Below, piece after piece: positions 1 through 32,000 of a stretch of 32,000 nucleotides of DNA. The stretch is taken from positions 2,010,001 to 2,042,000 of the forward strand of contig NC_003364.1 of NCBI RefSeq assembly GCF_000007225.1, in the 5' to 3' direction. The notes beneath the pieces were generated by a model, which was given only the letters and a program-made list of their open reading frames with translations, ran no database searches and was not told the DNA's origin. Position 1 is the first letter of the stretch. Every line of letters starts with the position of its first letter. Made by a program: the position numbers and the translations under genes. Origin of the DNA: Pyrobaculum aerophilum str. IM2. Lineage in GTDB: Archaea; Thermoproteota; Thermoprotei; Thermoproteales; Thermoproteaceae.

Positions 1-2
1 GA

Positions 3-269
3 GTGTTGGGAGATCTCGCGCCGGGCGCGAGCGTCAGCACGGCGTTTTTGCTTGATGTATCTGATAAAACTGTGCCCGGAGTGTACACTATAACGCTGGT
101 AGCGACGTGGAACCAGACCGGCGTCTTCATGCCAGGAGTTCAGTACATAAATATCCCCATTGAAGTGAGAAGCGGCGTAGATATGTTTATAGTTATTCCG
201 CTTGTCTTAACGGCGTTGTTAATCATAACGGGTATAGTCATTGCATTACGTAGAAAACGCCGTGGATAG
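3..269 (+). CDS. 3' end of a surface/envelope-type protein with a C-terminal membrane anchor (partial; N-terminus lies outside the window)
   Basis: The ORF is open from the window edge. A beta-rich ectodomain-like sequence is followed by the hydrophobic helix FIVIPLVLTALLIITGIVIAL and the basic tail RRKRRG. Confidence 0.5.
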   Translation: MLGDLAPGASVSTAFLLDVSDKTVPGVYTITLVATWNQTGVFMPGVQYINIPIEVRSGVDMFIVIPLVLTALLIITGIVIALRRKRRG

Positions 270-1686
270 CTACGATATTAAATACGCTTGGAGAGCAACG
301 CCGCTTTTAGGCTCTGTGGCTCTTCTCGTGATGTACACAGAGGCCATGCTCATGCCGAGTCTCCCCAAAATCCAAGCAGAGTTTAACGTAACCCCCGCAG
401 ACGCCTCTTGGATTTTGACTATATACTTAATCTCTGGGACTATAAGCGCCGCCATATTTGGAAACCTGGGCGATATATACGGGAAGAAAAGGGTGCTGTC
501 CCTCGTAATGTTGGCGTATGCAATTGCGGTAACTCTCACAGGCTATGCTCCCAATTTTGAAACGTTGCTCCTGTCGCGCGCGATCCAAGGCCTTGGCATG
601 GCGATGTTCCCACTGGCCTTTTCCCTCATCCGTGAGGAGTTCCCGCCCCACATGGTCCCCACAGCTCAGGGGGTAGTAAGCGCTATGTTCGGCGTAGGTA
701 TTATTATCGCGTTGCCAGTCGGCGCTTATATAGCCCAGAACTACGGGTGGAGAGCCACTTATCACACGGCCACGCCAATAGCCGTCTTGCTGACCTTCTT
801 AATAATGATTTACATAAGAGAGAGTAGGTACAGGACGCCAAGGAGTATAGACTTTGTCGGAATTGGCCTTTTCGCCACTATGGCCGCATCGTTTTTACTG
901 GCCATATCCAAGGGCCCAGACTGGGGCTGGCTCTCGCCGAGAATCACCTCGTTGCTAGCCCTCTCGGCAGTGTCTGCGGCTGTGTTCCTAATTCACGAAC
1001 TAACGACTGACAATCCCTTTATACCAAGAGATATTTTCAACCGCAATGTAATAGCCGCCACAATCGCAATTTTAATAGTGGCATATGCTTTTCAAATGAA
1101 TTCGCAAAATCTCTCATATTTATTCCAAATGCCGCCGCCTTACGGCTACGGACTTACAGTTTTACAGACTGGCTTGTACATGCTACCGCCTGCCGTGGTG
1201 CAAATAATAGTCGCCCCTATTTCGGGGAGATTGATGTGGAGACTTGGGGCGAAGAAGATAGCTACAATAGGCGTTGTATTTGCTGTAATTGGCTATCAGC
1301 TCGCTGCAGCCCATTTGTACAGCGGCGTGTGGACTCTGATCTCCTACGTAACGCTGGGCTTTATAGGCTTGACTCTACTAAACGTCTCTCTCATCAACCT
1401 CCTCACTTTCTCAGTGCCCAGACAACGGCTAGGCGCCGCGACCGGTTTAAACACAGTATTCCGCAATTTCGGCTCAGCCATAGCCCCCACTGTGGCGGGG
1501 ACTGTACTGACAAATTTCAACACTTATGTATATTACAACACGCCGGCAGGCCCCATATACTTCTCAGTTCCTGCCAAGGAGGCATATGTGATAAACATTG
1601 ATATAGCAACCTCTATGTTTATTATCACGCTTTTACCAATTCTATTCTCGAAGGAAGTGCTGGGGGGTAACGCCACGCCTAAATAA
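241..1686 (+). CDS. MFS transporter (drug:H+ antiporter / EmrB-like, many TM helices)
   Basis: The 481-aa ORF is almost entirely hydrophobic helices and carries the MFS-type loop motif GNLGDIYGKKRV after TM2. The start is ambiguous: TTG at 241 or in-frame GTG at 262. Confidence 0.8.
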   Translation: MHYVENAVDSYDIKYAWRATPLLGSVALLVMYTEAMLMPSLPKIQAEFNVTPADASWILTIYLISGTISAAIFGNLGDIYGKKRVLSLVMLAYAIAVTLTGYAPNFETLLLSRAIQGLGMAMFPLAFSLIREEFPPHMVPTAQGVVSAMFGVGIIIALPVGAYIAQNYGWRATYHTATPIAVLLTFLIMIYIRESRYRTPRSIDFVGIGLFATMAASFLLAISKGPDWGWLSPRITSLLALSAVSAAVFLIHELTTDNPFIPRDIFNRNVIAATIAILIVAYAFQMNSQNLSYLFQMPPPYGYGLTVLQTGLYMLPPAVVQIIVAPISGRLMWRLGAKKIATIGVVFAVIGYQLAAAHLYSGVWTLISYVTLGFIGLTLLNVSLINLLTFSVPRQRLGAATGLNTVFRNFGSAIAPTVAGTVLTNFNTYVYYNTPAGPIYFSVPAKEAYVINIDIATSMFIITLLPILFSKEVLGGNATPK

Positions 1687-1695
1687 CGACGTGCC

Positions 1696-2787
1696 ATGAA
1701 CATAAGGCTTATAATATTACTGGGGCTCGTCTCTCTCTTTGCCGACTGGCTGTATGAAAGCATGCGCGCCGTTGCCCCACAATACTTATACGCGCTGGGC
1801 GCCTCTGCGGCTTTTGTAGGGTTTGTCTTCGGCCTCGGCGACGCCTTGGGCTACGCCGCCCGCTTCATCACAGGCCCGCTCGCAGACAAAAGGGGGGGCT
1901 ACTGGCTGGAGACCTTCCTCGGCTACGGCCTCCAAATCGCCGCGGTGGCAGGCCTAGTGTTTGCCAGAGATGTGTGGCAGGTTGCAGGCTTAGTATTTCT
2001 GGAGAGGTTTAGCAAGGCCCTGCGCACGCCCGCCCGCGACGCCATTATCTCCGCGGCAGGGGGCAAGGGGGCTAGGGGCAGGGCCTTCGGCATCCACGCA
2101 GCATTAGACCAAATAGGCGCTATTCTGGGGGTGTCTATGGCCACTTTAATGCTGTTTTTAAATTATCAGCCTCGCGACGTGTTTTTAGCGGCTTTACTTC
2201 CAGGCGCTACGGCATTGGCAGTGCTCTACGTTGCGTATAAAACAAGCGGCGTAAAGCCCGCAGGAAAGGGCTATAAATTCCTAATGGACAGAAAAGCCGT
2301 GGTATTCGGAATGTCGCAATTTCTCCTCGGCATTTCCATAATTCACATATCGCTGTCCATGTATAGACTCTCTCAAGTGCCGTGGCTTGCCTCGTTGTTA
2401 TACTTAATCGCTATGATTACTGAAATACCGGCGTCTTTAGCGCTGGGATATCTCTACGACAGAAGCCATAAGACGCTCTTCATCGCGCCTTTATTTACAA
2501 CTCTATTAGCTGTGTCTTATATAAGCGGCGGGCTTTATCTCTTTCTCGGAGCTATCCTCTACGCGGTAGTTACCTCTTATGCCGACGTGGTTGCAAAGGC
2601 CGAGGCCGCTAAGCTGGGCGCCGCCTCATCGCTGGGCTTTGTCAACGCTATGTGGGGATTGGGGCTAATGATGGGCGGAGTGTTATACGGCTACTTTACA
2701 GATGTCGGCAATTATTTGACAATAGGCATATTAGCTGCAGCCTCGTCGTCGGCGTCACTTTTATTACTATGGAGGTCCGTTACGTAA
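1696..2787 (+). CDS. MFS-type transporter
   Basis: The 363-aa polytopic membrane ORF carries the MFS-like loop GPLADKRGGYW after TM2. An ATG start lies 10 nt after the previous stop. Confidence 0.75.
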   Translation: MNIRLIILLGLVSLFADWLYESMRAVAPQYLYALGASAAFVGFVFGLGDALGYAARFITGPLADKRGGYWLETFLGYGLQIAAVAGLVFARDVWQVAGLVFLERFSKALRTPARDAIISAAGGKGARGRAFGIHAALDQIGAILGVSMATLMLFLNYQPRDVFLAALLPGATALAVLYVAYKTSGVKPAGKGYKFLMDRKAVVFGMSQFLLGISIIHISLSMYRLSQVPWLASLLYLIAMITEIPASLALGYLYDRSHKTLFIAPLFTTLLAVSYISGGLYLFLGAILYAVVTSYADVVAKAEAAKLGAASSLGFVNAMWGLGLMMGGVLYGYFTDVGNYLTIGILAAASSSASLLLLWRSVT

Positions 2788-3188
2788 TTGAGCTTTACAA
2801 GAACTTGGCCCCAGTCTATGAAGAGCTTTACGGCGAGGAGCAGAGGTTAAAATACTGGCGAATAGCCTCACAAACGGGGGAGCGAGTCGTCGATGTCGGT
2901 TGCGGCACGGGAATAGCCTTTGAGGTGCTAGACGGGTATGTCGTCTGCCTCGACATATCAATTGATATGTTGAAACGCGCTAGGGAGAAAAAAGGCGATC
3001 TGGGGGAATTGATAGTCGCAGATCTCTGGCGTCCGCCGCTTAGAGATAACTCCTTTGACTCCGCCTTATTTTTATCATCTGTTGACAAAAGTTTTTATGG
3101 CCAAGTAATTAATATTTGGCGCGGGGTAGCCCACAAGCTTATTTTTGAATTTCGGGGCGAGTGGCACCTAGTAGAGCAACGCAATTGA
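2769..3188 (+). CDS. Small class I SAM-dependent methyltransferase
   Basis: Motif I VVDVGCGTGIAFEVL is followed by the acidic motif II LDIS. I place the start at internal ATG 2769 (MEVRYVIELY...) because the track's 5' extension (2652-2768) lies inside the MFS gene and reads as non-protein-like. Confidence 0.7.
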   Translation: MEVRYVIELYKNLAPVYEELYGEEQRLKYWRIASQTGERVVDVGCGTGIAFEVLDGYVVCLDISIDMLKRAREKKGDLGELIVADLWRPPLRDNSFDSALFLSSVDKSFYGQVINIWRGVAHKLIFEFRGEWHLVEQRN

Positions 3189-3262
3189 GATAACCACACC
3201 GCCTCTATGAAGTATAGATATGTGAACAAAACAAATATATTTATGCTCACCGCCAATGCCGT

Positions 3263-4108
3263 ATGGCATATCAAGAGCAGTATGCTTATGAGTATCAGGA
3301 CTATTACCCCGTATATGACAACAGGGCGCCTACTGGGATTTGGTATATTGATCAATTACTACAGGGCGGGTTTAGGAAAGGCGAGATATACTTGGTCGCC
3401 GGCGAGGCTGGGCAAGGCAAGACTATATTCAGCCTCCAGTTTTTAAAGACGGGGGCTGAGCTCTACGACGAGCCTGGGCTTTATATTACAATTGACGAGC
3501 CCTCAGAAGACGTAAAAAGAGGGGTGAGGGAGTCCCTGGGGTGGGATCTAGACGCACTTGAAAGCCAAAACAAGCTAGTCTTTCTAGACCTCAGAACCCA
3601 CTTTAGAACGTATGCAAAAGAGGAAAAAGTCACGGCGGATCCCAGAGAGATAGCGAAAATAATAATGGAATACGTCAAAAAATTCGGCATAAAAAGGCTA
3701 GTAATAGACCCAATCGCCCCCCTTATAATTACGTCGCATACAGACGTGTTGTGGGTAAGGGAGTACATGAGGGAGTTGGTATTTCAGCTGAGGAAAATGA
3801 AAGACATTACCACTTTAATGACGTCTGAGATCCCTACTGGCGAGAATAAAATTAGCAGATTCGGCGTGGAGGAGTATTTAGCCAGCGGCGTCATAAAGCT
3901 TGAGCTTATGGAATACCGCGGCTTTGTATTCCGCGTGATGTTTATACGTAAAATGAGGTGGACTGCTGTTAGGCCGCAAAAGCTAGTTTTTGAGATATAT
4001 CCCCACTACGGCATCTACATATTAGACAGACTAGAGAACTTCATGAAACAAATCGACGCTTGGTACGCCTCTCTAAGCCAGCAACCTCAAGCGCCTCCAG
4101 CTACATAG
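3263..4108 (+). CDS. KaiC/RecA-superfamily ATPase (single KaiC-like domain)
   Basis: Walker A is present as LVAGEAGQGKT and Walker B-like as RLVIDPI. The overall layout matches COG0467-type proteins. The A/T box aaatatatttatgc lies about 24 nt upstream of the ATG. Confidence 0.75.
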   Translation: MAYQEQYAYEYQDYYPVYDNRAPTGIWYIDQLLQGGFRKGEIYLVAGEAGQGKTIFSLQFLKTGAELYDEPGLYITIDEPSEDVKRGVRESLGWDLDALESQNKLVFLDLRTHFRTYAKEEKVTADPREIAKIIMEYVKKFGIKRLVIDPIAPLIITSHTDVLWVREYMRELVFQLRKMKDITTLMTSEIPTGENKISRFGVEEYLASGVIKLELMEYRGFVFRVMFIRKMRWTAVRPQKLVFEIYPHYGIYILDRLENFMKQIDAWYASLSQQPQAPPAT

Positions 4109-4138
4109 AAATTTTAAAACCTAGACGTGGCGTAGTTT

Positions 4139-5440
4139 GTGAAAGCTCTTACTGAGATATTCGGTAAACTCCTCGAAAAAATCAGAGGCGTTGATTATAT
4201 TGATGAGGCTACTTTACAAGAGCTGTCTCGAGAAATTCAAAGAACTCTTCTAAAAGCCGACGTCCCTCTCGATTTAGTAAAATCCTTTACTGAAAACGCG
4301 GTGAAGAGAATTAAAGAGGAGAAGCCGCCTGCCGGGATCCCCCCCAGGGAGTATCTGATATACGTCCTCTACGAGGAGTTAGTAAAGCTATTAGGCGGCG
4401 AGCAACCGGCGGAGTTTAAACCCACGAAAAAACCGTATATAGTTCTATTACTGGGGGTCGAGGGCAGCGGTAAGACAACAACCGCTGCGAAATTAGCCAA
4501 GTACTTGGCTAAGAGGGGGTATAAGGTGGGATTAGTAGAGACTGACACTATAAGGCCTGCCGCCTTTGATCAATTGAGACAACTAGCCGAAAAAATCGGC
4601 GTACCGTTCTACGGCGAGAGAGACGGAAAAGACGCCGTGGAGATCGCCAAGCGCGGCGTGCAGAACTTCAAGAACATGGACGTGATAATTGTGGACACCG
4701 CAGGGCGCCATAGGAATGAAGAGGCTTTGTTGAAAGAAGTGAGGGCTATTTACGACGCTGTGAGTCCGGACGAGGTAGTGCTAGTCATTGACGCCACAGT
4801 GGGCAAAATGGCCGCGGCACAAGCAGAGGCCTTTATGAAGTACTTGCCTATTCACTCAGTGATTATCACGAAAATGGACAGCACAGCCAGAGGCGGCGGC
4901 GCGCTGGCAGCAGTGGCGAAGACAGGTGCTAAAGTTAAATTCATCGGCGTGGGGGAAGACGTCGACGAATTTGAACAATTCTCCCCTAGGAAATTCGTCG
5001 CCAGAGTTCTGGGGATGGGCGATTTAGACACACTACTTGAGAAAATCAAGGCGGTTTTCGAGGAGGAAGAGGTACTTGAAGAAATAGAATCCGGCAGACT
5101 TGATCTACTCACCTTTAAGAAACAAATAGACAGTCTGTTAAAACTCGGGCCTTTGAGCAAAGTGTTTCAACTACTCCCCGGCAACTTGGCCGCAAAGATT
5201 TCAGAAGAGCAGATAGAGCTTTCCCAGAGGAATCTTAAGAAGTGGCGCGCTATATTAAGCTCAATGACTCTTGAAGAGTTGAAAAACCCGGAGATTTTAA
5301 ACGCCTCGAGAATACGCCGAATAGCGCTTGGAGCAGGAGTTGCGCCCAAAGACGTTAAAGAAATGCTAACGGTTTATGAAAATCTGAGGAAGATGTCAAA
5401 GACCCTTAGGAGACAACTTAGGCTTAGGATGGCGAAGTGA
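4139..5440 (+). CDS. srp54: Signal recognition particle protein SRP54
   Basis: The NG domain motifs GVEGSGKTTTAAKLA, DTAGRH and TKMD are present. The C-terminal M domain is Met/Arg/Lys-rich. GTG start, with aaattttaaaacc about 24 nt upstream. Confidence 0.95.
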   Translation: MKALTEIFGKLLEKIRGVDYIDEATLQELSREIQRTLLKADVPLDLVKSFTENAVKRIKEEKPPAGIPPREYLIYVLYEELVKLLGGEQPAEFKPTKKPYIVLLLGVEGSGKTTTAAKLAKYLAKRGYKVGLVETDTIRPAAFDQLRQLAEKIGVPFYGERDGKDAVEIAKRGVQNFKNMDVIIVDTAGRHRNEEALLKEVRAIYDAVSPDEVVLVIDATVGKMAAAQAEAFMKYLPIHSVIITKMDSTARGGGALAAVAKTGAKVKFIGVGEDVDEFEQFSPRKFVARVLGMGDLDTLLEKIKAVFEEEEVLEEIESGRLDLLTFKKQIDSLLKLGPLSKVFQLLPGNLAAKISEEQIELSQRNLKKWRAILSSMTLEELKNPEILNASRIRRIALGAGVAPKDVKEMLTVYENLRKMSKTLRRQLRLRMAK

Positions 5441-5916
5441 GGCGGTTCTTGATAATAACCTCTTATGGGAAATTTAATGAACTGCCACATATACACGGAA
5501 AAATACTAGTAGCGGCATTGTTAGTGTCAAACGGCGTTAGGAAAGACGCAGAGGCGGTGTTTTACCTCAAAGATCTCGACAAAACGGTAAAAATAGTCGG
5601 CAGTAGAGTAAAGAGGCTTTTCCCAGACGAGGACTCCGCAATTGGCTTTTTGAAAAAGGCCTTTACCCAGGGAGGGCAGACTGGCGTAATAACGAGAAAG
5701 GGGCCGAGGGATTTAACCACAGGGCTTGTCATCGGCCCGGCTCAGGGGGGTAAATGTCTGCCTAAGCCGCCGTATACATATGTAATTCAAATTGAACAAT
5801 TCGATGTAAAACTCGACTGCGGCTTGAATATCGGCTGGCTGCCTCCTCACCACCAAATTGTAGTTGTAAACATCACTACTGACAGGCTCCTGGAGAGCCG
5901 GCAAATAGTTTTATAA
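5437..5916 (+). CDS. trmY: SPOUT-like protein resembling tRNA (pseudouridine54-N1)-methyltransferase TrmY (COG1901/DUF358)
   Basis: From memory of M. jannaschii TrmY, the segment VKIVGSRVKRLFPDEDSAIGFLKKAF resembles [26 protein letters not shown]. The start overlaps the srp54 stop (GTGA). The ORF lies directly upstream of pus10. No alignment was run. Confidence 0.5.
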   Translation: MRRFLIITSYGKFNELPHIHGKILVAALLVSNGVRKDAEAVFYLKDLDKTVKIVGSRVKRLFPDEDSAIGFLKKAFTQGGQTGVITRKGPRDLTTGLVIGPAQGGKCLPKPPYTYVIQIEQFDVKLDCGLNIGWLPPHHQIVVVNITTDRLLESRQIVL

Positions 5917-5923
5917 CAGGAAA

Positions 5924-7171
5924 ATGGGGGTGCCCGTGGAATTACTAGACAGGGCCCTTGAGATAATTAGAACATACCCGCTGTGCGACTCTTGTCTAGG
6001 CAGGCTCTTTGCGCAAATGGGTTACGGGCTTGAGAATTTCGAAAGGGGGCGGGCCATTAAGACGCTTCTTCATATGAAGCTAGTAGATGAGTACAGAAAG
6101 GGGAGGGATGTGTTAAACGATTTGCTTGCCCTGGCGAAAATTCACAAGCCGACAAGCAGATTTCTGACCAGCCTTGGCATTAACGTCGACGAGGCGGCTT
6201 GTTACATCTGTGGAGGCTTGCTAAAAGACGTAGAGAAGTACGCAAAAGACGTTCTCCCGCTGTTAGAAGGAGTGGAGTTCAGGACTTTTGAAGTCGGCAC
6301 CACAGTGCCGAAGGATGTTGTGGAAAGGGAGTCGGAAGTGGTAAAGCGTTTTCTCATAACCAGCGGGGAGTCGGTAAAACACGAGATAAATAGGCGTATT
6401 GGTAAGGAGTTATTAAAACACCTTACTGGAAAGCGAGTAGATAAGCTGAGGCCTAATATTGTGGTAAGAGTAGATCTCATTACCGGTAAGGCGTCAGTTG
6501 AGAGAAACCCACTGTTAATAGAGGGGGTTTACCTAAAGCTAAGCCGTCGGGTTTCCCAGGCAAAAAAATTCGGCGATGTTAAGTCAACGCTGTGGGATAA
6601 GCTTGTTTACATCCGCGAAGTGTTCGGCGGAAAGGAACATGTTATCCACGTCTCGGGCAGAGAGGACAGCGACGCCAGAATGCTCGGCACAGGGAGGCCG
6701 CTCGTTGTTGAGGTTAAACAGCCTATTAAATACGACGGGGCTATTCCGCCGTTTAGAGATGGCGATATAATATTTACTCCAATTGGCTTTACAAACAGAG
6801 AGGAAGTGCGTAGACTTAAAGAAAAGGCGAAGACAGACATAAAACTCTACCGCGCGCTCGTCCTTTCTGAGAGGCCGTTAACTGTTGAGGAGTTGAATAA
6901 AATCGGCGAGCTTTCCGGAAAGACGATTATTCAATATACGCCGCGTCGGATAAAGCGCATAAGCCCTAGGAAGAAAAGAGTAAGGATGGTCTACGAGCTG
7001 GCGTGGAGACAGATTTCGCCGCGCGTCTTTGAGCTATACGTGAGATGCCAAGGGGGGCTTTATGTGAAGGAATTTATTCACGGCGATGGAGGGCGTACAA
7101 CCCCCAGCGTCTCTGAAATTTTAAATACTCACTTAGAAGTATTAGAGCTGGACGTCTTGTCGGTGGAATAA
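5924..7171 (+). CDS. pus10: tRNA pseudouridine synthase Pus10 (pseudouridine 54/55)
   Basis: N-terminal zinc motifs CDSC and CYICGG are present. The catalytic region reads GREDSDARMLGTGRP. The C-terminal signature GGLYVKEFIHGDGGRTTPSVSEIL is typical of Pus10. Confidence 0.85.
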   Translation: MGVPVELLDRALEIIRTYPLCDSCLGRLFAQMGYGLENFERGRAIKTLLHMKLVDEYRKGRDVLNDLLALAKIHKPTSRFLTSLGINVDEAACYICGGLLKDVEKYAKDVLPLLEGVEFRTFEVGTTVPKDVVERESEVVKRFLITSGESVKHEINRRIGKELLKHLTGKRVDKLRPNIVVRVDLITGKASVERNPLLIEGVYLKLSRRVSQAKKFGDVKSTLWDKLVYIREVFGGKEHVIHVSGREDSDARMLGTGRPLVVEVKQPIKYDGAIPPFRDGDIIFTPIGFTNREEVRRLKEKAKTDIKLYRALVLSERPLTVEELNKIGELSGKTIIQYTPRRIKRISPRKKRVRMVYELAWRQISPRVFELYVRCQGGLYVKEFIHGDGGRTTPSVSEILNTHLEVLELDVLSVE

Positions 7172-7184
7172 GTTTTTAATCCAC

Positions 7185-8717
7185 TTGTTTAAATCGCGGG
7201 TGGAGAAGGTCCTCGTTGTCAACTTCGGCGGGCAATACGCTCACCTGATCGCCAGGAGAATTAGAGAGGTTGGCGTCTACGCCGAAATAGCCAGCCCTGA
7301 GGAGGCGGTAATCAAGGCGAGTAAAGAAGAGGTAAAGGCTGTTATCCTCTCTGGCGGGCCTAGCTCTGTCTACGAGCCTGGAGCGCCGGATATTGACGAG
7401 GGGATTTTCGCCTTGTCTAAACCAGTGTTGGGGATATGTTATGGTCACCAAATGATCGCAAAGAAACTAGGAGGAAAAGTGGAGCGCGGCAAGGGGGAGT
7501 ACGGGAAGACAATTGTAAAAATTCTAGTCAACGACCCGTTGTTTGACGGCTGGAAACCAGAAGAGGCGGTGTGGATGAGCCACAGCGACTTTGTTGAGGA
7601 GCCGCCGCCTGGATTCCACGTATTGGCAATAAGTGAAAACGGCTATATTGCCGCAATGAGAAAGGGGTTAATATACGGCGTGCAGTTCCACCCGGAGGTT
7701 CACCACACCAGTAAGGGGAGGGTAATGTTCGAGAACTTCTTGAGAAAAATAGCTAGGATATCCGACGTCTGGCGGCCCGAGGATCAAATTACGCGTATAG
7801 TAGAAGAGATAAGGAGTAGGGTAAAGGGCGGCGACGTCATAGTTGGAGTGAGCGGGGGAGTAGACAGCACGGTAACTGCCGTGTTGTTGTACAAAGCCGT
7901 GGGCCAAAGGGTAAAGGCTGTTTTTATTGACCACGGGCTATTCAGAGAGGGGGAGCCCGAAGAGGCAGCCTCTTTACTTAAATCTATTGGAATAGACGTG
8001 GTGTATATAGACGCGAAAGAGCGCTTTCTCAAAAGACTAGAGGGAGTGGCTGACTGCGAGGAAAAAAGGCGCATCATTGGGGAAACTTTCGCCGAGGTGT
8101 TTTCCGACGCGGTAAAGCAGATGCCCAACGTCAAATACCTAGCGCAGGGCACGTTATACCCAGATGTGGTGGAAAGCGGGGCGGTAAAGGGCGCCGACAA
8201 AATAAAAAGCCACCACAACGTGGGGGGGCTACCGCCGTGGTTTCAATTAGAGCTTATAGAACCGCTTCGAGAGTTTTATAAAGACGAAGTGAGGCGGATT
8301 GCCAAAGCCCTAGGCCTTCCGGAGGACGTGGTATATAGACATCCCTTTCCCGGCCCGGGCCTTGCGGTAAGGATTATTGGCCCCTTTACTAGAGAAAAAC
8401 TAGCCATTGTGAGGAAAGCCACTAAAATAGTGGAAGAGGAGTTGAGGAAAGCCGGTCTTTTCAGAAAAGTCTGGCAAGCCTTCGCCACGGTGGGGGAGGA
8501 TAAGTGGGTTGGGGTAAAGGGCGATAGAAGAGCTATGGGGTACATCGTGACGGTAAGAATTGTGGAAAGCGAAGACGCAATGACGGCGGACTGGTCAAGA
8601 ATACCCTTTGAAATCCTTGAGAAAATATCCTCTAGAATTACGTCGGAAATACCAGAGGTTACCATGGTGACCTACGCCGTAACTTCTAAGCCTCCGTCTA
8701 CAATAGAGCCTTGTTAA
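7185..8717 (+). CDS. guaA: GMP synthase (glutamine-hydrolysing), fused GATase and ATP-pyrophosphatase domains
   Basis: The GATase catalytic motif GICYGHQ, the PP-loop GVSGGVDST and the conserved C-terminal dimerisation region are all present. The start is either TTG 7185 or in-frame GTG 7200 (MEKVLVVNFGGQY). Confidence 0.95.
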   Translation: MFKSRVEKVLVVNFGGQYAHLIARRIREVGVYAEIASPEEAVIKASKEEVKAVILSGGPSSVYEPGAPDIDEGIFALSKPVLGICYGHQMIAKKLGGKVERGKGEYGKTIVKILVNDPLFDGWKPEEAVWMSHSDFVEEPPPGFHVLAISENGYIAAMRKGLIYGVQFHPEVHHTSKGRVMFENFLRKIARISDVWRPEDQITRIVEEIRSRVKGGDVIVGVSGGVDSTVTAVLLYKAVGQRVKAVFIDHGLFREGEPEEAASLLKSIGIDVVYIDAKERFLKRLEGVADCEEKRRIIGETFAEVFSDAVKQMPNVKYLAQGTLYPDVVESGAVKGADKIKSHHNVGGLPPWFQLELIEPLREFYKDEVRRIAKALGLPEDVVYRHPFPGPGLAVRIIGPFTREKLAIVRKATKIVEEELRKAGLFRKVWQAFATVGEDKWVGVKGDRRAMGYIVTVRIVESEDAMTADWSRIPFEILEKISSRITSEIPEVTMVTYAVTSKPPSTIEPC

Positions 8718-8724
8718 GCCCCGC

Positions 8725-8730
8725 TTTTTT
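8725..8730 (+). terminator. Oligo-T tract (T6) immediately after the guaA stop
   Basis: The sequence reads taa gccccgc tttttt aatt. Oligo-T runs are the usual archaeal termination signal. Confidence 0.4.
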
Positions 8731-8907
8731 AATTCCCAATGCGACTAGAGCCAGGCGGCGCGATAGGTCTGAAGAGGCTAATAAGCCCTGGGGGTATGCG
8801 GTCGGCCCTACCGGCTCCGCCTTCATTCCCTAACCCGGTACCGCGGGTTCGTCTGGCGGGCGGGGAACCGGGGGCTAAGTACAAATACTCTCCCATATAA
8901 AAGGTTT

Positions 8908-10299
8908 ATGTACATAGGAACGGAGTTCGCCATAGCCACTGAGAGCTTTCTGGCATCGAGGGCTGGATATGAGGTTTATAAAAAAGGCGGAAACGCGGCG
9001 GACGCCGTGGTGGCCGCATCGGCCGTGTTGACATACACTCTGCCTCACCTTGGGGGAGTCGGAGGGGATTTCCTCGCAGTTGTACACAAGGGGGACAGGG
9101 CGGAATCTGTTTTGGGGTTGGGGTGGGCGCCTCGCAAAATCCCCGACCGCCCCCCGCGTAGGGGGATACAATCAGCCGTAGTGCCTGGCTATATAGCTGG
9201 GCTAGTGGAGTTTCACAAGAGATACGGCGCCCTGCCCTGGGGCGAGGTCATTGGGACGGCGCTGGATTTTATGCGCAAGGCGACAGTGCACCCCTCGTTG
9301 GCTGCGGCCATAGAGAGACATAGGGATTTGCTCGCCTCAGATCCAGGCGGCAGGCTGTACCTCGCCCTGCCCCTAGAGCCCGGCGCGCCTTATAAAATCG
9401 AGCCTTTATTAAAACTGTGGGGCGTGTTAAGGGATAATCCCCTTTTATTTTACGACGAAATTGCCAGAGATTTAGAGCAGTACGGATATTTCGAGCTAGA
9501 CGACTTTTTAAAATACAGACCTGAGGTCAAGCCGCCGGTGTTTATAAATTACGACGGATGGGTTATATACGAGGCGCCGCCGCCCTCGCTTGGATTTGTC
9601 GTGTTGCTAACCGTTAAGCTCTCTCAACCAGTTAAAAGCCCCTTCAGCTATGCCAGGATTAAAAACACAGTCGCCGCGTTGAGAAAGGCGCATTGGGCTA
9701 GAGACGCGTATTTACACGACGGAGAAGTTCCCGTTTATGACATTCTCTCCGGAGGCGTTCAGTTAGGCGAGGCAGACAAGCCTGAGCCGACGCCCGGCAC
9801 TACGTACCTCGCCGCTGGCGACAAAGAGCTGACAGTTTCAGCCATACAATCCCTCTACTACCCCTTCGGGTCTGGCTTTACAGATTTAAAGTGGGGCATA
9901 ACATTTAACAACAGAGCCAGCGACTTCACTACAGGCTTAAACAGACCGGCGCCGAGGAAGCGGCCGTCCCATACCCTTTCTGCGGTGGTTATGGTAAAAG
10001 AGGGAGAGGCTTGGGCTCTTGGGGCAAGCGCCGGCCACTACAGGCCGGCAATATACGCACAGCTGATACAAAACGTAATTTGGTACGGCATGAGCCCGCG
10101 AGAGGCGATCTTGGCGCCGCGTTTTATATGGACTGGGGGGTGGGAGGTCCAGGCTGAGGAGGGGTGGGAGGCAGGCTTAGGCGTCACTATTGTCAAATAC
10201 CCCAGCAGAATGGGAGTGGCCGCGGCGTTGCGTAAAAGAAATAACTACATCGCCGCGGTTGCGGACATCCGCGGAGACGGCCTAGCCCTAGGGATTTAG
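8908..10299 (+). CDS. ggt: Gamma-glutamyltranspeptidase family protein
   Basis: The N-terminal motif KKGGNAADAVVAASAV is present. A candidate autoprocessing/nucleophile Thr sits in PGTTYLAAGD. Length and layout match the GGT / Ntn-hydrolase family. Confidence 0.85.
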   Translation: MYIGTEFAIATESFLASRAGYEVYKKGGNAADAVVAASAVLTYTLPHLGGVGGDFLAVVHKGDRAESVLGLGWAPRKIPDRPPRRGIQSAVVPGYIAGLVEFHKRYGALPWGEVIGTALDFMRKATVHPSLAAAIERHRDLLASDPGGRLYLALPLEPGAPYKIEPLLKLWGVLRDNPLLFYDEIARDLEQYGYFELDDFLKYRPEVKPPVFINYDGWVIYEAPPPSLGFVVLLTVKLSQPVKSPFSYARIKNTVAALRKAHWARDAYLHDGEVPVYDILSGGVQLGEADKPEPTPGTTYLAAGDKELTVSAIQSLYYPFGSGFTDLKWGITFNNRASDFTTGLNRPAPRKRPSHTLSAVVMVKEGEAWALGASAGHYRPAIYAQLIQNVIWYGMSPREAILAPRFIWTGGWEVQAEEGWEAGLGVTIVKYPSRMGVAAALRKRNNYIAAVADIRGDGLALGI

Positions 10300-10336
10300 G
10301 CAGAAAAACTTATTTTTCCACACACATGCGTTGAAC

Positions 10337-10504
10337 ATGACGGGATATAAATGCGCAATATGCGGACGGGAGGACACCCCGCTGTTAGAGGCCAATATAA
10401 AGGACAGGGGCCCTGCGTTAGTATGCCCAGACTGCTGGGCGAAGCTCATGGCCGAGAATAAAATAATCGTCGGAAGTACTGGCGGCGGTTGCGCCTGCGG
10501 ATAG
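10337..10504 (+). CDS. 55-aa zinc-ribbon protein (below the ORF-track length cutoff)
   Basis: My translation is MTGYKCAICGREDTPLLEANIKDRGPALVCPDCWAKLMAENKIIVGSTGGGCACG. It contains two CxxC pairs plus a C-terminal CxC. The box aaaaacttattttt is centred about 26 nt upstream of the ATG. Confidence 0.5.
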   Translation: MTGYKCAICGREDTPLLEANIKDRGPALVCPDCWAKLMAENKIIVGSTGGGCACG

Positions 10505-10760
10505 GGCCGAGACTGCAGAGAATCCTAAATCGCAGTAGAGAAGCAAGTTAAGCGGAGGGAGTTTTGCGATGCCCTAGCGTCCTTTGCGCCGCTTGTAAAC
10601 AAGGAGCGCCAACAGCTAAGGGCCTAAGAGGTAATTCAAAAAGGAGATGTGCGGACCCATGAATCGCCCCCGCCCCGGGCATGTCGAGGCGGCCGCGCCG
10701 GGACCCACTACTGCCGCTGGTGGGAACGGCCTCATCCACTAAAATCTGCCCATAACGCGA

Positions 10761-10772
10761 AAAACTTAAAAC
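10761..10772 (+). promoter_or_regulatory. BRE/TATA-like box aaaacttaaaac for tRNA-Leu
   Basis: The box is centred about 26 nt upstream of tRNA position 1. The same aaacttaaaa core is seen upstream of the other two tRNAs. Confidence 0.55.
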
Positions 10773-10793
10773 CTCATCTGCATTTTAAAGCAG

Positions 10794-10881
10794 GCGGGGG
10801 TGCCCGAGCCAGGTCAAAGGGGCAGGGTTTAGGTCCCTGTGGCGTAGGCCTGCGTGGGTTCAAATCCCACCCCCCGCACCA
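10794..10881 (+). tRNA. tRNA-Leu (anticodon UAG), long variable arm, genomically encoded CCA, no intron
   Basis: Hand-folded. The acceptor pairs GCGGGGG/CCCCCGC. The anticodon stem pairs CAGGG/CCCUG with loop UUUAGGU. The T arm is GUGGG-UUCAAAU-CCCAC, followed by discriminator A and CCA. Confidence 0.9.
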
Positions 10882-11218
10882 CCTCTTCACCGCCTTATAA
10901 CGCGTAATTTTTGGAACAGCCGCCGGCTTGCTTTCCCTTCACTTCGGCATACCACTTCAGCAACTCCCACTCCCCTGAGTTTTGCCAGGGGGAATAAATG
11001 CCTTGCGTAAAGATGGGCGACACCCCCTTCTCCTTTATCGACCCGTCGCCCGTTAGAGCCGCCAGCACCAGGGCCCTCTCCCCGTCTTGCCTCACGCTGA
11101 GTGTGGCTTTTCCCTATCTCAATGACGTTAGGCTAAGTAGTAAGGGAGTAAGATTTAGGAGGGCCTCGCATAGTTTTACGCGTTATTACTTAATAAAGCT
11201 CGTTTTTTCACTGGGCGC

Positions 11219-11503
11219 ATGAGGGTGTTGGTTAAAATCTTCGGGCCTAAATATTTCGGACTAGATACTTATGACGTGATTACTCTAGTACTAGATCTTA
11301 AAGAAGGCGCCACTGTGGGGGACGTAATGGAGGAGCTTGAAAAGCGCTACCCAGGCCTCCGGCAGAAATTACTGAGGGGGGAGGAGATTATTCCAATGCA
11401 CGACATTTGGGTAAATGGACGTTCTATTTATTTCCTCCAGGGGCTTAAAACGGCGTTGGCGGAGGGGGATGTGGTGCAGATAATTCCTCCGTTTGGCGGC
11501 TAA
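11219..11503 (+). CDS. ThiS/MoaD-family ubiquitin-like sulfur-carrier/modifier protein (C-terminal Gly-Gly)
   Basis: The 94-aa ORF ends in ...DVVQIIPPFGG directly before the stop and has beta-grasp-like length. The box acttaataaagc lies about 27 nt upstream of the ATG. Confidence 0.8.
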   Translation: MRVLVKIFGPKYFGLDTYDVITLVLDLKEGATVGDVMEELEKRYPGLRQKLLRGEEIIPMHDIWVNGRSIYFLQGLKTALAEGDVVQIIPPFGG

Positions 11504-12474
11504 GGGCGGGTCCAGTATACAACGTCTTTTTCAACTCTCTTTACCGCCCCCATTTCTTCTAGGTAGAGCAAGTGGCTGTACGCCTCTCCGATTGCGAAGA
11601 TCTTGTTGTAGACGTCAAAGTTTTCAAAACTCCCCGCGTCCCACTTAATTCTCTGCGCCACTTGATATGTAGTTAAGGGCTCTTTCAACACGGCTAAAAT
11701 CTCGCCGAGTCTTTTCTCGTGGTGTTTTACTAACTCGTCAATCCGCGTGGTTATGTCGCTTATTTCATCCCCGTGTGCAGGGTACCCTTTGGCTTTTATA
11801 TAGACTTTTCTCAAGCTGTTTAAATACGCCTTGAGGGGGTTGAAGCCCTTCTTGGGGTACCACGATATATTGGGCGTTATTTTCGGCAATATGTGGTCGC
11901 CTGTGAACACCCCGTCTCTGTATATGTATACGGTGTGTCCTGGCGTGTGGCCTGGGGTAGAGAGGGCCTTTAAGCCGCAGTCTAATAACTCGCCGTCTTT
12001 AACCCTCTTCCAGGGGAGTTTCCATACGTCTTCAAAGGCCTTTCTATACCTCGACATGGGGTGGATCTTTAAGAAGGCCTCTGCCACCTCCGCCGGCGCG
12101 CCGTGTCTCCTGTACTCCTCTGCGTATAGTCTCGCCAAGTCTTCAAAAGAAGTCGCAACTTCGCTGACCTCGCCCTCCCCTATGTAAAAATCTGGAGACG
12201 CCACTTCTGCGATAAACTGCGCCAAAGTTATGTGGTCGGCGTGGTAGTGAGTTATGAATACCTTAGTTATCTCGCTAGGCTTTATGCCGAGTGACTTAAG
12301 CCCTCTCAGCAGAGACAGAGCCGCATCGTAAGTGGCGAGCCCCGCATCTATCAAGCCGTAACCATCGCTACACTTAACCACATATACATTGACGTGTCCC
12401 AGCTCCATACCAGGTAAGGGAAGGGAAATTCGGAAAAACGCCATGCATTTGAATTCACACAGATTTATGTACAT
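11500..12474 (-). CDS. MBL-fold metallo-hydrolase with a C-terminal winged-helix-like domain
   Basis: The HxHxDH motif ITHYHADH is present, along with downstream His/Asp ligands (TPGHTPGH, TGDH). The real start may be internal Met 11 (MAFFRISL, coordinate 12444). Confidence 0.85.
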   Translation of the reverse strand: MYINLCEFKCMAFFRISLPLPGMELGHVNVYVVKCSDGYGLIDAGLATYDAALSLLRGLKSLGIKPSEITKVFITHYHADHITLAQFIAEVASPDFYIGEGEVSEVATSFEDLARLYAEEYRRHGAPAEVAEAFLKIHPMSRYRKAFEDVWKLPWKRVKDGELLDCGLKALSTPGHTPGHTVYIYRDGVFTGDHILPKITPNISWYPKKGFNPLKAYLNSLRKVYIKAKGYPAHGDEISDITTRIDELVKHHEKRLGEILAVLKEPLTTYQVAQRIKWDAGSFENFDVYNKIFAIGEAYSHLLYLEEMGAVKRVEKDVVYWTRP

Positions 12475-12659
12475 TTACTTCTCGCGAGCCGCGAATCCCC
12501 TACGCCCATCTACTGCGTATTACCGCAACCTCCTGCTTGCGTTAGCCGCCCAGCCGTTGAGCTAAGACTCCTGTACTATTATATTCGCCGCGGCGCACAA
12601 AAGAGGAAATAACGCTAGAGGCCAAAACTCCTAACTGGGAAAACCTAAACAGCCGTTCG

Positions 12660-13427
12660 GTGGAAATAGTCGCCCTAGAGATTTTTATCTGTGATAGTTT
12701 AAAGGCCGTGGGAATTCCCGGAGGAGAGATCTTACAACTTCCGACGCCTGATGTGGAGGGGGTGTTTTTAAAGCGACTTAATAGATTTGCCGGCGTGGCG
12801 CTGATAGGGGGGAGGGAGTCGTATGTACACATTCACGATCCAGGGCGGCTGAGGGAGTTGTTGTTCCCCGGGGCTAAGATATGGGCTAGGAGAACCGTCA
12901 GGGGGAGGACCGAGTATTACCTCGCCGCCGTGGAGCTAGACGACGAATTGGTCTTAGTTGACTCGTCGTTGCACAATAAAATAGCTGTGTGGCTTATAGA
13001 AAACGGCTATTTGTTGAGGGGCTATTCGCTTGAGAAGAGAGAGCCTGCTTTTGGCAGAGGCCGTTTTGACCTATTACTGAAGTCCCCGGAGGGGAGGCGG
13101 GCGCTTGTAGAGATCAAGGGCGTGACTTTAGAAGTAGGCGGCAGGGCGCTTTTCCCTGACGCCCCAACCTCACGGGGGGCCCGCCACATGGAGGAACTGG
13201 CCAGGGCCGTGGCCGAGGGTTACGAGGCTCACGTAATCTTCCTAGTGTTGAGGAAGAGGGCGGAGTCGATGTCGCCCCACTGGGAGATGGACCGGAAATT
13301 TGCCGAGAGCCTCCTCCGGGCTCATAAGGCTGGCGTTAAAATTCACGCTGTTAAGTTGGAGATGTTTAAATGGGGGTTGCGGTTTTCAAGCGAGTTGCCG
13401 GTGGACTTATCTCCTAGAGATTTCTAA
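12660..13427 (+). CDS. sfsA: SfsA-family nuclease/DNA-binding protein
   Basis: The N-terminal OB-like motifs FLKRLNRF and [12 protein letters not shown] are present. The C-terminal PD-(D/E)xK-like region contains EIKGV. The start codon is uncertain; the N-terminal about 30 aa may not be translated. Confidence 0.85.
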
Positions 13428-14258
13428 GAGGTAGCGGTAGAGAGAGCCCCAGATTTTGTCGTCGTTTCTAATTTTGTTCTCAAAATTTTCATACCCAGCC
13501 CAATTTCTAAAAGCCCTCTCAGTCTCCTCATCCCACACGCCCGTGGGCTCTCTCTTGTAAAAGCCCAGCCGCCTCAATGCCTCCTGCACCTCGCCAGCGA
13601 CGTCTTTTTTAAGGACTACGTCTAAGGGATCCTCTCGTTGCAACAGCGTCAGCTCCCAGATTTTAAAAATCCGCCGCAATTCTGCCACGGGATCTGGGTG
13701 GTCGTCAACTCTAATGTCGACGTATACATCCGTCAGGCCCAAGTAGCCGCCTCCAGGCCTTAAGACGATTATAGCCGCAGACTGCTTACCCCTTCTATCC
13801 CCTCCGGCCCTATCCCCTGCCTCTAATGCCGCTAGAAGTTTATCCACTAGCTCTCCCCTTTGGCTCTCAAATGCCCTGGCCATGGACTCAACTACTTGCG
13901 GCCCTGCCAGAATATTGCCCAGTGCGACGTAGCCGTGGCCAGTCACATGTCCGGCGTATTCCGGGCACTCTCTGCCAGTGAAGCCGTATGCGTTGCCCCT
14001 AATATCCACGGCGCCAATTTGTCTAAGCTCTTTCTCCACGTCTTGAGACAGGGCTCTCTCCACCGCCTCCCTCGCCGCCAGGCCTTGTTTGATCATTGAG
14101 ATTATAACCTTGCCGAGTTTGGGATTTGCATAACACTGAGTGGCGACGGCGCCAACTGCCGCCTCTGCGTGTGGGACAAAGGCGCCGACAGCAACAAATT
14201 TAGAGGACACCGCCACCCCGACGTCCACGCCGTCTGTGGCCACTATTGAAAATGTCAT
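13407..14258 (-). CDS. DUF1028-family Ntn-hydrolase-fold protein with a C-terminal PG_binding_1-like domain
   Basis: [10 protein letters not shown] at the N-terminus is typical of DUF1028, with Thr exposed after Met removal, so I choose ATG 14258 over TTG 14264. The C-terminus [39 protein letters not shown] matches the peptidoglycan-binding-domain repeat pattern. Confidence 0.8.
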
Positions 14259-14296
14259 TACCAAGTAGTTAAATAAATCTTAAGTACCTTACGTTT

Positions 14297-15104
14297 ATGG
14301 AAATTAAAAATGGGGTTAGGTTATTGAGGGGCTCGCCCAATACTTTAATAGTGGGGAATTACGTGGTGGATCCAGGCCAGCCCGAGGATAGAGCTGGGGA
14401 AATTCTGTCAATAGCCGGGCGGAGTCCCGTCGTGTTGCTGACTCATTTCCACGCCGATCACTTAACTGCAACGCCAAACGGCGCAGAGGTGTACGCCCCA
14501 TGGGGAGAGGAGTTATTCGTGGCCAGCGTCAGGGCGCGGCTCTTTTTCACGCACGGAGTCTACGTAGAGGGCGCTGTATACAAGGGCTCTGATATACAGT
14601 TAAGCGGAGTAGTGAAGCCGGGCGAAAAAATCGGCCCGTTTGAAGTCGTGGCATTGCCCGGCCACACCTTTGGCCACGTGGGCTATTACACTGAGGGCGT
14701 GTTATACGCAGGCGACGCTCTATTCGGAGAGAAGGTCTTGGAAAAATACGGAGTTCCCTACTTAATGGATGTGGACATGTTCCTCTCTTCCCTAGACAAA
14801 ATTATAGAGTTAGATCCCGAGACGTTGGTAATTGGCCACGGCCCGTTGCGGGTAGCAAGAGGAGAATTAAGGAATTGGTAGAGGCGAATAAAGCCGCAGT
14901 GGAGCGGGCCGTGAAGGCCGTGGAGGCGGCTATGCCGGGGACATCACCTCAATAACTATTAAAGTCTTAAAAGAGACGGGGGGCGAGAGAGGTTGGGAAA
15001 ATGTCTTGCTTACAATGACAACTGTGCGGGCTGTGCTTTCAAAATTATCAAGAGAGGGGTTTATTTACATGGATGAAAACGGCTATTGGGGGAGAAAATC
15101 ATAA
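14297..15104 (+). pseudogene. MBL-fold hydrolase paralog interrupted by two frameshifts
   Basis: Frame A (14297-14881) carries LTHFHADH and ALPGHTFGH and stops at LRNW*. Frame B continues with ...RRIKELVEANKAAVERAVKAVEAAMPG to a stop at 14953-14955. Frame C continues with DITSITIKVLKETGGERGWENVLLTMTTVRAVLSKLSREGFIYMDENGYWGRKS* to a stop at 15102-15104. The three pieces together have the same domain layout as the intact paralog at 11500-12474. Confidence 0.65.
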
Positions 15105-15223
15105 TTATAGATAATGATAATTAATTCATATATATAAATAAATTTTAGCATATAATTACATAGATATTTCAATTATTATTTTTTAATGAGAAATATTTAA
15201 ATATAGAAGGATTTTTCAATTAC
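15105..15223 (+). promoter_or_regulatory. Extremely A/T-rich intergenic block containing the ppdK promoter
   Basis: About 120 nt are almost devoid of G/C. The TATA-like sequence atatttaaatata is centred about 24 nt upstream of ATG 15224. Confidence 0.45.
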
Positions 15224-17971
15224 ATGGAGAAATATGTTTATAGCTTTAAAGAGGCCGATTATAGGAATAAAAAGCTGTTCGGCGGAAAGGGCGCCAGCCT
15301 CATACAAATGACGCAGTTAGGGCTTAGAGTCCCCCCTGGATTTATAATCACAACAGAGGCATGTAAGAAATTCTACGAGCCGAGGAGGCGGGAAATCTCA
15401 GAGCTGGAGGGAATCCTATTAAAAAACCCCCCGCCGGAGGTGAGAGACGAGGTAATTAAAAAGCTCCACGCAATTATAGACAGCCTTGACTTGCCTGGGG
15501 AGATTTGGTCCCAAGTAGTTAGCTATATGAGAGAACTGGAGAAAGAGACAGGGAAGAGGTTTGGAGACCCGGAAAACCCGTTATTAGTCTCCGTGAGGAG
15601 CGGCGCGGCTGTGTCTATGCCCGGCATGATGGATACGGTTTTAAACCTCGGCTTAAATGACGAGACTGTAAAAGGCCTCGCGAAACAGACAGGCAACGAG
15701 TGGTTTGCTTATGATGCTTACCGGCGTTTTCTACAGATGTTCGGCAAAATAGTCTTGTCAATAGACGAAAAGCTCTTCTCAACTGCGTGGGAGGAGATTA
15801 AGAGGAAATACGGCGTAAAAGACGACCCGGACGTTCAGCTGGAGGGTCTTAAAGAGGCAGTGGAGCGTTTTAAGGAAATTATAGTAAGGGCCAGAGGCGG
15901 ATTTCCGCAAGATCCGTGGGAGCAACTGAAGCTCGCGATAAAGGCCGTGTTTAGGTCGTGGATGTCTCCGCGTGCAATTTTCTACCGCATTATTGAGAAG
16001 ATTACTCCTGACATAGCTGACTGCACGGCTGTCAACGTGGTGACTATGGTGTTCGGCAACGCGGGCTGGGACTCCGGCACTGGGGTGGTTTTCAGCAGAG
16101 ACGTGGCGACTGGGGAGAACAAGCTGTACGGCGAGTTCCTCCCAGTGGCCCAGGGAGAGGACGTAGTGGCCGGCATCAGGACGCCGATGGATATCGAGGA
16201 GTTTAGAAAAAGGTTCCCCCACCTCTACGAGGAGCTCTACCAGGGGGTTAAGCTGTTGGAGAAAGTGAATAAGGACGTGCAAGACGTCGAGTTCACTGTG
16301 GAGAGGGGGAAGCTCTACTTCTTACAGACGAGAAACGCGAAGATGACCGCCCTTGCCAGAGTGAAAACCGCAGTTGACATGGCCAAGGAGGGCATTATCA
16401 CAAAGGAGGAGGCCTTGCTCATGGTGAGCCCAGATCACGTATTGCAATTGCTATACCCGCGCATTGATCCAAAGGCTAAGGCGACTCTTGTGGCGCAAGG
16501 CCTGCCGGCGAGTCCGGGGGCGGTGTCTGGACAAGTGGTATTCCACCCGGATGACGCAGTTAGGTGGGCCGCCCAGGGCAAACGCGTTATATTAGCGCGG
16601 GTGGAGACAAAGCCTGACGACGTACATGGCTTTTACGCAGCTGTGGGCGTTTTGACTAGCAGAGGCGGGATGACTAGCCACGCCGCAGTTGTGGCAAGGG
16701 CTATTGGGAAGCCCGCAGTAGTTGGCGCCGAGTCTATTGAGATACACGAGGAGGAGAAATACTTAAAGGTGGGTACTCACGTCATACGCGAAGGGGATTG
16801 GATTACAATTGACGGGCATACGGGCAATGTATATATCGGCGTAGTTCCTACAATAGAGGCGGAGCTCATTCCAGAGCTTGAAGAGCTCTTACGTTGGGCG
16901 GATGAAATTAGGCGCCTTGGAGTGAGGGCTAACGCAGATTTGCCAGAAGACGCGGCTATTGCAAGGAAGTTCGGGGCGCAGGGCATAGGCCTGTTGAGAA
17001 TTGAGCGGATGTTCAGAAAGCCAGAGCGATTGGAATTACTAAGGAGGATAATCCTCGCGGAGTCTCCTGAGGAGAGGAGGCCCCATTTAGAAGCTCTTTA
17101 CAAAATGTTAAAGAACGATTTTAAAGAGGTATTTAAAATTATGGACGGGCTGCCGGTTGTAGTTAGGCTAATTGACCCGCCGTTGCACGAGTTTTTGCCA
17201 AAGCCAGAGGAGATATTGGAACAGATATACCAGAGGAAGATGCGGGGCGACGACGCCTCAGAGCTTGAGAAGTTGTACCGGCGCGTAAAGGCTCTGCAAG
17301 AGGCAAATCCCATGTTGGGACACAGAGGGGTTAGAGTCGGCGTGACGCACCCCGACTTTTACTACTATTTAAACAAGGCCATACTGGAGGCCGCGGCCGA
17401 GCTAAAAAAGGAGGGCTTTAACCCAGTTGTTGAGATAATGATACCGCAGGTATCAGACGTGAGGGAAATTATTTACGTTAAAGAAAAGGCCATTATACCT
17501 GCTTTGAAGGACGTAGAGGCGAGCACTGGCGTAAAACTCGACGTAAAGATTGGGACGATGATCGAAACTGTCCGCGCCTGTCTCACAATTGACGAGATAG
17601 CAAAACACGTGGATTTCATAAGTTTTGGCACAAACGACTTGACCCAAGCTGTGTTTAGCTTCAGCCGCGACGACGCCGAGAATAAGTTCATACCTCAATA
17701 CTTAGATCTTAAAATACTCGACGCGGATCCCTTTGAGACAATTGACATTAAAGGCGTTGGAAAGCTCGTTGAATATGCCGCCAAAACGGCAAAAGAAGTA
17801 AATCCCTCCATAGAGGTAGGAGTGTGCGGCGAACACGGCGGAGATCCCAAGTCTATTTACTTCTTCCACAACAAAGTTGATTACGTGAGCGCCTCGCCGT
17901 TTAGAGTGCCCCTCGCCCGGCTCTCCGCCGCGCAAGCCGCTATTATTAATAGGCAAAATCCGCACTATTAA
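15224..17971 (+). CDS. ppdK: Pyruvate, phosphate dikinase
   Basis: The 915-aa ORF has an ATP-grasp N-terminus and the phosphohistidine motif TSRGGMTSHAAVVAR. The C-terminal PEP-utilising TIM barrel carries GTNDLTQ and VGVCGEHGGDP. Confidence 0.95.
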   Translation: MEKYVYSFKEADYRNKKLFGGKGASLIQMTQLGLRVPPGFIITTEACKKFYEPRRREISELEGILLKNPPPEVRDEVIKKLHAIIDSLDLPGEIWSQVVSYMRELEKETGKRFGDPENPLLVSVRSGAAVSMPGMMDTVLNLGLNDETVKGLAKQTGNEWFAYDAYRRFLQMFGKIVLSIDEKLFSTAWEEIKRKYGVKDDPDVQLEGLKEAVERFKEIIVRARGGFPQDPWEQLKLAIKAVFRSWMSPRAIFYRIIEKITPDIADCTAVNVVTMVFGNAGWDSGTGVVFSRDVATGENKLYGEFLPVAQGEDVVAGIRTPMDIEEFRKRFPHLYEELYQGVKLLEKVNKDVQDVEFTVERGKLYFLQTRNAKMTALARVKTAVDMAKEGIITKEEALLMVSPDHVLQLLYPRIDPKAKATLVAQGLPASPGAVSGQVVFHPDDAVRWAAQGKRVILARVETKPDDVHGFYAAVGVLTSRGGMTSHAAVVARAIGKPAVVGAESIEIHEEEKYLKVGTHVIREGDWITIDGHTGNVYIGVVPTIEAELIPELEELLRWADEIRRLGVRANADLPEDAAIARKFGAQGIGLLRIERMFRKPERLELLRRIILAESPEERRPHLEALYKMLKNDFKEVFKIMDGLPVVVRLIDPPLHEFLPKPEEILEQIYQRKMRGDDASELEKLYRRVKALQEANPMLGHRGVRVGVTHPDFYYYLNKAILEAAAELKKEGFNPVVEIMIPQVSDVREIIYVKEKAIIPALKDVEASTGVKLDVKIGTMIETVRACLTIDEIAKHVDFISFGTNDLTQAVFSFSRDDAENKFIPQYLDLKILDADPFETIDIKGVGKLVEYAAKTAKEVNPSIEVGVCGEHGGDPKSIYFFHNKVDYVSASPFRVPLARLSAAQAAIINRQNPHY

Positions 17972-18162
17972 AAAGCCATTTAAAAAAACATATATATTTT
18001 ACATATGTGGACAAGGCTGAAGAATTTCATAACAAGCATGTGCCTAATACTGGCGCCGTATATTGACGTGTGTAAATTCGGCGCGCCCGAGGAGAAAAGC
18101 CTGTTGAAAGAAGCGAGAGAAACTAGATGTAGCAAAATAAAATAACTTTTTCCACCCCCTCT

Positions 18163-18432
18163 GTGAATCTGCTCCACTTTATCGGGTCATTTCATGTAGA
18201 AATTGCAAAAAGGCTAGACGCCGTGGAAAGCGCAGGCGAGACAAACGGCTATATGGAATGGGTAAACGGCCGGGTGAAAAACGTCGAGTTGTATTTCCTG
18301 TGGTTTCCTAAAGCCAGGCGGTTAGTCTATATTATAAAAGGCCCAGGCGTGAGAAAAGAAGGCGAGGTGGAGACTAAAGGCCTGCTAGACGCCATCGCCT
18401 ATGCCGAGAGATTAATTCAACAGATCCCGTAA
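18163..18432 (+). CDS. Hypothetical small protein (89 aa)
   Basis: The ORF has protein-like composition and a GTG start, and I recognise no motifs. An alternative start is possible at internal MEWVNG. Confidence 0.4.
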   Translation: MNLLHFIGSFHVEIAKRLDAVESAGETNGYMEWVNGRVKNVELYFLWFPKARRLVYIIKGPGVRKEGEVETKGLLDAIAYAERLIQQIP

Positions 18433-18568
18433 ATCACGGGGAGAACTCCTTATTAGGGGCGAGCCGCATTGAGGTGAACAATATAGCAGAATGAGGGCAA
18501 TGTGAACGCGATACACTAAATACGGTTATTAAGAAAACCGCCTTCTTTAAAAAGGCAGTAGATAGAAA

Positions 18569-18579
18569 GACTTAAAAAC
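18569..18579 (+). promoter_or_regulatory. BRE/TATA-like box gacttaaaaac for tRNA-Cys
   Basis: The box is centred about 27 nt upstream of tRNA position 1. Confidence 0.55.
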
Positions 18580-18628
18580 ACGACGGTAAATATAAAGCGA
18601 AGCCCCGGTAGCTCAGTCCGGCAGAGCG
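18570..18628 (+). repeat. Promoter plus 5' tRNA segment, copy 1 (near-identical to 28983-29041)
   Basis: The blocks acttaaaaacacgacgg, aaatata, gcga and gccccggtagctcag are shared with only a few substitutions and one 1-nt indel. Confidence 0.8.
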
Positions 18629-18700
18629 GCGGGCTGCAGACCCGTAGGTCCCGGGTTCAAAGGCGGCTTTGCCGCCGAATCGATCCCGGCCGGGGCTCCA
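18602..18700 (+). tRNA. tRNA-Cys (anticodon GCA) with a roughly 22-nt non-canonical intron in the T-loop; encoded CCA
   Basis: Hand-folded. The acceptor pairs GCCCCGG/CCGGGGC, and the D arm is GCUC-AGUCCGGCA-GAGC. The anticodon arm is GCGGG-CUGCAGA-CCCGU. The T stem CCGGG/CCCGG is interrupted: UUCAA [aggcggctttgccgccgaatcg, about 18661-18682] AU. The discriminator is U73, as expected for Cys. Confidence 0.85.
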
Positions 18701-18819
18701 CTCAATTATCCTTCAACTCTGTTTTAAGACTTAATCGCGCCTTGGAAAATCCGCAGTTTTCACAAGTGCAGCCCTCGGAATAATAATAGGCCGTACTGTG
18801 ATTGTGTTTTAGGCGTTAC

Positions 18820-19158
18820 CTATGAGGCAAAACTTGCCATTAGGTCTAGTTTTTCTCTATCTTCTGGGCTTAAGTTATTGGGATCTACTGAGGATAGTAT
18901 TACTTCTGCCGCGGCCTTGGGATTTGTGAAGTAATAAATGAATAGGCCTATTTTCACGCTTTTTAATCTTCCTTCTCTTTCAAGCACATATACGTGCCAC
19001 TGCACCGCTCCCCAGCTTTTTCTCGTCGTCTTTACTATTTGGGAAAGAGTGGCGGCCCCCATTTGTTCTACTACCTTTAAAATCTCGCGTCTTATGGGGT
19101 CGTCTGCTGTGGCCTTTTTTATTCTCGCGATTATTGGCACAATAGGCGCTGCTAACAA
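18820..19158 (-). CDS. Winged-helix (ArsR/MarR-like) DNA-binding protein
   Basis: DDPIRREILKVVEQMGAATLSQIVKTTRKSWGAVQWHVYVLEREGRLKSV follows the classic wHTH pattern. The only available start is TTG. Confidence 0.7.
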   Translation of the reverse strand: MLAAPIVPIIARIKKATADDPIRREILKVVEQMGAATLSQIVKTTRKSWGAVQWHVYVLEREGRLKSVKIGLFIYYFTNPKAAAEVILSSVDPNNLSPEDREKLDLMASFAS

Positions 19159-19214
19159 CTCCCTCCTGTTGCTGAAGATGTGGTTCAGCCCAGCCGCCGC
19201 GGCTATGCCTGTGG

Positions 19215-19490
19215 CTACGGCGATGACAGGCGCCTCGGGGCGGGTATTGGCTTGGGGGGAGTCGGCGGAGGAGGCTCAACGTAAATCCACCCTGCGATTT
19301 TAATTTGCGCCAACGTGGGGTTGCTACACACAATATTGACAGTGGCGGGGCCTTGGAGCGCCAAAGGCTCTGTCGCGTTACATAGCGGTGGTAGAGATGG
19401 TTTTACAATAACTGTGGAGTTAGGCGGCACTGGTACGGTAAATACCCAGAGGGATAAGGGAGTTAGGAGCAATAAAACAGTATAGTTCAC
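19215..19490 (-). CDS. Small secreted/exported protein with a Pro-rich C-terminus
   Basis: The N-terminal signal-like helix is MNYTVLLLLTPLSLWVF and the C-terminus reads EPPPPTPPKPIPAP. The TATA-like box aaaatataaataac lies about 24 nt upstream of the GTG start. Confidence 0.5.
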   Translation of the reverse strand: MNYTVLLLLTPLSLWVFTVPVPPNSTVIVKPSLPPLCNATEPLALQGPATVNIVCSNPTLAQIKIAGWIYVEPPPPTPPKPIPAPRRLSSP

Positions 19491-19528
19491 AACAATAAAG
19501 TGAGGAGAGTTATTTATATTTTGTGGTG

Positions 19529-19873
19529 TTACTTTCTTTGGGTATAGTTTAATAAATAGTAAAATGACGGAGTTATGTATTTCATTTTTGTTAATTGTAA
19601 TATTTTCGGGGGAAGTTGCTCGGCCAGCTGTCTTATTTTCTCTGTTGCTATATACTTCTTCTCTTTTTTAGATAAATCAAGCGAGGTTTCTTCGTACTCC
19701 ACTAGATAGCCCTCCTCTACTAATTGCCTCACGGCCTCCTCAACAGTAGTGATGGGAATGTCCGTTTTAATTCTCATCTCCTCCTTGGCGATTATAACCA
19801 TAGAATATATTGTATGTATATCTGCGTTTGTCAAGACGGAGGCTACAGAGGCGACCAGTTTTTTAATATCCAC
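19529..19873 (-). CDS. Small wHTH-like protein downstream of the ParA-like gene (partition-adaptor position)
   Basis: The 114-aa ORF contains the segment TVEEAVRQLVEEGYLVEYEE, typical of a winged-helix recognition/wing region. The TATA-like box gtatagtataaatag lies about 24 nt upstream of the GTG start. Confidence 0.55.
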   Translation of the reverse strand: MDIKKLVASVASVLTNADIHTIYSMVIIAKEEMRIKTDIPITTVEEAVRQLVEEGYLVEYEETSLDLSKKEKKYIATEKIRQLAEQLPPKILQLTKMKYITPSFYYLLNYTQRK

Positions 19874-19926
19874 GAGTAGTACTTGTTTCCTCTATTTATA
19901 CTATACGGTGTAAATGCCGTGGTGTC

Positions 19927-20595
19927 CTATTCTATCCACCTGGAGCGGGTAACTCTTTTCAACTCTTGTAGCAAATATTCTGCCAGTTTTGTCACCGGCT
20001 TTGTATAAAATTGCCCCCGTCTATTATAATAGTCTAGAGTGGCTGAAAACGGTATTTTCACAACGGCGCCGGGGTATTCTATTCCCCTTTCGTGTTTATT
20101 TAGAGCAATTATTAACTTTCCGTCGAAAAACTTTTTTATAATAGTTATAGGCTTTGTACAATCTTCACATCCCTCTACCACTAAAACTATTAAATCGGCC
20201 TTGTCTAGGCCGAATGTTTCAATGGGCGTTATCCTTGAGAGTTGATACATGTCAAGTACCACTACATCTATTGAATTTTTCACTATGTTCTTCCTGACGG
20301 CATCTGTGAGGTTTTGAAAGATCTCTTCCCAGTTTTCTATTCTCCATACCGAGGCCGGGTCAATTGCTATAGGTATTACAAACAAGTTTTTCACTCTTGC
20401 GTCTCTATAAGCCTCTATAGTTGGGGTAATATTTTCAATGTTTATTAACGGCGCAGGAAAAAACCTAGACGCCCCTCCTCCTAGATCTATAAGTAGTACA
20501 TTAAGTGGGAGAGCCGCCGATACATTGACGGCGAGCGTGGTCTTGCCAGCGCCGCCTTTACAACTCGTGAAGGCAACAGTCCCTGTTCTTATCAT
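19927..20595 (-). CDS. ParA/MinD/SegA-family P-loop ATPase
   Basis: The deviant Walker A motif CKGGAGKTT is present near the N-terminus, along with Walker B-like VVVLDM. The length is 222 aa. The ATG lies 3 nt after the stop of the frame-corrected upstream gene (tgataaATG). Confidence 0.85.
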   Translation of the reverse strand: MIRTGTVAFTSCKGGAGKTTLAVNVSAALPLNVLLIDLGGGASRFFPAPLINIENITPTIEAYRDARVKNLFVIPIAIDPASVWRIENWEEIFQNLTDAVRKNIVKNSIDVVVLDMYQLSRITPIETFGLDKADLIVLVVEGCEDCTKPITIIKKFFDGKLIIALNKHERGIEYPGAVVKIPFSATLDYYNRRGQFYTKPVTKLAEYLLQELKRVTRSRWIE

Positions 20596-20598
20596 TTA

Positions 20599-21031
20599 TC
20601 ACGGCTGTGCAGCTGGGCGACACTTCTCTGCAAATATAGCCACTAATGAGGCCAGTTTGCTGTTAAAACGCTCGGCGAGTTTTACTAAATCCTCGGGGGA
20701 CATGGACTTGCTCAGGGCCTCTATATGCGGCTCTTCTAATAAGTCTATGGTTTTTAAAAATGACGTCGATCATCCTGTCATTTATTACAAGCGGCGTGGC
20801 CTTGGGGGCGATTAAAAACCTGACAAACGTCCTCTCCTCTGGAGGCAGTTTCGCGATAGTTGATGCCACATAGCGCATAAACTGGCCTACGTCTGTTGCC
20901 TCTTTTGCGACAACTGCAGTTATTTCTTGTAGCGAAGCCCCCTCTGCTGTTCTTGCCTCTTGAACGGCTTCCGCGACTTCTCTTTTAGGTTCCTCTTTTT
21001 TCTCGCCCACGATAGTCCTGAACTTTTCCAT
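20599..21031 (-). pseudogene. Hypothetical protein with an apparent +1 frameshift at a T5A5 run
   Basis: The track ORF (20663-21031) ends ...IDVIFKNHRLIRRAAYRGPEQVHVPRGFSKTRRAF*. The +1 frame from the tttttaaaaa run (20751-20760) reads FLKTIDLLEEPHIEALSKSMSPEDLVKLAERFNSKLASLVAIFAEKCRPAAQP*. That reading is much more protein-like and ends right at the ParA start. Confidence 0.5.
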
Positions 21032-21070
21032 GTGGCTAAGTGTAACTTAATTTTTTAAGTATTGTGTAGT

Positions 21071-21532
21071 TTATGCGGTAATAAGGAATAACGGCGATAA
21101 GTCGGAATATAGCCGTTTATAGAAATTTACTAGCCTCATTGCCGTGTCCCATAAATCATTTAATTCTTTTACAGAGTCAAACAACTCGTCTAACGTGAGG
21201 TGAGCGGCGCGGCCCTCCTTTACGTCTTCTAACCTGGCCCGTAGCTTTTCAATGACAATTTCCGACTCTCGTAGGAGAGTCTCCAGCCTCTCTCTTATTT
21301 CCCTTAAGCCCAGTTCTTCCATCTCGGGAACTCTTGTCGAGAGCCTTTCGACTACTTCAGCCAGCCTTCTGCCCTCGCCCTTGAGATATCCCTCTGCTGA
21401 GTCTACAACTTTTGTTAATGTCTCATAGACAGATGCGTTGAACTGTTGCATTGTGGAAATGTGTTGCTCGGAGTTTTTCAACAGCTCATTGATAAAAACG
21501 GCGTCTCCATATTTCCTCACATATCTCTCCAC
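21071..21532 (-). CDS. Hypothetical alpha-helical/coiled-coil protein (153 aa)
   Basis: The sequence is rich in E/R/L heptad-like stretches (LREIRERLETLLRESEIVIEKLRARLEDVKEG). GTG start, with ctataaaaac upstream. Confidence 0.6.
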   Translation of the reverse strand: MERYVRKYGDAVFINELLKNSEQHISTMQQFNASVYETLTKVVDSAEGYLKGEGRRLAEVVERLSTRVPEMEELGLREIRERLETLLRESEIVIEKLRARLEDVKEGRAAHLTLDELFDSVKELNDLWDTAMRLVNFYKRLYSDLSPLFLITA

Positions 21533-21560
21533 GTGGTTTAATTACAATTTGTTTTTATAG

Positions 21561-23318
21561 TTAGAGGCATGCTTTGTGCGGACTATATTTCTGGATTACA
21601 TCAGAATAGCCGGCGCCGGCAAGGGCTATCTCCAGTTGCCTCAAAGCCAGGCACGGGGTTTTTCTAGCTAGCTTTGTGGCGGAGGCAACTCCGACTTCTA
21701 CTACGATATTAGCACATCTCGCGCCGCATTTTTCATATATCAGCGAGGCATCTCCCACAGCCTCTATGTACTTGTCTAATAAAGCGCCGTAGTCCTCGCC
21801 CAATTCAACGGCAGTTACCAACGCCTGGGCTAATAACTCCCCCGGGACTATATAGGAGTTTTGCACAGTTGCCAACGCCAGTTTTTTTGTAATGGGGCTG
21901 CCCAACCGCAAGGCGGCATCTATATAGTCTTTAAATACCCTTAAATCAGTCCTTCCCCCTTCCGATGCCTCATACAAATAGTTCAAGACCTCTATCCACC
22001 CCCTTTCCCCGACTTCCTCAGCCCGAAATCCGGCGTAGTATTCAAGGCCGCTTTTGAGCGATGGAGGTAGCTCCACGCTGAGTCTCTCCGGAGTTAATAT
22101 CGCTTTAATAATTACATCGGGCAAGGCGCCGTGCACGCACAAGGGCTTAATTTTCCCCAAACAGGGGTTTCCGCCTCTGGCAATGGCGGCTAGGGCCTTA
22201 GCTAAATCGTTGTTGGCCTCATGCGCAATTACATATGCCTTTACTAAATTTCTGAGGCTCACCTCGCTAGGTTTATATCCGCATTGGACGGCGACTTCCT
22301 CCGACGCCTTTGTTAAGGCCTCGTTGTAAAGAGGTCCTAGCTCTCTAGACAACGCCCGTAAATGCCAATGGGGTTTCATTAATTTTTTTAGATCCTCCGC
22401 AGTTTGCAGTGCAAGTATCTTTACGTATTCCTTGTGGGGATCTGGTAACTTATTAATAAGAGATATAAGTTTTTCTAATGTTCTTACTTTAACTTCAACA
22501 GTTTCATAATAAATCGCCAGGCTTGCCAAAGGGGGCGGGAGCCCTCTGCTGTGTAGCGTTTGGATAAAAGCCTTTGCCTTACTGCAACTAGGGGCGTATA
22601 CGGCCTTGGCCAATGCTGTTAGCTTCTCCACGTAAGCCATCTTAGCCTTCTCAACTAAGTTTGCAGGGTGCTCATCGCAGAACTCAAGAGATTTGGCTGC
22701 GCTATATGCGATGTAGTACATTCCCTCACCTAGTTGTGAAATGCGGGACGAGATCTCTTTAACGTAGTCCTCGCCGCAGTAGACGTCACTGTTTTTCGCA
22801 AAAATCTCGCCGGCTATTGACTCCTCTGCCGTTACTACTATATTATCGTAAAGCCGCAACTCCTTCTTACACCTCTCCGCCAAGTCAAAGGGCAAGACGA
22901 TAACTACTGGATAACCGTTTTTTCTCACGTATTCAGCTCTTGCTAAAATTCTATTGCAATTATCCCTCCACAGCGTTGCATATTCAGACCAAATCTCGGG
23001 CTCTGCGTAGAATTGCAACGGCACTGCGTCAAAAACGGCAAATGCCCACTTTGCTCTTTTGGCTATTCTTAAATACTCGGCGAAATTAGAAGTATCAGAG
23101 GCCAAGTCTATCACAGCGCCGCCTTTTTCTAATGCGGAATACGCTATTGTTAACGCCAGCACCGACTTCCCAACTCCGTGTAAGCCCTTTAATAAAACAG
23201 ACTCGCCGCTAGAAAGCCTTTTCTCAAGCTCTTTCATTAACGGAATATTAACAATAGCCACCTCCCGCTCTCCTAGCCTCATCTGCAACTCGCCGCCGCG
23301 GCGGCTGAAAAGATGCAC
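21561..23318 (-). CDS. P-loop NTPase with a large all-helical C-terminal domain (STAND / archaeal-ATPase-like architecture)
   Basis: Walker A is LKGLHGVGKSVLALT and Walker B-like is WAFAVFDAV. These are followed by about 400 aa of helical, repeat-like sequence. The TATA-like box gttaaatagg lies about 25 nt upstream of GTG 23318. Confidence 0.7.
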   Translation of the reverse strand: MHLFSRRGGELQMRLGEREVAIVNIPLMKELEKRLSSGESVLLKGLHGVGKSVLALTIAYSALEKGGAVIDLASDTSNFAEYLRIAKRAKWAFAVFDAVPLQFYAEPEIWSEYATLWRDNCNRILARAEYVRKNGYPVVIVLPFDLAERCKKELRLYDNIVVTAEESIAGEIFAKNSDVYCGEDYVKEISSRISQLGEGMYYIAYSAAKSLEFCDEHPANLVEKAKMAYVEKLTALAKAVYAPSCSKAKAFIQTLHSRGLPPPLASLAIYYETVEVKVRTLEKLISLINKLPDPHKEYVKILALQTAEDLKKLMKPHWHLRALSRELGPLYNEALTKASEEVAVQCGYKPSEVSLRNLVKAYVIAHEANNDLAKALAAIARGGNPCLGKIKPLCVHGALPDVIIKAILTPERLSVELPPSLKSGLEYYAGFRAEEVGERGWIEVLNYLYEASEGGRTDLRVFKDYIDAALRLGSPITKKLALATVQNSYIVPGELLAQALVTAVELGEDYGALLDKYIEAVGDASLIYEKCGARCANIVVEVGVASATKLARKTPCLALRQLEIALAGAGYSDVIQKYSPHKACL

Positions 23319-23392
23319 AAGTTATTATGACGTGGCCTATTTAACTACGGGATTTTAAATCATATATTAAAAAACAAGACCGATAAATTGTT
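23319..23392. promoter_or_regulatory. 74-nt divergent promoter region
   Basis: The A/T boxes ctatttaac (minus-strand gene) and atatattaaaaaac (plus-strand gene) each lie about 25 nt from their respective GTG starts. Confidence 0.5.
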
Positions 23393-24172
23393 GTGTCCAC
23401 CGCATTAGACGCTGGAATTGCCGGTAGCCGTTTTATCCGCTTGTTACTTAAACAGGGAGAGGTGAAGTCAGACGACACGCTGGGGAGGCTTTTCCACTTA
23501 CTTGCGGAGATGGGATATTTCGTAAAGAGGGGCGATAGGTATAAAAGGACAAGTAAAATACCGCCCTCTATATCAAGCAAGCTTTTAGGCTCTGTTTTTG
23601 ACGACATCATTATCCCCTATTTAATAGGAGAGGCCATTAAGCCTAATTTTGAGGCAGTATTTGCGGCAACGGCGTTATTCCAGCCTTACAGAATACGGGC
23701 GGCGAGTAAATTCGGAAGGGGGGCCCTGGCTCTTGTAGCTGGCTGGTTGCCGTGTGGGTTCTCCACTGAGATATCCGCCGCCACTGGGGCCGACTTGGTA
23801 ATACAAGACGAGCATTGGGAAGTTTTGGCGCTTGAGGAGGAGAGGATATCAATCCTCCCAGTTGAGCTAGAGCGCGTTGGAGAGGCCATGGCCGCCTCCG
23901 TATTTGTCAGCTTTGAGGCAGGCCGCCTCGACGAATTGCCAGCGGATAAATATGGCAAGTTTTCCTTCGCTGTAATTTGCCACAGAGCTGTTGACGTCAA
24001 AAAGGCGCGTGAATTAGCCGACAGAGTGTATAGAGTCAACTTCTCAGGGGCGTTGGGAATATTTGCAGATCTCTTGTCAGAGGCAATGGGGCTGGGTAGG
24101 GGCGAGGAGTGCGGGCGGGGCGGCAGGGTCTTGTACAAAGACTCGGAGATCTGCCTCACTGATGTTTCGTAA
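23393..24172 (+). CDS. Hypothetical protein with an N-terminal wHTH-like region and an uncharacterised C-terminal domain
   Basis: The N-terminal segment is wHTH-like: LGRLFHLLAEMGYFVKRGDRYKRT. The remaining roughly 190 aa contain no motif I recognise. The stop overlaps the GTPase start by 11 nt. Confidence 0.6.
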   Translation: MSTALDAGIAGSRFIRLLLKQGEVKSDDTLGRLFHLLAEMGYFVKRGDRYKRTSKIPPSISSKLLGSVFDDIIIPYLIGEAIKPNFEAVFAATALFQPYRIRAASKFGRGALALVAGWLPCGFSTEISAATGADLVIQDEHWEVLALEEERISILPVELERVGEAMAASVFVSFEAGRLDELPADKYGKFSFAVICHRAVDVKKARELADRVYRVNFSGALGIFADLLSEAMGLGRGEECGRGGRVLYKDSEICLTDVS

Positions 24173-24644
24173 GCGCGAGTTGAAGACTATTGTATTCTTG
24201 GGAGTTGGCGGCGTTGGAAAAACGACGTATATCTACAGATTACTGGGGCTGGCCAGAGCTCCTAGAGTCACGAGAAAGCCTGGCGTGTATGAACTGCAGT
24301 ATAGGGGCGTTGAATTGTATATAGTGGATACGCCTGGTCAATATGCGGTTGAAGTCGCCAGGAGATATTATGAGGCAATTAAGACGTTTGGCACTAAGCT
24401 GGATTTAATAGTCTACATGTACAGCGCAGCGGACCCCTTCACTCTCTACTCGTTATTTGACATAGAGCAGTGGGTCTCCAGGTATCCTCCTCATAATAAA
24501 ATACTCATTGGGAACAAGCGGGATTTAGCCGAAGAGCTCGGGTATCTGGTCGAGGGAGACGACGTGGCAATTGCGCTAGGCGCTAAAAGGCTTTACTACA
24601 CCTCGGCTTTAAAAACGACCCGGCTGAGCTTTTACAACACTTAG
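24162..24644 (+). CDS. Ras-superfamily small GTPase
   Basis: All five G motifs are present in order: G1 GVGGVGKT, G2 Thr in VTRKPG, G3 DTPGQ, G4 NKRD and G5 TSALK. The start is set at ATG 24162 (MFRKRELKTIVFLG), because the track's 5' extension reads as low-complexity sequence. Confidence 0.8.
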   Translation: MFRKRELKTIVFLGVGGVGKTTYIYRLLGLARAPRVTRKPGVYELQYRGVELYIVDTPGQYAVEVARRYYEAIKTFGTKLDLIVYMYSAADPFTLYSLFDIEQWVSRYPPHNKILIGNKRDLAEELGYLVEGDDVAIALGAKRLYYTSALKTTRLSFYNT

Positions 24645-24654
24645 TGCAAAATCT

Positions 24655-25596
24655 CTAGAACAGCTGGAGAAGCCACGGGGCCTTGTCTCTTTGCGGCTTA
24701 AGCATTTTTAACATTCTGGCCTCCTTCACGCTTTCCTCCTTCCTCCGCTGAGAGATTTCATCCCCCCTCGGCGGCGCCTTTATTTCGCTGGGCTTTCCGC
24801 CCGCCATATTTACAAATGTAAAGAAACCATCGGCCACTCTCCTCCTGCCTCTGGACCCGAAGGCCTCTACCACAAACCCAATTTCTATACTTGTAGAACC
24901 CACGTGCGTCACGCCCGTTTTGACCTCAACTATGTCGCCGACATAAATAGGCCTTCTGAAGACAATGCTATTGACGCTTGCAGTCACGTAAACAGTGGGG
25001 TAATAGCTGAAGGCCTCTACAAATGTCAACTCGTCGAGTTTAAACAGAAGCTTGCCTCCATATAACAACACTCCGTCTAAGGAATCCTCGGGCATGGCTA
25101 GAAAACGGCTAACTGAGTGCCAATCGGCGTTTACAGCAGGCCCCTCGGCTTTTAAAACGGCGTCGGCCTTGGCCCTCCACTCGTCGAAATATCTGCAAAG
25201 CTCCTCCCAGCCGGAGTCGCAATTGAGGGATTTGCCCACGGGCGTCGGCCTCCCCTCTTGGTTTATTTTGACAAATATCATCCTCCCGGCGGTGGCTAAG
25301 TTCAACTCATCGCCTCTTTTTACATATGACTCAACTAATACGCTGAGGCTGGATCTCCTCACTCCCACGACCCAGCCTCTAAACATGAGCAAGTAGCCGA
25401 GCCTCACAGGGGAGATGAAATGCGTCTTGTCCAAAAACCCCAATACCACGTCCCCCTCTGCGAAATTCATAGCGGCGACGGTGCCCACGTCAGCTAGCCA
25501 CTGTAGCATGTACCCCCCGTATAAAGTGCCGAGTGGGTTTACGTGCCTGTTAGACACAAGCCTGACGGCCTCCACGAGAGTTTCGGAGACGTACAC
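24655..25596 (-). CDS. Acyl-CoA thioesterase with tandem hotdog domains
   Basis: The first domain carries NPLGTLYGGYMLQWLADVGTVAAM. The second domain is LLYGGKLLFKLDELTFVEAF...IVFRRPIYVGDIVE. This layout is typical of Acot7/BFIT-type double hotdog enzymes. Confidence 0.8.
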   Translation of the reverse strand: MYVSETLVEAVRLVSNRHVNPLGTLYGGYMLQWLADVGTVAAMNFAEGDVVLGFLDKTHFISPVRLGYLLMFRGWVVGVRRSSLSVLVESYVKRGDELNLATAGRMIFVKINQEGRPTPVGKSLNCDSGWEELCRYFDEWRAKADAVLKAEGPAVNADWHSVSRFLAMPEDSLDGVLLYGGKLLFKLDELTFVEAFSYYPTVYVTASVNSIVFRRPIYVGDIVEVKTGVTHVGSTSIEIGFVVEAFGSRGRRRVADGFFTFVNMAGGKPSEIKAPPRGDEISQRRKEESVKEARMLKMLKPQRDKAPWLLQLF

Positions 25597-25642
25597 AACG
25601 CTGCCCCCTTATGTTTATATATAAAGTTAACATACGGGTTAT

Positions 25643-26410
25643 GTGATTCCGCCTAACCACCCTAGATATAGAAGCCTTTTAGAGAGGGAGAGGCTTGTAG
25701 AAGGCTTTAGAGAGGGCTATGTAGTGCCTCAGGGGCTTATCGCCCAGGGCAGGGGCGAGTGTTTTGACTACCTTTTGGGAGAGGAGACGCAACAATTCGC
25801 CCTTGAGGCTATTACGGCCGCGGCCGCCGCGTTACTCCTAGCAAAACATCCAGTTATTAGCGTTAACGGCAATGTGGCGGCGCTAACGCCCAGGGAGGTG
25901 GTGGAGCTCTCAGAGGCCGTTCCCGCCTTAATAGAGGTTAATTTATTCTACCGTAGCCGCGAGAGAGAGGATAAAATAGCCGAGGTGTTGAAGAGACACG
26001 GCGCCAAGTCGGTCTTAGGCGTAGGCGACGACGCCAGTTGCACAATACCTGAGCTTTTCAGCGAGAGGAGGAGAGTCAGTTGCGAGGGGATTTATAAGGC
26101 AGACGTAGTGCTAGTCCCGCTGGAAGACGGCGATAGAACTCAGGCGTTACGCAGGCTGGGGAAGACGGTAATAGCTATTGATTTAAACCCCTTGAGCCGC
26201 ACAGCCCAGGCCGCCAGCATTACTATTGTTGATAACATAACTAGGGCGATGCCGAGGCTTGTTGACGCGGTGAGGCGTATGAAAAACGCCTCCAGAGAGG
26301 AGTTAGAAAACGTTTTGAAAAACTATGACAATAAGAGAGTCTTGGCATCAGCCTTATTGCACATATCGAAGAGAATTGAGGAGCTGGCTAAAAACATACG
26401 AGAGTCTTGA
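25643..26410 (+). CDS. Archaeal phosphopantothenate synthetase (4-phosphopantoate--beta-alanine ligase, COG1701)
   Basis: The motifs [42 protein letters not shown] and EVNLFYRS match the family as I remember it. The genomic context is pantoate kinase, panE and panB. Confidence 0.8.
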
Positions 26411-26522
26411 TGCGCCGCCTAAGCCGTTCCCGCATTACCGGAAGAAGGTGCCAGGTAGCATAGGGCGGCGCTGAGGGGCTGGCAAACACGCCGTCTGCGT
26501 CCGCCGGCATGTGCAGAAGCGC

Positions 26523-27302
26523 CTAGGGGAGGAGCGGCTCCACCCGTAATTCTCTCAGCGTTTCTACGTGGACTTTCCCAAGGGCCTCCACGGCGTGAGC
26601 CACGTCTAAAATCCAGTCTCTTTCTACAAACACCACTAAGACGCCTTTTTTTGCAAATAGCCCCAAGACTCCCGGGAGCTTGCCAAGCGTCTCCATACGC
26701 GCGTCTAAAAATCCCACGCGCTTTGAGAAATTTAAAGCTATTTTGAGGAAGGCCTCAAAGGAGGGGTTTTTTAAAAACTCGGCGACTGCCTCGGCACCTG
26801 CGCTGGCGATTACGCTGTGGCGGGATGTGAGCATGTGGCCAGTGCTTATCTGCGCCAAATCCGCGGTCACAACTCCCACTTTAGGACACGGCATGGAATA
26901 CGCCTCGCCTATTCCGGGCGCTCCCGCCTTAACTCTCGCCACTAAACACCCCCCTGTATATATGGCGAGGACGTCGCCAAGCCCTGTTCTGCGCGACACC
27001 TCCTCCACGTGGGCTTTGACAAAGGCCCGCGGGGCCAGCCCCGCCTCCCCAATGGCCTTGGCTATGGCCACGACTGCAGATGCCGCATAGCCGTAACCCA
27101 ATGGAAAGGGCGAGGCGATTTTCACGCCCCCGTCGCGTTCTAACAACGCGTCGTTGTACCTCACGCCCACTCCCTCATATACGGCAACGGCCCCTCCGAC
27201 GAGCACCCCCGCCCCAACAGATCCCGTGGTTACAGGGTCGTCTGTATACACAGGAAGCCAAAACCCCGAGATGTGGTGGGGGATAAAGAGCCGTTTAGCC
27301 AC
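26523..27302 (-). CDS. Pantoate kinase (archaeal GHMP-family kinase, COG1829)
   Basis: The N-terminal motif is PHHISGFW and a GHMP motif-2-like segment reads PLGYGYAASAVVAIAKAIG. The start overlaps the panE stop by 8 nt. Confidence 0.7.
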   Translation of the reverse strand: MAKRLFIPHHISGFWLPVYTDDPVTTGSVGAGVLVGGAVAVYEGVGVRYNDALLERDGGVKIASPFPLGYGYAASAVVAIAKAIGEAGLAPRAFVKAHVEEVSRRTGLGDVLAIYTGGCLVARVKAGAPGIGEAYSMPCPKVGVVTADLAQISTGHMLTSRHSVIASAGAEAVAEFLKNPSFEAFLKIALNFSKRVGFLDARMETLGKLPGVLGLFAKKGVLVVFVERDWILDVAHAVEALGKVHVETLRELRVEPLLP

Positions 27303-28134
27303 TGTTGCACAGAGACTCTCTGGCTTTAATAAGGTTGAAAAGAGCTTTATTCACAGGCGTCGCTACGCCGAGGGCCTCTCCGTACTTAACCACTGCCCCG
27401 TTGATGTAATCAATCTCAGTTTTTGCACATGCCGCCACGTCGCGCGCCGTAGAGGAGAGGTTCTTTGCAGTGGCCGAGGCGACGCGGAGAACCTCCTCAA
27501 CAGGATTCCTCGGCATTTTAACGCCTAACGCCGTGGCCACATTTAAAACCTCTTGCGCAACTTCTAAGGCGAGTGTTTGAGCGTAAGGAGAGGAGATAAT
27601 TACGCCGTTAGGGGCTTGTAGCAGAGCAGTTATGGCGTTAATAGCCGCGTTGACTGCCAGTTTCAACCAGCGGTACGGCTCTATGTCTTCAACTAATCGG
27701 ACCCTGCCTCCGCCCCTCTCCAAGAGCTCTGCCAGCGTTGAAACAGCGCTTGGCAGATATATCTCCCCAACTCCCCTCAACTCTGCCCTACACCCCTCTC
27801 GATATACTCCGTACGTCACCACGGCAGGTACGCTGTTGGGATACGCCTCTTTTATCTCCTCATACCCGCCAATGCCGTTTTGCGCCACAACAGCCACCCC
27901 CTTGAGGTGAGGCACAACTGAGCGGGAGTCATACGCCTTAACAGCCACTATTGTGTAGCCCACGTCGTCCGCGGCGCCGCCCTCTCTGAATTTCAGCTTC
28001 TCGCAGTCTCCCTCAACGCAGAATAAAAACTCCCCGCACCGCCTCCTCTGGACGACCTCTGGGACTACCCCAGCTCGGTTTAAAAAATACGTGAAGAGAG
28101 ATCCCACAGCGCCAAGGCCGATGACGCGCAACAC
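27295..28134 (-). CDS. panE: 2-dehydropantoate 2-reductase (ketopantoate reductase)
   Basis: The N-terminal Rossmann motif is VIGLGAVGSLF. The conserved ApbA C-terminal motif is WLKLAVNAAINAITAL. Confidence 0.8.
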   Translation of the reverse strand: MLRVIGLGAVGSLFTYFLNRAGVVPEVVQRRRCGEFLFCVEGDCEKLKFREGGAADDVGYTIVAVKAYDSRSVVPHLKGVAVVAQNGIGGYEEIKEAYPNSVPAVVTYGVYREGCRAELRGVGEIYLPSAVSTLAELLERGGGRVRLVEDIEPYRWLKLAVNAAINAITALLQAPNGVIISSPYAQTLALEVAQEVLNVATALGVKMPRNPVEEVLRVASATAKNLSSTARDVAACAKTEIDYINGAVVKYGEALGVATPVNKALFNLIKARESLCNSG

Positions 28135-28166
28135 GAGAAATATAAAGTAATTAGTTTTAATACAAT

Positions 28167-28955
28167 GTGTCCGCCAGGAGGCGGGTTACGGATTTTGTAA
28201 AGGGAAAAGGGCCGTATGTGTGGGTCACAGCTTACGACTACCCAACAGCTAAAATAGTAGACGAGGCCGGCGTAGACGGAATACTAGTGGGCGACTCGTT
28301 GGGAATGGTGGTGTTGGGCTTGCCCAATACACTCGGCGTAACTCTCGCGGATATGATAAGACATACCCAGGCAGTAGCCCGCGCGCGGCCAAGGGCGTTA
28401 GTAGTCGCAGACATGCCGTTTATGAGTTACGAGACCGGGCCCAGAGACGCGCTGAGGAACGCGTCTAAATTAATTAAAGCCGGGGCAGACGCAGTTAAGC
28501 TGGAGGGAGGCGCTGAATACGCCCGTATTGTAGAAAAGCTCGTAAAAGCGGGGATACCGGTAATGGGCCACATTGGCCTTAACCCACAGCGCGTCTTAGC
28601 CCTAGGCGGCTTTAAAATGGTGGGCCGGACGGAGGAACAGAGGCGTAAGCTACTAGACGACGCAAAGGCGTTAAGAGACGCCGGGGCCTTCTCCCTTGTG
28701 ATAGAATTCGTCCCCGCGTCTGTGGCAAAAGAAATTACAGAGGCCGTAGACATACCCACTATATGCATCGGCGCGGGGCCCCACTGCGACGGGCAGATAC
28801 TGGTTCTACACGATATAATAGGCCTTACGGAGAGGCCTCCCTCTTTCGCCAAGAGATATGCCAACGTCGCCGATGTGATACGAAGCGCAGTTAAGCAGTA
28901 TGTAAATGAGGTGAAGACGGGCCAATTCCCCTCTAAAGAACACTTTAAAGAGTAG
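28167..28955 (+). CDS. panB: 3-methyl-2-oxobutanoate hydroxymethyltransferase
   Basis: The motifs VTAYDYPTA, VGDSLGMVVLG and KLEGG are present, with length and order typical of PanB. Confidence 0.9.
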   Translation: MSARRRVTDFVKGKGPYVWVTAYDYPTAKIVDEAGVDGILVGDSLGMVVLGLPNTLGVTLADMIRHTQAVARARPRALVVADMPFMSYETGPRDALRNASKLIKAGADAVKLEGGAEYARIVEKLVKAGIPVMGHIGLNPQRVLALGGFKMVGRTEEQRRKLLDDAKALRDAGAFSLVIEFVPASVAKEITEAVDIPTICIGAGPHCDGQILVLHDIIGLTERPPSFAKRYANVADVIRSAVKQYVNEVKTGQFPSKEHFKE

Positions 28956-28980
28956 ATCGCGTGGACGCTTTTAGGAGAGA

Positions 28981-28992
28981 AAACTTAAAAAC
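28981..28992 (+). promoter_or_regulatory. BRE/TATA-like box aaacttaaaaac for tRNA-Thr
   Basis: The box is centred about 26 nt upstream of tRNA position 1. Confidence 0.55.
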
Positions 28993-29041
28993 ACGACGGA
29001 AAATATAGGGCGAGCCCCGGTAGCTCAGCCCGGTCGGAGCG
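28983..29041 (+). repeat. Promoter plus 5' tRNA segment, copy 2 (near-identical to 18570-18628)
   Basis: See copy 1. The same sequence blocks appear in the same order. Confidence 0.8.
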
Positions 29042-29108
29042 CCCAGGGGCAAAGCCCCGCGTAAGCCTCGTAAGCGGGAGGTCCCGGGTTCGAATCCCGG
29101 CCGGGGCT
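29014..29108 (+). tRNA. tRNA-Thr (anticodon CGU) with a 20-nt non-canonical intron inside the anticodon stem (between positions 29 and 30); CCA not encoded
   Basis: Hand-folded. The acceptor pairs GCCCCGG/CCGGGGC, and the T arm is CCGGG-UUCGAAU-CCCGG. Removing 29045-29064 (aggggcaaagccccgcgtaa) is the only single excision that yields a perfect anticodon arm, CCCGC-CUCGUAA-GCGGG. Confidence 0.8.
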
Positions 29109-29153
29109 TTTGTCCCTCTTGTATAATGGCTTAAACTCTCTCTGGAGATAGCA

Positions 29154-30014
29154 TCACATCCTCTCTTCGCGCACATAGGCTTTTGCAAGCCATTTAGGCG
29201 CCAGGGCTTTGAGCCTTGTTTTTCTCATCAACATCTGTACGGCAATCAGTATTATCGCCGAGGCTAAGTAGGGAATTGTATTGAGGAGGTGGGGGGAGAT
29301 CTGGGTATATCTTTGTAGAGTGTATGACAGCGTTATGAACAACGAGGGCGCGAGGGAGGCTATTATAGCGATTAGGGGGTTCCACAGTGATATCATTGCG
29401 GTTATAACTGCAAGAGTCCCCCAGCCCATCACAAGCGGCTCCGACCAGTTGCCGTAATATATTAACACTAGATATGCCCCAGCAGAGGAGGCCAGCGCGC
29501 CCTCCAGCACGCCGGCGAGTTTGCGTATTCTATAAACGTCTACGCCCATGAGATCTAGAGAGGCTGGGTCGTCGCCGCTTGCCTTAATTACTATGCCTGT
29601 CCTCGTTCTGAACAGAAAATATACTGCTAGAGCGACTAGTCCGGCTATGAAGTATGCCTCATATCCTTGTACAAGCGGCTTTTCTATTGGGCGTCCCACA
29701 ATTTCTTTCGCCGCTTGGGAGCCTATGCCGTAGGCGATCATGGTAAAGGCGAATCCCAATAGCACTTGGTTTAAAGCCAAGTCGTTGGCTAATACGTAAT
29801 ACAAGAGATTGTAGATCACGCCTACTGCTATTGCCAAAATATAGCCCCACGGCGGCCCTGTTGCGGCTGCCACAGCCGCTGACAAGTAAACCACCCCCTC
29901 GAGGCCTAGGTTTAAAACCCCCGCCCTCTGGCCAATAATCGCCCCCAGCGTGGCGAGCAGTATTGGCGTTGCGCCTTTTAAAGCCTCGAGGATTATTGGA
30001 AGCTCTACCGCCAT
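29154..30014 (-). CDS. ABC transporter permease (BMP/ribose-type, COG1079-like)
   Basis: The 286-aa polytopic membrane ORF overlaps the upstream permease by 10 nt. It forms an operon with a duplicated-ATPase gene. Confidence 0.8.
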   Translation of the reverse strand: MAVELPIILEALKGATPILLATLGAIIGQRAGVLNLGLEGVVYLSAAVAAATGPPWGYILAIAVGVIYNLLYYVLANDLALNQVLLGFAFTMIAYGIGSQAAKEIVGRPIEKPLVQGYEAYFIAGLVALAVYFLFRTRTGIVIKASGDDPASLDLMGVDVYRIRKLAGVLEGALASSAGAYLVLIYYGNWSEPLVMGWGTLAVITAMISLWNPLIAIIASLAPSLFITLSYTLQRYTQISPHLLNTIPYLASAIILIAVQMLMRKTRLKALAPKWLAKAYVREERM

Positions 30015-30967
30015 ACTACCCTATATTTATACATCACGTATCCGGCCAAGCCCCACGCCATCGCCGTGCCTACCAGGGCGTTTGCCACGAGGGCTGGCAA
30101 CCCCATTACTTTTAGGTTAACGGCGACTTGGTAAAGCCATGCGATATAAAGCGAGGCCGCCGCGGCGCCCAGCGGGTGGAGGGCCCCGAGCCACGCCGCC
30201 GATATGCCGTAGAGGCCGAATCCCGTGCTGACTTGTTGAAGAGTCATGTACCTCCCTGCCTCCCTGGTCATTATCTCCACTGCGCCCCCAACTCCCGCCA
30301 AAGCGCCGCTTAAAAGAAGCGCGCCGATGATATATGCCTTAGGCGATTTGCCGGCGTAGCGGACGATTTCTTCGCCTGATGCCAGAAGCCTTAAAGTGAG
30401 CCCAGCTCGGGTTTTATACAGCGCGATTATAGTTATGAGCAACGCGGCGTATAAAACGGCGGCGATAATTAAGCTCAAAGACGGCGCCTCAATTGTTACG
30501 ACAAAGCCTTTTTTGGCGGGGTCGCGCAAAGGCCCCTCGACAAAGTATCGGGCAACGTATACAGCCGCCATTGAGAATAGAAATGTGGTCACAGCCTCGT
30601 TTATCTCGGCGGCGGCTCTCAACAACGCCGGCGTTAAAGCCCAGGCTGTAGATGTAATGACGGCCAGCGCTAAAGCCTCTAATACGTTGTCAGAGGCCAC
30701 GGCGGCGAGGGCGCCCATAATGGCCTGACCCTCTTGGCCTATATTCCAAAGGCCTGAGCGGTAGGACAAAACGCCCGATAGGCTAATAATGGCTACGACG
30801 AGAAACACCCTCGTTAAATACTGGAGATCTACTGACGTCAAAGCCTTAGCCGCTCTCTCCGCGTCGCCAGTAAAGGCGAGCACAATTATTAAAACTGTGG
30901 CGAGAGAGCCAAAGGCGGCGAGTAGATAAGACAGTGGGTAGGCTTCTCGCCTCTGTACTAGCCTCAT
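30005..30967 (-). CDS. ABC transporter permease (BMP/ribose-type, COG4603-like)
   Basis: The 320-aa polytopic membrane ORF overlaps the ATPase gene stop by 4 nt. Confidence 0.8.
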   Translation of the reverse strand: MRLVQRREAYPLSYLLAAFGSLATVLIIVLAFTGDAERAAKALTSVDLQYLTRVFLVVAIISLSGVLSYRSGLWNIGQEGQAIMGALAAVASDNVLEALALAVITSTAWALTPALLRAAAEINEAVTTFLFSMAAVYVARYFVEGPLRDPAKKGFVVTIEAPSLSLIIAAVLYAALLITIIALYKTRAGLTLRLLASGEEIVRYAGKSPKAYIIGALLLSGALAGVGGAVEIMTREAGRYMTLQQVSTGFGLYGISAAWLGALHPLGAAAASLYIAWLYQVAVNLKVMGLPALVANALVGTAMAWGLAGYVMYKYRVVWR

Positions 30968-32000
30968 TGGGTCATTGCGTCTGCTATTTCGCTGATGTCA
31001 AACGGCGGGGTGAAGACCCCGGTTATCCTCCCCTGTGATATAGTGTATATTTTATCCGCCTTCTCCACGGCCTCTTCCACGTCCTCAACGCTTAAAATCA
31101 CGCCGCCAGACACAGTCTCTCTCACAATGGCGTAGAATTTCTCCGCGGTCTCCACATCGAGTCCCCGCGTGGGGTAAGAGGCTATCAGGATATAAGGCTT
31201 TCTGTACAACACCTCCCGGGCTAGGAGGAGTTTCTGCTGATTGCCTCCAGAGAGAGAAGCGGCCTTCGCCCCTGGGCTGGGGAAGTCGATATCTAACTCC
31301 TTCCTGGCCTCTTCTAACACCTCTAGGCACTTGTCTGAACACCTAATTCTAAAATTATCAATGACAGAGAGGTCTTTTGCCAAGGCGCGTCCGCGGTCTT
31401 CTGGGAGATAGGCCACGCCTTTTTTCAAGAAATAAGTATAGGGCTTGCCTGTCACGTCCTCGCCGTTTATAATAATCCGGCCCCCCTGGGGTTTTTTAAA
31501 ACCAGACAGCAATTCCATCAGCTCCTCCTGTCCGTTGCCCGCGACGCCGAGGACGGCCACCACCTCGCTCCTCCTAAGCTCTATATTTACATCAGTTACC
31601 TTAATTCCTCGCAAGCCCTCTGCTCGGCATATAATGTCGCCGGGGTTGTAAGACTTATAAACGCGGCGTTGTACAACGCCTTGGAACATTGCTGTTAACA
31701 ACTCCCCCTCTTCAAAGGGCTTTTCGTACGTCCCCACTTTCTCGCCTCTCCTCAACACAGTGATTCTATCTGCTATTTCAATTGCCTCTTTTATTTTATG
31801 CGTGACGAAGACAACAGCCTTCCCCATTTTTGCCAAATTCCTTATAATATTTAACAATGCCTTAACTTCACTGGGACTTAGTAGAGAGGTGGGCTCGTCC
31901 ATAAGTATTAACTCGCTGTTTCGGGCGAGCGCCTTCACTATTTCTATTCTTTGTCTCTCGCCCACAGTCAGTTCATAGACGTATTTCTCCAGGGGGAGAT
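30964..32000 (-). CDS. ABC transporter ATP-binding protein with two fused ABC domains (partial; 5' end beyond the window)
   Basis: The frame stays open to the window edge (...LPLEKYVYELTVGERQRIEIVKAL). The first-domain signature and Walker B (LILMDEPT) are present. The second domain carries VLGVAGNGQEEL, LSGGNQQKLLLAREV and a degenerate Walker B. Confidence 0.85.
   Translation of the reverse strand, partial: LPLEKYVYELTVGERQRIEIVKALARNSELILMDEPTSLLSPSEVKALLNIIRNLAKMGKAVVFVTHKIKEAIEIADRITVLRRGEKVGTYEKPFEEGELLTAMFQGVVQRRVYKSYNPGDIICRAEGLRGIKVTDVNIELRRSEVVAVLGVAGNGQEELMELLSGFKKPQGGRIIINGEDVTGKPYTYFLKKGVAYLPEDRGRALAKDLSVIDNFRIRCSDKCLEVLEEARKELDIDFPSPGAKAASLSGGNQQKLLLAREVLYRKPYILIASYPTRGLDVETAEKFYAIVRETVSGGVILSVEDVEEAVEKADKIYTISQGRITGVFTPPFDISEIADAMTQ

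What the first reader, a model, noticed from the sequence alone, without database searches (positions are those of the whole stretch)
18701..24654. About 6 kb AT-richer block of uncharacterised genes abutting the 3' end of tRNA-Cys
From the base after tRNA-Cys to the convergent thioesterase gene, every ORF lacks a housekeeping assignment. The set comprises two wHTH proteins, a secreted Pro-rich peptide, a ParA-like ATPase, a frameshifted small gene and a coiled-coil protein. It also includes a 585-aa P-loop NTPase, a wHTH-domain protein and a small GTPase. By eye, the 19.5-21.5 kb stretch is clearly more A/T-rich than the flanking core genes. The block also contains several apparent frameshifts. 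A tRNA-adjacent, compositionally deviant block with partition-like genes is the classic signature of an integrated plasmid or viral element in archaea. However, I see no integrase, no split integrase halves and no direct repeat of the tRNA 3' end, so it may be an old, decaying element or a different kind of accessory locus.
Basis: partly seen in the sequence, partly recalled or inferred. Interest (0 to 1): 0.7.

Follow-up and report, generated by a model that had tools for sequence, protein, structure and literature searches.

The report
Conserved Pyrobaculum ParA/NTPase/GTPase cluster, not island
The block beside tRNA-Cys is not an inserted virus or plasmid but an uncharacterised gene cluster that Pyrobaculum species have inherited vertically; its ParA-type ATPase module may help position DNA in archaea whose segregation machinery is still unknown.

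Summary
The window is Pyrobaculum aerophilum IM2 (PAE3391-PAE3394a and neighbours). The block is not a discrete integrated element. There is no integrase and no att repeat. No gene has a relative in virus or plasmid collections.

The same genes, in the same order, lie beside tRNA-Cys in at least eight Pyrobaculum lineages, including P. ferrireducens (collinear on both sides) and P. neutrophilum. Protein identities track the flanking housekeeping genes. Non-synonymous divergence is low while synonymous sites are saturated.

The AT-richness is real but modest. It is confined to four genes (coiled-coil, X, ParA, wHTH) and recurs in their orthologues, so it is not a relic of foreign origin. Distant homologues of the NTPase in another Thermoproteales genus always sit beside a homologue of the small GTPase, so that pair is old chromosomal DNA.

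IM2 carries three real frameshifts. One shows that the "Pro-rich peptide" and the first "wHTH" are halves of one gene. A sister strain has a 1.7-kb paREP2 insert with a 62-bp tRNA-Cys repeat, so the tRNA is a live attachment site. My best functional guess, an inference only, is a ParA-based positioning machine coupled to an NTPase/GTPase pair.

The parts
18602..18700 (+). tRNA-Cys (GCA) with a 22-nt non-canonical intron in the T-loop (18661-18682); encoded CCA
   Evidence: Rfam RF00005, 31.2 bits; sequence read; orthologous tRNA-Cys genes with introns at other positions
18655..18716 (+). att-like segment (T-loop intron, 3' end of tRNA-Cys and 16 nt beyond). It is single-copy, that is an empty site, in IM2. 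It is duplicated around a 1.69-kb paREP2a/2b insert in a sister P. aerophilum strain.
   Evidence: blastn overlap, alignment A2, gene calls for L020
18820..19490 (-). One frameshifted gene: N-terminal signal/TM segment, Pro-rich linker, TM helix and ArsR-type wHTH. It is listed as two ORFs, 19215-19490 and 18820-19158. The frameshift lies at about 19258-19274.
   Evidence: The single 223-aa ORF of P. ferrireducens aligns to two frames of IM2; ArsR/HTH_5 hits are below cutoff; most of the gene (18815-19420) is deleted in sister strain L020
19529..19873 (-). PAE3391, 114-aa winged-helix protein and last gene of the operon; candidate DNA-binding component
   Evidence: Sub-threshold wHTH Pfam hits; best PDB sequence match is AspA of pNOB8, E 0.024, not significant; conserved in every lineage that has the operon
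19927..20595 (-). PAE3393, 222-aa ParA/MinD-class ATPase with deviant Walker A (KGGAGKT), Asp37 and Asp115
   Evidence: Pfam CbiA above cutoff; PHROG ParA-like 2e-10; 75-83% identity across the genus; only the N-terminal P-loop region matches solved MinD/Soj
20599..21031 (-). PAE3394a, 'X': conserved N-terminal basic peptide (MEKFRTIVGEKKEE), variable linker and conserved C-terminal domain. IM2 has a +1 frameshift at 20749, so the listed ORF stops at 20663. In intact orthologues the gene ends 3 nt before the ParA start.
   Evidence: no Pfam or PDB match
21071..21532 (-). 153-aa helical (putative coiled-coil) protein
   Evidence: Only weak ApoLp-III/spectrin-type hits; orthologues; coiled coil not tested directly
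21561..23318 (-). 585-aa P-loop NTPase with a STAND/AAA+-like N-terminal domain and a Cys-rich helical C-terminal region; first gene of the operon
   Evidence: nSTAND3 24.2 bits, below the 27.2 cutoff; AF2 pLDDT 77; no PDB fold hit below E 1e-3, weak matches to Avs4/ORC/NLR; only 20 relatives among 1.84 billion representatives
23319..23392 (.). Divergent promoter region with TATA-like boxes conserved across species, each about 25 nt from its start codon
   Evidence: Alignment A8 of seven species
23393..24172 (+). 259-aa protein: N-terminal wHTH plus Rossmann methyltransferase-like domain; the glycine loop is non-canonical (AGWLPCG)
   Evidence: AF2 pLDDT 80, pTM 0.81; Foldseek PDB top hits are O-methyltransferase family 2, E 7.5e-8; no Pfam hit; 61-81% identity across the genus
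24162..24644 (+). Small GTPase (G1 GVGGVGKT, G3 DTPGQ, G4 NKRD). IM2 has a 1-nt deletion at 24614 that replaces the last ~14 residues.
   Evidence: Pfam MMR_HSR1, Ras and PduV-EutP above cutoff; frameshift shown; homologue adjacent to distant NTPase homologues
24655..25596 (-). Double hot-dog acyl-CoA thioesterase. It is the conserved right-hand neighbour and travels with the cluster in most species.
   Evidence: Pfam 4HBT 7e-19; synteny
29014..29108 (+). Second tRNA that shares its promoter, first 21 nt and T-arm/acceptor 3' half with tRNA-Cys. In P. neutrophilum, L018 and L002 it directly flanks the thioesterase.

Best explanation
The 18.7-24.65 kb block is a vertically inherited chromosomal gene cluster specific to the genus Pyrobaculum. 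It is not an integrated plasmid or virus.

It has two divergently transcribed units that share a conserved 74-bp promoter region:
- Unit (a) is a five-gene operon: STAND-like NTPase, helical protein, X, ParA-class ATPase, wHTH.
- Unit (b) is a two-gene unit: a wHTH/methyltransferase-like protein and a small GTPase.

A third, frameshifted gene for a membrane-anchored ArsR-type wHTH protein lies between the operon and tRNA-Cys.

Shown:
- The gene order and the tRNA-Cys neighbour are ancestral for the sampled genus.
- The genes evolve under purifying selection at rates like their housekeeping neighbours.
- The NTPase/GTPase pairing predates the genus.
- The AT-rich dip is a property of four genes that is re-created in each species.
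- The IM2 copy carries three genuine frameshifts in a genome where a flanking core gene is also frameshifted.

Inferred (about 35% likely): the ParA module works as a three-part ParA positioning or partition machine, analogous to AspA-ParB-ParA of plasmid pNOB8.
- The wHTH protein binds a DNA site.
- X bridges it to ParA and uses its conserved basic N-terminal peptide to trigger ATP hydrolysis by the ParA dimer.
- The helical protein and the NTPase, together with the GTPase, act as scaffold or nucleotide-dependent regulators.

In IM2 the truncation of X probably impairs this module.
For: Identity: the window is P. aerophilum IM2.

Synteny:
- The same order, thioesterase | GTPase<-259 | NTPase->cc->X->ParA->wHTH, is seen in P. 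neutrophilum, P. ferrireducens (collinear on both flanks), the P. arsenaticum/oguniense group and MAG lineages L018, L002 and L015/16.
- tRNA-Cys sits next to the wHTH gene in eight lineages.

Vertical descent and selection:
- Identity ranks of cluster genes follow those of flanking genes.
- pN is 0.07-0.27 while pS is saturated at 0.69-0.88. That is comparable to the thioesterase, PPS and PanB genes.
- Absolute GC of ParA follows each host genome (0.38 to 0.53). A GC3 dip in cc/X/ParA/wHTH recurs in P. neutrophilum, L018 and L017.

Older NTPase/GTPase pair: 14 metagenome contigs from a related genus carry a ~640-aa NTPase homologue. In the 12 that extend beyond the NTPase gene, a GTPase homologue lies next to it (E about 1e-40, 42% identity). 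A Bmp/ABC transporter lies nearby, as in IM2.

No mobile-element signs:
- No integrase or att repeat.
- No relatives in IMG/VR, phage or plasmid collections.

Mechanism:
- ParA has an intact deviant Walker A and Pfam CbiA above cutoff.
- X has a conserved N-terminal peptide, a variable linker and a conserved domain, and ends 3 nt before ParA.
- The wHTH protein's best PDB match is AspA.
- TATA-like boxes are conserved across species.
- The literature says SegB is absent from Pyrobaculum (PMC12139799).
Against: - The cluster is confined to one genus. It is absent or reduced at this locus in two MAG lineages (L003, L004). It sits in a rearranged position without the 259-aa and GTPase genes in L014.
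- ParA or its neighbours are broken independently in L020, L024, L015/16 and IM2. This argues against an essential function and is typical of accessory or once-selfish modules.
- ParA plus a wHTH protein next to a tRNA is also what an old plasmid partition cassette would look like.
- The AspA similarity is not significant (E 0.024 for the single sequence, 0.26 for the profile).
- X has no detectable homologue of known function.
- No centromere-like repeats were found.
- The NTPase's weak STAND affinities would also suit a conflict or defence system.
- Some disruptions in MAGs and draft assemblies may be assembly errors.
Confidence: 0.7

Rival explanations
1. Ancient, domesticated integration. 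A plasmid-type partition cassette (helical protein, X, ParA, wHTH) integrated at tRNA-Cys in the ancestor of the sampled Pyrobaculum species. It fused to the resident NTPase operon and has since been kept, or slowly lost, as host DNA.
For: - These four genes are the Pyrobaculum-specific addition. The related genus has only the NTPase and GTPase.
- They abut tRNA-Cys in eight lineages.
- They carry the GC3 dip.
- ParA plus a wHTH protein is the typical content of archaeal plasmid partition loci.
- The module is repeatedly inactivated.
- tRNA-Cys is demonstrably an attachment site in a sister strain.
Against: - No integrase remnant, no att remnant and no plasmid or virus homologues were found.
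- Synonymous sites are saturated between species, so the GC3 dip cannot be a preserved foreign signature.
- ParA (pN about 0.10) and X (pN 0.07-0.14) are as constrained as the CoA-biosynthesis genes.
- The orientation of the tRNA relative to the operon varies.
Confidence: 0.2
2. Conflict or defence system. The STAND-like NTPase is a sensor or switch, the GTPase and methyltransferase-like protein are partners, and the ParA module is an associated effector or regulator.
For: - Pfam nSTAND3 hits to the family are sub-threshold for IM2 and above threshold for the distant member P0045 (28.4 against 27.2).
- Weak fold matches to Avs4, AVAST5 and NLR proteins.
- Narrow distribution and sporadic loss.
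- The sequence is moderately fast-evolving: 49-63% identity against 75-83% for ParA.
Against: - No PADLOC model matches convincingly; the best is mad8 at 7.7e-5, on the P-loop region only.
- No nuclease, protease, TIR, Sir2 or other effector domain is present.
- The locus is stably syntenic rather than sitting in a variable defence island.
- There is one copy per locus, with purifying selection like housekeeping genes.
Confidence: 0.12
3. One reading: a relatively recent, now decaying, integrated plasmid or provirus occupying 18.7-24.65 kb between tRNA-Cys and the thioesterase.
For: The block is tRNA-adjacent, contains ParA-like and wHTH genes, is 5 GC points below the rest of the window and has three frameshifts in IM2.
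Against: - The whole block is collinear in P. ferrireducens, P. neutrophilum and other lineages.
- There is no integrase, att repeat or virus/plasmid homologue.
- The NTPase/GTPase pair is conserved in another genus.
- Frameshifts also occur in flanking core genes.
Confidence: 0.03

Closest known systems
pNOB8 AspA-ParB-ParA archaeal plasmid partition system (Sulfolobus)
   Same: It combines a small ParA-class Walker ATPase, a small winged-helix DNA-binding protein and a third protein that could act as adaptor, all in one operon. The wHTH protein's best, though non-significant, PDB match is AspA.
   Different: - Gene order is different.
- X has no similarity to ParB; no ParB/Srx or CenpA-like domain is detected.
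- ParA is too divergent to hit any solved ParA beyond the P-loop region.
- The cluster is chromosomal and genus-wide.
- It has two extra genes (NTPase, helical protein).
- No palindromic centromere was found.
SegAB chromosome segregation system of Sulfolobaceae
   Same: A chromosomal ParA-type ATPase is followed by a ~110-aa DNA-binding partner. In both, the N-terminal peptide of a partner protein is the expected ATPase activator.
   Different: The wHTH protein lacks the SegB C-terminal signature and would be a winged helix rather than a ribbon-helix-helix (my recollection of the SegB fold; no call tested it). The literature reports SegB as absent from Pyrobaculum (PMC12139799). No solved structure matches ParA at E<0.01; SegA was not compared directly.
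STAND / AAA+ NTPases (Pfam nSTAND3, AAA_16; Avs-type and NLR-type proteins)
   Same: An N-terminal P-loop domain is followed by a long helical region. There are weak profile and fold matches.
   Different: - Pfam scores are below the cutoff for the IM2 protein.
- No fold match reaches E<1e-3.
- There is no effector domain.
- The family has about 20 representatives worldwide.
- Its conserved partner is a small GTPase.
tRNA-targeted integrative elements of Crenarchaeota (SSV-type and pNOB8-type integrase elements)
   Same: The block lies next to the 3' end of a tRNA gene. In a sister strain the same tRNA-Cys 3' end is duplicated (62 bp) around an insert.
   Different: The block itself has no integrase, no att duplication, no mobile-element genes and no presence/absence polymorphism among close relatives. 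The real insert is a 1.7-kb paREP2 element, which is absent from IM2.

Membership tests
Integrated plasmid/provirus at a tRNA gene | Integrase (tyrosine or serine recombinase), intact or split | tested here: not met
   Pfam, NCBIfam, PHROGs and PADLOC scans of every ORF in the block found none
Integrated plasmid/provirus at a tRNA gene | Direct repeat of the tRNA 3' part (attL/attR) bounding the element | tested here: not met
   The 19-nt 3' end allowing 3 mismatches matches only once. The repeat search finds only the paralogous tRNA at 29 kb.
Integrated plasmid/provirus at a tRNA gene | Presence/absence polymorphism with an empty site in related genomes | tested here: not met
   The block is collinear in a second P. 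aerophilum strain, P. ferrireducens, P. neutrophilum and other lineages. It is only partly lost or rearranged in L003, L004, L014 and L015/16.
Integrated plasmid/provirus at a tRNA gene | Homologues in viruses or plasmids | tested here: not met
   IMG/VR scans with five protein families, tblastn and blastn against phages and plasmids, and BFVD fold search gave only generic P-loop matches
Integrated plasmid/provirus at a tRNA gene | Composition deviating from the host because of foreign origin | tested here: inconclusive
   GC3 is lower in four genes. The same relative dip occurs in orthologues, absolute GC tracks each genome and synonymous sites are saturated.
ParA/MinD (deviant Walker A, SIMIBI) ATPases | Signature xKGGxxGK[ST] Walker A with Walker A' and Walker B aspartates; family profile match | tested here: met
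   CKGGAGKTT, D37 and D115 are invariant in alignment A5. Pfam CbiA scores 30.1 against a 25.4 cutoff. PHROG ParA-like scores 2e-10.
ParA/MinD (deviant Walker A, SIMIBI) ATPases | Partner-stimulated ATPase activity and nucleotide-dependent dimerisation | not testable with these tools
   Needs biochemistry. The architecture of X is only suggestive.
pNOB8-type AspA-ParB-ParA partition system | AspA-family winged-helix centromere binder | tested here: inconclusive
   AspA is the best PDB sequence hit, but at E 0.024 for the single sequence and 0.26 for the profile
pNOB8-type AspA-ParB-ParA partition system | ParB adaptor with recognisable ParB N-terminal and CenpA-like C-terminal domains | tested here: not met
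   X has no meaningful Pfam hit (only a low-complexity proline-run match) and no PDB hit at all, even at E 5
SegAB | SegB C-terminal signature motif (K/R-D/N-P-K/R-I-G/T-V/L-WS...) next to SegA | tested here: not met
   The motif given in PMC12139799 is absent from the 114-aa sequence and its orthologues. The paper states that SegB is absent from Pyrobaculum.
STAND NTPases (nSTAND3) | Profile match above the curated cutoff; NTPase, helical/winged-helix and repeat architecture | tested here: inconclusive
   IM2 protein scores 24.2 bits against 27.2. Distant family member P0045 scores 28.4. Fold matches to Avs4, NLR and ORC are only E 1.6e-3 or weaker, with TM about 0.2.
Class I SAM-dependent methyltransferases (O-methyltransferase family 2 architecture) | Rossmann methyltransferase fold with N-terminal winged-helix domain | tested here: met
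   AF2 model has pLDDT 80. The Foldseek PDB top 11 hits are such enzymes, E 7.5e-8 to 1e-5, probability 1.0, TM 0.40-0.51.
Class I SAM-dependent methyltransferases (O-methyltransferase family 2 architecture) | Motif I GxGxG SAM-binding loop and family profile match | tested here: not met
   The loop after strand 1 reads AGWLPCGFS and is invariant. The acidic residue after strand 2 (D139) is conserved. There are no Pfam or NCBIfam hits.
Small (Ras-like/TRAFAC) GTPases | G1 GxxxxGK[ST], G3 DxxG, G4 NKxD motifs; family profile match | tested here: met
   GVGGVGKT, DTPGQ and NKRD are present. MMR_HSR1 scores 33.1 against 21.9 and Ras 25.4 against 21.6. The subfamily is unresolved: the closest solved sequences are FeoB G-domains, E 4e-5.

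The most novel reading that the evidence does not exclude
The five-gene operon (STAND-like NTPase, helical protein, X, ParA, wHTH), together with the divergent methyltransferase-like/small-GTPase pair, is a previously undescribed ParA-based chromosome-segregation or cell-cycle positioning system of Pyrobaculum. These are rod-shaped archaea that lack SegB, ParB, FtsZ and Cdv. In this reading the system uses orphan partner proteins and is controlled by an ancient Thermoproteales NTPase/GTPase switch pair.
Probability: 0.15. Interest if true: 0.75.

Novelty: new variant of a known kind. Interest (0 to 1): 0.4.

Why it matters
As a putative integrated element the finding is negative. That is useful, because it shows that tRNA adjacency plus a local AT-rich dip is not enough to call an island in Pyrobaculum.

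What remains is a compact cluster of seven genes conserved across a genus. None is characterised, and no paper in the searchable library mentions them.

The cluster pairs a highly divergent ParA ATPase with orphan partners and with an NTPase/small-GTPase pair that is conserved across genera. Thermoproteales have no known chromosome-segregation or division machinery: SegB is absent (PMC12139799), and Cdv is absent with the division mechanism unknown (PMC5840170). The cluster is therefore a concrete, testable candidate, although its sporadic loss argues that it is not essential.

The 62-bp tRNA-Cys duplication around a paREP2 insert in a sister strain also gives a defined attachment site for these poorly understood Pyrobaculum repeat elements.

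Tried and rejected
- ARAGORN missed tRNA-Cys because of its T-loop intron. Rfam was needed.
- A search for a partial tRNA-Cys copy or any bounding repeat found only the paralogous tRNA at 29 kb.
- PHROGs and PADLOC gave only generic P-loop or wHTH hits.
- PDB sequence searches gave nothing for ParA as a single sequence and nothing for X. The 259-aa profile gave only a chance hit.
- IMG/VR scans with ParA, X, wHTH and the 259-aa protein found nothing. The NTPase gave two 22%-identity P-loop matches (L021, L022), which I did not pursue.
- blastn of the whole block against plasmids matched only 36-38 nt within parA/soj genes.
- Codon-usage log-likelihood did not separate block genes from flanks.
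- The Rfam low-threshold scan of the block found no small RNA.
- I considered the 606-bp segment 18815-19420 to be an IM2-specific insertion. I rejected that because P. ferrireducens has the orthologous gene, so it is a deletion in the sister strain.
- I considered frameshifts as evidence of island decay. I down-weighted that because single-base indels between the two P. aerophilum strains are just as frequent in the left flank, and a flanking Lactamase_B-fold gene is broken in IM2.
- Look-up of the P. islandicum 259-aa homologue's context failed because it is not on record.
- No centromere-like repeats were evident in the intergenic regions.

Full report
**Source and observation**

Exact protein look-ups identify the window as Pyrobaculum aerophilum str. 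IM2. The genes include PAE3391, PAE3393, PAE3394a and AAL64886-AAL64889. Independent assemblies of the same strain match the window at 99.97% identity.

tRNA-Cys(GCA) is real at 18602-18700 (+). Rfam detects it. ARAGORN does not, because a 22-nt intron interrupts the T-loop (sequence).

- an ArsR-like wHTH ORF and a Pro-rich ORF;
- a 114-aa wHTH protein;
- a 222-aa ParA-class ATPase (Pfam CbiA above cutoff);
- a 122-aa ORF;
- a 153-aa helical protein;
- a 585-aa P-loop NTPase (nSTAND3/AAA_16, below cutoff);
- a 259-aa protein with no family hit;
- a small GTPase (true start at 24162);
- the convergent double hot-dog thioesterase.

No integrase was found by Pfam, NCBIfam, PHROGs or PADLOC. No second copy of the tRNA-Cys 3' end exists in the window.

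**Composition**

The block is 46.3% GC against 51.2% for the rest of the window. The minimum is 38.7% at 19.5-20.5 kb. However, 5.8% of equal-sized windows are as low or lower, and codon-usage likelihood does not separate the block from its flanks.

The GC3 deficit is concentrated in four genes: helical protein, X, ParA and wHTH. The same four orthologues show the same relative dip in P. neutrophilum, L018 and L017. Meanwhile their absolute GC follows each host genome, with ParA ranging from 0.38 to 0.53.

Synonymous sites between species are saturated, with pS of 0.69-0.88. A foreign compositional signature could not have survived that much change. The dip must therefore be regenerated in each lineage, for example by weak codon selection.

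The same order was found using the thioesterase, the NTPase, ParA and the 259-aa protein as anchors: thioesterase | GTPase<-259 | NTPase->helical->X->ParA->wHTH. It occurs in:
- the complete genome of P. neutrophilum;
- P. ferrireducens, collinear on both sides, with PPDK on the left and the thioesterase plus CoA-biosynthesis genes on the right;
- the P. arsenaticum/oguniense group, which lacks the GTPase;
- a second P. aerophilum strain;
- MAG lineages L018, L002 and L015/16.

tRNA-Cys lies directly beside the wHTH gene in eight lineages. It occurs in either orientation and with introns at different positions. The tRNA adjacency is therefore ancestral and is not a mark of a recent event.

Identity to IM2 ranks the genomes in the same order for cluster genes and for flanking genes. 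Non-synonymous divergence is similar too. For the IM2-P. ferrireducens pair, ParA is 0.098, X 0.074 and the 259-aa protein 0.104, against 0.135 for the thioesterase and 0.094 for PanB. These are functional, vertically inherited genes.

There are exceptions:
- L014 has only the five-gene operon, in a rearranged neighbourhood.
- L003 keeps only the wHTH gene next to the thioesterase, and L004 keeps only the 259-aa gene.
- L015/16 lost the helical protein, X and half of ParA.
- ParA is broken in L020 and L024.

The cluster is therefore dispensable in some lineages.

**An older core**

The NTPase family is tiny. It has ten 90% clusters, all from Pyrobaculum, and 20 hits among 1.84 billion representatives.

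Its distant full-length relatives (~640 aa) were located on 14 hot-spring metagenome contigs of 55-58% GC. In the 12 that extend beyond the NTPase gene, the adjacent convergent gene is a homologue of the small GTPase. It overlaps the NTPase gene by 4 nt in most of them, with HMM E about 1e-40 and 42% identity. No ParA, X, helical, wHTH or 259-aa homologues are present.

The neighbours there are ordinary chromosomal genes, including a Bmp/ABC transporter that also lies a few kilobases from the cluster in IM2. The NTPase/GTPase pairing thus predates the genus. The right half of the supposed island is old chromosomal DNA.

**No link to mobile elements**

- IMG/VR scans with profiles of ParA, X, wHTH and the 259-aa protein found nothing. 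The NTPase gave only two 22% P-loop matches.
- tblastn and blastn against phage and plasmid collections gave nothing beyond 36-38 nt within parA/soj genes.
- Fold search of the NTPase model against viral structures gave only generic AAA+/NLR hits.

**Frameshifts**

Three frameshifts are real in IM2.

1. P. ferrireducens encodes one 223-aa protein made of a signal/TM segment, a Pro-rich linker, a TM helix and an ArsR-type wHTH. It aligns to two reading frames of IM2 with a shift near 19258-19274. The "secreted peptide" and the first "wHTH protein" are therefore one broken gene.
2. X carries an extra base at 20749 that replaces its conserved C-terminal 50 residues.
3. The GTPase lacks one base at 24614, which changes its last ~14 residues.

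The same sequences occur in independent assemblies. Single-base indels between the two P. aerophilum strains are equally common in the left flank. A flanking Lactamase_B-fold gene (14297-15101) is also frameshifted in IM2. The frameshifts are therefore weak evidence for island decay.

**What the proteins look like**

- *ParA.* It has an intact deviant Walker A (KGGAGKT) plus invariant D37 and D115. It is so divergent that only its first ~100 residues match solved MinD/Soj proteins.
- *X.* It has an invariant N-terminal basic peptide (MEKFRTIVGEKKEE), a variable low-complexity linker and a conserved ~95-residue domain. In intact orthologues its stop lies 3 nt before the ParA start. This is the architecture expected of a ParA-activating adaptor. 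It has no detectable homologue.
- *The 114-aa protein.* It gives only sub-threshold winged-helix hits. Its best PDB match is AspA, the centromere binder of plasmid pNOB8, at a non-significant E of 0.024.
- *The NTPase.* The model (pLDDT 77) has a P-loop domain and a long helical region. There is no fold match below E 1e-3, and the weak matches are to Avs4, ORC and NLR proteins.
- *The 259-aa protein.* The model (pLDDT 80, pTM 0.81) is an N-terminal winged helix plus a Rossmann methyltransferase fold, resembling family-2 O-methyltransferases (E 7.5e-8). Its glycine loop is non-canonical, AGWLPCG.
- *The shared promoter.* The 74-bp region between the two units has TATA-like boxes conserved across seven species, each about 25 nt from its start codon.

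**Interpretation**

Shown: the block is a conserved, vertically inherited, genus-specific cluster, not an integrated element.

Inferred: the ParA module most likely works as a ParA-type positioning or partition machine. The wHTH protein would bind DNA, X would act as adaptor and activator, and ParA would be the motor. The helical protein and the NTPase/GTPase pair would serve as scaffold or regulators.

The literature states that SegB is absent from Pyrobaculum (PMC12139799). It also states that Thermoproteales lack Cdv genes and that their division mechanism is unidentified (PMC5840170). That makes such a role conceivable. Repeated inactivation argues against an essential function.

The rivals are:
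- ancient domestication of a plasmid partition cassette at tRNA-Cys;
- a STAND-based conflict system;

No paper in the library mentions these genes.

**Side observation**

In the sister P. aerophilum strain (NMUE01000016), a 1.69-kb segment carrying paREP2a and paREP2b genes is inserted at tRNA-Cys. It is flanked by a 62-bp direct repeat equal to window 18655-18716. paREP2b has been called a putative transposon (PMC3558965). The tRNA-Cys 3' end is thus a genuine attachment site, which is empty in IM2. The same strain has lost 18815-19420 and 146 bp of ParA.

Noticed in passing
window 18655-18716; L020 10970-11031 and 12662-12723: A sister P. aerophilum strain carries a 1.69-kb paREP2a/paREP2b insert at tRNA-Cys. 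It is flanked by a 62-bp direct repeat covering the T-loop intron, the tRNA 3' end and 16 nt beyond. IM2 has the empty site. No integrase lies inside the insert.
   Followed up: partly
L026-L039 (e.g. L038 8001-9935 and 9932-10405): Distant ~640-aa homologues of the NTPase occur on hot-spring metagenome contigs (GC 55-58%). Wherever the contig extends past the gene, it is followed by a convergent homologue of the small GTPase (42% identity). No ParA module or 259-aa gene is present, so NTPase plus GTPase is an older conserved pair.
   Followed up: partly
window 29014-29108 and 18567-18621: A second tRNA shares a 39-nt upstream promoter segment (85%), its first 21 nt and its T-arm/acceptor 3' half with tRNA-Cys. 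In P. neutrophilum, L018 and L002 it directly flanks the thioesterase, so two tRNAs with near-identical ends bracket the cluster. ARAGORN calls it Leu(CAA) here but Thr(UGU) for the L002 orthologue, so the anticodon call is unreliable because of multiple introns.
   Followed up: partly
window 18661-18682; L002, L004, L018, L019, L023, L025 tRNA-Cys genes: The intron position in tRNA-Cys differs between species: T-loop in P. aerophilum, D-arm in L002, L004 and L023, anticodon region in L018 and P. neutrophilum, and several introns in P. ferrireducens. The orientation of the gene relative to the operon also flips between lineages.
   Followed up: partly
window 14297-15101: The Lactamase_B-fold gene left of PPDK is interrupted by two frameshifts in IM2 (three reading frames). 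It is an intact 269-aa ORF in the sister strain.
   Followed up: partly
window 18815-19420 and 19987-20132: Relative to IM2, the sister strain has a 606-bp deletion that removes most of the membrane-anchored wHTH gene. It also has a 146-bp deletion plus 5-bp and 6-bp deletions inside ParA.
   Followed up: yes
L019 4734-4790, L018 4337-4394, L025 17122-17178, L023 16053-16108: The H/ACA-like Pyrobaculum sRNA 204 (RF02802) lies between the ribosomal-protein cluster and the second tRNA in related genomes. No match to it was found in the window.
   Followed up: no
window 1696-2787 and 2652-3188: Two same-strand ORFs overlap by 136 nt: an MFS transporter and a methyltransferase-domain ORF. The overlap could reflect a wrong start or another frameshift.
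   Followed up: no
window 21561-23318 (alignment A1): The NTPase has about a dozen invariant cysteines spread along its helical region. They could form disulfides or a metal site. This is unexplained.
   Followed up: no

Follow-up and report, generated by a model that had tools for sequence, protein, structure and literature searches.

ORF calls in the window (the whole stretch of 32,000 nucleotides of Pyrobaculum aerophilum str. IM2 DNA that was analysed) place five genes on the minus strand in the order NTP585, CC153, S143, ParA222 and wH114. NTP585 (21561-23318) encodes a 585-aa effector-less P-loop ATPase of STAND/AAA+-like type, and CC153 (21071-21532) a 153-aa, all-helical protein rich in E, R and L. 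S143 (20599-21031) is a pseudogene, or a gene frameshifted in this strain, represented by a 122-aa ORF at 20663-21031. ParA222 (19927-20595), a highly divergent ATPase of the ParA/MinD superfamily, and wH114 (19529-19873), a small winged-helix protein with a putative DNA-binding role, complete the series. NTP585 is divergent to two plus-strand genes, U259 (23393-24172; 259 aa, a new family) and a Rup-type Ras-like small GTPase (24162-24644; 160 aa), the ORF of which opens at 24063 with the true start at the ATG at 24162. The 3′ end of U259 runs 11 nt into the GTPase gene. A first-pass annotation of the sequence had described a GTPase pair back to back with the NTPase gene, which proved to be U259 together with the small GTPase, and the coordinates given there for the ORFs were all borne out in the window. 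Peripheral to the cluster lie p91 and ArsR112 (18820-19490, minus strand), which form a single gene for a membrane-anchored ArsR-type winged-helix protein of ~224 aa in some relatives; their split here is a frameshift, and the gene was found only in a subset of species. The GC content of the cluster is 0.44-0.47, below that of the flanks, and a tRNA gene is located ~120 bp past its last gene. No published description of the cluster or of its locus tags was found in the literature.

The 74 bp between NTP585 and U259 (23319-23392, assigned to neither strand) would constitute a divergent control region. Two A/T-rich TATA-like boxes are present in it, each ~25 nt from a start codon, and an alignment of 13 orthologous intergenic regions revealed that they are conserved in length and sequence. 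The position of the boxes relative to the start codons implies leaderless divergent transcripts, and the region is predicted from its sequence to function as a promoter on both sides. A further TATA-like element is seen ~20-40 nt upstream of wH114, and a promoter-like motif at 19893-19911 is repeated at 19511-19529; wH114 thus appears to have its own promoter. A search for centromere-like repeats at 17.9-25.7 kb gave only short matches at chance level and no tandem arrays, though degenerate sites might escape such a search.

The Walker A motif of NTP585, GLHGVGKS (G45-S52), and the Walker B stretch AFAVFD of AFAVFDA, which ends at D97, are both invariant in the alignments. The AlphaFold2 model of the protein (pLDDT 90.6) has an AAA+/STAND-like fold with the beta-alpha-beta topology of a P-loop, followed by ~340 aa of helices. 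An N-terminal beta element of three strands occupies residues 1-21. The ASCE nucleotide-binding domain spans 25-176 and is followed by a helical lid at 183-241, after which come two helical domains, both conserved, at 245-408 and 425-585. Past the lid, the secondary structure of the model contains isolated beta bridges near 394-397 and no clear winged helix. The Walker motifs and the model agree with the earlier proposal that the protein joins a P-loop NTPase module to a long helical C-terminus; of the "helical repeat-like" character ascribed to that C-terminus the helical part stood in the model, and Pfam detected no repeat family in the all-helical 245-585 region. The ~640-aa paralogues described below carry precomputed TPR matches (PF14559, PF13424).

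NTP585 did not score above the threshold of any curated family in Pfam or NCBIfam. The nSTAND3 profile (PF20720) gave 24.2 bits, short of its cut-off of 27.2; AAA_16, nSTAND5 and nSTAND6 were also matched below threshold in Pfam, and some homologues carry PF20720 in precomputed tables. In Foldseek searches, AAA+ proteins were mixed with NLRC4, NRC3, Avs4 and NOD2 at E >= 2.8e-3, the best match in the viral library was an NLR-like protein (E 4e-5), and full-length NTP585 was aligned to NLR-type proteins with low scores. These sub-threshold Pfam and weak Foldseek matches are in line with the STAND-like affinity suggested at first reading, and the profile and structure checks excluded Orc1/Cdc6 and KAP. 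No initiator family was matched in Pfam or NCBIfam, IstB/DnaC-like P-loop matches reached only 12-17 bits, and no similarity to DnaA or Rep above noise was found in Pfam, NCBIfam or PHROG. KAP NTPases have a transmembrane insert inside the P-loop domain; NTP585 has no hydrophobic insert and its model is a continuous soluble domain. NCBIfam matches to FlaH/ArlH/KaiC (E ~0.005, 16 bits) covered the P-loop only and were rejected. Profile searches made no assignment of NTP585 to a housekeeping family.

Like STAND proteins of the nSTAND3/AAA_16 type (for example the NTPase-TPR core of Avs5, or AVAST type 5), NTP585 combines a P-loop ASCE domain, a predicted helical lid and a C-terminus that is alpha-helical over a long stretch. 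Unlike them, it has no N-terminal effector, and its Walker B reads hhhhD-A/P, the residue after D97 being Ala in the orthologues and Pro in the paralogues of ~640 aa; a clear winged-helix subdomain is not apparent in the predicted secondary structure. The STAND Walker B is reportedly hhhhDD/DE; NTP585 has both Walker A and Walker B but lacks the second acidic residue. It differs from Avs5 also in that its C-terminus is conserved and not variable, its chromosomal locus is fixed and its match stays below the Pfam cut-off. Only ~24 residues precede the NTPase domain and an effector domain is absent from every family member examined. Full-length homologues, 49-99% identical, share ~140 invariant positions; 11 Cys are invariant, and the pairwise identities average 0.62 in the NTPase domain, 0.57 in the first helical domain and 0.63 in the second. 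Homologue searches confined the family to Pyrobaculum. Two IMG/VR matches were to a DnaC/IstB-like loader beside a DnaB helicase in an unrelated phage and were set aside.

CC153 has diverged more than any other protein of the cluster (39-56% identity); its N-terminus, MERYxRKYGD, is conserved, its C-terminal tail is hydrophobic, and its Pfam search gave only a weak ApoLp-III-like match. The window copy of S143 has one extra base at ~20750, as seen in a DNA alignment with L014 and in the translations of orthologues, which bears out the frameshift previously noted in this small gene. Intact S143 orthologues are 143-148 aa long and their stop codon abuts the ParA start codon. They begin with a basic, invariant peptide, MEKFrtivGekKeE, continue with a variable low-complexity linker and end in a C-terminal domain of ~95 aa that is highly conserved in the orthologue alignment. 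No Pfam match and no PDB match was obtained in their profile searches. From this organisation S143 may be considered a putative partner or adaptor of ParA.

Conservation in the cluster is highest in ParA222 (75-83% identity), which is restricted to Pyrobaculum. Its deviant Walker A K12GGAGKTT, Walker A′ D36 and Walker B D114 are invariant in the alignment. The protein matched Pfam CbiA with 30.1 bits (cut-off 25.4) and a PHROG ParA-like family with E 2e-10. With its profile against the PDB, MinD was the best match (E 4e-4), Soj was also matched and no SegA chain was retrieved at E <= 1. The deviant Walker A and the CbiA score above cut-off confirm the ParA-like ATPase recognised in the initial reading. 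SegAB was considered and rejected: SegA was not matched, and wH114 and S143 are without the C-terminal signature motif of SegB (PMC12139799). Orthologues of wH114 gave weak matches to many wHTH families, and the top PDB match, AspA of pNOB8, was not significant (E 0.024-0.18).

The GTPase has G1 GVGGVGKT, G3 DTPGQ, G4 NKRD and G5 SALK in the alignment and matches MMR_HSR1, Ras and Arf in Pfam. In this strain a 1-bp deletion after ~24614 replaces its conserved C-terminal tail. At least five groups of GTPase paralogues were recovered from metagenomes. Rup Group 2 GTPases have been described as present in 2-6 copies per Pyrobaculum genome, with the 160-aa P. aerophilum PAE3403 listed among them in the supplement (PMC4316618; Wuichet & Sogaard-Andersen 2014); PAE3403 and the window GTPase were matched by their length of 160 aa alone. 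By its motifs with the G3 DxxGQ, its length within ~150-170 aa, its genus and its multi-copy state the window GTPase is best classed as of Rup Group 2 type. It is alike to that group in its Ras-like G1-G5 motifs, its size and its membership of a multi-copy Pyrobaculum family; conserved neighbouring proteins were not identified for Rup Group 2 in that study, the sole systematic survey of them, whereas two neighbour families, U259 and NTP585/640, are found here.

The N-terminus of U259 is winged-helix-like (...LLAEMGYFVKRGDRYKRT...), and its C-terminal ~200 aa contain the conserved motif VAGWLPCGFSTE...GADLVI. Pfam, NCBIfam and the PDB gave no match to U259, and its orthologues had no Pfam match at E <= 1 beyond noise; a single-sequence structure model (pLDDT 36) was unusable. 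Paralogues of U259, 41% and 35% identical over the full length, adjoin other GTPase paralogues. These paralogues stand beside GTPase copies in three different arrangements, co-directional and convergent ones among them, and the adjacency has thus survived rearrangement. On this adjacency, U259 is a candidate partner of the GTPase. The pair resembles MglA-MglB in that a Ras-like GTPase gene overlaps a conserved partner gene and the partner family is co-duplicated. However, U259 has about double the length of MglB and seemingly begins with a winged helix; it has no Roadblock/LC7 or longin signature in Pfam, and an MglB-type identity was rejected.

The five-gene order was found again in several Pyrobaculum species, in agreement with the succession of NTPase, coiled-coil, small gene and ParA reported at first, and the check for a conserved order in other genomes was positive. 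The full-length homologues of NTP585 and the recurrence of the gene order rule out chance ORFs. All contigs with enough flank share one neighbourhood, consisting of PPDK, a ribosomal-protein block and a 4HBT thioesterase, and this chromosomal site is seen in P. aerophilum, P. neutrophilum, P. oguniense, WP30 and many MAGs. A GTDB pattern scan missed P. neutrophilum, a carrier, and gives no ground to regard P. islandicum or P. calidifontis as without the cluster. At L004 the cluster is rearranged inside the same neighbourhood: the NTPase-CC-S143-ParA-wH order stays one block, and U259 and the GTPase are both non-adjacent. P. oguniense lacks the GTPase. NTP585, U259 and wH114 are intact wherever their region lies within a contig, wH114 being kept even at loci without ParA and S143. 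The S143-ParA segment, in contrast to these parts that are always kept, is repeatedly frameshifted or deleted, and the deletions often extend into CC153 or remove it whole. It is the ParA part that the cluster can do without and, as the segment is lost or frameshifted in many lineages, any positioning role would be dispensable too.

The main new result, and the strongest signal, is a paralogous linkage between NTPase and GTPase. A second member of the NTP585 family, of ~640 aa, aligns with NTP585 at 26% identity (E 1e-21); its gene and a second copy of the GTPase, 42% identical to the one at 24162-24644, are arranged tail to tail. Both NTPase-GTPase pairs occur in one genome, on the same 158-kb contig, and also in P. 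neutrophilum. NTP585 itself is present in every metagenomic contig of the window type (Group A) with enough sequence upstream of U259-GTPase. All these comparisons lie within one genus, where synteny alone keeps neighbours together. The paralogous GTPase and NTPase genes are convergent and thus not co-transcribed. U259 and NTP585/640 are put forward as two neighbour families of Rup Group 2 and its first candidate partners. A 237-257-aa gene near the ~640-aa paralogue was considered as a relative of U259 and was unrelated by BLAST. The two families newly defined here are at present named "hypothetical", "ATP-binding" or, mistakenly, "EcfA2".

We favour, with low confidence and at a probability of about 35%, the view that the cluster is a chromosomal, Pyrobaculum-specific nucleotide-switch module that acts on DNA or on the nucleoid and is not an immune system. 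NTP585 is one of two paralogues in the genus, each genetically tied to a Rup-type Ras-like GTPase, and in this view its conserved helical region of ~340 aa would bind a fixed cellular partner and not a fast-evolving foreign ligand. U259-family proteins would serve as cognate regulators or effectors of Rup GTPases. The GTPase with U259 and the ATP-driven NTP585, probably together with CC153, would form a two-switch assembly, the output of which would act on DNA via the winged-helix parts at the U259 N-terminus and in wH114. In the complete, ancestral set of genes the basic N-peptide of S143 may have coupled this assembly to the ParA-type ATPase, positioning it on the nucleoid.

A role in defence against viruses or mobile elements had been hinted at in the first-pass annotation. 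NTP585 would then sense a viral protein through its helical C-terminus, in the manner of an Avs-like STAND protein, and the roles of effector or regulator would fall to the separate GTPase, U259 or ParA proteins. The nSTAND3, nSTAND5 and nSTAND6 matches (nSTAND3 is the NTPase of Avs5 defence proteins), the precomputed PF20720 on some homologues and the NLR-like match in the viral library point in this direction. The family is also lineage-specific, duplicated and faster-evolving than its flanks (49-64% identity against ~89% for the flanking PPDK), its partner genes were lost repeatedly, and a distant 1418-aa relative adjoins a Piwi/pAgo cluster. However, no NTP585 member has an effector domain, and PADLOC returned only a 20-bit P-loop match to mad8 and no Avs match. 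The C-terminal and ATPase domains are conserved to the same degree, which sets NTP585 apart from Avs5 with its variable sensor regions; the single-copy gene sits in one conserved housekeeping neighbourhood and not in a variable defence island; and the sensor candidate is the very part that never decays. With even conservation, a largely fixed site, 20 bits in PADLOC and no relatives in the phage and plasmid collections, the hint was not sustained, and we regard defence as unlikely. If it were true, the locus would be an archaeal STAND system with a separately encoded effector.

That NTP585 is a MalT/AfsR-like ATP-dependent switch, with wH114 and/or U259 supplying the DNA-binding function in trans and ParA among unrelated neighbours, is quite unlikely. 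NTP585, wH114 and U259 are indeed the parts always kept, wH114 and the U259 N-terminus resemble winged helices, and the conserved divergent promoter would suit autoregulation. Yet Pfam and NCBIfam detected no similarity of NTP585 to MalT, AfsR or GutR, wH114 seems to own its promoter, the paralogous linkage to the GTPase is left unexplained, and the NTPase-CC-S143-ParA-wH genes stay a block even in the rearranged L004. Very improbable is an origin from a plasmid or virus that integrated long ago, its backbone of an AAA+ initiator- or loader-like ATPase and a partition cassette (adaptor, ParA and centromere-binding winged helix) now decaying in the chromosome: ParA and small DNA-binding proteins beside a P-loop ATPase are typical of a replicon backbone, the top PDB match of wH114 (E 0.024) is the centromere-binding protein AspA, and recurrent deletions and frameshifts, the lower GC and the nearby tRNA fit it, but neither an integrase nor att-like repeats nor any further gene of a mobile element was found, no homologues occur in 50,697 phage and 72,556 plasmid records, NTP585 has no initiator similarity above noise, and it is vertically inherited and intact in all lineages, with a different GTPase linked to its chromosomal paralogue.

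The nucleotide-switch module has partial counterparts among known positioning systems. PomXYZ and McdAB bring together a ParA-like ATPase, a scaffold protein that is coiled-coil or helical, and an adaptor whose basic N-terminal peptide would stimulate the ATPase. The parts list of the cluster is alike, and no homology to them was detected; the resemblance is one of logic only. As in the pNOB8 AspA-ParB-ParA, SegAB and type Ib ParF/ParG cassettes, a deviant-Walker-A ATPase of ~220 aa lies beside a small winged-helix protein, here with the upstream adaptor-like S143, its N-peptide basic and its gene translationally coupled to ParA222. The cassette here differs from these in that its proteins show no significant sequence similarity to SegA, SegB, AspA or ParB, that it stands in one cluster with a STAND-like ATPase and a GTPase pair, that it is dispensable in nature and that no centromere-like repeats were found.

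A broader and very improbable reading is that, in Pyrobaculum, Rup GTPases operate with partner families of their own, U259-type winged-helix proteins and effector-less STAND-like ATPases, the present locus being the hub that joins this GTPase network to a ParA motor. In this reading the hub would organise or segregate the nucleoid, or set the site of division or polarity. SegB is reported absent from Pyrobaculum (PMC12139799). If the hub reading were true, it would reveal a new kind of archaeal cell-organisation machine. The Pyrobaculum lineage is also not known to have FtsZ or ESCRT-III division machinery, and a lineage without SegB, FtsZ and ESCRT-III is where such a machine would matter. 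Rup Group 2 GTPases are uncharacterised, multi-copy proteins of interest for how eukaryotic small GTPases arose. In Pyrobaculum, the cluster and its two newly defined families may provide a parts list for intracellular organisation.

The ORFs described in the first-pass annotation were all found in the window. On the minus strand lie the genes of the 585-aa P-loop ATPase NTP585 (21561-23318; Walker A GLHGVGKS, Walker B AFAVFDA), the helical protein CC153 (21071-21532), a 122-aa ORF of the small gene S143 (20663-21031), the ParA-like ATPase ParA222 (19927-20595) and the winged-helix protein wH114 (19529-19873). The 259-aa protein U259 (23393-24172) and a small Ras-like GTPase are encoded on the plus strand; the real start of the GTPase is the ATG at 24162, giving an 11-nt overlap with the end of U259. 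The small gene had been described as frameshifted, and this was borne out: compared with the 143-148-aa orthologues, whose reading frames end just ahead of the ParA start codon, the window has a one-base insertion at ~20750. The window GTPase has a 1-bp deletion after ~24614 relative to the 99%-identical P. aerophilum strain L014, which converts the conserved C-terminal tail SALKDDPAELLQHLVQNL to SALKTTRLSFYNT. A third frameshift inside the same ~6 kb, near 19200, splits a membrane-anchored ArsR-type gene into two ORFs, p91 and ArsR112 (18820-19490, minus strand). Its counterpart in two other loci (L007, L008) is a single ORF of ~224 aa in which two hydrophobic segments, the first of them N-terminal, flank a Pro-rich linker and are followed by an ArsR-type winged helix. 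Some 120 bp past the last gene of the cluster is a tRNA gene that seems to contain a non-canonical intron (~18596-18702, plus strand); the Rfam match is limited to 18602-18657 (31 bits) and the gene was missed by ARAGORN. The 74 bp that separate NTP585 from U259 keep their length among orthologues and contain two A/T-rich boxes, each ~25 nt from a start codon, an arrangement that suggests back-to-back promoters with leaderless transcripts.

Loci from GTDB genomes and from homologue-bearing contigs were compared by tblastn. NTP585, CC153, S143, ParA and wH114 follow one another in this order in P. neutrophilum, P. oguniense, WP30, a second P. aerophilum strain and several MAGs; the NTPase/coiled-coil/small gene/ParA arrangement is kept across Pyrobaculum species. 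The neighbourhood is constant and includes PPDK, a ribosomal-protein block and a 4HBT thioesterase. Upstream of NTP585, in divergent orientation, come U259 and the GTPase, save in two of the fetched lineages: the five-gene block of the MAG lineage L004 is on the opposite side of the same ribosomal-protein cluster and lacks both genes, and P. oguniense lacks the GTPase. The locus of the second P. aerophilum strain has acquired PaREP2a and PaREP2b genes, which separate wH114 from the p89/PPDK side (L014 11106-12626). The same assembly has frameshifts in CC153 and ParA and no gene called over the PPDK region, irregularities that suggest decay or indel-rich sequencing.

A profile search with NTP585 returned only 20 matches among 1.84 billion representative proteins. 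The distant full-length matches form a family of ~640-aa paralogues, 26% identical to NTP585, with a tail annotated with TPR; within Pyrobaculum they are carried by P. ferrireducens, P. islandicum, P. neutrophilum and MAGs. Both NTPase types occur together on a common 158-kb contig and also in P. neutrophilum. In all loci examined, the gene of the ~640-aa paralogue overlaps a small GTPase gene tail to tail, and this GTPase is 42% identical to that of the window. Metagenome contigs were scanned with the GTPase alignment, and six-frame ORFs of the resulting 80 loci were searched with a profile of each cluster protein, which resolved five groups. In group A (58-76% identity to the window GTPase) U259 is followed by the GTPase as in the window, and NTP585 is divergent wherever the pair has enough upstream flank. 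In groups B and C (both 46-51%), found at one shared syntenic position but in different lineages, the GTPase is accompanied by a convergent 265-aa U259 paralogue (41% identity over 261 aa, E 7e-72) or by a co-directional 281-aa one downstream (35% identity, E 6e-44), respectively. Group D (about 42%) has the convergent ~640-aa NTPase paralogue, and in group E (37-46%) neither family was detected. At L095 5992-6984 a further paralogue has a tail-to-tail overlap with the gene of a 174-aa, apparently THEP1-like P-loop protein (GAPGVGKTT), which adds a third type of P-loop neighbour to those seen beside such GTPases. All these GTPases fit the published account of Rup Group 2, which is restricted to Pyrobaculum, is present in 2-6 copies per genome and had no conserved proteins identified in its neighbourhoods (Wuichet and Sogaard-Andersen 2014, PMC4316618). 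Through duplication and changes of orientation the GTPase has stayed next to members of two other protein families, which is better evidence of a putative functional link than shared gene order inside a single genus would be.

NTP585 itself reaches no curated family, its best matches spanning only the first ~90 residues. In Pfam, nSTAND3 scored 24.2 bits (cut-off 27.2), followed by AAA_16, nSTAND5 and nSTAND6; NCBIfam gave P-loop-only matches, PADLOC a 20-bit match to mad8, and PHROGs noise. A search of 5.8 billion proteins recovered ten clusters of full-length homologues (49-99% identity), 100% of them from Pyrobaculum. The named carriers are P. aerophilum, P. ferrireducens, P. arsenaticum, P. 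oguniense, P. neutrophilum and Pyrobaculum sp. 3827-6, and the Pyrobaculum sp. WP30 genome also encodes it; database labels are hypothetical, ATP-binding or, mistakenly, EcfA2. An AlphaFold2 model from 11 sequences (pLDDT 90.6, pTM 0.81) comprises a three-strand N-terminal element (residues 1-21), an ASCE P-loop domain (25-176), a helical lid (183-241), helical domain A (245-408), a linker of lower confidence (about 410-424) and helical domain B (425-585). Foldseek gave no strong match (best PDB E = 2.8e-3); AAA+ proteins (MgsA, NorQ, RFC, Rpt) were mixed with STAND proteins (NLRC4, NRC3, Avs4, NOD2), and the best match in the viral library was an NLR-like phage protein (E 4e-5). From these searches and the model, NTP585 is an AAA+/STAND-class ATPase whose layout is overall closest to a STAND protein, in agreement with the STAND-like assignment made earlier. 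It differs from a typical STAND protein in that the Walker B Asp precedes Ala (Pro in the ~640-aa paralogues), no effector domain is present and the model predicts no clear winged-helix subdomain. Eleven Cys residues are invariant and one is nearly so (positions 121, 150, 181, 214, 245, 346, 386, 394, 531, 535, 556 and 584, including Cx7C and CxxxC); disulfides or a metal site are possible roles for them. P. aerophilum is known for cytoplasmic disulfides.

Retention was compared across 44 loci, each gene being scored where the contig covers it. NTP585 was intact in all covered loci and wH114 wherever its region was within the contig, as was U259, save one frameshifted copy (L049) and its non-adjacency in L004. 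The CC153-S143-ParA segment has suffered at least five deletions with differing end points (L001-3 and L009; L007; L025, L026 and L039; L033; L034, L035 and L041). Each removes S143 and the 5′ (P-loop) end of the ParA gene, several also take CC153 in whole or part, and a 3′ ParA remnant and intact wH114 remain. Survival of wH114 past these deletions fits with its apparently own TATA-like element. Besides S143 in the window, frameshifts were seen in CC153 and ParA (L014), CC153 and S143 (L006), ParA (L024) and CC153 (L004), some of which may be assembly errors. The proposed ParA positioning arm is dispensable in nature.

The first-pass annotation had hinted at antiviral defence, a reading that is unlikely here. 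The STAND-like affinity of NTP585 (nSTAND3 is the NTPase of Avs5), lineage-specific expansion of the family, divergence outpacing that of neighbouring genes and erosion of the partner genes would fit it, as would a distant 1418-aa relative adjoining a Piwi/pAgo cluster. That relative (P0074; about 25% of the query matched) lies beside three genes including one for a Piwi-domain protein (L021 1732-5988 and 6254-10192). Against defence, the cluster encodes no effector, matches no system in PADLOC and occupies one chromosomal neighbourhood among housekeeping genes, and its candidate sensor is the sole part that never decays. Conservation is even along NTP585 (0.63 in the C-terminal domain, 0.62 in the ATPase domain), the opposite of a diversifying sensor.

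The ATPase motifs of ParA222 are intact in the alignment; its sequence is very divergent and its homologues are limited to Pyrobaculum. By phmmer no PDB chain was matched; a profile found MinD (E 4e-4) and then Soj, and no SegA. Orthologues of wH114 weakly match many winged-helix families, the top PDB match being the pNOB8 centromere-binding protein AspA, which at E 0.024-0.18 is not significant. A search of 17.9-25.7 kb turned up no centromere-like repeats. In S143 the basic N-terminal peptide is invariant, the linker varies and the C-terminal domain is strongly conserved, with no database match; CC153 is all-helical with a hydrophobic tail. U259 matched nothing in any database searched, and its N-terminus reads like a winged helix. 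We favour, at a probability of roughly one in three, a host nucleotide-switch module. U259-family proteins would be partners of the Rup GTPases, and NTP585, probably with CC153, would be an ATP-driven scaffold or switch coupled to the GTPase-U259 pair. Output would reach DNA via the winged-helix parts, and in the complete form S143 would link the assembly to the ParA-type ATPase for nucleoid positioning. Of the rivals, defence ranks first, and a MalT-like regulator with its DNA-binding domain supplied in trans is rather improbable; part of the probability is assigned to no named reading. A relic of a mobile replicon is the least probable reading: GC is lower at 19-23 kb (0.44-0.47 over 19001-23000 against 0.50-0.57 in much of the flanks) and a tRNA gene is nearby, but no integrase was found and no relatives occur in phage or plasmid collections. 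IMG/VR matches, considered as viral relatives, were false positives only.

Taken one by one, the components of the proposed switch module all fall into broad classes that are already known (STAND/AAA+ ATPase, Ras-like GTPase, ParA, winged helix). No named system has this combination of parts, as had been remarked earlier, and a literature search on the locus found no paper. A genus-specific module with a ParA is of interest for Pyrobaculum, since SegB is reported absent there (PMC12139799) and the way its members segregate their chromosomes has been called unusual for Crenarchaea; that the module is so often lost speaks against an essential role. Neither the NTP585/640 family nor the U259 family has been described before, and the link of both to Rup GTPases supplies what was missing from the sole published survey (PMC4316618), in which Group 2 had no conserved neighbours.

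Follow-up and report, generated by a model that had tools for sequence, protein, structure and literature searches.

Does the small GTPase encoded in this region of the Pyrobaculum chromosome work together with the protein encoded directly upstream, and what could that protein be? In the window, i.e. the whole stretch of 32,000 nucleotides that was analysed, a 259-aa ORF and a small GTPase ORF with a complete G1-G5 set overlap by 11 nt. The upstream gene, whose product we call MT259, occupies positions 23393..24172 (+) and has a GTG start. The GTPase gene spans 24162..24658 (+) and encodes 165 aa in its intact frame; the ORF seen in the window ends at 24644 after 160 aa. As the initial annotation had claimed, the ATG at 24162 lies within the last 11 nt of a 259-aa ORF, and through the shared segment (24162..24172, +; ...ACT GATG TTT CGTAA) the two genes are translationally coupled. 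No RNA genes were found in the region of the pair by the Rfam and tRNA scans.

The GTPase is a Ras-superfamily small GTPase of Rup group 2 (Rup2). Its motifs follow in order, i.e. G1 GVGGVGKT (24201-24224), G2 Thr37, G3 DTPGQ (24327-24341), G4 NKRD (24513-24524) and G5 SAL (24603-24611), which bears out the complete set read earlier, and they are invariant among 16 family members (paralogues). The G3 motif is Ras-like (DxxGQ) with both the Asp and the catalytic Gln kept, and the G2 Thr belongs to switch I. Small-GTPase profiles recognize the protein as well: its scores exceed the Pfam gathering thresholds (given in brackets) for MMR_HSR1 with 33.7 (21.9), PduV-EutP with 31.8 (21), Ras with 26.4 (21.6) and Arf with 23.4 (22.3), and its score of 41.0 for NCBIfam TIGR00231 small_GTP is slightly under the cut-off of 42.5. 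All named homologues come from Pyrobaculum or Thermoproteus. The placement in Rup2 follows from the 73% identity to a P. neutrophilum protein (P0024) and from the published membership list, where Tneu_1252 (165 aa) and P186_1238 (166 aa) are members of Rup Group 2 (PMC4316618, supplementary table S2). We infer that P0024 is Tneu_1252, as the organism, length and genome position agree; likewise the P. ferrireducens orthologue (166 aa) agrees with P186_1238 in organism and length. The protein is hence a Rup and not an MglA, and the proposal of an undescribed system does not hold for the GTPase, since its family has been published under the names Rup group 2 and Rup2 (PMC4316618; Vargova et al. 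2024 preprint, 10.1101/2024.02.28.582541). The family is specific to the Thermoproteaceae (Pyrobaculum and Thermoproteus), has up to six copies per genome and is uncharacterised (PMC4316618; bioRxiv 10.1101/2024.02.28.582541). Like its other members, the window GTPase is a single-domain protein of ~150-170 aa having Ras-like G1-G5 motifs with the G3 Gln. The 2014 survey of Wuichet and Sogaard-Andersen reported no conserved proteins near the Group 2 Rup GTPases (PMC4316618), whereas in our analysis two kinds of neighbour recur, a partner family with a methyltransferase-like fold and a STAND-like NTPase. No described Rup2 partner was found in the literature searched, the coverage of which excludes most subscription journals.

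MT259 has no Pfam or NCBIfam match at E<=1, and a scan of distant homologues and paralogues found no methyltransferase profile at E<=0.1. Its family is very small, with ~9 clusters among 1.84 billion representatives. The AF2 model of MT259 (pLDDT 80.2, pTM 0.81) starts with a winged helix (aa 1-52, 23393-23548, +), in agreement with the wHTH-like N-terminus claimed before. This is followed by a helical linker (aa 63-104, 23579-23704, +) and then by a Rossmann domain (aa 112-257, 23726-24163, +). From the order of the predicted secondary structures, the winged helix precedes a seven-stranded sheet of class-I methyltransferase topology, which has the strand 6-7 hairpin at its C-terminus. The best Foldseek matches in the PDB are family-2 O-methyltransferases, first 3mcz (E=7.5e-8, probability 1.0, query-normalised TM-score 0.47) and then 2r3s, 5i2h and human ASMT 4a6d, and the 50 best PDB matches listed are all methyltransferase-fold proteins or related Rossmann-type transferases. 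The C-terminal domain, which the initial annotation could not place, is thus a class-I methyltransferase-like Rossmann fold in the predicted model, and not a Roadblock or longin fold. The impression that the partner does not resemble Roadblock proteins was correct: Pfam and NCBIfam give no Roadblock or longin match in the partner or in the five proteins of the divergent operon. The idea of a DNA-binding partner is unproven, since the winged helix of the family-2 O-methyltransferases mediates dimerisation.

MT259 shares its overall architecture with the family-2 O-methyltransferases over ~300 aligned columns (E=1e-6 to 1e-8), but the identity is ~12%, the Pfam Methyltransf_2 and Dimerisation profiles do not match, and the GxGxG loop is replaced by AGW(L/F)PCG. 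The family-invariant motif-I loop after strand 1 reads LVAGW(L/F)PCGFS instead of (E/D)xGxGxG. Strand 2 still ends in an acidic residue (DLVI(L/Q/V)DE): D139 is nearly invariant among the Pyrobaculum orthologues of the window pair, and the sequences read from the wider family have a D or E at 139 or 140. A conserved, predicted pocket of MT259 comprises Cys121 after strand 1 and Cys196-His197-Arg198 after strand 4; the invariant Cys and His/Arg of the partner family occupy the sites of motifs I and IV, which in methyltransferases lie on either side of the cofactor pocket. A flexible loop (aa 148-170, 23834..23902, +), with pLDDT below 50 at residues 148-170, carries the motif LE(E/D)ERxSxLP, of which E148 and P156 are invariant and R151 is nearly invariant across both groups of partner paralogues. 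This loop is a candidate partner-binding or arginine-finger segment. Neither the invariant Cys, His and Arg nor the conserved flexible loop are present in the family-2 O-methyltransferases.

Could the partner simply be an active SAM-dependent methyltransferase whose substrate is RNA, a protein or a small molecule, and the GTPase a factor in the assembly or the checkpoint control of that substrate? Functional interplay is known between ribosome-assembly GTPases and rRNA methyltransferases, to which this explanation can be likened. The class-I topology with its strand 6-7 hairpin, the acidic D139/E140 at the end of strand 2 and the invariant residues at the positions of motifs I and IV are all consistent with it, as are two features of related loci discussed below, i.e. 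a canonical methyltransferase motif in one gene cluster and translation-related genes next to another pair. We nevertheless consider it quite unlikely, as the GxGxG loop is replaced, no member of the family matches a methyltransferase profile of Pfam or NCBIfam, and the best match of the partner-family profile among the PDB sequences is the NAD-binding domain of adenosylhomocysteinase with a non-significant E=0.18. In addition, Rup2 is a Ras-like switch GTPase outside the ribosome-assembly GTPase families (PMC4316618).

The linkage between the partner and the GTPase is real and old. The arrangement of the window, partner then GTPase (pair 1), is found with the two genes adjacent in the window and in L001, L004, L009, L011-L013, L026-L031, L034, L035 and L104. 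The junction gATGtttcgTA(A/G) is identical in 11/11 pair-1 loci inspected, down to ~64% protein identity. A second pair has the reverse order, with a partner paralogue directly downstream of a GTPase paralogue and a 4-nt overlap, in ~20 Pyrobaculum loci; its identities to pair 1 are 34-39% for the partner and 46-49% for the GTPase. In Thermoproteus the partner and the GTPase are convergent and overlapping in 9 loci. The partner accompanies ~30/30 of the clade-C GTPase orthologues. The neighbourhoods of pair 2 and of the Thermoproteus pair encode the ribosomal protein S15, a deoxyhypusine synthase and a glycosyltransferase, and contain no divergent operon.

A third partner family of ~200 aa, F3, flanks the clade-E GTPases in ~25 loci. 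Its relationship to the partner family of MT259, F1, is remote: hhalign gives E=8.2e-5 and 61% probability over 154 columns with colinear motifs, and intermediate sequences match the partner HMM at E=1e-3 to 1e-1, whereas another local hhalign run with redundant alignments found a much weaker E=0.015. AF2 gave one confident model of F3 out of five, an unstable result, and Foldseek with this family found nothing under E=1e-3, the matches being generic Rossmann or methyltransferase-like proteins only (3c3p, 1r74, 4m73 and a GRAS domain). Because the model and the fold search gave little, the link between F1 and F3 rests on hhalign and the intermediate HMM matches. In the clade-E loci the gene downstream of F3, overlapping it by 4 nt, encodes a degenerate GTPase-like protein of 207 aa, and the next gene a protein with a canonical ILDVGAGT methyltransferase motif. 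This last protein was considered as a relative of the partner family and rejected, no relationship being detected (E=0.13), which also speaks against an enzymatic role of the partner.

In a rough neighbour-joining tree of the GTPases, each of the three major branches contains partnered clades, an indication that the pairing is ancestral. The partner and GTPase trees, again rough, are not obviously congruent, with the Thermoproteus partner grouping with pair 1 and its GTPase with pair 2. No methyltransferase-like neighbour was seen at the loci inspected for the GTPase clades B, C' and D. One genome scan missed several named Pyrobaculum species that carry the gene, and its absences were not used as evidence; exact-sequence look-ups of P0005 (P. 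islandicum) and P0131 (clade D) returned no record. That the two genes co-occur and stay overlapped holds for all 11 pair-1 junctions inspected, and pair 2 and the Thermoproteus pair are linked too, but it is not universal. P. arsenaticum and P. oguniense have kept the partner and the divergent operon and cleanly lost the adjacent GTPase, leaving a 64-nt spacer, and in one MAG the partner occurs by itself, in unrelated surroundings and with no operon. Taken together, the data support the upstream protein as a dedicated genomic partner of the GTPase in a pairing that is not obligatory.

On this basis we propose, giving it an even chance of being right, that the overlapping genes form a cognate module of a switch-competent Rup2 GTPase and a Thermoproteaceae-specific partner with a winged helix, a linker and a methyltransferase-like domain. 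The cell would produce the two proteins in matched amounts, and they would assemble into a complex; by analogy with the family-2 O-methyltransferases, this is probably a dimer of the partner to which the GTPase binds. The methyltransferase-fold protein may be the dedicated regulator or effector of the GTPase, in the place that the Roadblock protein MglB takes for MglA. The partner could supply an arginine to the GTPase, either from the flexible, invariant LE(E/D)ER-S-LP loop or through R100; alternatively, its pocket (Cys121; Cys196-His197-Arg198) could be gated by the GTP state.

The logic of a switch with its cognate regulator is known from MglA-MglB and from the actinobacterial conservon (CvnA-D), where a prokaryotic Ras-superfamily GTPase is likewise encoded beside a dedicated partner, and the conservon also has a small winged-helix-like protein. 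Unlike in these two systems, the partner here has a methyltransferase fold rather than a Roadblock or longin fold, and there is no sensor kinase. The GTPase here also differs from MglA in being a Rup that keeps the G3 Asp and Gln.

The pair is transcribed divergently from an operon that begins with a P-loop NTPase gene, as claimed before, and the linkage is conserved across species. The spacer of 74 nt (23319..23392) contains two TATA-like blocks that are conserved across the genus in an alignment of 9 Pyrobaculum loci. One, TATTTAAC at ~23338-23346, would serve the operon on the minus strand, and the other, ATATATTAAAAAA at ~23363-23375, lies ~20-30 nt before the GTG start of MT259, as for a leaderless transcript. 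Their position alone points to them as putative promoters. No further conserved element, including a palindromic operator, was seen in the 9-locus spacer alignment.

The first gene of the operon (21561..23318, -) encodes the P-loop NTPase of 585 aa with a STAND / AAA_16-like N-terminus and a long helical C-terminus; its Pfam matches to nSTAND3 and AAA_16 are below threshold. It is syntenic with MT259 in every species having the operon. A paralogue of this NTPase, F7 (644 aa), is related over its full length (25% identity over 537 aa, E=2e-23) and adjoins, convergently, the GTPases of clade C', another Rup2 clade. The second gene (21071..21532, -) encodes a helical or coiled-coil protein of 153 aa, with a weak ApoLp-III-like match and conserved synteny. 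It is followed by a small protein (20602..21031, -), which has 143-148 aa in the orthologues; in the window an apparent 1-nt insertion near 20748 splits it, leaving an ORF of 122 aa. Next comes a ParA/MinD-type ATPase of 222 aa (ParA222; 19927..20595, -) with a deviant Walker A motif CKGGAGKT. Its NCBIfam ParA_partition match covers the N-terminal P-loop only and is far under the cut-off, a PHROG ParA-like family matches at E=2e-10, and no PDB sequence matches at E<=0.01. The last conserved gene (19529..19873, -) encodes a winged-helix protein of 114 aa with conserved synteny, a marginal match to pNOB8 AspA (E=0.024) and a PHROG transcriptional-regulator match (E=0.005). The ParA/MinD positioning systems SegAB and pNOB8 AspA-ParB-ParA are comparable in that the operon ends with a ParA/MinD ATPase and then a small winged-helix protein; it differs from them in also encoding a STAND-like NTPase and coiled-coil proteins, and in the lack of a PDB match for ParA222.

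This neighbourhood raises the possibility that MT259 works mainly with the divergent operon and that the GTPase is dispensable, e.g. MT259 could be a ligand-sensing winged-helix transcription factor acting on the back-to-back promoters, with its Rossmann domain binding a nucleotide or a SAM-like ligand. Wherever a species has the five-gene operon, the partner does accompany it, even where the GTPase has been lost; the layout of the promoters is conserved, and the wing of MT259 (GYF-KRGD-Y-RT-K) is basic and invariant. We regard this explanation as rather unlikely, since pair 2 and the Thermoproteus pair lie elsewhere without the operon and are still linked to a GTPase, the MAG has a partner without the operon, the spacer lacks a conserved palindromic operator apart from the TATA-like blocks, and the best structural matches are proteins in which the winged helix serves dimerisation.

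STAND-like NTPases and pairs of ParA with winged-helix proteins are common in mobile and defence loci, and one may ask whether the block came from such an island, or whether the adjacency is an inherited gene order without function. The G+C content is somewhat lower across 17-23 kb of the window, and the species differ in what lies to the left of the block. Yet the block keeps one chromosomal position beside a thioesterase gene across the genus. In PADLOC no match is significant: the P-loop region matches mad8 at E=7.7e-5, the others are weak, and the partner has none. The PHROG matches are generic, to the ParA-like family in the case of ParA222 and otherwise weakly to families of ATPases and regulators. 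The tblastn searches were empty for the P-loop NTPase in a phage collection and for the partner in a plasmid collection. As for inherited order, the genes have changed their arrangement at least two times and are still adjacent and overlapping. Both explanations are disfavoured, and we consider them very improbable.

Returning to the cognate module, it may provide an on/off input to the neighbouring NTPase/ParA machinery, and spatial organisation is a plausible guess for what this machinery does. In rod-shaped Thermoproteaceae neither FtsZ nor the standard ESCRT was found, and the division machinery has been described as uncharacterised (PMC10936438). We speculate, as a long shot, that F1 and F3 are regulators or effectors dedicated to Ras-like GTPases, a class that has so far gone unrecognised and would be ancestral to the whole of Rup2, and that together with the recurrently linked STAND-like NTPase and the operon of ParA/MinD they would be part of the control of spatial organisation or cell division in the Thermoproteaceae.

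Rup2 proteins are among the few Ras-like switches in archaea outside Asgard and are discussed in schemes for the origin of the eukaryotic small GTPases. What is new here is a recurrent, translationally coupled partner of Rup2, which gives a concrete handle on this GTPase family. If the methyltransferase-fold protein regulates the GTPase, or is regulated by it, a new fold would be added to the short list of partner domains of small GTPases. The recurring links to a STAND-like NTPase and to an operon with ParA/MinD hint at the machinery that the switch addresses, which bears on the cell biology of the lineage and especially on its division. The scope is narrow, i.e. one archaeal family, and what we say about function is inference throughout.

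A further observation concerns the reading frames of the window. The 160-aa GTPase ORF that had been claimed is present, but it is a frameshifted copy of the 165-aa gene, which counts against the proposed module. Compared with the near-identical strain at L104, which encodes the orthologue P0021, the window misses one G between 24614 and 24615 (24614..24615, +), and the 127 aligned bases are otherwise identical. Two more apparent 1-nt frameshifts are seen in neighbouring genes, near 20748 and at about 19190-19275, and the frameshifts in the window are either sequence errors or real decay. The missing G shifts the frame of the last 14 GTPase codons, by which the family-invariant Asp after G5 is lost. 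Once the frame is restored, the tail of the protein changes from ...SALKDDPAELLQHLVQNL to ...SALKTTRLSFYNT followed by the stop, and the intact frame, ending at 24658, translates to DPAELLQHLVQNL and a stop.

The small GTPase of the window and the 259-aa protein encoded upstream of it are, in the best-supported reading, a cognate two-protein module. The ORF listing and direct reading both placed the partner ORF at 23393-24172 on the + strand, with a GTG start, and the ATG of the GTPase ORF at 24162 on the same strand, within the final 11 nt of the partner ORF as the initial annotation had it. The 74-nt spacer (23319-23392) between the partner ORF and the divergent 585-aa P-loop ORF starting at 23318 was likewise found. 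By direct reading the GTPase has GVGGVGKT, the switch-I Thr, DTPGQ, NKRD and SAL in the proposed order, and its identity as a small GTPase is borne out by matches above the Pfam gathering thresholds to MMR_HSR1, PduV-EutP, Ras and Arf. The proposed length of 160 aa has to be revised, however, as the ORF is a 165-aa gene with a 1-nt deletion. Compared with the near-identical strain, whose protein P0021 has 165 aa and the C-terminus ...SALKDDPAELLQHLVQNL, one G is missing between 24614 and 24615. This deletion shifts the frame of the last 14 codons and removes the invariant Asp that follows G5; the intact frame would end at 24658. This is one of three apparent 1-nt frameshifts relative to orthologues within ~6 kb. 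The second, at ~20748, is an extra C in aaaaaCCatagac in the gene of a small protein (143-148 aa) of the divergent operon, and the third, at ~19190-19275, splits a 223-aa protein with transmembrane and ArsR-like winged-helix parts into ORFs of 91 and 112 aa. A-runs adjoin two of the three, suggesting sequencing error or homopolymer-associated mutation, and the shifts may reflect either sequence quality or strain decay.

The GTPase belongs to an already known multi-copy family, named Rup group 2 by Wuichet and Sogaard-Andersen (2014) (PMC4316618) and described there as confined to Crenarchaeota, with up to 6 copies per genome, Ras-like catalytic motifs, no experimental data and no reported conserved neighbours. 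Two members in the supplementary table of that survey, Tneu_1252 (165 aa) and P186_1238 (166 aa), agree with our GTPase orthologues in organism and length. In a 2024 preprint (10.1101/2024.02.28.582541) the group appears as "Thermoproteaceae-specific Rup2", and all named homologues of both the partner and the GTPase that we found are from Pyrobaculum or Thermoproteus. In the literature searched we found no paper on a conserved methyltransferase-like partner of Rup2 or on the STAND-like NTPase that recurs beside it. Pairs of a small GTPase and a cognate partner are a known theme, while the fold class would be new for such a partner. The module would be relevant to archaeal cell biology and small-GTPase evolution, within the bounds of a narrow taxonomic range and a function inferred from sequence and model.

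The partner has no match in Pfam or NCBIfam, and its family HMM retrieved only ~9 genuine clusters from 1.84 billion representative proteins. We predicted its structure with AlphaFold2 using 17 homologues (pLDDT 80.2, pTM 0.81). The model has a winged helix (aa 1-52), in line with the wHTH-like N-terminus noted before, two long helices (aa 63-104) and a seven-stranded beta-alpha-beta domain with a terminal beta hairpin (aa 112-257). The last of these, which could not be placed from the sequence, has in the model the topology of a class-I methyltransferase. A Roadblock, longin, GAP or GEF fold had been considered, but the top Foldseek PDB matches are family-2 O-methyltransferases, i.e. 3mcz (E=7.5e-8), then 2r3s, 5i2h and human ASMT, aligned over ~300 columns at ~12% identity, followed by other class-I methyltransferases. 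In the family-2 enzymes the N-terminal winged helix is a dimerisation domain. In the favoured reading the Ras-like switch GTPase would be co-made with a probably dimeric methyltransferase-fold protein.

The partner might alternatively be an active methyltransferase with the GTPase as its helper. Strand 2 still ends in an acidic residue. In the wider family Cys121, which follows strand 1, is invariant, Cys196 is invariant or nearly so and Arg198 is nearly invariant, and His197 is invariant among the Pyrobaculum orthologues of the window pair; in canonical class-I methyltransferases the positions of these Cys, Arg and His residues flank the cofactor pocket, as known from the established topology and not from measurement on the model. 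The cofactor loop itself is non-canonical, with LVAGW(L/F)PCGFS in place of GxGxG. The protein may be an enzyme, a ligand sensor or a scaffold. We favour a GTPase-partner complex, in which the direction of regulation would make the methyltransferase-fold protein a regulator or effector of the GTPase. The most conserved segment outside the core, LE(E/D)ERxSxLP (aa 148-170, 23834-23902), is the sole low-confidence loop of the model (pLDDT <50), a pattern typical for a segment folding upon partner binding. R100 or R151 of the partner may play a GAP-like role.

The expected co-localisation of the two genes was observed, as was their coupling by overlap, and the pairing recurs across paralogues and arrangements. 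The order of the window (partner, then GTPase) with the 11-nt overlap junction gATGtttcgTA(A/G) is kept down to ~64% protein identity in our sample of P. ferrireducens, P. neutrophilum, Pyrobaculum sp. WP30, a P. calidifontis-like contig, several MAGs and many metagenome contigs. A second pair in reverse order was found among the sampled genomes in P. oguniense TE7, Pyrobaculum sp. WP30 and two MAGs, where the gene of a 161-aa Rup2 paralogue (46-49% identical) comes first and overlaps by 4 nt the downstream gene of a 274-285-aa partner paralogue (34-39% identical). Its surroundings are different, being housekeeping genes (ribosomal protein S15, deoxyhypusine synthase, family-4 glycosyltransferase). 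In the corresponding neighbourhood of Thermoproteus the two genes are convergent and overlap by 17-20 nt, and the partner adjoins the clade-C Rup2 orthologue at every one of the ~30 loci examined. Since all three arrangements retain adjacency, gene order argues for selection on the linkage rather than for inherited order. At two second-pair loci (L007:5668-6004 and L008:5668-6004) the same-strand genes before the GTPase encode the glycosyltransferase, a 71-72-aa protein with seemingly two transmembrane segments and a seemingly coiled-coil protein of 48-59 aa, as both look by eye. The gene of the latter ends in a 4-nt overlap with the GTPase start. This context may be a membrane-associated one.

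Another family, F3 (~200 aa, N-terminus MLCEWL..GA.CS), flanks the clade-E GTPases: at ~20 loci it is divergent to clade E2, and at three E1-like loci it lies downstream and overlaps by 4 nt. In an alignment of F3 with the Rossmann part of the partner family the motifs are colinear: VGVDWDxCPLGF pairs with VAGWLPCGFS, RYGAEAVVTCLRRP with KYGxFxxAIxCHR, and AEAVAKALG with ADLLSEALGLG. The hhalign comparison gave E=8.2e-5 and 61% probability, and intermediate members match the partner HMM directly; structure prediction for F3 gave an unstable model, and the fold search with it no clear match. F3 is probably homologous to the partner family. Downstream of F3 at E2 loci, and overlapping it by 4 nt, lies the gene of a degenerate GTPase-like protein of 207 aa (GPPGSGKST, DxPxG, GSRAD), and after it that of a 304-aa protein that has the canonical methyltransferase motif ILDVGAGT and sub-threshold Pfam matches. 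This four-gene cluster, in which the GTPase is divergent from an operon of the Cys-rich F3 and the 207-aa and 304-aa proteins, is seen at L053:2781-5468 and also at L074-L076, L080-L082, L086 and L089.

In a rough neighbour-joining tree all three main Rup2 branches contain partnered clades, next to which the unpartnered ones (B, C' and D) are nested. The pattern fits a pairing that is ancestral, with later duplications whose copies moved elsewhere. No methyltransferase-like neighbour was found for clades B, C' and D at the loci examined. Clade B adjoins pilin-like proteins, clade C' an MscS-like protein and a P-loop NTPase, and clade D a small P-loop NTPase, which we take by eye to resemble THEP1. 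In the P. arsenaticum / P. oguniense lineage both partner and divergent operon are retained and the GTPase is absent from the locus, where a 64-nt spacer lies between the partner and a thioesterase gene; a closely related clade-B GTPase at another site in these genomes could act in trans. One MAG has the partner without GTPase, adjoining an ABC-transporter cluster. The clade-B GTPases at L005:3317-5921, L006:4074-5934 and L033:2954-4941 are the closest paralogues of the window GTPase; their neighbours are a 410-413-aa protein without assigned function and pilin-like or secreted proteins of 195-252 aa, in which a hydrophobic stretch comes after a basic N-terminus. At L060:2529-3523 and L097:4462-5455 a 165-aa protein with the HCxxGxxR protein-tyrosine/dual-specificity phosphatase signature (VHCVGGMGRT) precedes a divergent Rup2-like GTPase with a 4-14-nt overlap.

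The functional link suspected between the pair and the P-loop operon is now better supported. The operon block encodes, in order, a winged-helix protein (114 aa), a ParA/MinD-type ATPase (222 aa), the small protein, a coiled-coil protein (153 aa) and the P-loop NTPase (585-590 aa), and wherever a species has the block, it adjoins the partner; the thioesterase gene is constant on the opposite side of the partner and the far flank of the operon is variable. A full-length paralogue of the NTPase, F7 (25% identity over 537 aa, E=2e-23), is convergent with clade-C' GTPases at no fewer than 9 loci, with a 4-6-nt overlap in most, and its position beside clade C', a second, independent Rup2 association, speaks for the link. 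At the window locus the module would be connected to an operon for a STAND-like NTPase and a ParA/MinD-type ATPase. F7 (641-644 aa) lies at L066:5435-7369 on the - strand and also at L051, L052, L065, L067, L068, L070, L090 and L099, with the MscS-like membrane protein divergent on its other side. A rival reading makes the partner a ligand-sensing winged-helix factor that mainly regulates the operon; in the spacer, two TATA-like blocks conserved across the genus are placed as back-to-back promoters would require, and conservation extends to the GTG start, while the second pair lies among housekeeping genes. Adjacency without meaning, or a mobile island, is disfavoured: the variable far flank would suit it, and the recurrent pairing speaks for the cognate module. 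PADLOC gave only weak matches, PHROGs only generic ones (ParA-like, ATPase, regulator), and tblastn searches of the P-loop NTPase against phages and of the partner against plasmids no match, so at the sequence level the block shows no sign of having come from a defence system or mobile element. In one MAG the promoter and start region of the partner gene are tandemly duplicated (L013:9820-10018, TATATTAAAATACCCGCGGCCCCATATAGACGTGTCCACCACTCTTGAC). A short Rfam tRNA-like match (31.2 bits against a gathering score of 29; no ARAGORN tRNA call) lies at 18602-18657, in the stretch that separates the pyruvate phosphate dikinase gene from the operon block at its left end.
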